Source of the DNA: Thermoanaerobaculia bacterium
GTDB taxonomy: Bacteria; Acidobacteriota; Thermoanaerobaculia; Multivoradales; JAHEKO01
DNA: 64,000 bases
Direction: 5' to 3'
Assembly (NCBI GenBank): GCA_947259925.1
Contig: CAMYOG010000026.1
Coordinates: 24,196-88,195, forward strand
The notes beneath the pieces were generated by a model, which saw only the letters and a program-made list of their open reading frames with translations, did not search any database and had not been told where the DNA came from. The translations under genes and the position numbers were made by a program. The first letter of the stretch is position 1, and every line of letters begins with the position of its first letter. This document shows positions 1 to 64,000 of the stretch, piece after piece.

Positions 1-11
1 CGGCCACCGAG

Positions 12-1313
12 GTGGACGGGATCCTGGATCGAGTCGCGGCGGCTGCCGCTGCCTGGAGACTGACCGATTTCGCGCCCCGCTCCGCCGGCCTGCTCAAGGC
101 GGCCGAGCTCCTCCGCCAGGGCCGTGACGAGTACGCCGAGCTCATGGCCCGGGAGATGGGCAAGCCGCTCGAGCAGGGCCGCTCCGAAGTCGACAAGTGC
201 GCCTGGGTGTGCGAGTACTACACGCAGAACGCCGCCGACTTTCTCGAGGACGAGCATGTCGACCTCGCGGGCGACGCCGAGAGGAGCTTCGTCAGCTTCC
301 AGCCGCTCGGTGTGGTGCTGGCGGTCATGCCCTGGAACTTCCCGTTCTGGCAGGTCTTCCGGTTCGCCGCGCCCAGCCTCATGGCCGGCAACGGCGCCGT
401 CCTCAAGCATGCGAGCAACGTGCCCGGCTGTGCCCTGGCGATCGAGGACATCTTCGGGAAAGCGGGTCTCCCGAGCGACCTCTTTCGCACGCTCCTGATC
501 CCGTCCGGAGGTGTCGCCCGCGTGATCGAGCATCCGGCGGTCCGGGCGGTCACCCTGACCGGGTCGACGCCGGCGGGCAAAGCGGTGGCCGCGGCGGCCG
601 GCGCGGCGCTCAAGAAGTCCGTGCTCGAGCTCGGCGGCAGCGACCCGTACGTGGTGCTCGCGGACGCCGATCTCGACGGCGCGGTCGACGCCTGCGTGAC
701 CAGCCGGTTGATCAACAGCGGCCAGAGCTGCATCGCGGCCAAGCGCTTCATCGTGGTCGAGAGCGTGCGCGAGGAGTTCGAGCGGCGGTTCACCGAGGCG
801 ATGAAGACCAAACGAGTGGGTGACCCCGGCGATCCGCGCACCGACGTCGGTCCCCAGGCTCGGACCGACCTGCGCAACGAGCTCCACGCCCAGGTCGAGC
901 GCAGTATCGCCGCCGGCGCCCGCTGTCTGCTCGGCGGTGAGCTGCCCGACTCGACCGGCGCCTACTACCCGATCACCGTCCTGACGGACGTCGGGCCGGG
1001 GATGCCCGCCTACGACGAGGAACTCTTCGGCCCGGTCGCCGCGATCATCCCGGTGGCCGGCGAGGAGGAAGCGATCGCGACGGCCAACGACTCGCCGTTC
1101 GGCCTCGGCGCGGCGGTCTTTTCCGGTGACGTCGATCACGCCGAGGAGCTGGCGCGCGACCATCTGGAAGCGGGCTCGTGCTTCGTCAACGGCTTCGTCC
1201 GCTCGGATCCCAGGCTGCCGTTCGGCGGCATCAAGGAGTCGGGCTACGGCCGCGAGCTCGGGCCGTTCGGGATCCGGGAGTTCGTGAACGTCAAGACGGT
1301 CTGGGTCGAGTGA
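12..1313 (+). CDS. NAD(P)-dependent succinate-semialdehyde dehydrogenase-like aldehyde dehydrogenase (probably 5'-truncated by window edge)
   Basis: ALDH motifs MPWNFP, LKHASN, TGST, LELGGSDP, catalytic GQSCIAAKR, EELFGP, PFGGIKESGYGRE. Confidence 0.9.
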   Translation: MDGILDRVAAAAAAWRLTDFAPRSAGLLKAAELLRQGRDEYAELMAREMGKPLEQGRSEVDKCAWVCEYYTQNAADFLEDEHVDLAGDAERSFVSFQPLGVVLAVMPWNFPFWQVFRFAAPSLMAGNGAVLKHASNVPGCALAIEDIFGKAGLPSDLFRTLLIPSGGVARVIEHPAVRAVTLTGSTPAGKAVAAAAGAALKKSVLELGGSDPYVVLADADLDGAVDACVTSRLINSGQSCIAAKRFIVVESVREEFERRFTEAMKTKRVGDPGDPRTDVGPQARTDLRNELHAQVERSIAAGARCLLGGELPDSTGAYYPITVLTDVGPGMPAYDEELFGPVAAIIPVAGEEEAIATANDSPFGLGAAVFSGDVDHAEELARDHLEAGSCFVNGFVRSDPRLPFGGIKESGYGRELGPFGIREFVNVKTVWVE

Positions 1314-1320
1314 TGATCGG

Positions 1321-1455
1321 AGAAAGGGAGGTGTCGGAGAAAGGGAGTGCCCTTCCTTTTCATACCCTCCATCAGACCTTTTGGAGGAGGGTATGCCCTC
1401 CTTTCTCGCAGCCTCCCTTCTAGCACTGAGGGAAACGAGCAGCCTCTCCTTCTCG
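1321..1455. repeat. REP-like nested palindrome cluster
   Basis: AGAAAGGGAGG..CCTCCCTTCT, GAGAAAGGGAG..CTCCTTTCTC and CATACCCTCC..GGAGGGTATG are mutually reverse-complementary; GCAGCCTC(C/T)C occurs twice. Confidence 0.55.
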
Positions 1456-1618
1456 CGTCTTCCGTCGGAAACAGTTACCCGTAGGAGCTCCCAGTCGGCC
1501 GCCGTTTGCGGGCGTGGGTCGCGAACCGTGCGCCGGGGTGGTGCCCGGACGCCCCTCCCCGGGTAGCGTGGCACCGTTCGAAGGCGCTTCGGCCAGACCA
1601 ACAGACGGAGGTGCAGGG

Positions 1619-2752
1619 ATGAGCGGTGACAAGCAGGCGGACCTCGCCGGTCCGGGCATCGGCAACTACGACGACCTGGAGAAGATCCTGCCGAGCGACT
1701 ACCAGTCGCTGCTGAGTCCGCGCGAGACCCAGGAGGCGCTCTACGCCGTCAAGAGCTACATCGAAGAGAACCTCTGCCGCGAGCTCAACCTGATCATGGT
1801 CTCGGTACCGCTGCTGGTTACCGAGGAGAGCGGCATCAACGACATGCTCGATCGTGACGGATCGCGCACTCCTGTGTCGTTCCGGATCGAGAACGACTAC
1901 GGCCAGAACCCGGTCAACGCCCAGCTCGTCCAGGCGGCCACCAAGTGGAAGCGGATGGCGCTCCGGCAGTTCGACTGCAAGGTCGGTGAGGGCATCTGCA
2001 CCGACATGCGTGCCGTGCGCAAGGACTACTTCCTCGATCACGACCACAGCGCCTACGTCGACCAGTGGGACTGGGAGCTGGCGATCACCGCGGAGCAGCG
2101 CAACCTCGAGTTCCTGACCGAGGTCGTCCAGAAGCTCTGGAAGGTGATCCGGGGTGCCGACAAACACGTCCACACCCTCTATCCCAAGCTCGGCGAGGGC
2201 GGCTATCCGGACCTCCCGGACGAGCTGACCTTCCTGCACGCCGAGGAGATCCTGGAGCGCTTTCCCGACATGCCTCGCAAGGAGCGCGAGACCGCCATCC
2301 TGCAGGAGTACCCGGCGATCTTCATCTACGGCATCGGTTGGCCGCTGGAGGACGGCTACCCGCACGAGATGCGCGCCGCGGACTACGACGACTGGTCGAC
2401 CGAGGGCGTCTCCGCGGACGGCCGTCCCGTCCACGGCCTGAACGGCGACATCCTGGTCTGGAATCCGGTCACCCGCCGGCGGCACGAGCTGACCTCCATG
2501 GGAGTCCGGGTCGACGCCGAGTCGCTCCGCAGGCAGCTCGAGATGAGCGATCAGCTCGACAGTCTCGAGTTCCCCTACCATCGGGCGATCGTCGACAACG
2601 AGATTCCGCTCTCGATCGGCGGTGGGATCGGCCAATCACGTACCTACATGGCGATCCTCAAGAAGGCCCACCTCGGGGAAGTGAGCGTCACCGTCTGGCC
2701 GGAGATTCTCAAGGAGATGTGCCGCCGGAAGAACATCCACGTTCTCGAATAG
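1619..2752 (+). CDS. asnA: Aspartate--ammonia ligase (asparagine synthetase A)
   Basis: VQAATKWKR, GEGICTDMRAVR, HSAYVDQWDWE, RAADYDDW, GLNGDILVW, ELTSMGVRVD, PLSIGGGIGQSR; GGAGG SD before ATG 1619. Confidence 0.93.
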   Translation: MSGDKQADLAGPGIGNYDDLEKILPSDYQSLLSPRETQEALYAVKSYIEENLCRELNLIMVSVPLLVTEESGINDMLDRDGSRTPVSFRIENDYGQNPVNAQLVQAATKWKRMALRQFDCKVGEGICTDMRAVRKDYFLDHDHSAYVDQWDWELAITAEQRNLEFLTEVVQKLWKVIRGADKHVHTLYPKLGEGGYPDLPDELTFLHAEEILERFPDMPRKERETAILQEYPAIFIYGIGWPLEDGYPHEMRAADYDDWSTEGVSADGRPVHGLNGDILVWNPVTRRRHELTSMGVRVDAESLRRQLEMSDQLDSLEFPYHRAIVDNEIPLSIGGGIGQSRTYMAILKKAHLGEVSVTVWPEILKEMCRRKNIHVLE

Positions 2753-2931
2753 CCTGCCCTTCTCACCGGCTTCCGTTGCGAGCTGGCGTAGGCGCCTGAA
2801 GATGCGCGACTTACCGAGCGAGGGCGCCACAGGCGTACTGAAGTACGTCGAGGACGCCCGACCGAGGCAAGTCGTGCAGATTCAGGTGCCTACGTCAGCG
2901 CAGTAGGAAGCTGGTGAGAAGGGCAGGCTAG
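2750..2931. repeat. ~180 bp palindromic MITE/REPIN-like element
   Basis: Arms TAGCCTGCCCTTCTCACCGGCTTCC / GGAAGCTGGTGAGAAGGGCAGGCTA; inner arms TGGCGTAGGCGCCTGAA/TTCAGGTGCCTACGTCA; central CGTACTGAAGTACG; related copy at 19037-19117. Confidence 0.8.
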
Positions 2932-3005
2932 GGCGATCGAGCGGCAGCCGCGCGCGGTGGCGGCCTGCTAGGCTCGGACCTCCAATCAGGTCTAAGGAGG
3001 TAGGT

Positions 3006-3464
3006 ATGCTGCGCAACATCCTGGGGGCGGTGGTGGGCTACGTCTCGATGGTCGTGGTGGTGATGATCGGAATCGGCTTGGCCTGGCTGGTGGTCGGCGG
3101 CGGCTCGGGCGCCTTCGACGGCGAGAGTCCTCGGCCGTCGACGATCTGGATCGCGTTCAACATCGTCTTCGGCTTCGTGGCAGCCCTGGTCGGCGGCTCC
3201 ATAGCGCGCAGGATCGGGCGCTCGATGACCGCGGTGAAGATCCTGGTGGCCGTACTGCTGGTGCTGGGCGCCTTCTTTGCCATCACCGCCGAGAGCACCT
3301 ATGCCAAGCGCGAGCCGGTCGACAAGACGGTCGCGGAGATGAGCTTCACCGAGGCGGGTCAGCACGCCCGCAATCCGACCTGGTACCTGTTCTCGATTCC
3401 GCTGGTCGGCGTCGCCGGGGCGCTCGTCGGCGCCCGCGCCTGGGTCCCGGACGGGGTCGACTGA
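3006..3464 (+). CDS. Hypothetical 4-TM membrane protein
   Basis: Strong SD TAAGGAGGT, four hydrophobic segments, typical GC3 codon usage. Confidence 0.8.
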   Translation: MLRNILGAVVGYVSMVVVVMIGIGLAWLVVGGGSGAFDGESPRPSTIWIAFNIVFGFVAALVGGSIARRIGRSMTAVKILVAVLLVLGAFFAITAESTYAKREPVDKTVAEMSFTEAGQHARNPTWYLFSIPLVGVAGALVGARAWVPDGVD

Positions 3465-3494
3465 ACCGATATGATCGTGTGACCCGGTAGCTCC

Positions 3495-6146
3495 ATGATC
3501 GGTCGGACCATCGCCCACTACAAGATCCTCGAGAAGCTCGGCGAGGGGGGCATGGGCCACGTCTACCTGGCCGAGGACACCGAGCTGGGCCGCCGGGTCG
3601 CTCTCAAGGTGCTGCGCGCGGACACCGCCTCCGACGAGGAGATGCTCGGTCGCTTCCGGCGCGAGGCGCGGGCGGTCGCGGCCCTCAATCACCCGAATAT
3701 CGTCACCATCCATTCGGTAGAGGCGGCCAGCTTCGAGCACGGCGAGGACCAGGAGCCGGTGCACTTCCTGACCATGGAGCTGGTCGAAGGCGTCGGACTC
3801 GACCACAAGATCCCGGCCGAAGGGCTGCCGCAAGACCGGATCTTCGAGCTCGCGATTCCGCTCGCCGACGCGCTCAGTGCCGCCCACAAGGAAGGCATCA
3901 CCCACCGCGATCTGAAACCGGCCAACGTCATGCTGACCACCGACGATCGCGTGAAGATCCTCGACTTCGGCCTCGCGAAGCTCGCCAAGGACGACGCCTC
4001 GGATCAGGACACCACACAAGCCCTGACCCAGGCGGGTATGGTGATCGGCACCGTCCCCTACATGTCGCCCGAGCAGGTGAGCGGCCGGCCGGTCGATCAT
4101 CGCACCGACATCTTCGCGCTGGGGGTGATCCTGTACGAGATGGCCACCGGGCGGCGGCCGTTCGCGGGCGAGAGCTCGGGATTGCTGATCTCGTCGATCT
4201 TGCGCGACGACCCGCCGTCGGTAACCGAGCTCCGCCAGGAGCTGCCCTTTCACCTCGGACGGATCGTTCGCAGATGCCTGGAGAAAGAACCCGATCGGCG
4301 GTACCAGGCGGCCCTCGACGTTCGCAACGAGCTCGAGGCACTCAGAGAAGAGTTGCGCTCGGGGGTCGTCTCGGCGGTCAGCGAGGCCGTGCCGGCTGCC
4401 ACTCCCCCACCCGCAAAGCGGCCGGCCTGGCTGATCGCGGGAGTGCCGATCGTGCTCGTCGTGGTCGCCACCCTCGCCTGGCTCGGGCTTCGGACCCGCG
4501 ATGACGCCCCTGTAGGCCGGGGGGAGCCGGCCGCGGCCGCCGCCGTCAACAGCGTCGTCGTGCTGCCGTTCGAGAACCTCGGTCCGCCCGAAGACGAGTA
4601 CTTCGCGGCCGGGATCACCGACGAGATCACCAACCGGCTGGCGACGATCGAGGGCATGCGCGTGATCTCGCGCAACAGCGCCTCGCGCTACGCCAAGAGC
4701 GACAAGAGCCTGCAGCAGATCGGCACCGAGCTCGGGGTGGGGCACGTCCTCGAGGGGAGCGTCCGTTGGGCGAAGGGCGACGACAGCAGCCGGGTCCGCA
4801 TCACCCCGCGATTGACTCGGGTCGAGGACGACGCCCAGATCTGGTCGCAGTCGTACGACCGGGTCTTCGAGGACGTCTTCGAGGTCGAGTCGGAGATCGC
4901 CGACAGCGTGACCCAGAACCTGGGCTTGACCCTGCTCGAGCCGTCCGAGGAGGAGCGACCCACCCAGAGCGCCGAGGCGTACCAGGCGTACCTCAAGGCG
5001 CTCGACCATCGCGGCGGCGGCACCGTCGACGAGCGGCAGCTGTCGATCGACATGTTCGTCCGCGCCACCGAGCTCGACCCCGAGTTCGCCGAGGCCTGGG
5101 CCTATCTCGCCTGGACCTACGCGCAGCGCTACTTCAACGGCGACTTCCGCCAGGACTGGGGTCCGATGGCGGAGGAAGCGATCACCCAAGCCCGCACCCT
5201 CGATCCCGACAACCCGCTGGTCCAGCTCGCCGACGGCTTCTACTGGTACTACATGCACCGCGAGTTCGATCGCGCGCTCGAAATCTTCCGGCAGGTCGTG
5301 CGCGCGAACCCGAACGACGTCGACGCCCTGTCGGCGGTCGCTTACATCCATCGTCGCCAGGGGCGATTCGAGGAGACGATCCAGGAGCTCGAGAAGGCCT
5401 CGGCGCTCGATCCGCAGAACATCGACTTTCGTACCGCTATCGCGGAGACCTACGGTGCGATGAGGCGGTTCGACGAGGCGATCGAGGGACTCGACCGGGC
5501 GCTCGCGATCGCGCCCGATCGAGCCGACCTCTACTTCATGAAGTCGTCCGCCCTGATCACCTCGACCGGCGCCACGGCCGAGGCGCGCGCGGTTCTCGAG
5601 CGAGCGCCCGGCAGTCCCGATATCTACCAGCCCTGGATCGTGCTCGACTGGCTCGATCGCGACTTCGATGGGGCTCTGGAGCGCCTCGAGGCGCAGCAGC
5701 CCAAGAACGCCTTCGACCAGCTCAACATCCCGATCCAGATCGGTTTCAGCCTCCTGCTCAAGGGCGACGATGAGGCGGCGCGGCCCTACCTGGAGCAGTC
5801 CCTCGCTGCTCTCGAAGCGGTAGGCGACACCGGACAGGACTCGAGCGTTCGATCCGCTCGCGCGGTCCTGTACGCCGCCCTCGGCCAGCCGGAGGCGGCC
5901 CTCGAGGAGATCGACCAGGCGATCGAGCTGACTGCCAGCGACCGATTCTCGGGACCCCAGGCGGTGGAGAGCAAGGCCCTCGTCCACGCGATGGTCGGTC
6001 AATCCGACGCCGCGATCGACCTCCTCGAACAACTCCTGGAGCAGAGCTACTTGGAACCCATAACGCGTGCCGCTCTGCGCACACTCCCCTTCTGGGACCC
6101 GCTCCGCTCCAATCCGAGGTTCGAGGCACTGCTGCAGGAGAGCTGA
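3495..6146 (+). CDS. Hanks-type Ser/Thr protein kinase with TM helix, TolB_N-like domain and TPR repeats
   Basis: GEGGMGHVY, VALK, HRDLKPAN, KILDFGLAK, GTVPYMSPEQ; TM segment; VVVLPFEN..YFAAGITDEI; TPR helices; WDPLRSNPRF tail. Confidence 0.93.
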   Translation: MIGRTIAHYKILEKLGEGGMGHVYLAEDTELGRRVALKVLRADTASDEEMLGRFRREARAVAALNHPNIVTIHSVEAASFEHGEDQEPVHFLTMELVEGVGLDHKIPAEGLPQDRIFELAIPLADALSAAHKEGITHRDLKPANVMLTTDDRVKILDFGLAKLAKDDASDQDTTQALTQAGMVIGTVPYMSPEQVSGRPVDHRTDIFALGVILYEMATGRRPFAGESSGLLISSILRDDPPSVTELRQELPFHLGRIVRRCLEKEPDRRYQAALDVRNELEALREELRSGVVSAVSEAVPAATPPPAKRPAWLIAGVPIVLVVVATLAWLGLRTRDDAPVGRGEPAAAAAVNSVVVLPFENLGPPEDEYFAAGITDEITNRLATIEGMRVISRNSASRYAKSDKSLQQIGTELGVGHVLEGSVRWAKGDDSSRVRITPRLTRVEDDAQIWSQSYDRVFEDVFEVESEIADSVTQNLGLTLLEPSEEERPTQSAEAYQAYLKALDHRGGGTVDERQLSIDMFVRATELDPEFAEAWAYLAWTYAQRYFNGDFRQDWGPMAEEAITQARTLDPDNPLVQLADGFYWYYMHREFDRALEIFRQVVRANPNDVDALSAVAYIHRRQGRFEETIQELEKASALDPQNIDFRTAIAETYGAMRRFDEAIEGLDRALAIAPDRADLYFMKSSALITSTGATAEARAVLERAPGSPDIYQPWIVLDWLDRDFDGALERLEAQQPKNAFDQLNIPIQIGFSLLLKGDDEAARPYLEQSLAALEAVGDTGQDSSVRSARAVLYAALGQPEAALEEIDQAIELTASDRFSGPQAVESKALVHAMVGQSDAAIDLLEQLLEQSYLEPITRAALRTLPFWDPLRSNPRFEALLQES

Positions 6147-6187
6147 GTCCGGCGGGCTTCACAGGCCCGACGAGGACCGTCGCAGGG

Positions 6188-6216
6188 TTGTAACATCGTT
6201 GCCATACGCTGGCCAT
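6188..6216 (+). promoter_or_regulatory. Candidate Pho box (three 7-mers at 11-bp period)
   Basis: TTGTAAC-atcg-TTGCCAT-acgc-TGGCCAT resembles the PhoB CTGTCAT-N4 repeat; lies upstream of pstS. Confidence 0.5.
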
Positions 6217-6384
6217 GGGAGAGCGGCACGCTGGTCTTCGCCCACTGGAACGGGTGGGAGAGGCAACCGTGCGCTGGCGTGTACGGCCGGGAGGAAGCGG
6301 CTGCTACGTTTCAGCCATCGGGAGTGAAGACCCGGCACGGGCGTCGACGGGGCGCAGCGTGCTCCAACCAGAAGGAGGCTCGAT

Positions 6385-7266
6385 TTGAGAAACCGACTCG
6401 CACTCGGCGTGGTTGTGCTGTTGGTGCTCGCCTGTGGCAGGCCGTCCGGAGAGCGCGGCGGTCGCGCCCTGATCCAGAACAAGGGCTCGGACACCCTGGT
6501 CAACGTTGCCCAGGCGTGGGCCGAAGCGTACAAGGAAGTGAATCCGAACGTCGGCATCGCGGTCACCGGCGGCGGCTCCGGGACCGGCATCTCGGCGATG
6601 ATCAACGGCACGGTCGATCTTGCCAACGCCAGCCGCAAGATGAAGGACAAGGAGCTCGAGGCGGCTCGCGCCAACGGGATCGAGCCGGTCGAGTTCGTAG
6701 TCGGCTTCGACGCCCTGGCGGTGTTCGTTCATCCCGACAACCCGGTGGAGGGTTTCACGCGGGCGCAGCTGGCGGAGATCTACGGTGAGGGAGGCTCGGT
6801 CGAGGGCTGGGATCAGCTCGGCCTGGCGATACCCGGCTGCGACAGCAACGAGATCGTCCGGGTCAGTCGGCAGAACAACTCCGGCACCTACGTCTACTTC
6901 CAGGAAGCGGTGCTGGGCAAGGAGCGCGACTTCAAGCTGGGCTCGCGCGACATGCACGGCTCCAAGGACGTGGTCGATCTGGTCGAGAACACCCCGTGCG
7001 CGATCGGCTACAGCGGACTCGCCTACGCCAACGAGCACGTGAAGATGCCGTGCGTCTCGACCAGCGACAACGGCACCTGCGTCTTCCCGTCCTCGGAGAC
7101 CGCCATCGACGGCAGCTATCCCATCGCCCGGCCGCTGCTCATGTACAGTGCCGGCCAGCCTCAGGGGATCGTGAAGGTGTACCTGGACTGGATTCTGAGC
7201 GACGCCGCGCAGTGCATCATTCAGGACAAGGGTTACGCGCCCGTACGGGCGGTGAGCTGCGGCTGA
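6385..7266 (+). CDS. pstS: Phosphate ABC transporter substrate-binding lipoprotein PstS
   Basis: TTG start after AGGAGG; lipobox LVLAC; KGSDT, GGGSGTGI, ANASR, SRQNNSGT, YPIARPL. Confidence 0.92.
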   Translation: MRNRLALGVVVLLVLACGRPSGERGGRALIQNKGSDTLVNVAQAWAEAYKEVNPNVGIAVTGGGSGTGISAMINGTVDLANASRKMKDKELEAARANGIEPVEFVVGFDALAVFVHPDNPVEGFTRAQLAEIYGEGGSVEGWDQLGLAIPGCDSNEIVRVSRQNNSGTYVYFQEAVLGKERDFKLGSRDMHGSKDVVDLVENTPCAIGYSGLAYANEHVKMPCVSTSDNGTCVFPSSETAIDGSYPIARPLLMYSAGQPQGIVKVYLDWILSDAAQCIIQDKGYAPVRAVSCG

Positions 7267-7347
7267 TGTGAAAGTGCCAACCTTGGGCCGGCGGTCGGCC
7301 GGGTGGCGGTCGCCAGCCGGTCCTCGAGCAGCAGGCAGGAGAGGCCG

Positions 7348-8439
7348 ATGAGTCACTACGAAGAGCGCCTGGAACAGGATCTGAACACGATTCGGAGCCG
7401 TGTTCGCGAGGTCGGCAAGCAGATCGAGACCGCGCTCGAGCGCGCCGTGCACGCACTGCTGACCCACAACACGGCGTTGGCTGCCGAGGTCGTTCTGGGC
7501 GACCTCCCGATCAACCGGGAGGTGCGCGCCATAGACGCTCTCTGCCACGCGTTCGTCGCACGCCACCTGCCGAGTGCCGGTCACCTTCGGTTCGTCTCGT
7601 CGGTCCTGCGGCTGAACATCGAGCTCGAGCGGATCGGCGACTATGCCGTCGCGATCGCGCGCGAGGTGCAGCAGCTCTCTCAAGCTCCTCCCGATACCGT
7701 GCTGCGTGACATCGACCTGATCGCGGACCAGGCCAAGCTGATCCTCCACCAGGCGCTCCAGGCGTTCGACGAATCGAACGCCGACATGGCCCGGGCGACG
7801 AAGGCCATGGGCAAGCAGGTCGAGAGCACGTTCCAGAACGTCCTCTCCGATCTGCTGGACGAGGGCGAGAAGAGAGAACGGCCGCTGATGGACCTCTTCG
7901 CTCTGTTGGTGGTGATCAACCGGCTCGGGCGGGTCAGCGACCAGGCGAAGAACCTGTGTGAAGAGACGATCTTCGCGGTGACCGGCGAAACCAAGGAGCC
8001 CAAGATCTACCGGCTGCTGTTCGTCGACGAGACCAACGACTGCTACAGCCAGATGGCCGAGGCGTTCGCGCGCAAGGTCTTCCCCGAAAGCGGCCGCTAC
8101 GCGAGCGCCGGTTGGCAGCCGGTGGACGCCCTCCATCCGGGCTGCGCGCGGTTTCTCGACCGGAACGGGCTCGACGCGAGCGATCTGGCGCCGAGTCTCT
8201 TCGACCTGCCGACCGAGGAGTTGGCCGACTATCACGTGGTCGTCAACCTCGAGCACGGAGAGGAGCCGAAACTGCCCCCGATCCCGTTCCATACGGTGCT
8301 CCTCAACTGGGACGTCGGGCCCTCTCCGGCCGGACTCGACCAGCAGCGGGCGGACGCCCTGATCGAGGAGGCCTACAAGGAGATCTCGACCCGGGTTCGC
8401 GATCTCATGGAGCAGCTGCGCGGCGAGGGGGCCGGCTAG
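7348..8439 (+). CDS. phoU: PhoU fused to C-terminal LMW-PTP/ArsC-like domain with degenerate active site
   Basis: PhoU motifs ELERIGDYA, LGRVSDQAKNLCE; then LLFVDETNDCYSQMAEAF..ASAG matching the LMW-PTP LFVCxxNxCRSQMAEA pattern. Confidence 0.88.
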   Translation: MSHYEERLEQDLNTIRSRVREVGKQIETALERAVHALLTHNTALAAEVVLGDLPINREVRAIDALCHAFVARHLPSAGHLRFVSSVLRLNIELERIGDYAVAIAREVQQLSQAPPDTVLRDIDLIADQAKLILHQALQAFDESNADMARATKAMGKQVESTFQNVLSDLLDEGEKRERPLMDLFALLVVINRLGRVSDQAKNLCEETIFAVTGETKEPKIYRLLFVDETNDCYSQMAEAFARKVFPESGRYASAGWQPVDALHPGCARFLDRNGLDASDLAPSLFDLPTEELADYHVVVNLEHGEEPKLPPIPFHTVLLNWDVGPSPAGLDQQRADALIEEAYKEISTRVRDLMEQLRGEGAG

Positions 8440-9362
8440 TGCCGCAAGCCTCGCCTCGAGGCGGCGACGCGATCGATCGCCGCAACCTGGACTGGTACAT
8501 CGACAAGGGTGTCCAGGTCCTGGTCTTCATCGGCGGCGTGTCGGGCATCCTGTTCGTGATCAGCATCTTCGTGTTTATCACCAAGGAAGGCCTCGGGTTC
8601 CTCACCGAGCAGTTCAGCATCGGCGAGTTCTTCGGCTCGCCGCGCTGGGCCCCGACGTCGAGCCACAACCCGACCTACGGCGCCCTGGCCCTGATCGCCG
8701 GAACGGCGAGCGTGACCGGGCTGGCGATGGTCATCGCGGTTCCGTTCTCGCTGGGAGCCGCCATCTTCATCGGTGAGTTCGCGACCGGCAAGCCGCGCGA
8801 GTATCTGAAGGTCCTGGTCGAGCTTCTCGCCGCGATCCCTTCGGTGGTCTGGGGGTTTATCGGCCTGAGCATCATGAACCCCCTGATCATCAAGCTGTTC
8901 AATGTCCCGGTCGGGCTGAACGTGCTCAACTCGGGCTTCATTCTCGGCCTGATGGCGGCGCCGATCATGACCACCATCGCCGAAGACGCCCTCAAGGCGG
9001 TTCCGGATACCTATCGCGAAGCGGCGGAGGCGCTGGGTGCCACCCGCTGGCAGGTCATCCTCAGGGTGGTCATCCCGGCGGCCAAGCCCGGGCTGCTCGC
9101 CGCCGTGCTCCTGGGCGTCGGCAGGGGCTTCGGCGAGACCATGGCGGTCTTGATGGCGAGCGGCCACTCGATCAACCTGCCGACCAGCGTCTTCGACTCG
9201 GTGCGTGCGCTGACCGCGACCATCGCCGCCGAGCTGGGTGAGACGGCGGTCGGCTCCGATCACTACCGCGCCCTGTTCACCCTCGGCATCTTCCTCTTCG
9301 TCGTCACGTTCGTCATCAATTTGACCGCCGACCTAGTCGTCCGCGGGATCCGCAGGAAGTAG
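8439..9362 (+). CDS. pstC: Phosphate ABC transporter permease PstC
   Basis: ELLAAIPSVVWG, EAAEALGATRW, GRGFGETMAV; GTG overlaps phoU stop. Confidence 0.93.
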   Translation: MPQASPRGGDAIDRRNLDWYIDKGVQVLVFIGGVSGILFVISIFVFITKEGLGFLTEQFSIGEFFGSPRWAPTSSHNPTYGALALIAGTASVTGLAMVIAVPFSLGAAIFIGEFATGKPREYLKVLVELLAAIPSVVWGFIGLSIMNPLIIKLFNVPVGLNVLNSGFILGLMAAPIMTTIAEDALKAVPDTYREAAEALGATRWQVILRVVIPAAKPGLLAAVLLGVGRGFGETMAVLMASGHSINLPTSVFDSVRALTATIAAELGETAVGSDHYRALFTLGIFLFVVTFVINLTADLVVRGIRRK

Positions 9363-9366
9363 AGCC

Positions 9367-10236
9367 ATGTTCGAAGCCTCGGATCTCAACGAGAGGAATC
9401 GGCGGGTCGAGCGCCTGTGGCGCCTGCTCTTCCTGGTGATGACCGTGCTCCTGATCGTGCCGGTCGTCGTCATCCTGTCGGTCCTGATCCACAAGGGCGG
9501 CCCGGTCTTGTCGATCGATTTCCTCTTTACCGAGCCGGTCCAGGGGATGACGGCGGGCGGGATCTTTCCGGCTCTGGTCGGCACCGTCTGGCTGGTCACG
9601 GTCGCGCTGCTGGCGTCCGTCCCGATCGGCGTCGCCGCGGCTCTGTACCTGAGCGAGTACGCCCCCGACAACTGGCTCACCCGCGCCATCAACCTGGCGA
9701 TCATCAACCTCGCGGGCGTGCCGTCGATCGTCCACGCCCTCTTCGGCGTCGGCGCGTTCGTCCTCTTCTTCAGGTTCGGCACCAGCATCCTGGCGGCGAG
9801 CCTCACCCTCGCGATCATGACCCTGCCAGTGGTGATCGTCGCCACGCGCGAGTCGCTCCAGGCCGTGCCACAGGCATTCCGCGAGGCCTGCTGGAACATG
9901 GGCGCGACCCGCTGGCAGACCATCCGTCGCGTGGTCCTTCCCAACTCGATCAGCGGGATTCTGACCGGAGTGATCCTGGAGGTCTCGCGCACCGCTGGCG
10001 AGACCGCCCCGATCATGTTCACCGGTGCCGCGTTCTTCCTACCCTTTCTTCCGCAGAGCGTCTACGACCAGACCATGGCGATGTCGCTCCATCTGTTCGT
10101 CATTTCGACGCAGGTCCCCGGCGTTCCCGAGGCGTTGCCGTTCGGGGTCGCGCTGGTGCTGATCTCCATGGTCCTGGCGATGAACGCCATCTCGATCGCC
10201 TTCCGCATGCATCTGCGAAGTAAGAAGAAGTGGTAG
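9367..10236 (+). CDS. pstA: Phosphate ABC transporter permease PstA
   Basis: YLSEYA, NLAGVPSIV, GATRWQTI, SRTAGETAP. Confidence 0.93.
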   Translation: MFEASDLNERNRRVERLWRLLFLVMTVLLIVPVVVILSVLIHKGGPVLSIDFLFTEPVQGMTAGGIFPALVGTVWLVTVALLASVPIGVAAALYLSEYAPDNWLTRAINLAIINLAGVPSIVHALFGVGAFVLFFRFGTSILAASLTLAIMTLPVVIVATRESLQAVPQAFREACWNMGATRWQTIRRVVLPNSISGILTGVILEVSRTAGETAPIMFTGAAFFLPFLPQSVYDQTMAMSLHLFVISTQVPGVPEALPFGVALVLISMVLAMNAISIAFRMHLRSKKKW

Positions 10237-11006
10237 CCGCCGAGCCCCAGGCACGACCCCTGCTGGAAGTTCGGGATCTTGCGATCCGCTATGGCGACAC
10301 GCTCGCCCTCAGCGGCGTCACCCTCGAGGTCCAGAAGCACGAGATCTTCGGCATCATCGGTCCCGCCGGGAGCGGCAAGACCTCCTTTCTCCGCACTCTC
10401 AATCGGATGGACCAGTTCACGCCGTCGATGTCGGTGGACGGTGAGATCCGCTTCAACGGCCGCGACATTCGCCGCTGGCGCAACGTCTACTCGCTCCGCC
10501 GCAAGATCGGAGTCGTATTCCCGCTGCCAGTCGGCCTGCCGCTGAGCGTCTACGACAACGTCGCTCTCTCGCCTCGGCTGGGCGGCATCAAGAAGAAGGC
10601 CGATCTCGACGTGATCGTCGAGCGCTGCCTGCGCCGAGCCGCCCTCTGGGACGAGGTCAAGGACCGGCTCGACTCGCTGGGGAGTCTCCTGTCGGGTGGT
10701 CAACAGCAGCGTCTGACCATCGCCCGGGCGCTCTCCCAGGGCCCGGAGCTCCTGCTGCTCGACGAGTTCTCGATCGCGGTCGACCCGGTGACCACCATGC
10801 GGATCGAGGACGTGCTCAAGGAGCTGCGCCAGGAGATCACCATCGTCCTGGTCACCAACCTGGTGCAGCAGGCGCGCCGGCTGGCCGACCGGACCGCCTT
10901 CTTCCTGACCGGCGAGTGCGTCGAGATCGCCGAGACCGAGCGCATGTTCACCCGTGAGGTTCAGGACGAGCGCACGCGTGACTACGTGGAGGGTCGGTTT
11001 GGCTAG
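10230..11006 (+). CDS. pstB: PstB-like ABC ATPase 1 (intact signature; degenerate Q-loop, D-loop and H-switch)
   Basis: GPAGSGKT, LNRM, LSGGQQQRL, LLLDEFSIAVD, VTNLVQQARR, TRDYVEGRFG. Confidence 0.88.
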   Translation: MVAAEPQARPLLEVRDLAIRYGDTLALSGVTLEVQKHEIFGIIGPAGSGKTSFLRTLNRMDQFTPSMSVDGEIRFNGRDIRRWRNVYSLRRKIGVVFPLPVGLPLSVYDNVALSPRLGGIKKKADLDVIVERCLRRAALWDEVKDRLDSLGSLLSGGQQQRLTIARALSQGPELLLLDEFSIAVDPVTTMRIEDVLKELRQEITIVLVTNLVQQARRLADRTAFFLTGECVEIAETERMFTREVQDERTRDYVEGRFG

Positions 11007-11784
11007 CGCCGAGGCCGTCTCCGACATCGCGATCGAGACCCGGCAGGTCAACCTCTGGTACGGGACGTTCCAGGCGCTGTTCGACGTCGATCTCCAGATC
11101 CCGCGCGGCAGGATCACCTCGATGATCGGCCCGTCGGGGTGCGGTAAGACAACTTTCTTGCGCAGCGTGAATCGGATCAACGAACGGCTCGGCTATGTGC
11201 GCACGACCGGCTCGATCGAGGTGCTGGGCTACGACATCTACGCACCTGACGTCGAGCTGGTGCAGGTGCGCAAGCGGATCGGTATGGTCTTCCAGCGGCC
11301 GAACCCACTCCCTCTTTCAATCCGCGACAATGTGGTGTTCGGCTATCGGGTCCATTCGGGTCGCAGGAAGATCCCGCAAACGGAGCTGGACGAGCTGGTC
11401 GAGTCGGCGCTCCGTCAAGTGCTCTTGTGGGACACGGTGAAGGACCGCCTGGACCGGCAGGCTACCGAGCTGTCGCTCGAGGAGCAGCAGAAGCTGTGCA
11501 TCGCCCGCCTCCTGCCGGTGAAGCCGGCTGTGCTCCTGATGGACGAGCCGTGCTCGGCTCTCGACCCGAAGGGCACCGAGGCGGTCGAGGAGTTGATTTG
11601 GCAGCTCAGGGGCGACTACACGATCCTCATTGTGACGCACAACATGGCGCAGGCGCGGCGAGCGAGCGAAGAATGTATCTTCATGTTGCTGGGCAAGGTC
11701 GTCGAGCACGCTCCGACCGACGAGATCTTCGTGACCCCGCGCAACCAGGAGACCGCCGACTACATCGAGGGCCGCTACGGGTAG
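10999..11784 (+). CDS. pstB: PstB-like ABC ATPase 2 (degenerate signature LSLEEQQ)
   Basis: GPSGCGKT, GMVFQRPNP, LLMDEPCSALDP, VTHNMAQA, DYIEGRYG; TTG start after GGAGG. Confidence 0.9.
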   Translation: MASAEAVSDIAIETRQVNLWYGTFQALFDVDLQIPRGRITSMIGPSGCGKTTFLRSVNRINERLGYVRTTGSIEVLGYDIYAPDVELVQVRKRIGMVFQRPNPLPLSIRDNVVFGYRVHSGRRKIPQTELDELVESALRQVLLWDTVKDRLDRQATELSLEEQQKLCIARLLPVKPAVLLMDEPCSALDPKGTEAVEELIWQLRGDYTILIVTHNMAQARRASEECIFMLLGKVVEHAPTDEIFVTPRNQETADYIEGRYG

Positions 11785-11830
11785 AGTCGATCACGATGCC
11801 TACGTCGAGGGCTGGCCGAGGGAGGGGCGC

Positions 11831-12226
11831 ATGACCGAACCCAGACTGACCGACGTTCCTGGCGTGGGAGAGGCGACCGCGAAGGCCCTCGCCGCGGTGG
11901 GGATCGGTAACGCCGGCGATCTGGCCCGGGCCTCGACGGCCACGTTGACGGCGGTGCGGGGGCTCGGTCCCTCGAGAGCCGCCTCGATTCGAACGGCTGC
12001 CCGCTCGCTCCTCGAGACCGACTCGGACGGGTCCCACCCCGGACTCGACACGGTCCCAAGCAAGAAGAAGAAGAGAGACAAGAAGAAGGACAAGAAAAAG
12101 GACAAGCGGAAGCGCAAGAAGAAGCGCAAGGACAAGCGAAAGAAGAAGGACAAGAAGGGCGGGAAAGGCAAGAAGGACAAGAAGCGAGGCAAGGGAAAGA
12201 AGAAGAGGAAGAAGAACAAGAAGTAG
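11831..12226 (+). CDS. Helix-hairpin-helix protein with poly-Lys/Arg C-terminal tail
   Basis: Two HhH motifs (LTDVPGVGEATA, LTAVRGLGPSRA); last 54 aa contain 42 K/R; GGAGG SD. Confidence 0.85.
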   Translation: MTEPRLTDVPGVGEATAKALAAVGIGNAGDLARASTATLTAVRGLGPSRAASIRTAARSLLETDSDGSHPGLDTVPSKKKKRDKKKDKKKDKRKRKKKRKDKRKKKDKKGGKGKKDKKRGKGKKKRKKNKK

Positions 12227-12247
12227 CGATTCGCGCTACCCTACGGC

Positions 12248-13024
12248 ATGCTCGAAGCGCTCGATCTCAGCAAGAGCCTGGCCAAATCGGTCTACAAGCA
12301 GCAGCTACCCGCCCTCCAGATGCGGCTGCATCGCCTCCAGAGAGCGTGCTGGGAGGCGAAGGTGGCGACGGTGGTCGTCTTCGAAGGCTGGGATGCCGCC
12401 GGCAAGGGCACCACGATCCGCAAGCTCACCCAGCGCCTGGAGCCACGTGGCTTCTCCCTCTACGCCATCCAGGAGCCGAGGACGTTCGAGCGGCAGCTGC
12501 CCTGGATGTGGCGCTTCTGGGTCAACCTGCCGGAATGGGGAGAGATCGCTATCTTCGACCGCAGCTGGTACGGCCGGGTCTTGATCGAGCGCGTCGAGGC
12601 TCTGACCGAGGAAGAGCACTGGCGCAAGGCCTACGGAGACATCGTCTCCTTCGAGCGGGGCCTGGCGGACGACCGGTACCTAATCATCAAGTTCTTCTTC
12701 CACATCTCCAGGGAGGAGCAAGAGGCGCGCTTCCAGCAGCTCGAGAGCGACCCAGCGACCGCCTGGCAGGTCGAGCCGGAGGACTGGGAGCATCACCGGA
12801 ACTACGACCAGTACCTGGTCGCCATCGAGGAGATGCTCGAGCGCTCGGAGAGCGAGTGGGGGCCGTGGACGCTGGTCGAGGCGACCGACCACAGATGGGC
12901 TCGGGTCAAGGTGTTCGAGAAGCTCATCCAGCGGATGGAGGCGGGGCTGACCCACCACGGCTTGGCCGTGCCCGAGCCGCTGGAGGCCGAGCTGTTCTCG
13001 AGCGAGGAGGAGGACGAGGATTAG
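12248..13024 (+). CDS. ppk2: Polyphosphate kinase 2 family protein (copy A, acidic tail)
   Basis: VFEGWDAAGKG, LEPRG, WRFW, FDRSWYGRVLIERV, KFFFHIS. Confidence 0.9.
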   Translation: MLEALDLSKSLAKSVYKQQLPALQMRLHRLQRACWEAKVATVVVFEGWDAAGKGTTIRKLTQRLEPRGFSLYAIQEPRTFERQLPWMWRFWVNLPEWGEIAIFDRSWYGRVLIERVEALTEEEHWRKAYGDIVSFERGLADDRYLIIKFFFHISREEQEARFQQLESDPATAWQVEPEDWEHHRNYDQYLVAIEEMLERSESEWGPWTLVEATDHRWARVKVFEKLIQRMEAGLTHHGLAVPEPLEAELFSSEEEDED

Positions 13025-13025
13025 G

Positions 13026-13739
13026 ATGCTCTCCACCGTCGATCTCACTCTCAACCTGGACCGCGCTGACTACAAGAAGCAGCTGCTCGAGTGTCAGCTG
13101 GAGCTACGCAAGCTGGCGCTCGAGCTCTACCAGCAGAAGCGTTCGCTGGTGGTGGTGGCCGAGGGTTGGGACGCCGCCGGCAAGGGGGGCTCGATCCGCC
13201 GGGTTACGGAGAAGATCGACCCGCGTGGATACCAGGTCTACGCGATCAGTGCCCCGGGAGCCGAGGGCAAGAGCCATCACTACCTCTGGCGCTTCTGGCG
13301 ACGGTTGAAGGCGCCGGTCGAAAAGCAGATTCTGATCTTCGACCGCTCCTGGTACGGCCGCGTCCTGGTCGAGCGGGTCGAGGGCTTCGCCACCGAAGAG
13401 GAGTGGCGGCGTGCCTACCGCGAAATCAACGAGTTCGAGCGCCAGCTGACCGATCATGGGATGACCCTGGTCAAGCTCTGGTATCACATCAGTAAGGACG
13501 AGCAGCTGCGCCGGTTCGAAGCCCGGAGAGAGACGCCCCACAAGGCCTGGAAGCTGACCGACGAAGATTGGCGCAATCGAGACAAGTGGGAAGCCTACGA
13601 GGCGGCGGTCGACGACATGCTGGTCAAGACCTCGACCCTGACCGCCCCCTGGACCGTGATCGAGGGGAACGACAAGCTCTGGGCTCGCATCAAGACCCAG
13701 AGGACGTTGATAGAGGCGCTCACAGAGGCTCTTGCGTGA
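13026..13739 (+). CDS. ppk2: Polyphosphate kinase 2 family protein (copy B; like the C-terminal half of polyP:AMP phosphotransferase)
   Basis: EGWDAAGKG, DPRGY, HYLWRFW, FDRSWYGRVLVERVEG, WKLTDEDWRNR, APWTVIEGNDK. Confidence 0.92.
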   Translation: MLSTVDLTLNLDRADYKKQLLECQLELRKLALELYQQKRSLVVVAEGWDAAGKGGSIRRVTEKIDPRGYQVYAISAPGAEGKSHHYLWRFWRRLKAPVEKQILIFDRSWYGRVLVERVEGFATEEEWRRAYREINEFERQLTDHGMTLVKLWYHISKDEQLRRFEARRETPHKAWKLTDEDWRNRDKWEAYEAAVDDMLVKTSTLTAPWTVIEGNDKLWARIKTQRTLIEALTEALA

Positions 13740-13841
13740 GTCGCTTGTCGGCCCCCGCGATCAACGGGCCCGGTCGATTCGTCGTGCTACAGTTTTTTAC
13801 TCTCGCATGAGCTCTCCCCTGCCGATCGGCTCACCGCGGCC

Positions 13842-16322
13842 ATGACAGGCAAGCACGAAGCTCCCAGCACCAGCGACGACAAGGGCCGGCGGCGGCAGCT
13901 CATGGTGGTCTGCACCGGAGGCCTCCGGCAGCGCTTCCTGCGCGGAATGATCACCCGAGACCTGGTGCTGCGCGGCCTCGGTTTCGAGGACGCCTACGCC
14001 GTGGCGCGGGCGATTCGGGACGAGCTCTCAGACCGCGAGGAGGTGACGACCGACGAGATCCAGGATCTCATCTCCGCCCGGTTGGAGATGATGTTCGGCA
14101 GCGACATCCCGGATCGGCTCACCTTCCCCGGTCGGCCTCTCTCGGAGATCCGTGTCGTCTACGAGGGGCAGGAGCAGCCGTTCTCACGCGGCCTGCTCGC
14201 CCGCAGCGTCTATGCGGCGGGCATCGATCTGGACCGTGCCTACGGACTGCTGACCGAGCTCGAAGCCGAGCTTCGCCAGGAGGGGGTCGACCGGCTGGCC
14301 TCGGGCGAGATAGCCCGCCGGGTCGCCGATCTGTTGGAGCGCAAGGAGGGACCGGAAGCGGCTCGGCGATACCGTACCGTGCGCCGGATCGGTCGGCTGG
14401 CGAAGCCTCTGATCATCTACATCGGCGGTGCCAGCGGCACCGGCAAGTCGACCCTGGCGCTCGAGCTCGCACCGCTCCTCCGGATCTACCGGATCAACGC
14501 CACCGACACCATCCGCCAGGTCATGCGAATGGTCTTCACGCCGTCGATCTTGCCGGCTATTCACACCTCCAGCTTCGAGGTCGCGCACCTTCCCGAGCCC
14601 GCCTCCGGCCCGCCCGGCCCGACGAGGCCCGGTGATCCGGACTTCGGCTCCCGGGTCATTCAGAGCTACGAGGAGCAGACCATCCGGGTGATCGTCGGGA
14701 TCCGGGCGGTCGTCGAGCGCGCGATCGCCGAGAACCTGAGCCTGATCGTCGAAGGGGTGCATGTCCATCCGGGGCTGGTACCGTTCGCGGACTTGCAGGG
14801 CTCGGCCCACCAGGTCGCTCTGGTCCTCGCGACCCTGCACGAGGAGGACCACCGGGCGCGCTTCCTCGCCCGGTCGCGCGCCGGTGGCCGCAAGGCGGAG
14901 CGCTATCTAGAGAGCTTCGGGGCGATCCGCGAGATCCACGATCACATCCTGCAGGAGGCGGAGCGGCGTGAGGTGCCGCTCCTGGACAACCCGGCGGGAG
15001 AGTCCCCGGTCGGACCTACTCTGGGCCTGATCACCAGCATGCTGGAGCACACGACGCCCAGCCTCGGCCTGGGCGAATGGCCCGACCTGGCCCCCTCGGC
15101 CGCGACGCTGCTGCTGATCGTCGACGGGTTGGCCGATCGGCCGATCCGCGCACTCGGTGGACGGACGCCGCTGCAGGCCGCCGACACGCCGACGCTCGAC
15201 CGACTGGCGAAGGATGGCCAGTGCGGCCTGGCCGATCCGATCGCCCCGGGCGTGGTCGCCGACACCGCCGCGGGCTGTCTGGCACTCTTCGGACAGTCGC
15301 CGATGAGTCTCAAGCGGGGTCCGACCGAAGCGCTCGGAGCGAGCCTGCCGATGAGTCCCGGAGATGTCGCGCTGCGCGGCAACTTCGCCACCCTCGGCGA
15401 GAACGGGCAGATCATCGACCGCCGGGCCGGCCGGATCCGCGAAGGGGCCGCGGAACTGGCCGCAGCGATCGACCATCTGGCCCTGCCCGGCGGCCTCTCG
15501 CGCGAGGTCGAGGTCCGCGTGCGGGCGGGAACCGAGCACCGCCTGGGCGTCGTTCTCCGGGGCACCACCCTCTCACCCGCCATCCAGGGCAGCGACCCGG
15601 GCGAGGGAGCGCTGCCCAGCCCACCCCTGGTTCCGCGACCGGACGACCCCGATGACGCCCTGGCGGTCTACACCGCCAACGTCCTGGCGGTGTTCGAGCA
15701 GGAGGCTCGACGGGTGCTGGCGAATCACAAGATCAATCGCAAGCGCAAGAAGGACGGGCTCCCCCAGGCCAACGCCGTCCTGACCCGTGGTGCCGGGCGG
15801 ATCCACAGCCTGCTGCCGCTCGAGGAGGCGGGCGTTCCCCTACGGGTCTGCTGTATCAGCGGCGATCAGACCGTGTTGGGACTGGCCCGCTGGTCGGGAG
15901 CCAGGACCCGAACCACTCCGGAGATGACCGCCAACCTCGACACCGATCTGCGGCAGAAATTCGACATCGCCCGCGAGGAGCTCGAGCGGAGCGACCTGGT
16001 GCTGCTGCACGTCAAGGGAGCCGATATCGCCGCCCACGACCAGCGCCCCGACCTCAAGGCGTCGTTCATCGAGCAGATAGACAAGAACCTGAATCGCATG
16101 TTGAAGCGCGTCACCGGGCCGGTACGCATCGCGGTCGCGTCGGATCACGCCACCCTCTCGGAGAGCGGTCAGCACGCCGCCGATCCGCTGCCAGTCTTGA
16201 TCTGGGGAGAGGGCGTCGAGGCCGACGAGATCGAGACCTTCGACGAGCAGTCGGCCGGCGGCGGCAAGCTCGAGCGGTTTCCGCTCCAACTGCTGCTCAG
16301 CCGGCTCTACCGGCTCTCCTGA
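13842..16322 (+). CDS. Fusion: two ATP-cones + 2-phosphoglycerate kinase + ApgM-type (alkaline phosphatase superfamily) phosphoglycerate mutase
   Basis: ATP-cone-like repeats (FLRGMITRDL..AYAVA; PFSRGLLARS..AYGLL); 2PGK motifs GGASGTGKST, TDTIRQVMR, IHTSSF, VEGVH; ApgM motifs IVDGLADRP, TPLQAADTP, ALRGNFAT, DRRAGRI, HVKGADIAAHD, ASDHAT, HAADP. Confidence 0.85.
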   Translation: MTGKHEAPSTSDDKGRRRQLMVVCTGGLRQRFLRGMITRDLVLRGLGFEDAYAVARAIRDELSDREEVTTDEIQDLISARLEMMFGSDIPDRLTFPGRPLSEIRVVYEGQEQPFSRGLLARSVYAAGIDLDRAYGLLTELEAELRQEGVDRLASGEIARRVADLLERKEGPEAARRYRTVRRIGRLAKPLIIYIGGASGTGKSTLALELAPLLRIYRINATDTIRQVMRMVFTPSILPAIHTSSFEVAHLPEPASGPPGPTRPGDPDFGSRVIQSYEEQTIRVIVGIRAVVERAIAENLSLIVEGVHVHPGLVPFADLQGSAHQVALVLATLHEEDHRARFLARSRAGGRKAERYLESFGAIREIHDHILQEAERREVPLLDNPAGESPVGPTLGLITSMLEHTTPSLGLGEWPDLAPSAATLLLIVDGLADRPIRALGGRTPLQAADTPTLDRLAKDGQCGLADPIAPGVVADTAAGCLALFGQSPMSLKRGPTEALGASLPMSPGDVALRGNFATLGENGQIIDRRAGRIREGAAELAAAIDHLALPGGLSREVEVRVRAGTEHRLGVVLRGTTLSPAIQGSDPGEGALPSPPLVPRPDDPDDALAVYTANVLAVFEQEARRVLANHKINRKRKKDGLPQANAVLTRGAGRIHSLLPLEEAGVPLRVCCISGDQTVLGLARWSGARTRTTPEMTANLDTDLRQKFDIAREELERSDLVLLHVKGADIAAHDQRPDLKASFIEQIDKNLNRMLKRVTGPVRIAVASDHATLSESGQHAADPLPVLIWGEGVEADEIETFDEQSAGGGKLERFPLQLLLSRLYRLS

Positions 16323-16834
16323 GCAGCCCCGCCGCGCGCAAAGCGCGCCAGCGTCTTCGGCGTGCACAGCCACACCAGGGTACCGATCCCGAACTTGGCT
16401 TCCGACCACCGATCGATCGGTAGGTCGACGCGCGCTGTGGCCGCAGTGACCATCCTGACCTCGGCACAGCCGATCAGCCGCCCCACGCTCTCGGACCAGA
16501 CCGGTTCGTGACCGGCCAGCATCAGCCGTTCGATCGCGTCGTCCGCACCCTGGACAGCAGTCAGCAGCTCCTCGGGAGAGCCACCGTAGAGGCGATCGAC
16601 GACCTCGACGTCGCACGACCAGCTCCCCGCGTCGGCTGCGAGCTCGACCGTCGAGCGAGCTCGCACCGCCGGCGAGGTGAAGACCGCGTCCGGAGCCTGA
16701 CCGATCGCCCCCAGGAATCTACCGATGGTCGCCGCGGCCCGGCGCCCGCGCGGGGCGAGCCGTCGCTCGCGGTCGCTCGCGAACTCGCCCGACCAGTCGG
16801 ATTTGGCGTGTCTCAGGAGGTAGAGGTGTCGCAT
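16307..16834 (-). CDS. sixA: SixA-type phosphohistidine phosphatase
   Basis: LLRHAKSDW, SPAVRA, AGHEP; histidine phosphatase superfamily; 3' end overlaps convergent gene by 16 bp. Confidence 0.88.
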   Translation of the reverse strand: MRHLYLLRHAKSDWSGEFASDRERRLAPRGRRAAATIGRFLGAIGQAPDAVFTSPAVRARSTVELAADAGSWSCDVEVVDRLYGGSPEELLTAVQGADDAIERLMLAGHEPVWSESVGRLIGCAEVRMVTAATARVDLPIDRWSEAKFGIGTLVWLCTPKTLARFARGGAAQESR

Positions 16835-16864
16835 CGATCACTGAGGCGGCGGGACCACCGCCGG

Positions 16865-16890
16865 TATACTAAAGCTTCCAATCGCGGAGG
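16865..16890 (+). promoter_or_regulatory. Putative -10 box (TATACT) and SD (GGAGG) for ppk1
   Basis: TATACT 16865-16870; GGAGG 16886-16890, 5 nt before CTG 16896. Confidence 0.5.
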
Positions 16891-16895
16891 TCACA

Positions 16896-19040
16896 CTGGC
16901 TACACTCGAAGATCGTTCGGCACCGCTCGAAGACCAGGCGCTCGACCTGGGCGACAAGGCGTACTACATCAATCGGGAGCTCAGCTGGCTCGCCTTCAAC
17001 GCGCGCGTTCTGGAGGAAGCCCTCGACGAGGAGAACCCACTCCTCGAGCGCGTCAAGTTCCTGTCGATCTTCAGCAGCAACCTCGACGAGTTCTTCATGA
17101 TCCGGGTGGCGGGGCTGCGCCGGCAGCTCGAGGTCGGCGCCCTCGAGGCACCTCCCGACGGCATGACGCCCGCCGAGCAGCTGGCGGCGATTCGCGAGAC
17201 CCTGATGCCGATGCTCAAGCAGCGGTTCCGCTGTTGGCAGGACGACCTCAAGCCGAAGCTCGAGGAGCAGGGCATCCGGGTGCTCGACTACTCCGACCTC
17301 AAGCGCAAGCAGCGCAAGCTGCTCCGGCGCCACTTCGAGCGCGAGATCTTTCCGGTCCTGACGCCGCTCGCCTTCGACCCCGGGCACCCGTTTCCCCACA
17401 TTTCGAACCTGAGCATCAACCTCGCGGTCGAGATCAACGATCCGGGTCACGGCGAGCGCTTCGCGCGGCTCAAGGTTCCGAACGCCCTCGACCGGCTCCT
17501 GCGCATCCCGAGTGAGGAGAAGGCCGGCCGCTACGAGCATCTCGGTCTGGTCGGACCGAAGAGCAGCCACTTCGTCTGGCTCGAGGAAGTGGTCGCGGCC
17601 AATCTGGACCTGCTGTTCCCCGGGCTCGAGATCGTCACCGCGCATCCGTTCCGCATCACCCGGGACGTCGATCTCGAGATCGAGGAGGACGAAGCGGCCG
17701 ATCTGATCACCACTATGCAGGACTTCGTGGCCCAACGGCACTTCGGCTCGGCGATCCGGCTCGAGGTGGACGCCGGGATGCCGGAGCGCATCCGCTCGAT
17801 TCTGAGTCGGAATCTGCGCCTGTCGCCCTACCAGGTCTACGAGGTGGAGGGCCCCCTCGGTCTTTCGGACATGATGGAGCTGACCAGCATCGATCGTCCG
17901 GAGCTGAAGGACCCGCCCTTCCTGCCGCAGTCGCCGCCCGAGCTCACGGGTGAAGAGAGCATCTTCTCGGTGCTGCGCGACCGCGACGTGCTCCTCTATC
18001 ACCCCTACGACAGCTTCGCTTCGGTGGTCGACCTGATCCGCAAGGCGGCTCGCGATCCGAACGTGGTCGCCATCAAGCAGACGCTCTATCGCACCGGCCC
18101 CAACTCACCGATCGTGAAGGCCCTGCGCGAAGCGCGTGAGCAGGGCAAGCAGGTCGCGGCCATGGTCGAGCTCAAGGCGCGGTTCGACGAGGAGAACAAC
18201 ATCGTCTGGGCTCGGGCTCTGGAAGAGGCTGGCGTCCACGTCGTCTACGGCCTGGTCGGCCTCAAGGTGCACTGCAAGATCTGCCTGGTCGTCCGGCGCG
18301 AGGCCCACGGCATCCAGAGCTACGTTCATCTCGGAACCGGCAACTACAATCCGGTCACGGCACGGCTCTACACCGACCTGGGCTACTTCACCACCGATCC
18401 GGAGCTCGCGGCCGACGTCTCCGACCTGTTCAACGCCCTGACCGGCTACTCGAAGAAGACCCACTATCGCAAGCTGCTGGTTTCACCCCACTCGATGCGC
18501 GAGCAGCTGCTCGAGCGCATCGATCGCGAGATCTCGGCCCATCTGGAGGACGGCCAGGGCCATCTCGCCTTCAAGATGAACTCCCTGGTCGACAAGCGCT
18601 GCATCCGAAAGCTCTACGAGGCGTCGCAAGCCGGCGTCAAGGTCGAGCTGCAGGTCCGTGGCATCTGCTGCCTGCAGCCGGGGGTCAGCGGCGTCAGCGA
18701 CAACATCCGGGTCACTTCTGTAGTCGGCCGGTTCCTCGAGCACTCCCGGATCTACTACTTCCGCAACGGCGGCGACGAGGAGATCCTCCTCGGCAGCGCC
18801 GACCTGATGCCGCGCAACCTCGGCGGCAGGGTCGAGCTCCTGTTCCCGGTGCGCGACCCCGAGCTCCTGGCGTCGCTGCGCGACGACATCCTGTTCCTGC
18901 ACCTGCGCGACAACGTCCGCTCCCGCGAGCTGCAAGCCGATGGCACCTACAAGCGGGTGCAGCCGGCCGGCGGCGAGGAAGTCGTCGACTCGCAGGCGTA
19001 CCGCCTGGAGCATCGCGGCTCCTGGCACCCGGAAGACTAG
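16896..19040 (+). CDS. ppk1: Polyphosphate kinase 1 (CTG start; ORF track start 17097 is internal)
   Basis: In-frame upstream YYINRELSWLAFNARVLEEA..LERVKFLSIFSSNLDEFFMIRVAGL; HPFPHISN, YHPYDSF, IKQTLYR, ELKARFDEENN, KVHCK, GTGNYN, GRFLEHSR, GSADLMPRNL. Confidence 0.95.
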   Translation: MATLEDRSAPLEDQALDLGDKAYYINRELSWLAFNARVLEEALDEENPLLERVKFLSIFSSNLDEFFMIRVAGLRRQLEVGALEAPPDGMTPAEQLAAIRETLMPMLKQRFRCWQDDLKPKLEEQGIRVLDYSDLKRKQRKLLRRHFEREIFPVLTPLAFDPGHPFPHISNLSINLAVEINDPGHGERFARLKVPNALDRLLRIPSEEKAGRYEHLGLVGPKSSHFVWLEEVVAANLDLLFPGLEIVTAHPFRITRDVDLEIEEDEAADLITTMQDFVAQRHFGSAIRLEVDAGMPERIRSILSRNLRLSPYQVYEVEGPLGLSDMMELTSIDRPELKDPPFLPQSPPELTGEESIFSVLRDRDVLLYHPYDSFASVVDLIRKAARDPNVVAIKQTLYRTGPNSPIVKALREAREQGKQVAAMVELKARFDEENNIVWARALEEAGVHVVYGLVGLKVHCKICLVVRREAHGIQSYVHLGTGNYNPVTARLYTDLGYFTTDPELAADVSDLFNALTGYSKKTHYRKLLVSPHSMREQLLERIDREISAHLEDGQGHLAFKMNSLVDKRCIRKLYEASQAGVKVELQVRGICCLQPGVSGVSDNIRVTSVVGRFLEHSRIYYFRNGGDEEILLGSADLMPRNLGGRVELLFPVRDPELLASLRDDILFLHLRDNVRSRELQADGTYKRVQPAGGEEVVDSQAYRLEHRGSWHPED

Positions 19041-19117
19041 CCTGGCCTTCTCACCAGCTTCCTACTGCGCCGCCGTATGTTGGCTCGCTACGAAAGCCGG
19101 CGAGAAGGTCAGGCTAG
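19037..19117. repeat. Short copy of the 2750-2931 palindromic element between convergent stops
   Basis: CTAGCCTGGCCTTCTCACCAGCTTCCTACTGCGC..GCCGGCGAGAAGGTCAGGCTAG; left arm matches reverse complement of the 2898-2930 arm at 32/33 nt. Confidence 0.8.
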
Positions 19118-19863
19118 CCCGCCGGTACCCGCTCGCGAATCTCGGCCCAGAGCTGCTCGTAGGCCTTGGCCGGCGCGCTCCAACTCGCGAATCGGTTCAC
19201 CGGCGCCCGGTTGAGGGCCATCTTCTCGACCAGACTCGAGTAGGGCACCGACGTCTGGAGAAACTCGGGCTGCACTCCGACCCCGGCGGTGATCTCCCGA
19301 TGGAGCTTCTTTCGACAGTCGACCATGCAGAAGAACGGCAGGATCCGCGCGCGGCGGAACCGCCGACGTTTGACCAGGTGGCGCTCGAGCCGGTCGAGCA
19401 TCCGAAGTGACAGGGTGGTCGGTATGGTCGGCACGAGCAGCGCGTCGGCGGCCACGAAGACACTCTCCGACAGCAGCGAGATGCTCGGGGCGCAGTCCAG
19501 AAAGACCTCGTCGTACTCGTCGTCGAGCGCCTGCAGAAGCGACGCCAGCCGCCGTGCCGGCTTTTTCATGTCGGCCAGCGCCAGGTCCAGCTTCCGGTAC
19601 GAGAAGTCGGCCGGAAGCAGGTCGAGGTCCTCGAAATCGGTACCTTTGATCACCGCTTCGAGCCTCCGCCCGCCTTCGAGCAGCTTGCGGGCCCCGCCCT
19701 TGACCTTCGGCTTGACGCGGAACATGAAAGTCGCCGCCCCCTGCGGGTCGAGGTCCCAGAGCAGGGTTCGGCGGCCCTCCCGCGCGGCGAGATAGGCGAG
19801 GTTGGCCGCCGACGACGTCTTACCGACGCCGCCCTTGATGTTGTAGAGCGCCAGAACCCTCAC
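19114..19863 (-). CDS. ParA/MinD-family ATPase (orphan, CHAD-associated)
   Basis: Deviant Walker A YNIKGGVGKT, WDLDPQG, LLPAD, FLDCAPS, VPTIPTTLS. Confidence 0.9.
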   Translation of the reverse strand: MRVLALYNIKGGVGKTSSAANLAYLAAREGRRTLLWDLDPQGAATFMFRVKPKVKGGARKLLEGGRRLEAVIKGTDFEDLDLLPADFSYRKLDLALADMKKPARRLASLLQALDDEYDEVFLDCAPSISLLSESVFVAADALLVPTIPTTLSLRMLDRLERHLVKRRRFRRARILPFFCMVDCRKKLHREITAGVGVQPEFLQTSVPYSSLVEKMALNRAPVNRFASWSAPAKAYEQLWAEIRERVPAG

Positions 19864-21443
19864 TCGCTCCCCCCGTCCACGAACATCACTCGGAATCGTT
19901 CGACGGTCTTGGCGGAGCTGAACTTCCCGAACGCTTCGGCGAACCTGCTGCGCTCTCGCGCCTCACCCTGTTCGAGCTCACCGACGAGCCGTCCCAGGGC
20001 CATCACCGCCGTGGTCCCTCCCGAGTCCGCGTCGATCAGCTCCTCGGCCAGGCCAACCAGCATCCGCTTCTGGATTCCGTAGTCGTTGAAGGCGCCCAGA
20101 TTGTCCTGCAGTCGCTTGAGTGCCCGCACCGGGCGATCGATCTCCTCCGGCGGGTAGAGCGTCCGGAACAGCTCGAGGGCGTAGCGGAGCTTCTTACAGT
20201 CGATCCGCAGACGATGAAGATCCTCCGGCGGACTGTCGTCGCTGATCTTCCGGCCCCGCTTCAGCACCTTGCGATGGGCTTTCCGGATCAGGCGGCTCGC
20301 AACCGTACCGATCGGCTCCCTGGCCGCCTCGGGTCGTTCTTCGTCGGCCGGCGGATGTTCCAGGAACGCGCGCCAGGCCTCGATCAGCTCTCGATACCGG
20401 GCGCTCTCGAGCTCTGTCGCCATCCGGCGCTGCGCGCCCTGCTGTCTCGCCTCCAAGAGCTCGCGCAATGGCTCCAGGTCCCGACGGACCGACTCGGCCA
20501 GCTTTGCCGTCGACCCCGGTAGCTCGAGCAGGTAGACGTCGAGATCACGAGTCGGACCGGTCAGCTTACCGAGCCACGAGAACTCCCGGCGGAGAGGCTC
20601 GATCCGTGCCTCCGGCCAGAGCTTCCTGGTCAGACTGAGCGCCGAGCGCGTACGTCGCACCGCTACCCGGAAGTCATGGAGAAATTCGCTGTCCAGGTCG
20701 GCCACAGTGCCGGCGTGGTTCTTTTCGATCGCCCCGAGCAGGGCCCTCAACACCTGGCGGACCGCCTCGTCGGCAGGTGTCGCGACATCGAGCGGTACGT
20801 TCGGCTTCGAAGTGTACTCACCCGCTCGCCCGAAACCCCCCAGGGCCGAGCCCGCCTCGAACTCGTCCGCGTCCCACTCCTCGAGGCCGAGCTCCTTTCC
20901 CAGGAACCGGACCAGCTTGCGGAAGTCGTCCGGGTAGCCCCGGACTCCTCTGACAATCAGGATCGGGGCGAGCGGCCTCCTCCGCTGCCGCGATCCCGGA
21001 GCCCGAGCGGCGGGAACTTCCGCGACCAGACGCACGACGGTCTTGCGGCGGCGGTCGAGAACCCGTAGAAGCCGTCCTTCGGCCTTCACCTCCACGATCG
21101 GCAGCAGGCGACGCATCGTGATGACCGACGCGAGCTTCTGCCGGAAGGGGCTCGCCGGCAGGTCGGCCGCAAACCCGATCGTCTGGAGGTCGTCGGAGCG
21201 GAGATCCAGGCGCTCGGCCCGCGCCCGGCCTTCCGACTGCCATCTCAACTGAGGCCCGCTGGCCGAGGGCTGCAGCCAGAGTCGCGACTTCCTACGCCAC
21301 AGGCGCCAGTCGAAGGTGTCGAAGTAGGTTCGCTGCCGCACCGCCTTCTCGCTCTCGAGGGCGTACCGATCGCCGAGCGCCTCGACCACACGGTCGAGAC
21401 CGGCTTCGTCGGCGACGGTGAAGGCGACCTCGGTCTGGACCAT
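19860..21443 (-). CDS. CHAD-domain polyphosphate-binding protein with N-terminal CYTH-like region
   Basis: TYFDTFDWRL; CHAD motifs EFLHDFRVAVRRTRS, TGPTRDLDV, LHRLRIDCKKLRYALE, LQDNLGAFND. Confidence 0.9.
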   Translation of the reverse strand: MVQTEVAFTVADEAGLDRVVEALGDRYALESEKAVRQRTYFDTFDWRLWRRKSRLWLQPSASGPQLRWQSEGRARAERLDLRSDDLQTIGFAADLPASPFRQKLASVITMRRLLPIVEVKAEGRLLRVLDRRRKTVVRLVAEVPAARAPGSRQRRRPLAPILIVRGVRGYPDDFRKLVRFLGKELGLEEWDADEFEAGSALGGFGRAGEYTSKPNVPLDVATPADEAVRQVLRALLGAIEKNHAGTVADLDSEFLHDFRVAVRRTRSALSLTRKLWPEARIEPLRREFSWLGKLTGPTRDLDVYLLELPGSTAKLAESVRRDLEPLRELLEARQQGAQRRMATELESARYRELIEAWRAFLEHPPADEERPEAAREPIGTVASRLIRKAHRKVLKRGRKISDDSPPEDLHRLRIDCKKLRYALELFRTLYPPEEIDRPVRALKRLQDNLGAFNDYGIQKRMLVGLAEELIDADSGGTTAVMALGRLVGELEQGEARERSRFAEAFGKFSSAKTVERFRVMFVDGGSE

Positions 21444-21470
21444 GGCGCGCCAGTATAGCCACCGGCACCG

Positions 21471-22169
21471 TCATTCCTCAGCCCAGTCCGTCACAAGCAG
21501 ACAGACGGGCACCCATAGCCAGCAGGACCGGCCGGTCTCGGCGTCGGTAGCTCCTATGGAGAAGGCTCCGGCGCCGAATCTGCAGCCCGCCGGGTGGAGC
21601 TCGGCGGCGAGCGCCTCGGCAAGCTGCACCCGGACCTCCTGCGGGCAGGCCGGCGCGCCGTCACTGGCATCGCCCAACGCCGCCACCGTACCCGGGGCCG
21701 GCCACGGCTGCACGGTCAGGACCGCCCGGACGGCGGTCCGAGCGAGCGTCCTCACGCCGGCCGGATGCTCCAGCTGGCGCAGGCCGACCGTCGAGATCTC
21801 GTAGCTCGCTCTGGTCCACTCGCCTGCCGGCTCGCAGAGGGAGCACGGTTCTCGAGCGATCTCGACCGGCGCCTCGACCTGAGCCCGACTCGAGCGCGTC
21901 CAGTCCTCCAGGCGAGTCAGTCCGAACGAGAGGTCCAGTTCCTCGGGCTCGGCGCCCGCGAGCAGCCGGGCAGCGGCGAGAGCGAGTCCGGACTCGGCGG
22001 CATTCAACGCTTGCAGGGTCTCGTGATCGACGGTTCCGAGCCGCCTTTCGGACAACGCCATCTCCGAGATCACGATACCGAGACCGGTCAAGACCAGGAT
22101 CACCGCGAGCGCCAACAGATAGGCGCTGCCTCGCTGCGTCGAGCCCCCCGGCCTGCGCACCGTGCTCAT
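21471..22169 (-). CDS. PilX-like minor pilin / type IV pilus assembly protein
   Basis: QRGSAYLLALAVILVLTGLG, ALNAAESGL; ATGA overlap with upstream gene. Confidence 0.7.
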   Translation of the reverse strand: MSTVRRPGGSTQRGSAYLLALAVILVLTGLGIVISEMALSERRLGTVDHETLQALNAAESGLALAAARLLAGAEPEELDLSFGLTRLEDWTRSSRAQVEAPVEIAREPCSLCEPAGEWTRASYEISTVGLRQLEHPAGVRTLARTAVRAVLTVQPWPAPGTVAALGDASDGAPACPQEVRVQLAEALAAELHPAGCRFGAGAFSIGATDAETGRSCWLWVPVCLLVTDWAEE

Positions 22170-23269
22170 CGACTCCGGACCGCGATCTGGGCGCTCGACC
22201 GCGCCCGTAGGAAGGAGCGGCCCACCGACGTGGCGGCACCCACCTCTCCGTACCACCTGTCCTCGATGCGAGCCAGCGGCGGTGAGACGTAGTGGCGCAG
22301 CGGGCGCGCGCCCCGCAGCAGAATCGACAGACCTACGAGCTCGAGCGGACCCTCCGGCGGAACCGGCGCCACCGGCAGCTCGGGACCACCGAAGTGCCAG
22401 CGGCGAGCCCCGGGATCGTCCGGTTGCGAAAAGGCCAGCGCGACCTGGAGGTCGAGCGCGTTGTCGACCAGCGGCACTCCGGCGCGGGGAGCCTCGGCGT
22501 GCGGCCGTTCCGACCCCGGATAGAACCGCGAACGAGCGAGCTGATGGCGCGCCCAACCACCGGGCTGCCGCTCATCGCTGCGCACGAAGTACCGCATTTC
22601 TACGAGGACGCCGACGTAGCGCATCCAGTCCGAGCCGCGCGCACGAGTACACGCCGCGCTCAGCCTCCGGTAGCCGTCGGCCAACGCGGTACCACTCGTC
22701 CGGTATTCGACGGCCAGCTCCGTCACCTCACCCGAGACCCCACGCCCCCTCGCTACAGCGCTCACCAGCTCGACGATCGAGCAGCTCGCCGACCCTCGCG
22801 CGCCGGTCACCAGCAGAGCTTCTCCGGGAACGTCTCCGGCGGCGGCTAGCAGGCCCTCGAGCGGCTGCTCCGCGCCTCCCTCCGTGCGGCGCGAGAGGAT
22901 CAGCGTCTCGGGCGCGAGCGCCGAGATCTCGAGCATCGAGCCCTCGACCACCCCACGCACGATCAGGACGTCGGTCTCCGGAACCACGGCCGGGCTCCGG
23001 GGGTCACCGATACGCTCTCCGGGAGCGGCATTGTTGCGAACCTCGATCGCCAGGCTGGCAGGGAGGCCACCCCACCCTGCCACGCGACAGGCGCGGGTCA
23101 GCGCATGCCGGGCGATGCGGAGCGACTGTTCCAGGTCTACGGTGAGCGACTGCCGCCGGGTGACCCCGGAGTGGGTCTCGAAGAGCACCAGCAGTCCGAC
23201 CAGCAGACTGGTCGCCAGTGCCATCGCGACCATCAGCTCCAGCAGCGAGAAGCCCCTAGCGCGTCTCAT
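22166..23269 (-). CDS. PilW-like minor pilin
   Basis: Prepilin motif RGFSLLELMVAM; ATGA overlap with upstream gene. Confidence 0.75.
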   Translation of the reverse strand: MRRARGFSLLELMVAMALATSLLVGLLVLFETHSGVTRRQSLTVDLEQSLRIARHALTRACRVAGWGGLPASLAIEVRNNAAPGERIGDPRSPAVVPETDVLIVRGVVEGSMLEISALAPETLILSRRTEGGAEQPLEGLLAAAGDVPGEALLVTGARGSASCSIVELVSAVARGRGVSGEVTELAVEYRTSGTALADGYRRLSAACTRARGSDWMRYVGVLVEMRYFVRSDERQPGGWARHQLARSRFYPGSERPHAEAPRAGVPLVDNALDLQVALAFSQPDDPGARRWHFGGPELPVAPVPPEGPLELVGLSILLRGARPLRHYVSPPLARIEDRWYGEVGAATSVGRSFLRARSSAQIAVRSR

Positions 23270-23754
23270 CGTCGGATCCACTCCAGGCGTACCAGGTGTG
23301 CGATCGGGCGCTCTCCGAGGCCCGTCGACACGCTGATCTCGACCGCGCGCAGACCGATCCCGGGGATCTCGTCATCGGTCGGCACCGCTTCGGCGGCGCC
23401 GAGCCACCCGTCGTCGACGGCGCTCAGCGGGTAGTATCGAACACTCGTCCGGCGGAGCCAGCCGGCCGGGGAGGACGGCTCCGGCGGGCCCTCTGCCCAG
23501 CGCCCATCTCCGAGCGCACGGTGCTCGATCCGCGGAGCTCCAGCGAAGCCCTCCAGTCCGTTCTGTGCGTGAACCGCCGCTCGGGAGCGGAGCGCCCCGG
23601 TCCGAACGTCTCGGACAGCCCGCGCGAACAGGGCGGCCGTGACCAGGAGCACCACCCCGAGAATCGTCGCAGCGAGCAGTAGCTCGAGCAGCGAGAAGCC
23701 GCTCGCTCTCGGGGCGGCCCGGCGCGCGTCCGAAGCTATCCAGGCAGTAGTCAT
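23266..23754 (-). CDS. PilV-like minor pilin
   Basis: Prepilin motif SGFSLLELLLA followed by hydrophobic helix. Confidence 0.72.
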   Translation of the reverse strand: MTTAWIASDARRAAPRASGFSLLELLLAATILGVVLLVTAALFARAVRDVRTGALRSRAAVHAQNGLEGFAGAPRIEHRALGDGRWAEGPPEPSSPAGWLRRTSVRYYPLSAVDDGWLGAAEAVPTDDEIPGIGLRAVEISVSTGLGERPIAHLVRLEWIRR

Positions 23755-23796
23755 CGTTCCCGTCTAGGGGTGACGGGAACGCCCGCTCGGGTCTTT

Positions 23797-23813
23797 CGCA
23801 ACGTTCGGGCCGA
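23797..23813 (-). promoter_or_regulatory. Candidate sigma-54 promoter for the pilV/W/X-like operon
   Basis: Minus strand TCGGCCCGAACGTTGCG = GG-N10-GC (-24/-12). Confidence 0.5.
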
Positions 23814-24162
23814 CGTCACGAACCCGAGCGCCAGCTAGCCATATAGCCGCGCCGAGATCTCGCGTAGACTAGGTAGGGCGGATCGTCTAGAATCCGCTTA
23901 GGGATTCAAACCCAGTGGCTTGAATCGAGTATGGTTTGGGGGAGGCGCCCGCTCGCCATACTTATCCCATCCCTCTCTTAGGAGAGATAAAAGCATCACC
24001 CGCTTTCTCCATCCGCATTCCGCTCTTACAGCGGTAAACCGATGATGCCCAACCGCGTTCGGAGCCTCCCCCACACCACCAAACGCACACTCAGGCTGCC
24101 GCTATAGAACATGTTGCCGGTCGCCATCGATTTCTGACACCAGTACTCCCGCGTCTTCTCCC

Positions 24163-24705
24163 ATGTACAGCCGCGAGCCAGCGACCCTTACCCGCGACGT
24201 GGAGGTCGTCCAGATCCCGGACGGCCTGCCCGCTGTGCTCGCCAAGGGCTCCCGCGTGATGATCACCCAGGAGTTGGGCGGTACGTTCACGGTGATGAAC
24301 GACTACGGCGCGATGTTCCGCATCGACGAGGAGAATGCGGACGCCCTCGGCAAGGAGGCGACCACCGCTGACGACGCCCTCGACGAGGATGCTCCTCTGG
24401 AGGAGCGCGTCTGGGCGCAGCTGCGCAGGTGCTACGACCCCGAGATCCCGGTCAACATCGTCGACCTCGGGCTGATCTACGACTGCACGATCGACGAGCA
24501 GCCGGCTGACGGCGCCCGGGTGCAGGTCAAGATGACGCTCACGGCGCCCGGCTGCGGGATGGGACCGGTGCTCGCCGACGACGTCAAGCGTCGGGTCGAG
24601 TCGCTGGCCGCAGTGGCAGAGACCGAGGTCGAGATCGTGTTCGACCCACCGTGGGGTCCGAACATGATGACCGAGGCCGCCAAGCTCGAGCTCGGCTTGA
24701 TGTAG
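24163..24705 (+). CDS. sufT: Fe-S cluster assembly protein SufT (DUF59/PaaD family)
   Basis: ITQELGGTFTV, CYDPEIPVNIVDLGLIY, MTLTAPGCGMG, VFDPPW..MMTEAAKLELG. Confidence 0.9.
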   Translation: MYSREPATLTRDVEVVQIPDGLPAVLAKGSRVMITQELGGTFTVMNDYGAMFRIDEENADALGKEATTADDALDEDAPLEERVWAQLRRCYDPEIPVNIVDLGLIYDCTIDEQPADGARVQVKMTLTAPGCGMGPVLADDVKRRVESLAAVAETEVEIVFDPPWGPNMMTEAAKLELGLM

Positions 24706-24714
24706 CCGGCGCGG

Positions 24715-27123
24715 CTAGAAGATCTGCGGGAACCGACCGGGCTCGCGCTCGCGCGCCAGCTCGTACACCGCGCGGAAGATCGACTCGCGATTCGGCTTCG
24801 ACGAGTAGTCGCCGTCCGAGCCGTAGGCCGGGCGATGCTCTCTGGAGGTCACGGTCACCGGCGGCGCGTCCAACCAGGCGAAGGCTCCCTGCCCTTCCAC
24901 CACCTGCTGCGCCATGAAAGCCGAGGTGCCGCCCGGCACGTCTTCGTCGACGAACACGACCCTGTTGGTCTTCTTGATCGAGTCGGTAATTCGCCCGCCG
25001 AGATCGAACGGCAGCAGGGTCTGGACATCGATCACCTCGACGTTAATCCCAACGGCCGCCAGAAGCTCTGCCGCCTGCAGGCTGATCTTGCAGAGAGCGC
25101 CGTAGGTGACCAGGGTGACGTCGTCGCCGGGGCGCAATACCTCGGGCACACCGAGCGGAACGGTCAGCTCGCCGATGTTCGACGGCAACCGCTCCTTGGC
25201 CCGGTATCCGTTGAGCACCTCGATCACCAGCCCCGCGTCGTCGGAGGCGAGCAACGTGTTGTAGAAGCCGGCCGCTCGGGTCATGTCGCGGGGGACGCAG
25301 ACGTAGATACCGCGGAGCAGGTGGATCAAGCCGCCGAGCAGCGATCCGGCGTGCCAGACGCCCTCGAGGCGATGGCCCCGGGTCCGGATGATCACCGGCG
25401 CCTTCTGTCCGCCGACCGATCGCCACCGCAGGGTAGCCAGATCGTCCGACATGATCTGCAGGCAGTAGAGCAGGTAGTCGAGGTACTGGACCTCGGCGAT
25501 CGGGCGCCAGCCACGCAGGGCCATGCCGATCGCCTGACCGACGATGGTCGCCTCCCGGATGCCGGTATCCGAGACCCGCAGGTCGCCGTACTTCTCCTGC
25601 AGGCCGGAGAAGCCCTGATTGACGTCGCCCAGCCGCCCAACGTCCTCGCCGAACGCGATCAGATTGGGGGCGCGGGCCAGCGCCCGATCGAAGCAGGCGT
25701 TGAGCACCTCGAAGCCGGGCACTTCGGGAGCGTCGGCGTCGAAGCGCGGCGGCACCACCGGCACCGTCAGCGCGGACTCGTCGGTCTCACTGTAGAGGTG
25801 CGTCCCGTAGCGTTCTTCCTGCTCTCCCTCGAGCGAGCGCAGCCAGCTTTGCAGTCGCTCCCTCGGCTGGTGTGATTCGTCACGGATCGCGACCAGGATC
25901 TCGGCCGCGGTCGCTTGCAGGTCCCGGCGCAAGGGGTGCGGCAGCTTGGCGAGCTTCTGGCGTCGCTCGCCGATCTCCGCGCGCGCCGCCGACTCGCGCT
26001 CGACCTCCTCCAGGATCTCGAGCAGCTGCGATCGGTCGTCGTCAAGCTCGCGCCGGAAGTCGCTCCAGGCCTCGCGCTGCATCAGGCGAACGTACTCGCG
26101 GTCCTCCGCCTCCGCGGCGTCCAGCTCGTCGCCCTCGGCGATCCCCTGGCGCTCCATCCACGCCCGCATCCGCGAGATGCAGTCGTGCTCGGCCTCCCAG
26201 GCCAGCCGATCGGCCGTCTTGTAGCGCTCGTGACTTCCGGAGGTGGAATGTCCCTGCGGTTGGGTCACCTCTTGCACGTGGATGATCGCCGGCACGTGCT
26301 CGATGCGCACGATCTCGGACGCCGTCAGGTAGGTCTCGCACAGGCCCGGGTAGTCCCAGCCCTTGGCGGTGTAGATGTCGTAACCCCGCCTGTCGCCGGG
26401 CTGCCGCTGAAAGCCGCGCACCAGCTGCGAGATGTCCCCCTTGGTCACCTGATACTCGGTCGGCACCGAGATGCCGAAACCGTCGTCCCAGATCGACAGC
26501 AGCATCGGGGCGCCCAGAACGCCGGCGGCGTTGACCGACTCCCAGAACAGGCCCTCCGCGCAACTGGCGTCACCGATGGTGCCGAACGCGATCTCGTTGC
26601 CGTTGCGCGAGAACGGGCCGAGCTCCTCCAGCCCGTCGAGCTCGCGGTAGAGACGCGACGCGTAGGCCAGCCCGACCAGCTTGGGCATCTGGGATCCGGT
26701 GGGCGAGAGATCGGCAGCCACATTGAAGCGATCGTGCTGACTTCGCCAGCCGCCCTCCTCGTCCAACAGCCGGGTGGCGAAGTGAGCGGTCATCTGGCGC
26801 CCCCCGGAGGCCGGCTCGCGCTCGAGATCGGAGTCGGCGTAGAGCTGGGCGAAGAACTCCTTCACGGTCAGCAGGTCGAGCGCGAACATGAAGGTCTGGT
26901 CGCGGTAGTAGCCGGCCCGGTAGTCACCTTCTCGGAACGAGCGCGCCATGGCGACCTGTGCCACCTCCTTGCCGTCGCCGAAGATGCCGAACTTGGCCTT
27001 CCCGGTCAGTACCTCACGCCGTCCGAGCAGGCTCACCTCCCGGCTCTGGAAGGCGATCCGGTAGTCGCGCAGGATCGTCTCCCGCGTGAACTGGAGCTGA
27101 CTCTTCTCGGTACCGCTCCGCAC
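24715..27123 (-). CDS. 2-oxoacid (probably branched-chain) dehydrogenase E1, alpha+beta fusion
   Basis: GKAKFGIFGDGKE, GYYRDQT, TPP motif GDASCAEG, GHSTSGSHERY, FGEDVG, DTGIREATI, AEVQYLDY, DVQTLLPFD. Confidence 0.9.
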   Translation of the reverse strand: MRSGTEKSQLQFTRETILRDYRIAFQSREVSLLGRREVLTGKAKFGIFGDGKEVAQVAMARSFREGDYRAGYYRDQTFMFALDLLTVKEFFAQLYADSDLEREPASGGRQMTAHFATRLLDEEGGWRSQHDRFNVAADLSPTGSQMPKLVGLAYASRLYRELDGLEELGPFSRNGNEIAFGTIGDASCAEGLFWESVNAAGVLGAPMLLSIWDDGFGISVPTEYQVTKGDISQLVRGFQRQPGDRRGYDIYTAKGWDYPGLCETYLTASEIVRIEHVPAIIHVQEVTQPQGHSTSGSHERYKTADRLAWEAEHDCISRMRAWMERQGIAEGDELDAAEAEDREYVRLMQREAWSDFRRELDDDRSQLLEILEEVERESAARAEIGERRQKLAKLPHPLRRDLQATAAEILVAIRDESHQPRERLQSWLRSLEGEQEERYGTHLYSETDESALTVPVVPPRFDADAPEVPGFEVLNACFDRALARAPNLIAFGEDVGRLGDVNQGFSGLQEKYGDLRVSDTGIREATIVGQAIGMALRGWRPIAEVQYLDYLLYCLQIMSDDLATLRWRSVGGQKAPVIIRTRGHRLEGVWHAGSLLGGLIHLLRGIYVCVPRDMTRAAGFYNTLLASDDAGLVIEVLNGYRAKERLPSNIGELTVPLGVPEVLRPGDDVTLVTYGALCKISLQAAELLAAVGINVEVIDVQTLLPFDLGGRITDSIKKTNRVVFVDEDVPGGTSAFMAQQVVEGQGAFAWLDAPPVTVTSREHRPAYGSDGDYSSKPNRESIFRAVYELAREREPGRFPQIF

Positions 27124-28955
27124 TACCCCGCCCTCCCACTGATCGTGATCTTCAGCGCGTCGCCATCGGAGATCTCCAGTCCGGCGGCGCGGCAGTCCCA
27201 CGACTCCCCCACCGCCGGCCGAATCGTCCGCTTGCCGCCCCCCGTCTGGTTCTTGCAGATCACCTTGGCGCCAGTAACGCCCTGGAGCGTGCCACCGGCC
27301 TCCGCGGCGGCGCCCGCCTCGGCGGTCAGCTGGATCTTGAGACGATCGCCGCCGATGGCGCTCATCCCGGCGGCCGTGCAGCTCCAGGCGTCCGCTCCGG
27401 AGAGGCGCGAGGTCACCTTCTGTCGCGGCCTCGTGCCGCGGTTACGGCAGACCATCTTCTTGAGCGCCATACCGCTCACCTCGCCGGAGACGCCGTCGCC
27501 GCAGGCCGGCAGCACCGAGCGGATCGCACCGTAGCCGTACACCCCGTTCGGTATCTCCGAGCCGGGGCCACCACAGCTCTGATCGGCCGTGACCGGCAGC
27601 GCCGTGCCGGTGATGTGCCGCTCGATGGCATCGACGTTGCCTCGCAGGCAGCTACCGGACGAGATCAGCAGCGCCGCGAGGCCGGCGACATGAGGCGCCG
27701 CCATGCTGGTGCCGTTGAAGCTCTCGTAGTGTCCGCCGCGTACGCTCGACCGGATCCGGAAGCCCGGCGCCGCCACGTCGGGCTTGAGCCGGCCGCTGCC
27801 GTCGACCGAGACCGGCCCACGACTCGAGAAACCGGTGATGCCGTCGCTCAAGGTCGTCGCCCCGACCGTGAACGAGGCGTCGTAGATGCCGGCGGGAGCG
27901 TCGATCGTCTCGCACTCCGGGCCCTCGTTGCCGGCCGAGACCACCACCAGGATGCCCGCGCGACGGGTGTTCTCGACCACCGTGCGCAGGACGTTCGGAT
28001 CGGTGCAGCCCTCGGAGGCCGGGCACGACCACGAGTTGTTGATGATGTCCGGCGCTTTGGCCGGATCGGCGTTCCGGTCTTCGAGATCGGTCGGCGCGAT
28101 GAACCACTGGAAGCATTCGGCGTAGCTCGCCGGGGTGCCGATACCACCGTCCATGTTCCGACATCCGATCCAGGTCGCGCCCGGCGCCATCCCGATCCGA
28201 TTGCCGCCACCGTCGTCCCCCACCATCGTCCCCATGGTGTGGGTGCCGTGGTCGTCGTCGTCACAAGGCTCGGGCGAATCCGCGCCGCAGAAACCGCGAC
28301 TCTCGTGGATCGCGTCGTGCCAGTTGTAGTTGTGGTCGACGCCACCGCCAGCGGCGCCACGGTACTTCGAGCGCAGCGCCGGGTGGTCCCAGTCGTAGCC
28401 GGTGTCCTGCCCGCCGATGACCACCCCACGGCCGTCGAAGCCCCGCGCCCAGAAGACATCCGGCGCGAGCGTGTGCTCGAGGCTCGGCTCCACTGCCCGG
28501 TCGCCGCCGCCACGCGCGGTCAGGTCCCGCTCGGGGCGGTCGAGCTCGACGCGCGGATTCGCGTGGATGCGCGCCACGTCATGACGCCCGGCCAGCTCGG
28601 CCACCAGCTCGGAGGTGCCCCGTACCCAGATCATGTTGGCGGCCCAGAACGGGCGATGCTCGACGCCCTCGGCGCGCAGGCGCGCGAGCACCGGACCCTG
28701 AGTAGCCATCGCCACCCGTCTCAGCTGCTCGTAGACGTACCGGCCCTTCGCTTCCTTCGTCGCCAGGTGCTCGGCGGCAGCCAGATCCGCCTGCGCCGTC
28801 AAGAGGACGAGGAACTCCCCCTCGGTCCGCTCCGCCGTCTCTCTCAGCACCCAGGAATCGACCTTCGCCTGCCAGTCACGAGACTCCTGCCCGGCGGCGA
28901 GGCTCGAAAGAGCCGCCATCAAACAGAGCGGGACGATCCACCGGCTAGCGCGCAT
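27123..28955 (-). CDS. Secreted S8 subtilisin-like peptidase (bacillopeptidase F-like) with tandem Cys-containing C-terminal repeats
   Basis: Signal peptide; triad DTG, HGTHTMGT, GTSMAAPHVAG; INNSW, SAGNEG, FSSRGP. Confidence 0.9.
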   Translation of the reverse strand: MRASRWIVPLCLMAALSSLAAGQESRDWQAKVDSWVLRETAERTEGEFLVLLTAQADLAAAEHLATKEAKGRYVYEQLRRVAMATQGPVLARLRAEGVEHRPFWAANMIWVRGTSELVAELAGRHDVARIHANPRVELDRPERDLTARGGGDRAVEPSLEHTLAPDVFWARGFDGRGVVIGGQDTGYDWDHPALRSKYRGAAGGGVDHNYNWHDAIHESRGFCGADSPEPCDDDDHGTHTMGTMVGDDGGGNRIGMAPGATWIGCRNMDGGIGTPASYAECFQWFIAPTDLEDRNADPAKAPDIINNSWSCPASEGCTDPNVLRTVVENTRRAGILVVVSAGNEGPECETIDAPAGIYDASFTVGATTLSDGITGFSSRGPVSVDGSGRLKPDVAAPGFRIRSSVRGGHYESFNGTSMAAPHVAGLAALLISSGSCLRGNVDAIERHITGTALPVTADQSCGGPGSEIPNGVYGYGAIRSVLPACGDGVSGEVSGMALKKMVCRNRGTRPRQKVTSRLSGADAWSCTAAGMSAIGGDRLKIQLTAEAGAAAEAGGTLQGVTGAKVICKNQTGGGKRTIRPAVGESWDCRAAGLEISDGDALKITISGRAG

Positions 28956-29006
28956 GCCGGCCAAGGATACCAGCGTCGGGCGTGCCGATCAGGAGCCTCG
29001 AGCGGG

Positions 29007-30635
29007 CTATCTGATGCCCGACTCGCGGGTGATTCGCCAGCCGTCGTCTTCGCGGATCAGGTCGAATCTCTTGCGCACCCGATCCGAGAGACTGTCAGAA
29101 ACGTAGGTCTGCTCGAACACCGCACTGGCCGAAGTGTCCGAGTCGAGCTCGATCTCGAGGTCGCTGACTCGGACCGAGACGTCGCCGGGCTTTACGATCC
29201 GCGCTTGTCGCTGCTGACGCCAGTCTTGGCCCGACAGTCCGTCCTCGGAGACGAAGGCGGACGAGTAGTGTGCGGCATAACGCTCCACATCCTTTTCCGA
29301 CCAGGCCTTCGCCCAGCTCAGGACCATGTTCCGGATCTCCGCCCGCGCCGCTTCGGCCGGCGAGACCGCGACCACCGGCTCAACCGGCTCGAGCCGGGGT
29401 GCGACCTGGTCGTCGCGCGGATCGAACATGTAGAGCATGAGCCCTGCCAGCAGACCGGCCGCCCAGATGAGTCCGTGACTCGCCACTCGTTTCAGCTTGG
29501 ACCGCTCTCGCCGCGGCCAGGGCTCCTCCAGGCCCCCTTCCTCGTCCTTGACCGAAGCGGCCTCGAACAGGCGCGCCAGACGCTTGCGGTTGCTCTCGGA
29601 CTCGGCCAGTGCGTCCTCCAGCTCGCCCAGCTTGACCTCCGCCAGCTCGCTCTTCTGCTCGGCTGTGTTGACCGCCTTGCGCAAGCGCACGACTTCGCCC
29701 TTGGCCTTGCGGACGCTCTTCTCGAGAATCGCGCGCACCTCCTCGAGCTCTTCGAGTCGCCGCTCGGTGTCCTCCGGCGTTTCGCCGGCCTTCTCCGCGG
29801 CGCGCTTGACCCGGCGCAGCTTGAACTCGGCGCTGACCACCAGCTCGGAGGCGGGCCAGCTCAGCTCGGACGGCGAGATCTTCGGTCGACCGAGGAAGAA
29901 ACCCTGGCAGTAGTCGATCCCGGCGGCGCTCACCGCCTCGAGCTCCTCGGGGTTCTCGACCCCCTCGGCGACGACCCGTGCGTTCACCTCGCTACAGAGA
30001 CGCGCAATGGAGCGCAGGAGCTCGTACTGATGGCCGTCCATGGTGCAACCGGCAACCAGCTCCCGATCCAGCTTGACAATGTCGGGTGCCAGGTCCGCGA
30101 TGTACTTGAGGTTGGAGTAGCCGGCCCCCAGGTCGTCGATCGCCAGGCGCGCTCCCTTGCGCCGCAGCTCGGCCAGCACGCTGTGACACTGCTCGAAGAA
30201 GACCAGCGGCACCGACTCGGTGATCTCGACGTATACCGGCTTGCGATGACCGAAGATCGCGTCGTCCGGTCGCACCAGGTAGCTCTCGTCGAATTCGTTG
30301 GGCGAGATGTTGACAAAAATCGGCCAGTCCGGACAGTTTCTGGAAGCCAGGGACCGCTGCAAGCGCCCGAGCTCGCCGATCCTGCCGGCGGCCGTCGCAG
30401 CCTCGATCAGCGCCGGAGGATTGTCGAATTGCGGGACCCGGCTGCGACAGAGCGCTTCGTAGGCGAAGATCTGACCGGTCTTCATGTCCACAATCGGCTG
30501 AAAAACCATGCTGATCAGGCACTGGTCGATCACCCGATGGACAATCTCAGAGGCGTCCGCGCTCCGGCTGGTCTGCGCCAGCTCCAGGACCCTGGCCAGA
30601 TTGCTGTTCGCCTCGTTCTCTAACCCGCTCGACAT
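29007..30635 (-). CDS. EAL c-di-GMP phosphodiesterase with coiled coil, TM helix and C-terminal NTF2-like domain
   Basis: FQPIV, YEALCR, VNISP, EITE, AIDDLGAGYS, KLDR, AEGVE, QGFFLGRP; C-term WAKAWSEKDVERYAAHYS..WRITRE; GGAGG SD. Confidence 0.85.
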   Translation of the reverse strand: MSSGLENEANSNLARVLELAQTSRSADASEIVHRVIDQCLISMVFQPIVDMKTGQIFAYEALCRSRVPQFDNPPALIEAATAAGRIGELGRLQRSLASRNCPDWPIFVNISPNEFDESYLVRPDDAIFGHRKPVYVEITESVPLVFFEQCHSVLAELRRKGARLAIDDLGAGYSNLKYIADLAPDIVKLDRELVAGCTMDGHQYELLRSIARLCSEVNARVVAEGVENPEELEAVSAAGIDYCQGFFLGRPKISPSELSWPASELVVSAEFKLRRVKRAAEKAGETPEDTERRLEELEEVRAILEKSVRKAKGEVVRLRKAVNTAEQKSELAEVKLGELEDALAESESNRKRLARLFEAASVKDEEGGLEEPWPRRERSKLKRVASHGLIWAAGLLAGLMLYMFDPRDDQVAPRLEPVEPVVAVSPAEAARAEIRNMVLSWAKAWSEKDVERYAAHYSSAFVSEDGLSGQDWRQQRQARIVKPGDVSVRVSDLEIELDSDTSASAVFEQTYVSDSLSDRVRKRFDLIREDDGWRITRESGIR

Positions 30636-30662
30636 GCCAGACGCCTCCCGTGCGTCTGCTTG

Positions 30663-30679
30663 TGCAAGGCATGGGCCGA
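30663..30679 (-). promoter_or_regulatory. Candidate sigma-54 promoter for the EAL gene
   Basis: Minus strand TCGGCCCATGCCTTGCA = GG-N10-GC; AT-rich upstream stretch; SD just downstream. Confidence 0.55.
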
Positions 30680-30825
30680 TTGCATATGGCGATATGTCTA
30701 TGTGAATTTGCTGCAATCGATTACGGATTTCGCAAGTCGAAGGGCAATAGAAATGGCGTGCAGCGGAAGAATCGGTGCCCGTGCCGCCACTTTTTCGGGG
30801 TGATTCTCCCCAACTGCGCGGCCGG

Positions 30826-32148
30826 TCACCAATCGTCGCCGGGGGCCGCGTTCTCTTCCAGCACCCGCCGGAGGATCGAGATGTTGTCGCGATGGCCGGT
30901 GAGACGGGCCGTCACCTTGCCCCGAATCGGGAAGCCGAGCAGGTAGAGATCGCCGATGATGTCCAGGATCTTGTGGCGCACGAATTCGTCCGGAAAGCGC
31001 AGCGCCGTGTTGATCACGTTGTCCTCGCCGACCAGGATGCAGTTGTCGAGCCGCCCACCGGAGCCGAGACCCAGCTCCGACATCATCTTGAGGTCGCGCA
31101 TGAAGCCGAAGGTGCGGGCGGGCGCGATCTGCTCCTTGTAGGCCGCGAAGTTCGACAGCCTGAACTCGTACCGCTGCTCGCCGATCGGCGACGGGTAGCG
31201 CAAGAGATAGGAGACCGCGAAGCCGTCGTCCGGCTCGAGGGTCAGTCGCTTCTCGCCGTCGCCCACTTCGTAACGGCGGTCGATCACGACTTCGCGCCGG
31301 CGCTCCGGCTGCAGGTCGACTCCGACCTCCTCCAGCGTCTTGCAGAACTCGAGCGCCGACCCGTCGAGAACCGGCAGCTCGCCGTGCACCTTGATCAGCA
31401 GGTTGGTGATCCCGAGCGCGTGTACCGCGGAGAGGAAATGCTCGACCGTCTGGATGCTCTCGCCGTTGTTGGCCAGGGTGGTCGCATAGTCGGTCTCGGC
31501 CACCGCGCCGACATGGGCCGCGACATGGGTGTTGGTCGGCAGGATCATGAAGTGAATGCCGGTATCCGCCGGCAGCGGCTGGATCGCCATGCCGGTTCTA
31601 CTGCCCGAGTGCAGACCGAGTCCGTAGATCACCGCGCTTTCGGCGATCGTCTTCTGCGGGTGATCAGTCCGCTCGACCAGGCCGAACGTCGGCGGTCCGC
31701 TCAGATCCGGAGGGGTCTCGAGCCGGTCCTTGGTCTTCTCCAGCGATGTGAGTAGCGCGCGGTCGGACGCCACCGACCGCCGGTACTCGAGCGCCCCTTC
31801 GACGGCTTCCACCGTCCGGCTGTACGAGAGCGGCTTCTCGACGTAGTCGTAGGCGCCCATCTTGATCGCCTTGACCGCCGTCGAGGCGGTGCCGTGACCC
31901 GACATCATGATGACCGCCGCGGTCGGGTCGACCTCACGCAGTGCCTGGAGGGTTTCGAGACCGTCGTGGTCGGGCAGCCAGACGTCGAGCAGCACCACGT
32001 CCGGCCGGTTGCTCCCGTACAGATCGAGCGCCTCGCCGCCGCTGCCGGTGCAGACCGTCGCATAGCCCTCGTCCGAGAGCACTCCGGACAGGGTGCTCAG
32101 AATGCCCGGCTCATCGTCGACGATCAGTACCAGTTTCTTGTCCGCCAT
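30826..32148 (-). CDS. lpxC: Response regulator receiver domain fused to UDP-3-O-acyl-GlcNAc deacetylase LpxC
   Basis: REC: VLIVDDE, LLDVWLP..DG, MMSGHG, YVEKP; LpxC: QKTI..GLGLHSG, TVEHFLSA, ELPVLDGSA, IAPARTFGF, HKILDIIGDL, GHRDN. Confidence 0.9.
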   Translation of the reverse strand: MADKKLVLIVDDEPGILSTLSGVLSDEGYATVCTGSGGEALDLYGSNRPDVVLLDVWLPDHDGLETLQALREVDPTAAVIMMSGHGTASTAVKAIKMGAYDYVEKPLSYSRTVEAVEGALEYRRSVASDRALLTSLEKTKDRLETPPDLSGPPTFGLVERTDHPQKTIAESAVIYGLGLHSGSRTGMAIQPLPADTGIHFMILPTNTHVAAHVGAVAETDYATTLANNGESIQTVEHFLSAVHALGITNLLIKVHGELPVLDGSALEFCKTLEEVGVDLQPERRREVVIDRRYEVGDGEKRLTLEPDDGFAVSYLLRYPSPIGEQRYEFRLSNFAAYKEQIAPARTFGFMRDLKMMSELGLGSGGRLDNCILVGEDNVINTALRFPDEFVRHKILDIIGDLYLLGFPIRGKVTARLTGHRDNISILRRVLEENAAPGDDW

Positions 32149-32214
32149 ACTCCCTTCCAGACCCCGGTAGCCTACCCTAGAACCGCCGGAGCGCATGCTA
32201 GACTTCGCCCCGTC

Positions 32215-33537
32215 GTGCCCACGGTGGTCTTGCCCTCTCCGCTCCTCCGTCACACCGACGGCGCGGACCGGATCGGCGTCGAGGGGACCACCGCACTGGA
32301 CGCGATCCGGGCGCTAGAAGCTCGTCGACCGAGTCTCAAGGGCTGGGTGCTGGACGAGCGTGGGCACCTGCGCGAGCACGTCAGCCTGTTCGTCAACGAC
32401 GAGAGCGCCGCGCTCGATCGACCGCTGGTCGATGGCGACGAACTCTACATCGTACATGCCATCTCCGGAGGCGCGCCCGAGACCGAGATCCTGGTGGCGA
32501 CCCGCAAGGGTCTGTTCGTCCTGCGCGGCGACACCGACACCGGCTTCGCGGTGAGCCAGCGCCACTTCGCCGGCGAAGCAGCGGAGTTCGCGATCCGTGA
32601 TACCCGCAGCGGCCGCTACTTCACTGGTGTCACCCACGGCCAGTTCGGCCCCAGACTCTGCTGGACCGACGATCTGTCGCAAGAGTGGCAGCAGGCGGAC
32701 GGCCCGATCTTCCCCGAGGGGACCGAGGCGGCGGTCGACCGCATCTGGGTGATTCAACCGGGCGAGGCTGACGGTGAGATCTGGGCGGGTGTCGCGCCCG
32801 CGGCGCTCTTCCACAGCACCGACAACGGCGAAAGTTGGAGCCTGAGTCGGGCGCTCTGGGACCAGCCCAGCCGTCCCGAGTGGCAGGGCGGCATGGGCGG
32901 GCTCTGTCTGCACTCGATCTGCCCCTGGCCGGGCGATCCGAACCGTCTCACCGTGGCCGTTTCGGCGGCGGGTGTCTGGCACACCACGGACGGCGGAGCC
33001 AGCTGGTCGCACGGCGTCGACGGCCTGGTCCCGAGATACCTGCCCGAGGAGGTCCGAGCCGACACCCACCAGCATTGCGTCCACCACGTCGAGCGCTCAC
33101 CCGTCGAGCCGACGACGCTCTACCTCCAGTTTCACGGCGGCGTCTACCGCTCCGACGACGGCGGTTCCACCTGGATCGACATCGGTGCCGGACTACCGTC
33201 CGACTTCGGTTTTCCTCTGGTCGCCGACCCGTCCGATCCGGACCGCGCCTGGGTCATCCCGCTGGTGGCCGACGTCGATCGGGTCACTCCCGAGGGCCGA
33301 ATCACCGTCTACGAGACGCGCGACCGGGGAGCCACCTGGGCCGCCCGGACCGATGGCCTGCCCGCCAGCGCCTACGCGACGGTGCTCCGCCAGGCGTTCG
33401 CGCACGACGGCCGCCAGCCCTTGGGCCTCTATTTCGGCAGCGAGCAGGGTGCCGTCTACGCGTCGCCCGACAGCGGTGCAAGCTGGGTGACCGCGGCCGA
33501 GAACCTGCCGCCCGTCCTGGCGCTACGCGTCAGCTGA
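32215..33537 (+). CDS. MoaD/ThiS ubiquitin-like domain fused to BNR/Asp-box beta-propeller (sialidase-like)
   Basis: N-term VLDERGHLREHVSLFVN..DGDELYIVHAISGG then ILVATRKGLF; Asp-boxes STDNGESW, TTDGGASW, SDDGGSTW, TRDRGATW, SPDSGASW; extended -10 TGcTAGACT upstream; start inferred. Confidence 0.82.
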   Translation: MPTVVLPSPLLRHTDGADRIGVEGTTALDAIRALEARRPSLKGWVLDERGHLREHVSLFVNDESAALDRPLVDGDELYIVHAISGGAPETEILVATRKGLFVLRGDTDTGFAVSQRHFAGEAAEFAIRDTRSGRYFTGVTHGQFGPRLCWTDDLSQEWQQADGPIFPEGTEAAVDRIWVIQPGEADGEIWAGVAPAALFHSTDNGESWSLSRALWDQPSRPEWQGGMGGLCLHSICPWPGDPNRLTVAVSAAGVWHTTDGGASWSHGVDGLVPRYLPEEVRADTHQHCVHHVERSPVEPTTLYLQFHGGVYRSDDGGSTWIDIGAGLPSDFGFPLVADPSDPDRAWVIPLVADVDRVTPEGRITVYETRDRGATWAARTDGLPASAYATVLRQAFAHDGRQPLGLYFGSEQGAVYASPDSGASWVTAAENLPPVLALRVS

Positions 33538-33541
33538 GCGC

Positions 33542-35419
33542 GTGGCCACCGCCGTCGATCTTCTTCTCCCGCGGCCCCGAGAGGCTCGCGTTCTCGAGGG
33601 CGAGCTGGAGCTCGCTCGGAGCTGCCGGATCGTCTCGTCGACCGCCGCGGCCGATGCCGCCGAGGGACTTCGCCGAGGCCTGGAGCGGCTCGGTATGGAG
33701 CCGTCGCTCGGGGCGAGCGGTGTCGGCCGCGCCCTGCTCAGGCTGGCTCTCGACGCCGAGGAGCCGCTCGGAGCACAGGGCTACCGCCTGAGCATCGAGT
33801 CTGACGGCGTCGACCTGGTGGCAGCCGACGCCGCCGGCCTGTTCTACGGTGCAGTGACCCTGCTCCAATGGCTGTCGCTCGCCGGCCGCCGCGCCGGCGA
33901 CGAGCTGCACGCACCTTGCGTCGAGATCGCGGACGCTCCCGACCTGGCGGTCCGCGGCTTCATGCTCGATATCAGTCGCAACCGCGTACCTCGGCTCGAC
34001 ACCCTGTTCGAGCTGGTCGACCTGCTCGCGGCCCTCAAGTTCAATCAGCTTCAGCTCTATACCGAACATACCTTCGCCTACCGCGGCCACGAGGCCGTCT
34101 GGCGCGACGCCAGCCCGATGACCGAGAGCGAGATTCGCGAGCTCGACGCCTTCTGTCGCAGGCGGTTCATCGAGCTGGTGCCGAATCAGAACAGCTTCGG
34201 ACACTTCCACCGCTGGCTGATCCACGATGCCTATCGGCCGCTCGCCGAGTGCCCCGAGGGCATCGACCACCCGTTCAGCTCCGGTAAGGAGCCGTTCAGC
34301 CTCTGTCCGGTCGATCCGAGAAGCCTACAGCTACTCGAGGATCTCTTCGACCAGCTGCTGCCCAACTTCAACAGCCAGCAGGTGAACGTCGGCCTCGACG
34401 AGACCTGGGATCTCGGCTCGGGCCGCTCGGCCGACGCCTGTGCCGCCAGCAGTCGCGAGGAGGTCTACCTCGACTTCCTGACCCGGATTCACGGCCTGGT
34501 CGACGCCTGGGGCCATCGCATGCAGTTCTGGGGTGACATCATTCTGCGCCGACCCGATCTGATCGGCCGGCTGCCGAGCGACGTCATCGCCCTCGACTGG
34601 GGCTACGAGGCCGATCACCCGTTCGACGAAGAGGCGACGGCGTTCGCCGACGCCGGAGTCGAGTTCTACCTCTGCCCGGGCACCAGCAGCTGGCGGAGCC
34701 TGGGCGGCAGGGTCGACAACGCGCTCGCCAACCTCGCGAACGCAGCCCGGGCCGCCCGGCGCCACGGCGCGACCGGTTACCTGGTCACCGATTGGGGCGA
34801 TTCGGGCCACCTACAGCCGTTGCCGATCAGCTACGTCGGGATCGTCGCCGGCGCGGCGTTCTCGTGGAATACCGCCCAGGCGAGCGATCCGTCCGAGCTC
34901 CCGCTTCGCGATCTACTCCGCCACCACGTGCCAGAGCTCTCGGACCCAGCGCTGGTCGCGGCGACCTTGACCGTCGGCGAGGCACATCACGAGACCGGTG
35001 TCGAGCTCAAGAACTCGACCGTCCTCTTCCACCTGCTCTTCGGCGCGGAGGGGACTCTCGACCACGAGCGCTACGACGGCCTCGATCGCGAGGGGCTGGA
35101 GCGAGCCTTCGATCGCCTGGAGAGCATCGATCTCCCGCGGGCGGAAAGCCGCTCACTGGTCACTCGGGAGCTGGCGTGGGTGCGGCAGGCGCTCGAGCTC
35201 GCGTGCCGCCTGGGCATCGAGCGCCTCGAGGCGGGCCGAGAGCGCCGGGCGACCCAGCTACCGGCCACCGCGCGCCGCGCGCTGGTAGAGCCGCTCGAGG
35301 CTCTGATCGAAGCGTTGCCGGAGCTCTGGCTCGCCCGCAGCCGTCCGGGAGGACTCGAGGACTCACGCGCCTATCTGATCCGGCTGCGTGATCTCTTGAC
35401 GAGGGGACACAAACCCTAA
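33542..35419 (+). CDS. Glycoside hydrolase family 20 (beta-N-acetylhexosaminidase-like)
   Basis: RGFMLDISR, NQLQLYTEH, PNQNSFGH, NVGLDET catalytic pair, WGYE, CPGTSSW, TDWGD. Confidence 0.88.
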   Translation: MATAVDLLLPRPREARVLEGELELARSCRIVSSTAAADAAEGLRRGLERLGMEPSLGASGVGRALLRLALDAEEPLGAQGYRLSIESDGVDLVAADAAGLFYGAVTLLQWLSLAGRRAGDELHAPCVEIADAPDLAVRGFMLDISRNRVPRLDTLFELVDLLAALKFNQLQLYTEHTFAYRGHEAVWRDASPMTESEIRELDAFCRRRFIELVPNQNSFGHFHRWLIHDAYRPLAECPEGIDHPFSSGKEPFSLCPVDPRSLQLLEDLFDQLLPNFNSQQVNVGLDETWDLGSGRSADACAASSREEVYLDFLTRIHGLVDAWGHRMQFWGDIILRRPDLIGRLPSDVIALDWGYEADHPFDEEATAFADAGVEFYLCPGTSSWRSLGGRVDNALANLANAARAARRHGATGYLVTDWGDSGHLQPLPISYVGIVAGAAFSWNTAQASDPSELPLRDLLRHHVPELSDPALVAATLTVGEAHHETGVELKNSTVLFHLLFGAEGTLDHERYDGLDREGLERAFDRLESIDLPRAESRSLVTRELAWVRQALELACRLGIERLEAGRERRATQLPATARRALVEPLEALIEALPELWLARSRPGGLEDSRAYLIRLRDLLTRGHKP

Positions 35420-35479
35420 TTCGGTTGGAGAAGTGCTCGAACTCAGTACCTCTCCAGCTGAATTGCGTCTTGCGTCCCC
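35403..35479. repeat. REP-like long hairpin between convergent genes (possible bidirectional terminator)
   Basis: GGGGACACAA..AATTCGGTTGGAGA pairs with TCTCCAGCTGAATT..TTGCGTCCCC. Confidence 0.65.
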
Positions 35480-35488
35480 CCAACCAGC

Positions 35489-36688
35489 CTACTGCTCGCG
35501 GAGCGCCGCCGAGATCGGTAGCCGCGCGGCCCGGATCGCCGGGAACAGGCCTCCGATCAGTCCAAGCAGCGCCGCGTAGAGCACTCCTTGCAGCATCAGG
35601 CCGGGGGTCACGTCGAACGCGAACGCGATCTGGCTGAAGCTCGAGTAGTTGATCGTCGCCGCCCGAAAGCCATCGAACGCCAGGTACGCCAGACCGCCCC
35701 CCACCAGGCCGCCGACGAGCGCCAGGACCATCGATTCGCAGAGCACCGAGAGCACCACCGGTCCGCCCCGGAATCCGAGCGCCCGCAGGGTGGCGATCTC
35801 GCGGGTCCGGCTCGAGACCGCGTTGTACATCGTGTTGAGTGCACCGAACACCGCCCCGAGCCCCATCAGGATCGCGATCACGGTGCCGATCCCGGTGATC
35901 AGAGTGGTCAGCATCTGGGACTGCCCCTGGTAGAACTCGGCCTCCCGGACCACTCGGACGTTGAGCCGCGGGTCGGTCGTCAGTGCGTCCTTGAAGCCTT
36001 GAAAGGAGCCGGCGGTCTCGAGCTTGGTGTAGACCGCCTGGTAGCTGTTGCCCCGGCGGTAGGCCGATTGGAGAATCGCCGCGTCCGCCCACACCTCGGA
36101 CTCCGCGATACCGCCACCGGCCTCGAACAGACCGACCACCGGCCACTGCTCCCCCGCCACCTCGATCGTCTCGCCGACCGCGAGCCCAGCGAACTCCTCG
36201 GAGGCGCCGCGTCCGACGATCACCTCGTTGAGTCCCCACTCGAACGACCGGCCTTCGACGATCTCGAAGCGGTCACGTACGTGAAACGCAGCCGGCGCCA
36301 CCCCGCGGAGCGGCACGTTGGCGTCGGTTCCGGTCGAGCGCTTGGGCAGATTGATGATCAGGAAGAGCTCGGGCGACGAGGCCGGGCCGTCGTCGAACCG
36401 CCGGATGCCCGGGGCCTCGGCGATGACCTCGGTGTCGGTGCCGGCAAGTCCGCTCACCAGCTCGCTGCTCGAGCCGCTGCGCAGGACGACCGCGTTCTCC
36501 GGCACGGACGACTGCTTGACCATGTAGAGAATCCCCTGCGAGATCGACAGCACACCGACCATCACCGCCACCACACCGGCGATGCCAAACGCCGCGGAAG
36601 CCGACGAGCCGAGCCGCTCGGGGATCGTCTTGAGACTGAAACGCGTGACCGAAACGACCTGCTCGATCCAATTGACCAGTCCAAGCAT
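35489..36688 (-). CDS. MacB/FtsX-type ABC transporter permease
   Basis: GALNTMYNAV..RTREIATLRALGF, GGLFPAIRAAR. Confidence 0.9.
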   Translation of the reverse strand: MLGLVNWIEQVVSVTRFSLKTIPERLGSSASAAFGIAGVVAVMVGVLSISQGILYMVKQSSVPENAVVLRSGSSSELVSGLAGTDTEVIAEAPGIRRFDDGPASSPELFLIINLPKRSTGTDANVPLRGVAPAAFHVRDRFEIVEGRSFEWGLNEVIVGRGASEEFAGLAVGETIEVAGEQWPVVGLFEAGGGIAESEVWADAAILQSAYRRGNSYQAVYTKLETAGSFQGFKDALTTDPRLNVRVVREAEFYQGQSQMLTTLITGIGTVIAILMGLGAVFGALNTMYNAVSSRTREIATLRALGFRGGPVVLSVLCESMVLALVGGLVGGGLAYLAFDGFRAATINYSSFSQIAFAFDVTPGLMLQGVLYAALLGLIGGLFPAIRAARLPISAALREQ

Positions 36689-36691
36689 CTC

Positions 36692-37843
36692 TTATCTCCT
36701 CATCGCGTCGGCGATGCGAAGCCGCTGTGCCTGCCACGCCGGCCAGGTGCCGGCGATCACGCCCAGGAGCAGCGCCACGACGACGCCGAGCAGCCGGTCT
36801 TTCGGCGAGAAGTAGAAGAACGGCAGCATGCCGCCGGACGGATCACCCTTGGAGATCAGGAACCAGGCGAGACCGAGTCCCAGCAGCCCCCCGAGCAGGG
36901 TGATCAGCAGCGACTCCCCGAGCACCAGCATCGAGACGCCTCGATGGGTGAAGCCGAGCGCTTTGAGCGTGCCGAGCTCCTCGGTCCGCTCTCGCACCGC
37001 CTGGGCCATGGTGTTGCCGGCAACCAGCAGGATGGTGAAGAAGACCGCGGCCAGAATCGCGGTGATGATGGCGCCGACGTTGCCTGCTTGATTCGCGAAG
37101 CCCTGCGCGAAGGCGCCCTCAGGCTCGGTCTTGGTCTCGGCCGGCGAGTTCGCGAACTCCTCATCGACAAGCTGGGCGATCTCGGCGGCCCGCTCCGGCT
37201 CGGCGATCTGCACCCAGTACCAGCCGACCGATCCGGTGCCGTACCGGCGACTCTCGTGGAAGTAGTCGTGCCGGAAGAACATCTGCGTCGTGTCGGTGTT
37301 CTTTTCGGCGCCCTCGTAGATGCCGACGATGTCGAACTCCCACGCCCCTTCGCCGTCCTTGAGCCGCCAGATGTCGGGCTCGATCGGAATCCGGTCTCCG
37401 ATCTGCCAGCCGAAGCGGTCCGCGAGCGCCCGCCCGACGACCGCGCCGGTCCGGGTCTCCCCCCAGGCGGCCCGCTCCTCGTCGGTGAGGACGTACTCCG
37501 GAAACATGGCGAGGAACTCCTCGGGCTTGACCGGCATCTTGGCGAAGAAGTTGCGTGGATCCTGGTAGGTGCCGCCGAACCAGGTGGCGAAGGTGGCGTC
37601 CTCGACCCCTTCGATCCGCTCCATCCGCTCCTCGTAGGCCTCGGGCAGGAGCTGGATGATCGACACCTTGTGACGGACCACGAGCCGATCGAGCCCCGCC
37701 AGCTCGACGCCCTGGCTGAACGCCATCCTGAGGGCCGCCATATAGCCGAAGAGCACGAAGGCGACGAAGATCGACAGGACCGTCAGGACGGTCCGCAACT
37801 TCTTGCGCTTCAGGTTGCTCCAGATCAGGCCGAGGTACTTCAT
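36692..37843 (-). CDS. MacB/FtsX-type ABC transporter permease
   Basis: NLKRKKLRT, GNTMAQAVRERTEELGTLKALGF. Confidence 0.9.
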   Translation of the reverse strand: MKYLGLIWSNLKRKKLRTVLTVLSIFVAFVLFGYMAALRMAFSQGVELAGLDRLVVRHKVSIIQLLPEAYEERMERIEGVEDATFATWFGGTYQDPRNFFAKMPVKPEEFLAMFPEYVLTDEERAAWGETRTGAVVGRALADRFGWQIGDRIPIEPDIWRLKDGEGAWEFDIVGIYEGAEKNTDTTQMFFRHDYFHESRRYGTGSVGWYWVQIAEPERAAEIAQLVDEEFANSPAETKTEPEGAFAQGFANQAGNVGAIITAILAAVFFTILLVAGNTMAQAVRERTEELGTLKALGFTHRGVSMLVLGESLLITLLGGLLGLGLAWFLISKGDPSGGMLPFFYFSPKDRLLGVVVALLLGVIAGTWPAWQAQRLRIADAMRR

Positions 37844-38538
37844 GCCACTGGCTCCGTCGTCAGCTGCCCCTTGTCGAGATAGAGCGTACGGGTTGCGCGG
37901 GCCGCGGCGTGCGGATCGTGGGTCACCATGACGATCGTCTTGCCCTGTACCCGGTTGAGGGTATCGAGCAGGTCGAGCACCCCGTCGCTCGACTTACGGT
38001 CGAGGTCACCGGTCGGCTCGTCGCACAGCAAGAGCGTCGGATCGGTGACCAGCGCCCGGGCGATCCCGACCCGCTGCTGCTCTCCACCCGAGAGCTGGCG
38101 CGGATAGTGCCGGCTGCGATCGGTCAGCCCGACCACCGACAGGGCGGTGTCGACGTGCTTGCGGCGCTCCTTCTTGGACAGCCGGGTCAGCAGGAGCGGT
38201 AGCTCGACGTTGCGCGCCGCGTTGAGCACCGGCAGCAGGTTGTAGAACTGGAAGACCAGGCCGACGTGACGCGCGCGCCAGGCCGCCAGCTTGCGCTCCG
38301 AGAGACCGTCGATGCGCTGCCCTCCGACCTCGACCGTCCCCTTGGTCGGCCGATCCAGACCCCCGATCAGGTTGAGCAGCGTGCTCTTACCCGACCCCGA
38401 CGGACCCATCAGCGCCAGAAACTCACTCTGGGGCACGGTCAGGTCGAGGCCGCCGAGGACGTGAATCTTCTCGGATCCACGCTTGAACACCTTGTCGACC
38501 CCGCGCACCTGAACGAGCGCTCCGTTGTCCGAGCTCAT
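37840..38538 (-). CDS. LolD/MacB-type ABC ATP-binding protein
   Basis: [35 protein letters not shown]. Confidence 0.93.
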
Positions 38539-39740
38539 GAGATCACCTTCACTTCGTCACCCTCCTGCAGAGTTTCAGGCGCGTTCACCACGACCTGCTC
38601 ACCCGGACGGACTCCCGCCGAGAGCAGTGCTTCCTGGCCGCGCACCTCTTCGACCACGACCGCCCGGCGCTCGATCGTGTCGCCGGCCACGACCCAGACG
38701 ACGTCGGCGCCGTCGTTCCAGAGCGCTCCGGCCGGCACCGCGACGCGGGTCTGCGCCGCGTCGGCAACCGTCGTCTCCTGGAACCCGACCTTGACGCCCA
38801 TGTCGGGCAGGATCCGGGGATCGAGCTCGTCAAAGCCGACCCTGACGCGCACGGTAGCTCGCTGGCGATCGGCGGTCGGCACGATCGCGATCACCCGGGC
38901 TGGGATCTTCCAATCGGGATAGGCATCGAGGGTCGCCACCACCGGCTGGCCGGCGGCCACGCGGTTGATGTACGCCTCGTTGACGTCGACCTCGATCTCG
39001 AGCGAACTCATGTCCACGACTGTGCAGATCCCGGTGCGGGTGAAGCCACCGCCCGCGGACACCGGCGAGATCATCTCTCCCGGCTGGGCGTTCTTCGAGA
39101 CCACGACGCCGTCGAACGGGGCGCGGATGATCCGGTCCTCCATCTCCTGGCGCCAGAAGGCCACCTGGCGCTCGGCGACCGCCGCCTCGTCCGCCTGGCG
39201 TGCCAGGCGCGCCTCGAACGAGTCGCGCTGCGCTTCGGCGCGGTCGAGATCCGCCTGGCTGGCGACCTGATTCGCCACCAGGTCACGGGTCCGCTGCAGC
39301 TCGAGCTCCGACTCGTGCACACGGACTCGGGTCTCATCGAGGGCGGTCCTGGCGGCATCGCGTTGGGCCTCGGCCAGCCGCAGACTGACGTTGGTGTTGG
39401 AGAGGTCGAGCCGCGCCAACACCTGCCCCTCCTCGACGATCATCCCCTCCTCGATCCGGACCTCGACGACCTTGCCGGTCACCTTGGAAGAGACCGTCGC
39501 CTGCCGACGGGCGGTCACGTAGCCCGAGGCGTTGAGGACCGTCTGCTGGCCGCCGACCTCCAGCTCGCGGGCGACCGCGGTCTGCACCTCGGCGGCCCCC
39601 GGCCGGGAGAGCCACCACCCGGAGAGAGCCAGTAGCAGCAGGATCGCGATGGCTATCGGTAGCCACTTCGGCAACCGTGCGGCCGGCTCGTCATCCCGGT
39701 CGATGCGCAGGCCGTCCAGCTTCGATTGCAGATCGCTCAT
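38535..39740 (-). CDS. Efflux periplasmic adaptor (MacA/HlyD-like MFP)
   Basis: TM anchor, ASGYVTARRQATVSSKVTG, helical hairpin, RAPFDGVV, EVDVNE. Confidence 0.9.
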   Translation of the reverse strand: MSDLQSKLDGLRIDRDDEPAARLPKWLPIAIAILLLLALSGWWLSRPGAAEVQTAVARELEVGGQQTVLNASGYVTARRQATVSSKVTGKVVEVRIEEGMIVEEGQVLARLDLSNTNVSLRLAEAQRDAARTALDETRVRVHESELELQRTRDLVANQVASQADLDRAEAQRDSFEARLARQADEAAVAERQVAFWRQEMEDRIIRAPFDGVVVSKNAQPGEMISPVSAGGGFTRTGICTVVDMSSLEIEVDVNEAYINRVAAGQPVVATLDAYPDWKIPARVIAIVPTADRQRATVRVRVGFDELDPRILPDMGVKVGFQETTVADAAQTRVAVPAGALWNDGADVVWVVAGDTIERRAVVVEEVRGQEALLSAGVRPGEQVVVNAPETLQEGDEVKVIS

Positions 39741-39939
39741 CCGCCCTCCATGGAGTGCGCTTGCACGGTCATCCTCGCGCAGATCCTGACACGACGTCTT
39801 TCGTCCACGCTCCCGAGTCCGTTGCGCCTAGGGTATCCGGTCATCGTCGCCAGCTTACGGAGAGTGAGACCCGAAGCAATACCTCGGTCGGCCAACGGCG
39901 GCGCACGGTCGGTGAGTGGCGGTAACATCCTCTCGCTGG

Positions 39940-42900
39940 ATGTCCGAAACCCCCTCCACTGCGATCGGGCGACCCGCTCGCCTCCGATTCGGGGCTGGTG
40001 CGCTTGCCACCGAGAAGCTGCTGCTCGAGGAGATCTCGAGCCACCTCGAAAGACTCGGACCGGAGGTCCTCGAGCGGCCGATTCGGCTGGTCGTCCCCTC
40101 CGGGAGCCTGCGCGCTCACCTGCTGGCGCGACTGGTCGAGGCTAGGGGCCGCGCCGTGGCCGGGCTGCAGTGCACCACCCTTTTCGGCCTGGCGATGGCT
40201 ATCGTCGAGCGGTGTGACGGCCCTCCGAATCTGCACGACGAGCTCTCTCTCCTCTTCGCCCGGAGATACGCTCAGGACGAGCCGACGTTGCAGCGGGCGC
40301 TCGCGCACCTGCGAGACGGATTCCACGCCGTCGACGGCACCGTCCGAGATCTGCGCGAAGCGGGTCTCGATCCCGCGCACGTCGAGGCGTTCGAAGAGGC
40401 GCTGGCGGTCGACGGCAAGGAGAGTGACGCCTCGCCGGCCGAGATCGAGCGCGCGCAGGCCCTGGTGCGGGTCACCGGGCGCACGCTGACCGCGCTCGGT
40501 CGGCTCGACGTGCTCTCGACTTCCGGCCTGCTGCAACGCGCGACTGAGCTCGTGCGCGACCTATCCGACGAGGTACTGCCCACGTCCTGGCTCGCCGTCT
40601 ACGGGTTCAGCGATGCGATCGGCGTCGCTACCGACCTGCTGATGGCGCTCCTCCAGCGTCATGGCGGTGTCGTGTTCGTCGATCGCCCTCCGGATCCGGC
40701 GGCGCCCGAGCAGCCGGACGCCGGCAACGTCTTCTCGGCCCGCTTTACCGAGCGGATCTCGGACGTCGCGCGCGCCGACGAAGCGGTCGCCAGGAGCGAT
40801 CCCGCCCGGCTCTCGATCTTCCAGGCGGTCGGCGGCGAGGCGGAGGCGCGCGAGGTCGCGGCCCGGATCCGTGAGCTGATCGACCGGAGTGTCCGGCCCG
40901 AGCGGATCGCGATCGTCGCCCGACACCTCGACGCGCATCGCACCGCTCTGCGCACCCACCTGCGCCGGTTGGCGGTGCCGTTCTCCTCGGTCGGGGCACC
41001 CGGCCCTCCGGGCCCGGACGGCCGCAAGGCGCAGGCGCTCCTCCACCTGCTCGAGCGCCGGGGCGCGGCTCCGGTCGAGCGCTGGCTCGACGCCCGCGCG
41101 GAGCCTTTTCCACAGATCAACGACTTCGATCTGCATCTGGCGCTCTCGGCCGTCGGCGCGGGTCGGCTCGAGGAGATCCCGGGGCGGCCGCTCGAGGACG
41201 TCGCCTACAAGGGACGATATGCCCTGCCGGTCCGGCGAGGCTTCGCAGGAGCGGACGAGGAGGTCTACGCCCACCGCCGCCAGGTGCCGCTGTCGGCGCT
41301 CAAGAGCGCTACCGACGCGGCCCAGAGGCTGTGTGACCACTTCGCCGTCTGGCGGAAGGAAGTCGGGCTCGGGCGCCACGCCGCCCGCTTGCGCGAGCTG
41401 CTCCGCCGGGATCTGGCCTGGAGCCCGTCGAGCGATCTCGGCCGCCAGGTCGCCGCGATTCTGGATGAGCTGTCGCGCGGCGTTCGGCTCGAGCTCGAGG
41501 TGACGTTCGACGAGTTCGTCGACCTGATTCGTAGCCCCCTCGAACGGGTCTGCGAGACCCGCTTCGGCGGGCGCGGCGCCGGCATCCGCATCCTGGACGT
41601 GATCGAGGCACGCGGACTGACCTTCGAGCACCTGTTCGTGATCGGCCTCAATCGTGGCGTCTTTCCGCGGGTCGTGAACGAGGACCCGCTACTCCCCGAC
41701 GCCTTGCGAGCGGTGCTCTCACGGCGCGGATTCGGCGTCCTCCAGGACCTGCCACAGAAGCTGGCTGGCTACGACGAAGAGCGCTACCTCTTCAGCCAGC
41801 TCCTGTCGGCCGCCGCCGAAGTCACGCTCTCGTGGCAGGACGTCGACGAGGACAACCACCAGCAGACCGCCTCGCCGCTGGTCGAGCGGCTGCGCTGGGC
41901 GCCGCTCGAGCGGCTCTCCGCCTGGCGTGAGCCGCCAACCGCGCGCCATCTCTACTCGGCCGCCACCGCGCAGATCGAGCGGCCGGGCTGGCGCCACCGG
42001 CCGGTCCACGAGGCCGCGGTGCTGGCGGGAATCCACGGCGACCGAGCGCACTTCGGCAAGATCATGGCGGTCGCGTGTGAGTCGACCGGAGCCGGAGACG
42101 CACCGCCCAGGCTACCGCGCGGCCTGCACACGGCACGCCTGCGCGTCCTGGACGAGATCGATCCGGAGCGCGGCCGGGTGCGGGGAGAGCGCACGCGAGC
42201 CCGCCTGGGACCCTACTACGGCTTCATCGGACCGATCGCGGCTGAGGGCGATCCGAGAGGTCGCGATCGGCTCTTCGTGACCACGCTCGAGGCCGTCAGC
42301 GCGTGCTCCTGGCGCGCGTTCCTCGAACGGATCCTGCGCCTCCAGCCGATCCCAGACCCGCTCGAGGCGCTGCCGGCGGTCGAGCCGCTGTTCATAGGCA
42401 ACCTGGTCCATCGGGTCCTCGAGCGGATCGTCAAGGGCCAGCTGCGGACTCCCGCGGAGACTCTCGATCAGGCGCGCGAGCGGACGTCCCGCGTCCTCTG
42501 GCCCGACGAGGGCGAGCTCGCCCGGATGCTCGACGAGGAAGCGACCACACTGGTCCTGAAGGAAGGCTTCGCCTTCCCCGGCTTCGCACGGCTGATGGCC
42601 GAGGTCGTCGGCCCCTATCTGACCACGGCGCGCGAGGTCGAGTGGCACGAGACCCTCGCCCTCTCGTCGTCGGCGACCGAGCTGTTCGGCAGCGTCGAGG
42701 TCGCGGGTCCGTCGGGCGAGCCACGCGAGATCTGGCTCAAGGCCGATCGAGTCGACGGCGGCGCCGAGCTCACGCTGACCGACTACAAGACCGGTCGCCC
42801 GATCAGCGACAAGAAGACCGAGGCGACACGCCGCAAGCGCTTCCTCGACAGCGTCCGGGCGGGTCAGAACCTGCAGGCGGTCGCCTACGCCCTGGCCGGA

Positions 42901-43293
42901 GGCGAGCCCGCGGACGTCGGACGGTACATCTATCTCCGCCCGGAGATCGGCATCGAGCTCCAGCACCGGACCGCCGAGGTCGCGGCGGGTGACGAGGACT
43001 TCGCCGAGGCGTTCCGGACGGCGGTTCGTGCCGGTCTGGCAGCGTGGGATCAGGGCACCTTCCTCCCCCGGCTGATCGAGCCGGCCGGTGACCGGGAGTT
43101 CAGATTCTGCGCCAGCTGTCGCGTCGCCGAAGCGTGCCTGCGCGGCGACTCGGGATCGCGCGGGCGGCTCCGCGAGTGGATCGACTCGCGCGCCGCGAGT
43201 CCGACCGTCGATCCGCACGAGCGGGCGCTCCTGGGTGTCTGGCGCCTGCGCGAGGAGCGCACTGAAGACGAGCCGAAGAGGTTCTCCCGATGA
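39940..43293 (+). CDS. addB: AddB-like helicase/nuclease subunit (PD-(D/E)xK)
   Basis: EAREVA, ARGLTFEHLFVIGLNRGVFP, EERYLF, GNLVHRVLE, ADRVD, DYKTG; Fe-S Cys pattern C...CxxCx5C. Confidence 0.85.
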   Translation: MSETPSTAIGRPARLRFGAGALATEKLLLEEISSHLERLGPEVLERPIRLVVPSGSLRAHLLARLVEARGRAVAGLQCTTLFGLAMAIVERCDGPPNLHDELSLLFARRYAQDEPTLQRALAHLRDGFHAVDGTVRDLREAGLDPAHVEAFEEALAVDGKESDASPAEIERAQALVRVTGRTLTALGRLDVLSTSGLLQRATELVRDLSDEVLPTSWLAVYGFSDAIGVATDLLMALLQRHGGVVFVDRPPDPAAPEQPDAGNVFSARFTERISDVARADEAVARSDPARLSIFQAVGGEAEAREVAARIRELIDRSVRPERIAIVARHLDAHRTALRTHLRRLAVPFSSVGAPGPPGPDGRKAQALLHLLERRGAAPVERWLDARAEPFPQINDFDLHLALSAVGAGRLEEIPGRPLEDVAYKGRYALPVRRGFAGADEEVYAHRRQVPLSALKSATDAAQRLCDHFAVWRKEVGLGRHAARLRELLRRDLAWSPSSDLGRQVAAILDELSRGVRLELEVTFDEFVDLIRSPLERVCETRFGGRGAGIRILDVIEARGLTFEHLFVIGLNRGVFPRVVNEDPLLPDALRAVLSRRGFGVLQDLPQKLAGYDEERYLFSQLLSAAAEVTLSWQDVDEDNHQQTASPLVERLRWAPLERLSAWREPPTARHLYSAATAQIERPGWRHRPVHEAAVLAGIHGDRAHFGKIMAVACESTGAGDAPPRLPRGLHTARLRVLDEIDPERGRVRGERTRARLGPYYGFIGPIAAEGDPRGRDRLFVTTLEAVSACSWRAFLERILRLQPIPDPLEALPAVEPLFIGNLVHRVLERIVKGQLRTPAETLDQARERTSRVLWPDEGELARMLDEEATTLVLKEGFAFPGFARLMAEVVGPYLTTAREVEWHETLALSSSATELFGSVEVAGPSGEPREIWLKADRVDGGAELTLTDYKTGRPISDKKTEATRRKRFLDSVRAGQNLQAVAYALAGGEPADVGRYIYLRPEIGIELQHRTAEVAAGDEDFAEAFRTAVRAGLAAWDQGTFLPRLIEPAGDREFRFCASCRVAEACLRGDSGSRGRLREWIDSRAASPTVDPHERALLGVWRLREERTEDEPKRFSR

Positions 43294-46200
43294 GCTCTCA
43301 GGCCGATCGAGCCGATCCGCTCGCCCGGGACCGGAGCGCGCGGCTCGCCGCCCAGACCGAGTTCGTCTCCCCGGTCGTCCTGGAAGCGGGTGCGGGCACC
43401 GGCAAAACCACGACCCTGGTCGCCCGGGTTCTGGCCTGGGCGCTCTCGTCCGGCTGGGAAACAGCCGTCAAGGAGCTCGCGAGCCGCGAACCGGAGCAGC
43501 CGCCCACGCCGGAGCGGATCGCGGTCAACGTCCTGGAGGGGATCGTCTCGATCACGTTCACCGAGGCCGCGGCCGCGGAGATGGAGGCCCGGATCGCCGA
43601 GGCGCTGTCGCGGGTCGCCGCCGGTGAGGCGGACGAGATCGTCGGCTTCCAGCTCCCGGAGATCGAGACCGAAGACTCCGGGGCCGAGCTCCGATCGCGC
43701 GCGCACGCGCTCCTCGCCGGCCTCGATCATCTGACCGTACGGACCATCCACGCCTACTGCCTCAGCCTGCTCAAGCGCTACCCGCTCGAGGCCGGGCTGC
43801 ACCCGGAACTGGTCGTCGACGCCGACGGGCGGATCCTCGAAGAGCTGGTCGCCGAGGTGGTCGAGAGCGGCCTGCGGGGCGCCTATACCGCCGACGGCCA
43901 GGGCCCTTTGATCCATCTCGCCCGCCATCGCATCGGACCGAGGCTGATCGCCGAAGCGCTGCGCAATCTCGTCGAGCGCGGCGTCTCGTCGCGGCAGCTC
44001 GAGATGGATCCCTTCCGGCCCGAGGTCGTGACCGGGATGTTCCAGCGGCTGCGTGGGCCGCTCGAGCGATTCCAGCAGCTGGTCGGTGACCGTTTCGATC
44101 GCCTGCCCCGCAACCAGAACGCTCCGAAGATCGCGCTTGCGGTCGCCGCTACGCTCCAGGGACTGGACGAGCTCGAGCGCGCCGAGAGCTCAGACCTCGA
44201 GGCCCTGGCCGGATTGCGCGCCCTTCTGGAGCCGATCTGGCCCCAGAACCTGGTGCGCGCTCACCTCGGCAAGTGGAAGCGTGGCGACCTGAGCAAGGCC
44301 GAGCTGGGCGCCCTCGGCGACGCCGACCGGCTGCGGCCGATCGCCGAGGAGCTGAGAGCGACCCTGCGGCAGCTGCAGAAGCTGGAGCCGCGCCTGCTCG
44401 ATCAGGCCCGGCGGGCGCTGGCGGGGCTGCTGGCCGAGATCGAGCGCGAGATGAGGGCTCGTGGGGTCATCACCTTCTTCGGCCTGCTCTACGAGGCCCG
44501 TGAGCTCCTCGCCAACAACCCTGCGGTCCGTCGGCGTGAGCGCAGCCGCCTGCGACAGCTGCTGGTGGACGAGTTCCAGGACACCGATCGACTGCAGTGC
44601 GAGCTCGTACGCTTGCTGGCGCTGAGCGGCCCGATCGACGCCCGGCCCGGCCTGTTCGTGGTCGGCGACCCGAAGCAGTCAATCTACGGCTGGCGCAACG
44701 CCGACCTGGTGGCGTACGAGACCTTCCTCGCCAGCGCCGCCGCCGAAGGTGGCCGGCGCTACTCGCTGGTGCAGAACTTCCGCTCGGCGGCCCCGATCCT
44801 GACCGAGGTCGACCGCGCCGTGTCGCCGGTCATGCGGCAAAGGACCGGCCTCCAACCCGTCTACGAGCGACTGCTCCCGAGCGCGGCCCTCGCCGACCAA
44901 CGAGGATTCGATCAGGTCGGACGGGCGGCGATCGAGTACTGGGTCTCCTGGGAGCCGCCCGGAGGCCATGAGCCGTCGGAGGACCAGACGCACGTCGACG
45001 TGGCGGCGAGGTTGGAGGCAGAGGCGGTCGCTAGCGACATCTTCGATCTCCAGCGTCAGGCGGGCGCCGCCTGGAGCGACTTCGCCGTCCTCCTGCGCAG
45101 CAGCAACCGACTCGACACCTTCCTGAGCGCCTTCCGGGACGCCGGCGTCCCGTTCGCGGTGGCGCGGGACAAGAGCTACTTCCGGCGCCGTGAGGTGATC
45201 GAGGCCGCGGCACTGGTGCGCACCGTGGTGAATCCGGTCGATCACCTGGCACTGCTCACCTTCCTGCGCTCACCGGCCGTCGGTCTACCCGACGCGGCGA
45301 TCATCCCGCTCTGGAGCCGCCAGTTCCCGGACCTGATGAGCGAGAGCGATCGGCCGACCAAGGAGGTTCTGGCGAGTATGCGTCAGATCGTCCGCTCGGT
45401 CGCCACCGAGCTGCCCACGGACATCCCGGGCATAGGAGCGATCAAGGGATGGGAGAGGAGCCTGCTCGCGGGTATCGAGGTCCTGCTCCACCTGCGCGCC
45501 TCGTTCGCAAGCGATCCCGCCGACCGGTTCATCGAGCACATCCGGTCCTGGCTGCTGCTCGAGGCGACCGAGGCCGCCAGATACCTCGGCTCGTTCCGCG
45601 TGGCGAACCTCGAACGCTTCCTGCGCAACCTCGAGACCGCCCTCGACCGGAGCGGCGGCGACGTGCAGGCTGTCCTACGGTCGTTGCGGCGCAGCGTCGC
45701 CCAGGCCCGAGAGGCCGAGGAGGCGGTGCCCAAGGAGGCGGCTCTGGACGCGGTGCAGATCCTGACCATCCACGCCGCGAAGGGGCTCGAGTTCAAGCAC
45801 GTCTATCTCGCTCAGCTCCACGCCGGCTCGCGCGACTCGGACGACGCACTCATCGACACCGATGAGCGCTGGGCACCGGACGAGCCGTTCGAGTTCCGGC
45901 TGTTCGGTGCTCCGACCCCGAGCTTCGATCGGGTGCTCGAGCGCCGACGCCGGATCGAACAAGCCGAGCGGGTGCGCCTGCTCTACGTGGCCATGACCCG
46001 TGCTCGAGAGCGGCTCGTCCTGCTGGGCAAATGGCCTGCCCGGCCGGGACCGGTCCACGAGGAGCGGCAGCGGACATTCATCGACCTGCTCGGGTCGAGA
46101 AACCCCCTGCCGCCGTCGGTGCTCGAGCTGGCGCCGCAACCCGGTGACGACCTGGACGGGGCGGCCGCTGCCGAAGCGCTCTGGCGATTCCCGGGTTACG

Positions 46201-46961
46201 AGCCGTCCGCCCGAGACGTCCGAGCCGCCGCGGAGATCCCGGCCTGGCTGTCGACTCCCGACTCGGTGCGGTCCTCGGCGCACCACCTGCGCGAGCTGGG
46301 CGAGGCCTCCGACCAACGAATGAGCCGGCCGTTCCACCTGGCCGCCACCCACGAGGCGGGACTGCGGCTCGATTCCCTGGCCCGCGAGTCCGGTCTGCGA
46401 CAGGGGGCGCCGGCCGGGGCCCGTGAGACCGCGATGCAGGTCGGGACCGCGGTCCACCGTCTGTTCGAGACCTGGCGCCTGGACGCCGACCCGGACGCCG
46501 AGCTCGCCCGCCAGCGTGCTCGGATCGACGACTACCTGCGGGCGTCCCTCGCCGCTCAGTTTCACGAGGACGCGCTGGCGAGAGCCCACGAGCTGCTCGA
46601 CCGGATCGAGTCCGGAGAGCTGCTCCAGAGGTTCCTCGGCCTGCGGCAGCGGATCGTCGCCCGCGAGCTCGCGGTGGCGCTGCCACCGACCGGCGACGAC
46701 GACGGCCCGGTCGGTTTTCTCTCCGGCGCGATCGACCTCGTCTACCGGACCGAGGCCGGCGAGCTGGTGGTCGTCGACTACAAGACCGACGCCCTCGGCA
46801 TGGAGCTCGAGATCGAGACCCGGGCCAGCGAGTACGCCGCCCAGGAGCTGATCTATGCGCGTGCGGTCCGGTCCGCTCTCGACCTGCCGAGCCTCCCCGC
46901 CTGCGAGCTCTGGTTTCTGTGGCCCGACCACCTGCATCGGGTCCGCACCGAGGGGCCGTAG
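43290..46961 (+). CDS. addA: AddA-like UvrD helicase/nuclease subunit
   Basis: EAGAGTGKT, ITFTEAAAAEM, TIHAYC, VDEFQDT, VGDPKQSIYGWR, NFRS, TIHAAKGLEF, LLYVAMTRA, GAIDL..VDYKT. Confidence 0.92.
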   Translation: MSSQADRADPLARDRSARLAAQTEFVSPVVLEAGAGTGKTTTLVARVLAWALSSGWETAVKELASREPEQPPTPERIAVNVLEGIVSITFTEAAAAEMEARIAEALSRVAAGEADEIVGFQLPEIETEDSGAELRSRAHALLAGLDHLTVRTIHAYCLSLLKRYPLEAGLHPELVVDADGRILEELVAEVVESGLRGAYTADGQGPLIHLARHRIGPRLIAEALRNLVERGVSSRQLEMDPFRPEVVTGMFQRLRGPLERFQQLVGDRFDRLPRNQNAPKIALAVAATLQGLDELERAESSDLEALAGLRALLEPIWPQNLVRAHLGKWKRGDLSKAELGALGDADRLRPIAEELRATLRQLQKLEPRLLDQARRALAGLLAEIEREMRARGVITFFGLLYEARELLANNPAVRRRERSRLRQLLVDEFQDTDRLQCELVRLLALSGPIDARPGLFVVGDPKQSIYGWRNADLVAYETFLASAAAEGGRRYSLVQNFRSAAPILTEVDRAVSPVMRQRTGLQPVYERLLPSAALADQRGFDQVGRAAIEYWVSWEPPGGHEPSEDQTHVDVAARLEAEAVASDIFDLQRQAGAAWSDFAVLLRSSNRLDTFLSAFRDAGVPFAVARDKSYFRRREVIEAAALVRTVVNPVDHLALLTFLRSPAVGLPDAAIIPLWSRQFPDLMSESDRPTKEVLASMRQIVRSVATELPTDIPGIGAIKGWERSLLAGIEVLLHLRASFASDPADRFIEHIRSWLLLEATEAARYLGSFRVANLERFLRNLETALDRSGGDVQAVLRSLRRSVAQAREAEEAVPKEAALDAVQILTIHAAKGLEFKHVYLAQLHAGSRDSDDALIDTDERWAPDEPFEFRLFGAPTPSFDRVLERRRRIEQAERVRLLYVAMTRARERLVLLGKWPARPGPVHEERQRTFIDLLGSRNPLPPSVLELAPQPGDDLDGAAAAEALWRFPGYEPSARDVRAAAEIPAWLSTPDSVRSSAHHLRELGEASDQRMSRPFHLAATHEAGLRLDSLARESGLRQGAPAGARETAMQVGTAVHRLFETWRLDADPDAELARQRARIDDYLRASLAAQFHEDALARAHELLDRIESGELLQRFLGLRQRIVARELAVALPPTGDDDGPVGFLSGAIDLVYRTEAGELVVVDYKTDALGMELEIETRASEYAAQELIYARAVRSALDLPSLPACELWFLWPDHLHRVRTEGP

Positions 46962-46962
46962 G

Positions 46963-48063
46963 ATGGAGCTCGCGATGGAGACCCTGCCGACCCCCGCTCT
47001 GCTCCTCGACCTCGATCGGGCGGAGCGCAACATCCGGCGCATGGCGGAACGGGCACGATCCCTGCGCGTCGCCCTGCGTCCGCACATCAAGACCCACAAG
47101 TGCCTCGAGCTGGGGAGGCTGCAGCTCGAAGCGGGCGCGGTCGGAGTCACCGTGTCGACGCTCGACGAGGCACGTGTCTTCGCCGACGCCGGCTTCGAGG
47201 ATCTGACCTGGGCGTTCCCGGTGATCCCCTCGCGCCTTCCCGAGTGTGTCGACCTGGGGCGCCGGGTCACGTTGCGCCTGGTCGTCGACTCGGACGTAGC
47301 CGTCGACGCGGTCGCGTCGACCGGAGTGGCCTTTCCCCTCCTGCTCAAAGTCGACTGCGGCTATCACCGGGCCGGTGTCGATCCCACCGACCCCGCCTCG
47401 ATCCGCCTGGTCGAGCGGATCGTCGACTCCCCCACCCTGGAGTTCGACGGTCTTCTGAGCCACTCCGGACACGCCTACCGGTGCGCTTCGATCGAAGAGG
47501 TTCGAGCCGTGGCGGCCGAGGAGTGTGCCGCGACCGCCGGCTTCGCCGACCTTGTGCGCTCGCGCGGCATCGAGGTGCCGACGGTGTCGATCGGGTCGAC
47601 ACCCGCCTGCTCCGTTGCCGAAGAGCTCCCCGGTGCGACCGAGATCCGGCCCGGCAACTACGCCTTCTTCGACTACTCGCAGGTGGTCTTCGGAGCGTGT
47701 GCCGTGACCGAGACCGCGGTCAGTGTCGCGGCCGAGGTGGTCTCGAGCCGCCCCGACCTCGGCCACTCGGTCGTCGACGCCGGGGCACTCGCGCTCTCCA
47801 GAGATCCCGGTCCGGAGCAGGCGCCCCAATCGACGATGGGCGAGGTGTTCGAGAGCTACGACGCCGGCAGCTTGAGCTCGGACCTCCGTCTCGTCTCGCT
47901 GTCGCAAGAGCACGGGATCCTGAGTCGGGCCCTGCCGGTCGGCGAGCGGATCCGGATTTTGCCCAACCACTCCTGCCTTACCGTCGCATGCTTCGACGAG
48001 TATCAGGTCGTGCGCGGCGATCGGGTGGTCGACCGCTGGCGCATCCACCGCGTCAGGAGCTGA
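46963..48063 (+). CDS. Fold-type III PLP enzyme, D-serine dehydratase / D-threonine aldolase (DSD1) family
   Basis: TPALLLD, RPHIKTHK, GYHRAG, HSGH, GSTP, EIRPGNY, SQEHG, PNHSC. Confidence 0.88.
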   Translation: MELAMETLPTPALLLDLDRAERNIRRMAERARSLRVALRPHIKTHKCLELGRLQLEAGAVGVTVSTLDEARVFADAGFEDLTWAFPVIPSRLPECVDLGRRVTLRLVVDSDVAVDAVASTGVAFPLLLKVDCGYHRAGVDPTDPASIRLVERIVDSPTLEFDGLLSHSGHAYRCASIEEVRAVAAEECAATAGFADLVRSRGIEVPTVSIGSTPACSVAEELPGATEIRPGNYAFFDYSQVVFGACAVTETAVSVAAEVVSSRPDLGHSVVDAGALALSRDPGPEQAPQSTMGEVFESYDAGSLSSDLRLVSLSQEHGILSRALPVGERIRILPNHSCLTVACFDEYQVVRGDRVVDRWRIHRVRS

Positions 48064-48070
48064 CTACGGC

Positions 48071-50536
48071 TCAGTACGACCGCCGGACTTCCCGCGCCCG
48101 GAACCCGGACCGGAGCACTTCCACCTCCACGGCCGGCATCTCGAGATCGATCGGGCCGGCCGGTTGGTAGACCAGGAGATACTGGGCGCGCAGCTCCGCC
48201 TCGATCTGACGGTAGACGTCCGGGAGTCTTTGCGGACCCTCGACCCGGAAGGCACGGCCGCCCGTGGTCGCCGCCAGGCGCTCCAGGCCGGCGACTCCCT
48301 CCTCTTCGAAACGCCCGAGCGAGATCGGGTAGACGGCAACGCCCGCCCGGACCGCGAAGCGAGAGACCTGCTCGAGCGGGAAGTCGCTGCCGACGTCGGC
48401 GCCGTCCGAGAGCACGATCAGGGCGCGCCGGCTGGTCCGCCCGGTGAACTGGAAGAGCGCGTAGGCCATCGCGTCGTGTAGCCGGGTCGCACCCCACGCC
48501 CTGAGGCCGGTGGCACCGTAGCGCAGCGCCTCCGAGTCGCCGCTGAACGGCACCAGCAGGTGGAGATCGTGGTTGAACGCGAGCAGGCTGGCGACGTCGC
48601 CTTCGTTCAAGACTCGCTCGAAGAAGTCCTGGGCGCTGTCGGCCGCGACCTTCAGTCCCCGCCCCATCGAGCTCGAGATGTCCATGAGCACGGCGACATT
48701 GAGGGGCAGCTTGTCGACCGGCTCGACCCGGACGACCGGCCGCTCCTCGCCCCCTTCCCAGACCCGCAGGTCGGCCAGCCCGAGGCCACGAGCCGGCCGG
48801 CCGTTACGATCGAGGATCGACAGGTAGAGCTCGGCGAGCTGCACCTCCACCTGCTCCGGCACGCGCGAGCCCAGGAAGAGCACGTCCTCGTGCAAATCGC
48901 CGCCCGCCAGCACGACCCTCGCCGTCAGGTAGTCCGCTCCGGGGCCGGCGGCCGCGGGCAGCGGACAGTCGAACGGCGGTTGCGTCGCCGTGTGGATCAG
49001 GCGGCGACCGTGCCGACATTCGAGGCCCGCGATCCGCTCGCCCTTGGGCAGGCTGACGACCACCCGGACTCTGCCGCCCCCATCCCGGACCCGGTCGAAC
49101 CGCACGTCGAACGGGCGATCTGGAGGCTCTAGCGTGCGCTGGTCCTCGGCCAGGCTGCGATGCCCCGGATCGAGCGCTACGGCGACCAGAGACGCGGCCT
49201 CGACCACCGGATCCATCTCCAGCACGTAGGGTGGCGCGTCGTCGATCTCGACGCTCGCACCGTCGAGGCGGAAGTCGACCGCCGCGATCGGCCCCCCGGT
49301 GGTGATCGCCCGGATCACCATCCGGCCGCTCGCGTTCAGCGACGGCGGCAGCAGCTCCACGCTCGGGAATGTATTCAGCTGGACCAGCTCGGACCGCGTC
49401 AGGCGGGACAGGCCCTCGGAGTGCCCGGCCGGCTCCGGAGCCGGCTCCGCGAGCTCGGGAACCTCGATCTCGAGCTCCTCGCGCAAGAGCGCGACTCCGT
49501 TACGGTCCGCGACCCGGAGCATCAACCGGTGATGTCCGGGTAACAGACGCCGGTAGAGATCGAGCTTGACGCTCTCGCCGGGAGCCGCGCCGGCCACGTG
49601 GTGGACGATCTCGAACGAGTCCGCGAGCCGGCCGCGATGGTAGGCGTCGCCGGTCAGCGTGACCCGATCGAAGATCTGCCCCGGCATCAGCTGGCTCAAG
49701 CGCGCCGTGGGGACCTCGATCCGGCCGTGCAGGATGCTGTAGCGGGTGAACGCCCCGGGGAAGGCCAGCTCCAACGAAGCGTGTCGGCCGGCACGCGATC
49801 CACCGCCGTCTCGGAGCTCGTGTAACCACGCCGATCCCGGCTCCGGCCAGGGGGTCAACCCGCGCAACTGGTCGAACGAGATCGCTTGCTCGAGCGCGTA
49901 GCGCAGTCGACCGAGCGCTCCGCCGTCGATACAGGTGGTCGCTTCGAGCGCTTCGGTCAGACCGTCCAACGTCGAGTAGCGCACCTGGCCCCGGAGCAAC
50001 CCTTCGACGTCGCCCGGGGTCCAGGGCTCGAACGAGCTCATCTTGAGCGTGGTCGCCTCGACGAAGAGGAGGTAGAGGGACTCCGTCGACCGGGCGCTCT
50101 GTTGGCGCACGTGCCAGGGGTCCCACCGCCAGATCTCGAGCCTCCGGAGCGGGCCGCAGCGCTGTACGGCGTCGATCGAGCCCGGTTTGCCGGCCAGTCG
50201 CACCACCAGCTCGCGCGCCCGCGAGCGTGAACGCAGGCGGCGGGCGTCCTCGGAGTTGCGCCGCCATCGCTCCTGGGCGTCGGGGCCGCGGCTCTGCCAG
50301 AACGCCTCGAGGAACGCCTCGCGCGACCGATCGTCCTCGAGAATCCCGAAGTAGAGCCGCTCCTCCTCGCTCAGCAACGGCCCGGTCCGCTCGAGCCAGC
50401 CCTTCCAGAACTCCGAGAGCCGCGGTCCGGGCGGAGCGGGCTGCGCCCAGAGCGAGCCCCCGTCGAGGAGCACCCCGAGCGCCAGCGCGCCCGCCAACAG
50501 GATCTGATGCCGGTTCACCTGCCCCGATCTAAGCAT
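48071..50536 (-). CDS. Exported Acidobacteria-type VWA-domain protein (GWxTD-like N-terminus, Ig-like middle)
   Basis: Signal peptide; FLEAFW; MIDAS DISSSM, T(RLHDA), LSDG; ELRAQYLLVY; start may be 50518. Confidence 0.78.
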   Translation of the reverse strand: MLRSGQVNRHQILLAGALALGVLLDGGSLWAQPAPPGPRLSEFWKGWLERTGPLLSEEERLYFGILEDDRSREAFLEAFWQSRGPDAQERWRRNSEDARRLRSRSRARELVVRLAGKPGSIDAVQRCGPLRRLEIWRWDPWHVRQQSARSTESLYLLFVEATTLKMSSFEPWTPGDVEGLLRGQVRYSTLDGLTEALEATTCIDGGALGRLRYALEQAISFDQLRGLTPWPEPGSAWLHELRDGGGSRAGRHASLELAFPGAFTRYSILHGRIEVPTARLSQLMPGQIFDRVTLTGDAYHRGRLADSFEIVHHVAGAAPGESVKLDLYRRLLPGHHRLMLRVADRNGVALLREELEIEVPELAEPAPEPAGHSEGLSRLTRSELVQLNTFPSVELLPPSLNASGRMVIRAITTGGPIAAVDFRLDGASVEIDDAPPYVLEMDPVVEAASLVAVALDPGHRSLAEDQRTLEPPDRPFDVRFDRVRDGGGRVRVVVSLPKGERIAGLECRHGRRLIHTATQPPFDCPLPAAAGPGADYLTARVVLAGGDLHEDVLFLGSRVPEQVEVQLAELYLSILDRNGRPARGLGLADLRVWEGGEERPVVRVEPVDKLPLNVAVLMDISSSMGRGLKVAADSAQDFFERVLNEGDVASLLAFNHDLHLLVPFSGDSEALRYGATGLRAWGATRLHDAMAYALFQFTGRTSRRALIVLSDGADVGSDFPLEQVSRFAVRAGVAVYPISLGRFEEEGVAGLERLAATTGGRAFRVEGPQRLPDVYRQIEAELRAQYLLVYQPAGPIDLEMPAVEVEVLRSGFRAREVRRSY

Positions 50537-50631
50537 TTCCAATGCCACGGAGGCGCCAGCGCGCGCTTCATCCACCTGGGAGACGGCCGTCGCACGCGCC
50601 GGACCCCGTCCTCCACCGGTGACGAGGCCGG

Positions 50632-51975
50632 TCAGTCGATGTACCCGAGCGCCCGGAGGGCGTCGAGGTCCTCGTCGGTCAGGTTGGGCGGCGGCAGATC
50701 GTCGGCGACGGCCAGCCCGCTCCGGACCGTCTCCAGCCACTCCTGGAGCTCGGCCGACGGCCGCGCATTCTGCGCCGAAACGTCGCGTTTCTCCGCCGGG
50801 TCGGCCTCCAGGTCGAACAACCAGTGACGGTCGTTGACCACCCTGTGGACCTCCTTGCGAGCGTCGGCGACCCGCCCGACCTCCAGCAGGCCACGGGCCC
50901 TGAGCCGAGTCTGCTCCTCCTGAGCCCCAACCGAGCTCCGGTGCGCTTGATGCAGGGTGACGCGCCCGGCCGGGCCGTCCTCGCCCCGCAGCAGCACTCC
51001 GGTCCAGTCGAAGCCCTCGATGAAATCGGGCGGCTCGATGCCGACCAGGCCGAGCACCGTCGGACCGATGTCGCCGATCAGCGCCGGCTCGTCCACGACC
51101 CGCGGCTCGATGGTCCCCGACCAGGTAATGCCGAGAGGTATGCGCAGCGAGAACTCGTAGAGGTGCCGACCGTGCCCCCAGTAGCCGTGCTCGCCGAGAC
51201 TCTCACCGTGGTCCGAGAAGAAGACCACGACAATCTGCTCGCGCGGGACACGCTCGTAGACCTCCGAGAGCAGCCGACCGACGCGATCGTCGGCGAAGGC
51301 GATCTCCGAGTCGTAGCGCCTGGTCGGCGACAGCAGCGAGCCGGCGCGCTTGACCCCGATCTGTTTCAGATAGGCGCCACGCAGACGGTACGGGGCATGG
51401 GGCTCGATCATGTGCACCCACATCAGAAACGGCTTGTCACTCGCGCCGAGGTGGGCATCGAGCCACGACAGCGACAGGTCGACCAGGTCGTCGGCGGTCG
51501 CCTCGCTCTTGGCGAGTCCAAACCAGCGCTTGCGATTGAGGAGGACCTCGTAGGTGTCGAAGTGCTCGGCGAGGCCCGAGAGCTTGTCCTTGAGGGTCCA
51601 GTTGCCGAGAAACGCGCCGGTGGCATAGCCGCGGCGGCCGAGCGCCTTGGTGAAGGAGAACAGGTTGGGGCGGACACGCAGGCCGTTGCGGGTCGAGCCA
51701 TGCTCGTGCGGATGGAGCGACGTCAGCATCGACGCCAGCGCGGGCGCCGTCAGCGGCTCCACCGTACGCGCGTCGTCGAACTTCGCCCCAGCCGCCAGCA
51801 GCTCGTCGAGGTGTGGACTGGTATCTCGCCGGTAACCGTAGCTGCCCATGTTCATCGTCCGCAGCGTGTCGATCGAGATCAGGAGCACGTGCGGCGGCGA
51901 GGATGCGGCACGCGGCGATCCTGGCGACAGGATCGCGAAGACGACGACAGCACAGAGCACCTTCCAAAGCGCCAT
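50632..51975 (-). CDS. Exported sulfatase / alkaline phosphatase superfamily protein (Thr at nucleophile position)
   Basis: LLISIDTLR, PLTAPALASMLT, WVHMIEPHAPY, YDSEI, SDHGESLGEHG, DPAE, LRALGY. Confidence 0.88.
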   Translation of the reverse strand: MALWKVLCAVVVFAILSPGSPRAASSPPHVLLISIDTLRTMNMGSYGYRRDTSPHLDELLAAGAKFDDARTVEPLTAPALASMLTSLHPHEHGSTRNGLRVRPNLFSFTKALGRRGYATGAFLGNWTLKDKLSGLAEHFDTYEVLLNRKRWFGLAKSEATADDLVDLSLSWLDAHLGASDKPFLMWVHMIEPHAPYRLRGAYLKQIGVKRAGSLLSPTRRYDSEIAFADDRVGRLLSEVYERVPREQIVVVFFSDHGESLGEHGYWGHGRHLYEFSLRIPLGITWSGTIEPRVVDEPALIGDIGPTVLGLVGIEPPDFIEGFDWTGVLLRGEDGPAGRVTLHQAHRSSVGAQEEQTRLRARGLLEVGRVADARKEVHRVVNDRHWLFDLEADPAEKRDVSAQNARPSAELQEWLETVRSGLAVADDLPPPNLTDEDLDALRALGYID

Positions 51976-52049
51976 GGCGGGCGGAATCTACCAGACACCG
52001 GCGCCTCGGACCGCTAGAATCGCGCGGTTCGATGACGATTGACTCAGGG

Positions 52050-53057
52050 ATGACACGGCGGCGCACGATCAAGCGCTGGCTGAAGGTGGGGTTCGGCCTG
52101 GCGATCCTCGCCCTGATCGTCCGTTTCGCCATCGGGCTCGACTGGCGGCTGCTGGCGTTGCGCATGCGGACCGCCGATCCGCCGATGGTCGCCGCCACCG
52201 CAGTGCTGCTCTTCATGCGCCTGCTGAGCTGGCACTTCCGGTGGTCGGTCACGCTCCATCAGGCGGGCGACACCACGCCCCCGGTGCGCCGATTTGCGAT
52301 CCTGCTCGCCTCGGTGATGGCCAATCACGTCCTGCCATCGATGCGGCTGGCGGGGGGACTCCTGCGTGCCCGCTACGTCGCGCGCGGCGTCCTCGGCTTC
52401 GGCCAGTCGTACGCTACCGTGCTCTTCGATACCACTCTGCATCACGCCACCAGCGGGATCTTCACCTGGCTCACCCTGGTCGGAGCCACCTGGGTGCTCG
52501 GTTACCATCTCCCGGCTCTGGGCGTGCTGACGGCCGGCATCGTAGTCCTGGCCTACGTCGTCCGGCGACTGCGCCGTGACGACCCGCTCGAAGGGATCGT
52601 CGCGCGCTACCTCCGACGCCTGCAGCGACCCGGCGGCCGGCTCGGCTCGCTGGTCCATCGCGGGCGGGGGCTGGTGTCGATGATCCGGCTGCTGGCCGGG
52701 CGCCGGGTGCTCTGGTGGCAGGTGCCGGCCTACAGCGTGCTCTGGATGGTTACCTCGGTCGGTGCGCAGTGGGCCATCTTCTACGCCCTCGACGTCGAGG
52801 TCGGCTTCTGGGTGGCGGCCGCTTCGATCGGCCTCGGAGTCCTGGCGACCGTGCTCACCCAGACCCCCGGCGGCGTCGGCTCCACCGAGGCGGCGATGGT
52901 CGCCGCCTACGCGGCGTTCGGCATCGATCAGGTGGACGCGCTGGCCGGCACCCTCCTCTACCGGGGCTTGCACTATCTCCTGGTGCTCTTCCTCGGTGCG
53001 CCCAGCCTGCTCTGGTGCGAGCTCGCGTCCCATCGGTCAGCGCCTGCCGGCGAATAG
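52050..53057 (+). CDS. Lysylphosphatidylglycerol-synthase TM domain / flippase-like membrane protein (UPF0104)
   Basis: RW..NHVLPS..GG..RA, TPGGVGSTEAAM, LLYRG; multiple TM helices; start could be 52032. Confidence 0.82.
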   Translation: MTRRRTIKRWLKVGFGLAILALIVRFAIGLDWRLLALRMRTADPPMVAATAVLLFMRLLSWHFRWSVTLHQAGDTTPPVRRFAILLASVMANHVLPSMRLAGGLLRARYVARGVLGFGQSYATVLFDTTLHHATSGIFTWLTLVGATWVLGYHLPALGVLTAGIVVLAYVVRRLRRDDPLEGIVARYLRRLQRPGGRLGSLVHRGRGLVSMIRLLAGRRVLWWQVPAYSVLWMVTSVGAQWAIFYALDVEVGFWVAAASIGLGVLATVLTQTPGGVGSTEAAMVAAYAAFGIDQVDALAGTLLYRGLHYLLVLFLGAPSLLWCELASHRSAPAGE

Positions 53058-53075
53058 CGATTACAATCGCCCCCG

Positions 53076-54120
53076 ATGGCACTCTTTCGGAAGAAGTTCC
53101 GCCTGACCGCCTGCGCCACCACCGGTGGTTGAGCGGCCAAGGTAGGTCCGGGGGACCTCTCAGAGCTGGTGGCTCCGTTGAGCCGTCTCGCCGCCGCCGA
53201 CGATCGCGTCCTGGTCGGCCCCGAGACCGGCGACGATGCCGGTGTCTTCCTGCTCGACGGCACGGCGCTGGTGGCGACCGCCGATTTCATCACCCCGGTG
53301 TGCGACGACGCCCGGCGCTATGGGAGGGTCGCTGCCGCCAACTCGATCTCCGACGTCTACGCGATGGGAGGGACCCCGCTCTTCGCGCTCAATCTGTGTT
53401 GCTTCCCGGACCGAGACGTACCCGAGGGTGTGCTGGCCGACATTCTGCTCGGCGCCAGCGACGCGGTCACCGAAGCCGGGGCGGCGACGCTCGGCGGGCA
53501 CTCGGTGCGCGACAACGAGCTGAAGTTCGGACTGGCCGTGGTCGGCCGCGCCGATCCCGAGCGGGTACTGACCAACGCGGCCGCACGCGCCGGCGAGGAG
53601 CTGGTCCTCACCAAGCCGCTCGGGACCGGAGTGATCGCCACGGCCCACAAGGCCGACGAGGTGCCCGACGCCGTGCTCGCGGAGGCAGTCCGCTGGATGA
53701 CCACGCTCAACAAGGAAGCCGCAGACGCACTCGCGGGACTGGACGTGCACGCGGTGACCGATGTCACCGGGTACGGACTCCTCGGTCATTTGCGGAACAT
53801 CCTTCGCAGCTGTGGCCATCGAGATCGTTTTCGAGCATCTCCCGGTACACGACGGCTTCTACGCCGCCCTGCGCAAGGGAGTCTCCACCGGCAGCACCGA
53901 CTGCAACCAGGAGAACACCACCGGCTTCTTCGAAGACCGCGCCGGCCTCGACCGCGAGCGGCTGGAGGTGCTGTTCGACCCCCAGACCTCGGGCGGGCTG
54001 CTCCTTTCGGTCGCGCCCGAGAAGACGGCGGCGTTGCTCGAGGCACTGATCGCATCGGGCCACCGGGCCGCCCACATCGGTCGGGTCGTCGACAGCCCGG
54101 TCGCGGTCAGGGTTCTGTGA
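53076..54120 (+). CDS. selD: Selenide, water dikinase SelD; selenoprotein (UGA=Sec at 53130) with a frameshift near 53805-53812 as sequenced
   Basis: RLTACATTGG-U-AAKVGP; DDAGV, TADFITP, ANSISDVYAMGG, GGHS, LTKPLGTG, TDVTGYGLLGHL; C-terminal DPQTSGGLL lies in the +1 frame (53761-54120 ORF). Confidence 0.88.
53130..53158 (+). promoter_or_regulatory. Bacterial SECIS-like hairpin
   Basis: UGA, 11 nt spacer, then AGGTCC-GGG-GGACCT stem-loop with G-containing loop. Confidence 0.7.
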
Positions 54121-55181
54121 GCTGGCTGATCTACGGCGCCAACGGCTATACCGGGGAGCTGTGCGCACGTGAGGCCGCCCGGCGCGGCCTCACGCCCGTG
54201 CTCGCCGGTCGCAGCGCCGACGCCGTACGGGCGCTCGCCGAAGAGCTCGGTCTCTCCCATCGGTCGTTCGGGCTCGACGACGAGACCGGCCTGCGGCAGG
54301 AACTGGCCGACGTCGACGCCGTCCTCCATTGCGCGGGACCATTCGTCCGCACCAGCCGGCCGATGGTCGAGGCCTGCCTCGCCACCTCGACGCACTATCT
54401 CGACATCACCGGCGAGATCGCGGTCTTCGAGGCATGCGCCCGGCTCGATCCGAAAGCGGAAGCCGCTGGGGTGGCACTGCTCCCCGGAGTCGGTTTCGAC
54501 GTCGTCCCCAGCGATTGCCTCGCCGCCCGCCTGGCCGAGAGCTTGCCCGGCGCGACCCACCTCGAGCTGGCCTTCCACTCCGAGGGCGGCTCGATGAGCC
54601 GTGGCACCCTCAAGACGATGATCGAGGCGCTTCCCTACGCCGGCGCGATCCGCGAGAACGGCAAGATCCGACCGGTACCGGCAGCGTTCGACTCCAAGAA
54701 GATCGAGTTTTCGTGTGGTCCGAGATGGGCGATGACCATCGCCTGGGGTGACGTCTCGACCGCCTACCGCTCGACCGGGATCCCGAACATCCGGGTCTAC
54801 AACGGAGCGCCGCCCGCAGCCATTCAGCGGATGAAGCGCATGCGGCCCCTGCTCCCGGTTGCCGGTCTGAAGCCGGTCAAGCGCTTGCTGCAGTGGTGGA
54901 TCGGGCGAACGGTCACCGGCCCCGACGCCACGGCTCGTAGCCGTGCACGGGCTTTTCTGTGGGGCGAGGCGCGGGCGGAAGATGGCACCACCGCGACCGC
55001 CACGCTCGAGACTCCCGAGGGGTACGCCTTCACCGCGGTCGCGGCGATCGAGTCGGTCACCCGCGTGCTGTCCGGCGAGACCCGGGCGGGCTGTCTGACG
55101 CCGTCGCTGGCTTTCGGAGCGGGCTTCGCGGAGTCGATCGAGGGGGTCGGCGAGCTGGCCGTGACCGTCGACCGCCGGTAG
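54117..55181 (+). CDS. Saccharopine dehydrogenase NADP-binding family oxidoreductase
   Basis: GTG overlapping selD stop; IYGANGYTG, AGRS, HCAGPF, YLDITGE, GFDVVPSD, WGDVSTA. Confidence 0.88.
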   Translation: MSWLIYGANGYTGELCAREAARRGLTPVLAGRSADAVRALAEELGLSHRSFGLDDETGLRQELADVDAVLHCAGPFVRTSRPMVEACLATSTHYLDITGEIAVFEACARLDPKAEAAGVALLPGVGFDVVPSDCLAARLAESLPGATHLELAFHSEGGSMSRGTLKTMIEALPYAGAIRENGKIRPVPAAFDSKKIEFSCGPRWAMTIAWGDVSTAYRSTGIPNIRVYNGAPPAAIQRMKRMRPLLPVAGLKPVKRLLQWWIGRTVTGPDATARSRARAFLWGEARAEDGTTATATLETPEGYAFTAVAAIESVTRVLSGETRAGCLTPSLAFGAGFAESIEGVGELAVTVDRR

Positions 55182-55198
55182 GTCGGAGCGTCATCGAG

Positions 55199-56350
55199 AT
55201 GTCGAAGCCGCTCGAGCTGGTCGCCACCTGCGCCCTCGGCCTGGAGGGATTGCTCGAAGAGGAGCTCGCCCGGCTGGGAGTCGCAGATCGGGCTCGCCAC
55301 AAGGGAGCGATCGGCTTCCACGGCGACTGGCGGGACGTCTGGCGCGCGAACTGGCGGCTGCGGACCGCCAATCGGGTTCTCGTGACTCTCGACAGCTGGC
55401 CGGCGGAGGACGGCGATGCGCTCGCCGCCGGTGCCGGCCGCCTGGTAGCGCGGCGCGAGCGCTCCTGGGGCGGCCTGGACTGCACGACGCTCTTTCAGCC
55501 ACACCGGACGCTCGCCGTCCGGGCGACGTCGAGCGCCTCGGTGCTGCGCGACGTGCGCTGGATCAACCTGCGGGTCAAGGACGGACTGGTCGATGCCCAG
55601 CGCCAGGCCTACGGCCGCCGTTCGTCGGTCGACAAGTCGTCACCCGACCTGCCGCTCCGAATCTGGCTGCACAAGGACCGGGCCACGCTCCTCCTCGACA
55701 CCTCGGGAGAGCCGCTCGATCGCCGCGGCTACCGTGTCCAGAGCACCGAGGCCCCGGTGCGCGAGACCATCGCGGCGGCTTGCGTCCTGGCCAGTCGCTG
55801 GGATGGCAGCGGCCCGGTCGTCGACCCGATGTGCGGCTCCGGGAGCCTGCTCGCCGAAGCCGGAAGCCTCGTCCTCGGTCGCGCACCCGGTTGGCTCCGC
55901 ACCGGCTGGAGCTTCCAGCGTCTCCCGAACTACGACCAGGAGCGATTTCAAGCGATCCGGCGCGAGCCGATTCCGGCCGGTGCGGACGGTCTGGAGCTAC
56001 ACGGGGTCGATCGATCACCCGAGGCGATCGAAGCCGCGCGCGCGAATCTCGCCCAGGCGCAGCTCGGCGAGCACGCCCGGCTCGTCTGCGGCGACGCGTT
56101 CGAGTTCCAGCCGCCGGCGACCGCCGGCCTCTTGCTGGTCAATCCCCCCTACGGCACCCGACTCGAGGGCGGGCGTGACCAGTGGCGCCGGCTCGGCGAT
56201 CTGATGAAGCAGCGCTATCCCGGGTGGCGTGCGGTAGTGCTCGCGGGCGACACCGATCGCGGCAAGCACATCGGCCTTCGCCCCTCGCAGCGAATGCCGG
56301 TCCGCAACGGCCCACTCGACGCACGCATCCTGGTGTTCGATCTCTACTGA
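55199..56350 (+). CDS. THUMP-domain class I SAM-dependent RNA methyltransferase (RlmL/YpsC-like)
   Basis: ATCALGLE, LRTANRV, DTSGEPLDRRGYR, APVRETIAA, DPMCGSG, NPPYG. Confidence 0.9.
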   Translation: MSKPLELVATCALGLEGLLEEELARLGVADRARHKGAIGFHGDWRDVWRANWRLRTANRVLVTLDSWPAEDGDALAAGAGRLVARRERSWGGLDCTTLFQPHRTLAVRATSSASVLRDVRWINLRVKDGLVDAQRQAYGRRSSVDKSSPDLPLRIWLHKDRATLLLDTSGEPLDRRGYRVQSTEAPVRETIAAACVLASRWDGSGPVVDPMCGSGSLLAEAGSLVLGRAPGWLRTGWSFQRLPNYDQERFQAIRREPIPAGADGLELHGVDRSPEAIEAARANLAQAQLGEHARLVCGDAFEFQPPATAGLLLVNPPYGTRLEGGRDQWRRLGDLMKQRYPGWRAVVLAGDTDRGKHIGLRPSQRMPVRNGPLDARILVFDLY

Positions 56351-56445
56351 GTTGAACGGGTCGCTATACTGCGGCCGAACTTCACCGATCAGCGGCCTGC
56401 CGCGTCTCGCTCGCCAGGCCAACGCCCGTACACGAGAGGGTCGAG

Positions 56446-56946
56446 ATGGAAGACCACGCCTTCGAGGACTTCAAGCTGAAGCTGGACTACCTGCAGGCGC
56501 AGTACCAGCGCCTCCTCGGTCGCTTCAACTTCTTCTTGACCGTGGAGATGGCGTTGTTCGGCGTCGTCGGTTGGCTGCTCTTCGAGAAGCTGAACGTCTC
56601 GGGCGCGCGCCTAGCGGCACTCCTGGGTCTGCCGGTGTCGATCCTGTGGTACGTCGTTGCCGCCGAGGACCGTGAGCTGGTCAGGCAGTACCGGGGCCGG
56701 GTCGAGAGGTCCGCGGAGAGAGTCGGCCAGGGTTTCGCCGTTGATCACGCCGCAAGGGAGCCGCAGTCGCGGTGGACGAGCATCGTCTCGTGGTATTCGG
56801 GTCGACTGAGCGTGACCCGCATCCCGGTCTACGCGGCGATTCTTGCGCTAGTGGCCTGGCTGTTCTTGCTGGCCGCCAGGACGAGCTGGCTCGAAGCCTT
56901 CCTGCCCCAGGTTCCGCCCGTCGTGAACCCGAATCCCGGCCCCTGA
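56446..56946 (+). CDS. Hypothetical 3-TM membrane protein
   Basis: GAGG SD; N-terminal helix followed by RFNFFLTVE and three hydrophobic segments. Confidence 0.7.
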   Translation: MEDHAFEDFKLKLDYLQAQYQRLLGRFNFFLTVEMALFGVVGWLLFEKLNVSGARLAALLGLPVSILWYVVAAEDRELVRQYRGRVERSAERVGQGFAVDHAAREPQSRWTSIVSWYSGRLSVTRIPVYAAILALVAWLFLLAARTSWLEAFLPQVPPVVNPNPGP

Positions 56947-56954
56947 TCTCTCGG

Positions 56955-58727
56955 CTACTCGGGCTCGAAGGTCACCCGCAGGTCGTCGATCACCGCCTGA
57001 TCGCGCCCGCGACGAAAGACCAGCGCCGCTTCGACCACCAGCCAGATCGCCATTACCAGCAGGATCGAGCCGACGACCAGAAGCGCGCCGGTGCCCTCGT
57101 CGAGCCGCCGCCAGAAGTCGGCCAGGTTCGAGACCATCGCGGTGATCGTCGACACCAGCATGAAGAGCATCGGCAGACCGGTGAACCAGATGCTCCGGCC
57201 GCGCTGCCGCAAGTAGAGGGTGACGGTCAGCAGCGCCAGGCCCGCGAGGAGCTGATTGATGGTGCCGAAGAGGGTCCAGAGGGCGAGGCCGGCCGGCCGG
57301 CCACCGACCTTGTAGAACGCGAAAAAGGCGATGACGCCCACCGCCAGCGCAGAGGCGAGGTAGCGGTTGTCGAGGACCTTGAGTCCTAGCGTCTCGCCGA
57401 TCTCAGAGATGTTGAAGCGCAGGAGACGGGTCGCCGAATCGAGGGTGGTGAGCGCGAACGAGACCACCACCACCGCTACGAAGGCCGTCGCCAGCTTCTG
57501 GTCGGCGATGCCGAGCCGCTCGATGAAATGACCGGCCCCGGTGATGAAGACTCCGAGCTGGCGGCCCAGCCCCTGCATCGAGCCCCAGTCGGCGTAGGTC
57601 GACCTCCAGACGTCGGCGGCGGGAATGCCCTGGGCACCGAGCACGCCCGCGGTGCATGCGAGCACGGCCAGAAGACCGAGCAGCGACTCGCCGAGCATGC
57701 CGCCGTAGCCGATGAAACGGGCGTCGCGCTCGTTGGCGATCTGCTTCGCGGTGGTGCCCGAAGAGACCAGCGAATGGAACCCGCTCGCCGCTCCGCAGGC
57801 GATGATGATGAAGACGAACGGGTAGAAGGCCGGCGCGCCCTCGGGCTCCGGCCGGAACGCCGGCGCCACGAACTCGGGTCGCGACAGGAAGATGCCGGCG
57901 TAGGCCAGAAGCAGACCCAGATAGAGCAACAGCGAGTTGAGGAAGTCGCGCGCCTGGAGCAGGCTCCAGACCGGCAGCACCGAGGCAACGAACGAGTAGG
58001 CGAGCAGGATCGAGATCCAGCCGGACATCTCCGGCCAGGCCGCGCGCTCGAGCCCGAGCAGTGGCCACTCGACGCCAGCCCAGACCGCGAGCAGCATCAG
58101 GGCGAAGCCGACCGCGGTGGTCGGAATGAGGGGGAACTTCCTTCGATAGAGCAGATACCCCATCACCAGCGCCATCGCGATCAGCGCGCCCGACGGCAGC
58201 ACCGCGGTCGGGAACGAGGCGGTATCTGCGAGCGGCTGCTGCGGATCCCATTCGGGCGAGATGCTAAACAGGACGGCGATGACGTAGACGAAGACGCCCA
58301 TCGCCAGTGCCACACCGAAGAAGATCACCAGATGGAAGAGGGTCTTGGCGCGGTGGCCGATGATTCCCTCGGCGACCTTGCCGATCGACATACCGCGGGC
58401 GCGCATCGACACCACCAGGGCGCTGAAGTCGTGAACGCAGCCGACCAGGAGCGCTCCGAGGACCACCCAGAGCATCGCCGGCACCCAGCCCCAGATGACC
58501 GCGACCGCCGGGCCGAGCATCGGCGACAGCCCGGTGATCGACGCCCAGTGATGGCCGAACAGGACGAAGCGGTTGGTCGGCACGTAGTCGATGCCGTCCT
58601 CGAGCTCGTGCGCCGGGGTGCGGGCGCCCGGGTCGAGAGAAAAGACCTTCTCCGACAGGTACTTCGAGTAGAACCGAAAGCCGACGAAGTAGGCGAGCAG
58701 GCAGACGGCGGTGACGAGAGCTGCCAT
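56955..58727 (-). CDS. cstA: Carbon starvation protein A family transporter
   Basis: TPAHELEDGIDYVPT, LFGHHWASITG, VHDF, IACGAASGFHSL, GYGGMLGE, TTLDSATRL, LWTLFGTINQL. Confidence 0.92.
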   Translation of the reverse strand: MAALVTAVCLLAYFVGFRFYSKYLSEKVFSLDPGARTPAHELEDGIDYVPTNRFVLFGHHWASITGLSPMLGPAVAVIWGWVPAMLWVVLGALLVGCVHDFSALVVSMRARGMSIGKVAEGIIGHRAKTLFHLVIFFGVALAMGVFVYVIAVLFSISPEWDPQQPLADTASFPTAVLPSGALIAMALVMGYLLYRRKFPLIPTTAVGFALMLLAVWAGVEWPLLGLERAAWPEMSGWISILLAYSFVASVLPVWSLLQARDFLNSLLLYLGLLLAYAGIFLSRPEFVAPAFRPEPEGAPAFYPFVFIIIACGAASGFHSLVSSGTTAKQIANERDARFIGYGGMLGESLLGLLAVLACTAGVLGAQGIPAADVWRSTYADWGSMQGLGRQLGVFITGAGHFIERLGIADQKLATAFVAVVVVSFALTTLDSATRLLRFNISEIGETLGLKVLDNRYLASALAVGVIAFFAFYKVGGRPAGLALWTLFGTINQLLAGLALLTVTLYLRQRGRSIWFTGLPMLFMLVSTITAMVSNLADFWRRLDEGTGALLVVGSILLVMAIWLVVEAALVFRRGRDQAVIDDLRVTFEPE

Positions 58728-58751
58728 CGAGACCTGGGAGGATACCCTCCC

Positions 58752-60059
58752 CTACCTGATCACGAGAATCCGCTCGTTGGCCGGGTAGAGCCACTCGACG
58801 CCACGGGCGGTCACGACCGCGTCGTCTTCGAGCGGGATGCGTACCTTCTTGCCGCCCCAATCGGGGTTGGCGGTGTAGGCGAAGAGCTCGATCGACAGCA
58901 GATTCGTCGGGTGGAGCGTGTAGCCCATCCGGGTCGGATTGAAAGAGGCGATCGACGGACCGATACCGTGGCCGGAGTTGCCGACCGAGTGGCAGCCGAT
59001 CACCACGTCGGTGACCGCCGAATCGTCACTCGGCTGGTTGAACTCGATCCGGTTGAATCCCGCGGCCTCGAGCGCGGCGTAGATCTCCGCTTCGGCCTCG
59101 GCGGCGGTGACTCCCGGCCGGATGGTGCGTGTGATCACCTCGCGGGCCTCCGTACCGCGGTCGAACGCCAGCTGCAGACTCTCCGGAACCCCGTCCTCGC
59201 CCTCGCGGAGGACGTAGGCGATCCGCTTCATGTCGGTGTAGTAGTTGAGGAAGCCGACGCCCCAGTCGATCATCAGCAGATCACCTCGGCGGATGATCCG
59301 ATCGTTCGACAGCGCCTCGATCCCTTCAGGCCCGGTGACGTAGATCGACGGCAGCCCGAACGAGGTGTCGAGACCGAGCTCCAGCAGCCGGTCCATCAGC
59401 CACCAGGCGACGTCTTCGAGCGTCGTCACCCCCGGGGCGATCACCTCGTTCGAGAAGGCCCGCTCGGCCAGACGACGCGAAAGCTCGCCGGCCTCGGCGA
59501 ATGCCGCCAGCTCGCTCGCCACCCGCCGGGAGCGAAAGTCGGAGACCAGCCTCTCGGCAGCGACCATCCGCGACGCGTACGGCTCGCCGAGAGTCTCGGC
59601 GATCTGTTCATAGCCCGAGTGCGAGAGCAGGTCGGCCGGGCCGATCGTGCGCGAGATGTTGAGACCGATCCGCTGCGGGTCGCGCTCGGTCACGAACGCC
59701 CTGAACCGGTCGACGGGCAGAAAGTGGTCGTAGGCGCCACTCCGCTCGAGCCGCGGCCCGTCGATGCCGATCACCGCGCGCTCGATCCGGTCGCCGCCCA
59801 GGTCAGTAAAGACATAGTACCCGTGGTCCATCGTGTAGCCGTGGCCGAAGTCGGGATGGAGCGTGCCGTAGTTGGCCTCGCGGATCATCGTGATCCACAT
59901 GTCGATGCCGTTCTCCCGCATCACCTCGGGCAGGACCAGATCGAACTTCTGCCGCCGGATCTCGTTCATCCGCTCCCACCGCTTGCGCGCCTCCTGCGCC
60001 TGGATCGACGGCGTGAGGAGCGCACAGGTGACGATCAGACCGATCAGCTTCGACATCAT
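58752..60059 (-). CDS. Exported M24 (Xaa-Pro aminopeptidase-like) peptidase
   Basis: Signal peptide; GDLLMIDWG, YTDMKR, HSVGNSGHG, SIE, LEDD metal ligands. Confidence 0.85.
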   Translation of the reverse strand: MMSKLIGLIVTCALLTPSIQAQEARKRWERMNEIRRQKFDLVLPEVMRENGIDMWITMIREANYGTLHPDFGHGYTMDHGYYVFTDLGGDRIERAVIGIDGPRLERSGAYDHFLPVDRFRAFVTERDPQRIGLNISRTIGPADLLSHSGYEQIAETLGEPYASRMVAAERLVSDFRSRRVASELAAFAEAGELSRRLAERAFSNEVIAPGVTTLEDVAWWLMDRLLELGLDTSFGLPSIYVTGPEGIEALSNDRIIRRGDLLMIDWGVGFLNYYTDMKRIAYVLREGEDGVPESLQLAFDRGTEAREVITRTIRPGVTAAEAEAEIYAALEAAGFNRIEFNQPSDDSAVTDVVIGCHSVGNSGHGIGPSIASFNPTRMGYTLHPTNLLSIELFAYTANPDWGGKKVRIPLEDDAVVTARGVEWLYPANERILVIR

Positions 60060-60198
60060 TGGCTCTCCGCGAGTGGCTTGTACTGCAGGCGTCCGAACCG
60101 GGCGATGTCGCCGATGATAGTGGAACCGTCCAGGGCCGTGTAACAACTCGGGAGCTGCGGAGTCCTAGTCTCTGAAAGCACTCGAAGGGAGATCTCCG

Positions 60199-61947
60199 AT
60201 GCCGCGATCACTCAGGCGCCCGGCCGCCCTGTTCCTGCTGACCTTCGGGCTCGGCTCCGTTCTCGCTCTGGCCCAGCACGTTCCGCCGGCGGCCGACGCC
60301 CCGCAACGACCCGACCCCGAGAGCCTGACGGCGGCCGACTGGCAGGCCGACCTCGAGTTCCTGGCCGCGGCGATCGAGCGCCAGCATCCACGTCCCTACC
60401 ATTCGATCTCCAGGCAGGATTTCCAGGCAGAGGTCCGTGCTCTGCACGACCGCCTGCCCGAGCTCGACACCGACCAGACCCTGGTCGAGCTCGCCCGCTT
60501 GGTGGCCCGCCTCGGCCCCGGCGACGGGCACAGCCGGGTGCGGCTCGAGCGTGGCTTCATCCGCAGCCAGCTGCCGCTCCGCTTCTACCTGTTCGAGGAC
60601 CAGCTCTACATCACCTCGGCGGCCCCGGCGTACGGCCACCTGGCCGGTAGTCGCGTCCTGTCACTCAGCGGCGTCGCGGCGGACACCGCCGTCGCCAAGG
60701 TGGGCGAGATCGTCGCCGCCGACAACGCCTTTCACCGGCGACTCAACGCGGCTCTCTATCTGGCGGCGCCAGAGGTACTGCGTGGACTCGGCCTTGCCGA
60801 CCCGGACGGTGTCACGCTCGGGGTCGAAGGCTCCGACACGCCTCAGAAGGTCGCGTTCGCCCCTTGGCCCGAGGACCCGGAGGAGCTCTTCTCGAAGCCC
60901 GCCTACGACCCCGCCCGGTTGGGCTCACCCCCCGGGTGGGTGACCATGCGACCCGCAGAGACACCGGTGCCGCTCTACCTCAGCCGACCGAGCGACCGCT
61001 ACTGGCACCAGGAGCTGTCATCCGACGCCGGCCGCGTTCTCTACGCACAGGTCAACGTGGTCGGTAATCAGGAGGGCGAGCCGTCGCTCGCCGACTTCTA
61101 CGGCGAGCTCCTCGCCAGGGCCGAGTCTGGATCGTACGAGAAGCTGGTAATCGACGTGCGCCTCAACGGCGGCGGCAACAACTTCCTGAACCGGGCCCTG
61201 ATTCACGGTCTGATCCGGAGCGACGTGATGAACGTCCGCGGTCGCACCTATGTACTTCTCGGACGCACGACGTTCTCGGCTGCCGGCAACCTGGTCACCA
61301 AGCTCAGTCACGAGACCGACGTCGTCTTCGCCGGCGAGCCTTCCGGCGCCTCGCCAAATCACTTTGGCGATGCGCGGCCCGTCACGCTGCCTCGCAGCGG
61401 CCTACAGGTGTCGATCTCGACCCTCTACTGGCAGGACGGCGGGCCGATGGACGAGCGGCCCTGGGTGGCGCCCGACATCGCGGTCGATCTCGCCGCCGCC
61501 GACTTCGCCGCTGGTCGCGATCCGGTGCTGGAGGCCGTCCTCGCTCTCGACCCCGCGACGGTCGGCGCCTCCTTCGATGACCTGCTGACCCAGGCGTACA
61601 CCGAGGGTGGAATCGAGGCGGCCATCGCTGCCTACCGTGCGTACCGGGCTGATCCCTTCCATCGCTACGCCGAGACCGAGCGCTACATGAACCGAGCGGG
61701 GTACTTTCTGCTTCGGGACGGTCGGCTCGAAGACGCGATTCGGATCTTCGAGCTCAATGTCGAGGCGTATCCCGAGAGCTTCAACGTCTGGGACAGCCTG
61801 GGCGAGGCGCTACTGGAGGCTGGCCGCTACCACGAGGCGGCCCAGAACTACGCCAGGTCCCTCGAGCTCAACCCGGCCAACAGCAACGCCGAGCGGATGC
61901 TGGAGCGGATCCGCGCAGCAGCGAACGCGCACCGGCAGGACGGCTGA
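60199..61947 (+). CDS. Exported S41-like peptidase with C-terminal TPR
   Basis: Signal peptide; DGHS, IDVRLNGGG, TFSAA, GEPSG, PDI; TPR FNVWDSLGEA. Confidence 0.8.
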   Translation: MPRSLRRPAALFLLTFGLGSVLALAQHVPPAADAPQRPDPESLTAADWQADLEFLAAAIERQHPRPYHSISRQDFQAEVRALHDRLPELDTDQTLVELARLVARLGPGDGHSRVRLERGFIRSQLPLRFYLFEDQLYITSAAPAYGHLAGSRVLSLSGVAADTAVAKVGEIVAADNAFHRRLNAALYLAAPEVLRGLGLADPDGVTLGVEGSDTPQKVAFAPWPEDPEELFSKPAYDPARLGSPPGWVTMRPAETPVPLYLSRPSDRYWHQELSSDAGRVLYAQVNVVGNQEGEPSLADFYGELLARAESGSYEKLVIDVRLNGGGNNFLNRALIHGLIRSDVMNVRGRTYVLLGRTTFSAAGNLVTKLSHETDVVFAGEPSGASPNHFGDARPVTLPRSGLQVSISTLYWQDGGPMDERPWVAPDIAVDLAAADFAAGRDPVLEAVLALDPATVGASFDDLLTQAYTEGGIEAAIAAYRAYRADPFHRYAETERYMNRAGYFLLRDGRLEDAIRIFELNVEAYPESFNVWDSLGEALLEAGRYHEAAQNYARSLELNPANSNAERMLERIRAAANAHRQDG

Positions 61948-61950
61948 GAT

Positions 61951-62628
61951 CTAGATCGACAACGACCCGCCGTTGTCTGCCGGGCCGAGGCGCAACAGGA
62001 ACGGTATCGACCTCTTCGCCCACTCCTCGGCTGTGGGATGCGCCGCGGCGCCGTCGCCCCAGGCCGTCTGCAGCATGTCGGTGTTGATGATGCCGGGATT
62101 GAGTGCGATCGCCGCCATCCCGTCAGGCAGCTCCTGCGCCAGCGCCTGGGTCATCCCCTCGACCGCGAACTTGGTTGCGCAGTAGGGCGCCACTCCCGGG
62201 GCGGTCGAGCGCCCCCAGCCCGAGCTGAAGTTGACCACCACCCCGCTGCCGCGCTCGACCATGGCCGGCAGGAAGGCCCGGAGCACCCGATAGACACCGC
62301 CGATGTTCACCGCCATGAGCCGGTCGAACTCCTCCGCCGGCACTCTCCAGAGCTCGGTCACCCGGTTGATCAGGCCGGCGTTGTTGATCAGAAGATCCGG
62401 GGCGCCGTAGTGACCGAGCAGATCCTCGGCCCAGAGGTTGACGTCGTCGCCGGCGACATCGACGGCCTGGAAATCGTGCGGCTCGCCGAGCGCAGCGGCG
62501 AGCTCGGCCTGATCTCCCGCGTCTCGGCCGCAGCCGAGCACCGTGTGGCCGGCGTGCGCGAAGCCGTGTGCCATCGCCCGGCCGAGGCCACGGCTGGCAC
62601 CGGTGATGACGACGGTCGAGCTCGCCAT
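61951..62628 (-). CDS. Short-chain dehydrogenase/reductase
   Basis: TGASRGLG, NNAG, SSGWG, YCATK, NPG. Confidence 0.92.
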   Translation of the reverse strand: MASSTVVITGASRGLGRAMAHGFAHAGHTVLGCGRDAGDQAELAAALGEPHDFQAVDVAGDDVNLWAEDLLGHYGAPDLLINNAGLINRVTELWRVPAEEFDRLMAVNIGGVYRVLRAFLPAMVERGSGVVVNFSSGWGRSTAPGVAPYCATKFAVEGMTQALAQELPDGMAAIALNPGIINTDMLQTAWGDGAAAHPTAEEWAKRSIPFLLRLGPADNGGSLSI

Positions 62629-62633
62629 CGGGC

Positions 62634-63137
62634 TCAAGACGGCCGGGTCAGGCTCTTCGAGTCCCGCAGGACCTTCTCGGCGCGCGAAGCCCGGTAGCGC
62701 ACGACCGCGTCCCGTATCTGGTCGTCCGCCACGCCGAGGATCTGGGCGGCCAGGATCGCGGCGTTGATCGCCCCGGCCTTGCCGATCGCCAGCGTTCCGA
62801 CCGGTACACCGGCCGGCATTTGCACCATCGACAGGAGCGAGTCCATCCCCTTGAGTGCCTTCGACTCGATCGGTATCCCGAGCACCGGACGGTCGGTGTG
62901 TGCGGCGACCACCCCCGCCAGATGCGCCGCTCCACCGGCGGCGGCGATGAAGACTTCGACGCCATGGGCGTCGGCCTCCTCGACGAACTCTTGCAGCGCG
63001 GCGGGCGTCCGATGCGCCGAGAGGGCGCGCACCTCGCTGTCGATACCGAGCTGATCGAGCGTCGCGACACAGTGCTCCATGGTCGTCCAGTCCGACGTCG
63101 AGCCCATCACTACAACGACACGTGCGGTCTCTTTCAC
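62634..63137 (-). CDS. purE: N5-carboxyaminoimidazole ribonucleotide mutase
   Basis: MGSTSD, SAHRTP, AGGAAHLAG, DSLLSMVQMPAGVPV, NAAILA. Confidence 0.95.
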   Translation of the reverse strand: MKETARVVVVMGSTSDWTTMEHCVATLDQLGIDSEVRALSAHRTPAALQEFVEEADAHGVEVFIAAAGGAAHLAGVVAAHTDRPVLGIPIESKALKGMDSLLSMVQMPAGVPVGTLAIGKAGAINAAILAAQILGVADDQIRDAVVRYRASRAEKVLRDSKSLTRPS

Positions 63138-63165
63138 GGCGCGGAGGCTAGCACAGGGGTGCCCG

Positions 63166-63537
63166 CTATGGCTTGCTCGAATGACCGCGCAGCACGATCC
63201 AGCCGTAGAGCGACAGGTTCACCAGTACGACCAGGGCGCCGAGGGTCACCTGGACTCCTCGAGTGAGGCCGCCAGGATAGAGCACCGGCAGCACGTAGTG
63301 CTCGATGAAGCCGCCGCTGTAGCCGGCCTCTCCCGCCAGCCGCCGGAGCCGGATCTCGAGCGGCGTGAGCGGGCAGATGCCAGCCAGAAACTCGATTCCG
63401 GCGCCCCAGATCGCTGCCGGCAGATGGATCCAGGCGAGCCGTGGCCAGCGCATCACCAGGAGAGCGCCGAACACGACGAAGAGCACGAAGCCCAGGTGGA
63501 GGGTGACGGTCACGTCGGCGAGGATTCGGAACAGCAT
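63166..63537 (-). CDS. DUF2784-family membrane protein
   Basis: LAD..LHLGFVLFVVFG, HLPA..WG, CPLTPLE, GFIEHY..LYP. Confidence 0.85.
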   Translation of the reverse strand: MLFRILADVTVTLHLGFVLFVVFGALLVMRWPRLAWIHLPAAIWGAGIEFLAGICPLTPLEIRLRRLAGEAGYSGGFIEHYVLPVLYPGGLTRGVQVTLGALVVLVNLSLYGWIVLRGHSSKP

Positions 63538-63554
63538 CGAGCGACCTTCCCCGG

Positions 63555-63977
63555 CTAGAAATCGAACAGATCGTCGAACGCCGACCTGGCGTCGCTCGGG
63601 GATCCGCCTTCACTGTCGGAGGCGAACTCCTGCACCGTCCTGGCCTGATAGAGGCCACACTCGTTGCGTTTCGACTTGCTGGCGATCCGCTCCTCGACCG
63701 GCTGCCGGCACTCGTTGGGGGCCGAGCTGTCGAAGTAGGCGCAGTTGGTGCAGGTGTGGAGGTCGGAGCCGCAGTCGGCGCAGACGGCATCTGAAGCCAC
63801 GTCGACGTCCACGACCCGTGCACCACAGCGCGCGCACTTGAATCGGGTCGCCGTCGGCTTCCCGAGCCCGCGACCGCGCGGTCCCTGGCGCTCGGGTCGG
63901 GGCCCGCGCGGACCGCGCGCGCGCCCGCTCTCCCGGTCATCGTCCTGGTAGCCTTTTTGCCGGTACTTGCGCGACAC
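63555..63977 (-). CDS. Hypothetical Cys-rich (double zinc-ribbon-like) protein
   Basis: Basic N-terminus; CARC, CADC, CTNC plus two further Cys; FDDLF tail. Confidence 0.75.
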   Translation of the reverse strand: MSRKYRQKGYQDDDRESGRARGPRGPRPERQGPRGRGLGKPTATRFKCARCGARVVDVDVASDAVCADCGSDLHTCTNCAYFDSSAPNECRQPVEERIASKSKRNECGLYQARTVQEFASDSEGGSPSDARSAFDDLFDF

Positions 63978-64000
63978 GTCCTGGGTATCCTACCCGTCGC

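Follow-up and report, generated by a model that had tools for sequence, protein, structure and literature searches.

Here we describe a pair of overlapping genes, encoding a TTM-CHAD protein (P0001) and a ParA-like ATPase (P0002), that on balance probably forms a translationally coupled polyphosphate (polyP) module, in which an ATP-driven ParA/adaptor cycle would distribute, separate or partition polyP granules by a logic analogous to that of McdAB. The gene overlap, together with recurrence in at least six phyla, makes the pair a strong candidate for polyP granule-organising machinery. As conserved residues suggest, the TTM-CHAD protein would attach to granules via its CHAD domain, and its TTM-like domain, apparently catalytically dead, would hold the ATPase, as modelling predicts; candidate surfaces on which the ATPase may cycle are nucleoid DNA, via non-canonical binding, or polyP itself. 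By analogy, granule positioning by the pair is plausible. The observation of the first-pass annotation of this DNA, an orphan ParA coupled to a CHAD gene, is confirmed, and its interpretation as a granule-positioning system is partly supported.

In the available text of a 2026 study by a ParA/MinD group (PMC13081873), polyP granule positioning in E. coli, Caulobacter and S. elongatus is said to lack a defined mechanism; the study also reports that positioning in S. elongatus is independent of its only ParA-family ATPase, and spacing there independent of McdAB. The accessible portion of a 2025 review (PMC11894788) lists no polyP-dedicated ATPase, and our search of the main-text literature turned up no publication in which a ParA system is proposed for polyP. 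The module offers a concrete, widespread two-protein candidate for polyP granule placement and inheritance, with a specific predicted interface (K134/T135/R168/Y170 of the adaptor; R49/D76/D81/R219 of the ATPase), and poses a biochemical fork between DNA and polyP as the ATPase matrix. It also hints at what the TTM-CHAD 'phosins', long without an explanation, may do, and at why their TTM domain would be catalytically dead.

Organization of the locus

Within the window, the whole 64,000-nucleotide stretch analysed here, the TTM-CHAD gene (527 aa; 19860..21443, minus strand), identified as an ORF with its translation and encoding the putative polyP-granule adaptor, is followed by the ATPase gene (249 aa; 19114..19863, minus strand), identified by matches to AAA_31/CbiA models of ParA-MinD type. 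Plus-strand positions 19860-19863 read tcac, that is, GTGA on the minus strand, so that the GTG start codon of P0002 and the TGA stop codon of P0001 overlap, an arrangement that the first-pass annotation had described and that points to translational coupling. The GTG start is supported by homologues, which start at the equivalent residue (M/V-R-V/I..YNIKGGVGKT), and the overlap exceeds chance, since 46 of the 59 full-length orthologous pairs elsewhere share it at 4 bp.

The pair converges, again as first described, on ppk1 (16896..19040, plus strand; the listed ORF runs from ATG 17097, and a conserved N-domain extends upstream in frame), which ends 73 bp from the ATPase gene. A long inverted repeat lies across this gap (19037..19117, unstranded); RNA folding gives -52.7 kcal/mol (z -5.5; matched by 0/200 shuffles), and the repeat is probably a two-way terminator hairpin, one that the terminator scan missed because it has no T-run. 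Four terminator-like matches in 18900-21800, all intragenic and on the wrong strand, were disregarded, and a promoter scan of the same interval returned no sigma-70-like promoters. Besides ppk1, the polyP genes near the pair in the window are two tandem PPK2-family genes (12248-13024 and 13026-13739, plus strand; PF03976, E 1.4e-69 and 9.3e-89), whose NCBIfam matches are polyphosphate:AMP phosphotransferase-like and below cut-off. PolyP genes are thus plentiful around the pair, which favours a role in polyP. The reported absence of parB also held: a whole-genome search for ParB_N (PF02195) yielded just two matches, which lie on C15 and C30, both next to another ParA; C26, the contig that carries the window, has none.

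A TTM-CHAD protein with conserved polyP-binding residues

The CHAD domain of P0001 (about aa 206-527; 19863..20828, minus strand) was recognised by Pfam, profile and fold. PF05235 matches residues 231-462 (E 2.3e-62; 211.4 bits, cut-off 25.6); in the AlphaFold model of the protein (pLDDT 94.4, pTM 0.91) the domain adopts two four-helix bundles, with TM-scores of 0.92-0.95 to 6qv7/6qva/3e0s, and the C. tepidum CHAD structures 3e0s/6qv7 match the family profile A2 at E 1.5e-88; the domain itself is 37% identical to the C. tepidum one. Mutating H253, R256, R260, R296, R418 and Y419 of the C. tepidum domain (CtCHAD) was reported to reduce polyP binding (PMC6537752); the aligned residues of P0001 (H256, R259, R263, R299, R420 and Y421) are invariant in 59/59 family members. 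From the conservation of these mutagenesis-defined residues we infer that the CHAD domain of P0001 binds polyP, as the first-pass annotation had assumed. CHAD proteins are reported to localise to polyP granules (PMC6537752 and PMC9239181, both citing Tumlirsch & Jendrossek 2017).

Overlooked in the first pass was an N-terminal TTM/CYTH-like domain of ~205 aa (about aa 1-205; 20829..21443, minus strand). In Foldseek comparisons it resembles solved TTM, ThTPase and class IV cyclase proteins (target TM 0.5-0.7; E 1e-5 to 1e-3), full-length P0001 matches YgiF (5a60), and the tunnel fold is present; the TTM assignment rests on fold comparison, since the family profile aligned only the CHAD part against the PDB, and Pfam CYTH has no match in P0001 at E<=0.01. 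In its two-domain architecture P0001 resembles the TTM-CHAD phosins E. coli YgiF (5A60) and C. tepidum Q8KE09, the latter differing little in length or residue numbering; no ATPase partner of phosins is described in the literature searched. The crystallised CtCHAD comprises residues 208-522 of Q8KE09 (PMC6537752).

In TTM/CYTH enzymes, the N-terminal catalytic/metal motif is ExExK (searched as E.E.K in the first 40 residues), found in 0/59 members of the P0001 family, where an aromatic at position 8 is the only conserved feature of the region. YgiF-type TTM domains, in contrast, are active triphosphatases with ExExK; the P0001 family has a clade-specific K134/T135 and R168-G169-Y170 surface. 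Judged by the missing motif, the TTM-like domain of P0001 is catalytically degenerate. ParA binding alone does not account for this, because 11 of 13 unlinked Acidobacteriota TTM-CHAD homologues likewise lack ExExK, which is kept in 2/13.

The ParA-like ATPase and its possible matrix

P0002 carries a deviant Walker A, IKGGVGKT, at residues 9-16 (KGGVGKT, 10-16), in which the signature lysine K10 and also K15 are invariant (58/58 and 81/81 family members). Equally invariant are D37 and D39 (WDLDPQ; Walker A'/switch) and D123 (LDCAP; Walker B), all in motifs that align with M. xanthus ParA and Thermus Soj; as read from its sequence, P0002 keeps every catalytic motif of the ParA/MinD dimerisation switches. 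Chromosomal ParA/Soj proteins (M. xanthus ParA, 8RAY; Thermus Soj, 1WCV/2BEK), which share the signature-lysine Walker A, Walker A' and Walker B, are its top sequence and fold matches. P0002 is nearer to them than to McdA in sequence, with profile E-values of 3e-35 for M. xanthus ParA, 3.7e-26 for Thermus Soj and 2.2e-12 for McdA (6noo), and the model (pLDDT 87.4) has TM 0.78-0.83 to Soj/ParA and 0.74-0.77 to McdA; FleN-FleQ and Soj entries are among the fold matches.

P0002 differs from ParABS systems in having no ParB and in the replacement of the M. xanthus R238 equivalent. With R238 as the reference for the nsDNA-binding Arg (offset verified via D60A at chain position 41), the corresponding position, 211 of P0002, is K/R in 0/81 family members (Asp in 39, Leu in 15, Glu in 7, Ile in 7, Val in 5, and others), Asp/Glu accounting for 46/81, and R in 4/4 ParA paralogues of the same genome. 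The sequence therefore speaks against the canonical mode for the nucleoid-bound ParA of the first-pass annotation, and a nucleoid matrix is unsupported by sequence; losing one Arg does not settle the question of DNA binding, since other ParAs contact DNA via different residues. The family additionally has a basic loop of its own (R49 58/58, K/R51 57/58, K/R53 57/58, K/R55 58/58, K/R59 52/58), modelled as flexible (pLDDT < 50 at residues 57-65), and a median net charge of +7. This Lys/Arg-rich loop, residues 49-66, would be the best candidate for a polyanion-binding element.

Both the missing Arg, kept by the ordinary ParAs of the genome, and the family-specific loop speak for an appreciable if lesser possibility: the same complex may use the polyP granule surface as its matrix, with an ATP cycle that would set granule number, size or fusion, and so counter coarsening, or the access of PPK/PPX-type enzymes, instead of spacing granules on DNA. 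Against this, the alternative DNA contacts of other ParAs apply equally, and no ParA/MinD member is known on a matrix other than DNA or membrane. The available text of a review (PMC11407121) lists none either. In a bolder form, which we consider unlikely, P0002 would be the first ParA-type ATPase with an inorganic polymer as its working surface: having lost the DNA-binding Arg and gained the Lys/Arg loop, it would bind polyP and, with the granule-anchored dead-TTM adaptor, burn ATP to set granule number, size and separation. If this is true, ATPase and adaptor would together actively keep a membraneless inorganic condensate from coarsening.

A predicted complex through the TTM-like domain

The first-pass annotation had proposed a contact between ParA and CHAD; binding is indeed predicted, albeit via the TTM-like domain and not CHAD. 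Modelled 1:1 with our own alignments, not as an ATP dimer, P0001 and P0002 gave ipSAE scores, a measure of model confidence, of 0.73, 0.72 and 0.73, against 0.00 for the best control; the runs shared at least 83% of contacts, with a partner pLDDT of 86. Of 80 solved complexes, 58 attained this ipSAE mark, as did 2 of 110 mismatched pairs; the counts apply only roughly here because we used our own alignments. Predicted contacts involve aa 61-62, 127, 132-135 and 167-170 of the TTM-like domain and residues 28-29, 49-50, 72-76, 81 and 219 of the ATPase.

Conservation patterns set the interface residues of this clade apart in both proteins. Among linked TTM-CHAD proteins, K134 (59/59), T135 (54/59), R/K168 (58/59), G169 (59/59) and Y170 (54/59) are strongly kept, and the 13 unlinked Acidobacteriota homologues have K134 in 0/13, Y170 in 0/13 and R168 in 1/13. 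On the ATPase side, R49 (81/81), D76 (80/81), D81 (80/81) and R219 (81/81) are near-universal in the family, and these residues are retained in 13/13 members whose genes are unlinked; R49, G74 and R219 are missing in 4/4 paralogues of the same genome, a few of which share D76 and a few D81.

Equivalents of the ParB-peptide pocket (roughly 94, 128-133 and 165-170, as mapped here) lie outside the partner contacts predicted for P0002. Furthermore, ParB, McdB and MinE are described as acting on their ATPases via a basic N-terminal peptide (PMC10241942), whereas the P0001-family N-terminus is variable and not basic, with no McdB/ParB-like basic peptide; the predicted contact therefore does not imply ATPase stimulation. 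This divides the McdAB likeness drawn in the first pass. What stands is a small ParA-type ATPase beside the gene for its cargo partner, without ParB, along with the shared adaptor and ATPase logic and a non-DNA, protein-coated storage or metabolic cargo on or in the nucleoid (PMC13081873, PMC10241942). What falls is the charged N-terminal peptide of McdB type, which has no counterpart: McdB is small and disordered and contacts its ATPase by that peptide, whereas P0001 is a 527-aa folded TTM-like and CHAD protein with a folded domain as its predicted contact, and the McdAB cargo is the carboxysome, against a putative inorganic-polymer cargo here.

Conservation of the pair across genomes

A contig scan recovered 593 ATPase relatives, of which the best 80 were analysed. 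A P0001 homologue lies directly upstream on the same strand in 64 of these 80 loci, across six named phyla, a fraction that may drop further out, since the 80 are the closest of the 593. The CHAD-linked ParA clade raised as a check in the first pass thus exists, and is split from the four own-genome paralogues by a long branch of 3.83 (SH-aLRT 100). At three of the 16 loci without an upstream partner the contig ends < 310 bp upstream of ParA, and the genes are non-adjacent in 13 of 77 informative loci. Even so, 5/5 tested genomes with unlinked genes carry a full-length partner elsewhere (E <= 1e-167), with no ParA adjoining that partner, and no alternative ATPase partner is common to the 13 unlinked loci. 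At the unlinked locus of Methylobacter, an HDOD-REC-GGDEF gene is found upstream of the ATPase.

Co-occurrence extends to a sample of 301 Acidobacteriota genomes, 16 of which hold the ATPase; all 16 match partner profile A2, 13 of them with adjacent genes, and all 12 genomes with A2 matches of at least 375 bits are ATPase-positive. In two ATPase-positive genomes (G243 and G067) the best A2 match is CHAD-only. TTM-CHAD and ATPase distances co-vary (Mantel r 0.83; 0/999 permutations as high), a correlation that shared ancestry alone could yield and that is hence not decisive.

All-against-all ORF clustering of the 80 loci found no third conserved gene in > 12 loci beyond the pair. Three further large ORF clusters proved to be shadow ORFs overlapping the TTM-CHAD and ATPase genes. 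Alpha/beta hydrolase, PepN and MDMPI genes are lineage-specific neighbours that appear unrelated. Among the same best 80 of 593 loci, 8 carry ppk1 no more than 6 kb away, and clusters with pstA/pstB-like genes are present in 8-10; Paracoccus variants of the pair adjoin CYTH, NUDIX and pstB-phoU-phoB genes. These neighbours, too, favour a polyP module.

Such pho/pst neighbours in some lineages would fit a non-spatial polyP/phosphate sensor or regulator, in which polyP-bound TTM-CHAD sequesters or releases an ATPase acting on another target, as FleN/FlhG or Soj do with factors of transcription or replication. Regulatory ParA/MinD ATPases do have solved structures, FleN-FleQ and Soj being among the fold matches above, and a domain-to-domain contact is unlike peptide-stimulated transport systems; however, no conserved third gene or target accompanies the pair in the 80 loci, and the module spans six phyla with very different regulatory backgrounds, leaving this reading improbable. 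That P0002 is an ordinary orphan DNA-partition ParA, of a chromosome, plasmid or integrated element, merely beside a CHAD gene would suit its Soj/ParA fold and motifs and the source annotation of relatives as 'chromosome partitioning protein', but is very improbable and already contradicted by the conservation data: the TTM-CHAD pairing is conserved and overlapping, the family lacks the DNA-binding Arg, neither a ParB gene nor one for another centromere-binding protein adjoins the ATPase here or is conserved beside it in the 80 loci, and relatives at E <= 1e-30 occur in only 11 of 72,556 plasmid records, all at < 50% identity, the two inspected (H7 and H3) again having a CHAD gene directly upstream.

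Returning to the favoured granule-organising module, two literature precedents bear comparison. AlgP, a histone H1-like protein of Pseudomonas aeruginosa, is given in the available text of PMC9239181 as the sole factor with a reported effect on even polyP granule spacing; it belongs to an unrelated class of sequences and is no ATPase, and no AlgP-like gene was noticed beside the pair in the window. In Acidithiobacillus, the one genus for which the literature searched describes the pair, a folD-ppk-parA-CHAD cluster is conserved (PMC6416229, 2019; PMC10892726, 2024). The accessible text of both papers, confined to this one genus, calls its ParA only a plasmid/chromosome partition protein, takes its CYTH-CHAD partner for either an adenylate cyclase or a copper-related factor, and proposes neither a ParA-CHAD interaction nor granule positioning. 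The cluster contains the same TTM-CHAD/ParA pair, adjoining ppk1 as in the window.

A conserved gene pair converging on ppk1

Two minus-strand genes encode a 527-aa TTM/CYTH-like plus CHAD protein (P0001, here the partner; 19860-21443; Pfam CHAD at residues 231-462, E 2.3e-62) and a 249-aa ParA/MinD-type P-loop ATPase (P0002; 19114-19863; AAA_31 E 2.6e-32, CbiA E 1.9e-14, with no NCBIfam equivalog at or above its own cut-off). Positions 19860-19863 read tcac on the plus strand, GTGA on the coding strand, so that the TGA stop of the partner overlaps the GTG start of the ATPase, whose start residue is also that of its homologues. This overlap, the convergence of the pair on plus-strand ppk1 (ending at 19040) and the lack of parB within the window, all remarked in the first-pass annotation, are borne out. 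Genome-wide (60 contigs, 92% complete), we find five ParA-like genes, a single CHAD gene, and two ParB genes, each adjoining another ParA-like gene on other contigs.

The CHAD and ATPase genes form a conserved functional unit. Relatives of the ATPase, sought in one genome per species, gave at least 593 matches; among the best 80 of these, which were analysed, 64 loci carry a full-length partner homologue immediately upstream on the same strand, and in 3 of the 16 without an adjacent partner the contig extends less than 310 bp further upstream. The linked loci fall in Pseudomonadota (27), Actinomycetota (23), Acidobacteriota (7), Gemmatimonadota, Chloroflexota and Ca. Dormiibacterota (1 each) and unplaced bins (4). 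Fifty-nine of these partners are one ORF with a start codon, two lack a start under the rule applied and three are split over frames; in the 59 full-length pairs, 4-bp overlaps occur in 46, 1-bp overlaps in 3 and a 13-bp overlap in 1, a spacing of 1-49 bp separates the genes in 8, and one locus (L045) includes a broken gene. No third conserved gene is common to more than 12 of the best 80 loci (of at least 593); in the same set, ppk1 lies within 6 kb in 8, in variable orientation, and pstA/pstB-like genes belong to gene clusters present in 8-10.

Thirteen unlinked ATPases, chiefly from the Methylobacter/Crenothrix group, nest inside the clade, and all five tested genomes with an unlinked ATPase encode a full-length partner elsewhere (E <= 1e-167), with no ParA beside it. 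In a sample of 301 Acidobacteriota genomes, the ATPase is present in 16; all 16 have a match to the partner alignment (A2), adjacent in 13, and the 12 genomes scoring at least 375 bits are ATPase-positive without exception. In two ATPase-positive genomes (G243 and G067) the best match is CHAD-only. Pairwise distances of ATPase and partner co-vary (Mantel r 0.83), which fits inheritance as a unit and would also be expected from shared ancestry.

The ATPase belongs to a distinct clade. Its catalytic motifs are intact across the family (K10, K15, D37, D39 and D123 invariant), and its model (pLDDT 87.4) is nearest in fold to Soj/ParA (TM about 0.8), with McdA, MinD, FleN and BcsQ at a somewhat greater distance. 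The closest solved relative by sequence is Myxococcus xanthus ParA, 8RAY (profile E 3e-35), followed by Thermus Soj (3.7e-26), MinD (about 1e-15) and McdA (2e-12). When 81 family members are placed in one tree with the four other ParAs of the genome, the family forms a single group behind a branch of length 3.83 (SH-aLRT 100), and with 64 of the best 80 loci (of at least 593) linked, the CHAD-linked clade that the first-pass annotation had suggested looking for is present. At one metagenome-bin locus (L072, 5086-6825), excluded from the ATPase alignment, the ATPase frame extends to about 580 aa, which could reflect loss of the stop codon or fusion with the gene that follows.

Relatives at E <= 1e-30 occur in 11 of 72,556 plasmid records, mostly large secondary replicons and all below 50% identity. 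Two Paracoccus plasmid or chromid modules (L113, 3299-6651; L114, 3288-7249) are ordered small ORF (62 aa), CHAD protein, ATPase, stand-alone CYTH protein and NUDIX protein, and in P. marcusii this operon adjoins pstB-phoU-phoB. The setting of these Paracoccus modules is once more one of phosphate and not of partition.

A predicted interface on the TTM-like domain

The ATPase and the TTM-CHAD protein probably bind each other, an interaction that structure prediction supports but does not prove. Modelled as a 1:1 complex, they gave ipSAE values of 0.73, 0.72 and 0.73, and the best of three controls scored 0.00; 58 of 80 solved complexes attained this mark, as did 2 of 110 mismatched pairs, counts that are only rough because our own alignments were used. 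At least 83% of contacts agree between runs (partner pLDDT 86), joining ATPase residues 28-29, 49-50, 72-76, 81 and 219 to partner residues 61-62, 127, 132-135 and 167-170. All of the latter lie in the TTM-like domain, and the CHAD domain takes no part in the modelled contact. The first-pass annotation had made CHAD the portion that engages ParA; binding to the CHAD protein is predicted, with the TTM-like domain, not CHAD, as the putative ParA-binding part.

Independently of the model, we compared these positions in sequences absent from the modelling. Linked partners retain K134 (59/59), T135 (54/59), R/K168 (58/59), G169 (59/59) and Y170 (54/59), and 13 full-length TTM-CHAD homologues from ATPase-negative Acidobacteriota have K134 and Y170 in none, R168 in one and T135 in three. 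On the ATPase side, R49 and R219 (81/81 each) and D76 and D81 (80/81 each) are conserved, including in the 13 unlinked members; the genome's four ordinary ParAs lack R49, G74 and R219, with D76 and D81 each recurring in a few. A genuine interface would be expected to show such surfaces, invariant solely where both partners occur.

The TTM-like domain itself looks like a pseudo-enzyme. Structure comparison of the model assigns the N-terminal ~205 residues a triphosphate-tunnel fold, with a full-length match to E. coli YgiF, matches to many TTM enzymes at target TM 0.5-0.7 and no Pfam CYTH match. The ExExK motif is found in none of the 59 partner-family members, whose sole conserved feature in the first strand is an aromatic residue at position 8. 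ExExK is also absent from 11 of the 13 homologues of ATPase-negative Acidobacteriota (L098-L108; kept in L096 and L097), which implies that the loss of catalysis predates the ParA link or extends beyond it.

Probable polyphosphate binding by the CHAD domain

The partner model, built from the 59-row alignment, is confident (pLDDT 94.4, pTM 0.91), and over its C-terminal ~320 residues it matches the structure of the CHAD domain from Chlorobium tepidum (CtCHAD; 6qv7, 6qva, 3e0s) at target TM 0.92-0.95 and 36-38% identity; the family profile matches the CtCHAD chain at E 1.5e-88. According to the accessible text of PMC6537752, the crystallised construct comprises residues 208-522 of Q8KE09, so the parent protein shares the partner's length and layout, and changes at H253, R256, R260, R296 and R418/Y419 reduced polyP binding. 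These sites align with H256, R259, R263, R299, R420 and Y421 of the partner, each invariant in 59/59 sequences, and because mutagenesis-defined residues are aligned and invariant in this way we infer, on good grounds, that its CHAD domain binds polyP.

Nucleoid or polyphosphate as possible matrix

Our preferred reading, by a modest margin over even, is that both proteins act spatially on polyP granules. The McdAB-like proposal that CHAD adapts granules to a nucleoid-bound ParA holds in part: the conserved pair is real, the complex model does not support CHAD as the ParA-binding portion, and sequence does not support canonical nucleoid binding. In M. xanthus, ParA-R238E shows no non-specific DNA binding (bioRxiv 10.1101/2025.03.14.642875, in the portion available). 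Numbering chain 8ray_B by D60A (chain position 41) places R238 at chain R219, within PRNVRLSE, and this residue aligns with position 211 of the ATPase. Across the 81 family members that position is D (39), L (15), E (7), I (7), V (5) or others and never K or R (0/81); the genome's other ParAs have R there in 4/4.

The pair also differs from ParB, McdB and MinE, peptide-type activators as described in the accessible parts of PMC10241942 and the M. xanthus preprint, in that the partner N-terminus is variable and not basic; unlike in ParABS, the modelled contact lies outside the ParB-peptide pocket, by approximate mapping. The ATPase family has a median net charge of +7, a conserved basic loop (R49-x-K/R-P-K/R-V-K-G-G-x-K/R) and further conserved basic residues (R66, K73, K100-K101, R183-R184-K185), and residues 57-65 are flexible in the model. 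That polyP itself, rather than the nucleoid, serves as matrix of the ATPase is the more novel alternative and a rather unlikely one.

A folD-ppk-parA-CHAD cluster has already been drawn in Acidithiobacillus, its ATPase characterised as a partition protein only in the sections available (PMC6416229, PMC10892726). Our literature searches turned up no proposal of a ParA system for polyP; in their accessible text, neither a ParA/MinD review (PMC11407121) nor a seven-ATPase study (PMC10241942) mentions 'polyphosphate' or 'CHAD', and a 2025 review and a 2026 study call the polyP positioning mechanism unknown (PMC11894788; PMC13081873/PMC13556221, likewise in part).

Polyphosphate surroundings

The pair sits in a polyphosphate neighbourhood. 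Three plus-strand genes precede ppk1: tandem single-domain PPK2-family genes (12248-13024, 258 aa; 13026-13739, 237 aa) spaced by 1 bp, whose products match the C-terminal half of a two-domain polyphosphate:AMP phosphotransferase model below its cut-off, and, between these and ppk1, an 826-aa fusion gene (13842-16322). The latter joins ATP-cone, 2-phosphoglycerate-kinase-like and cofactor-independent phosphoglycerate-mutase (apgM)-like parts, an unusual combination for a bacterium.

The conserved N-domain of ppk1 (YINRELSWLAFNARVLEEA...) extends in frame 5' of the first ATG/GTG/TTG (17097) as far as a TGA at 16842 (window 16842-17100), with no canonical start between the two. A CTG at 16896, 5 nt after GGAGG (16886-16890), is a plausible rare start, sequencing error being the alternative.

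The 73-bp gap between ppk1 and the ATPase gene is wholly filled by a near-perfect inverted repeat of ~80 nt (19037-19117; -52.7 kcal/mol, z -5.5), a hairpin without a T-run that contains both stop codons. On the pair's other side, 5' of the CHAD gene, minus-strand type IV pilin-like ORFs with N_methyl and PilX_N motifs (21471-23754) look unrelated to the pair and are probably a separate operon.
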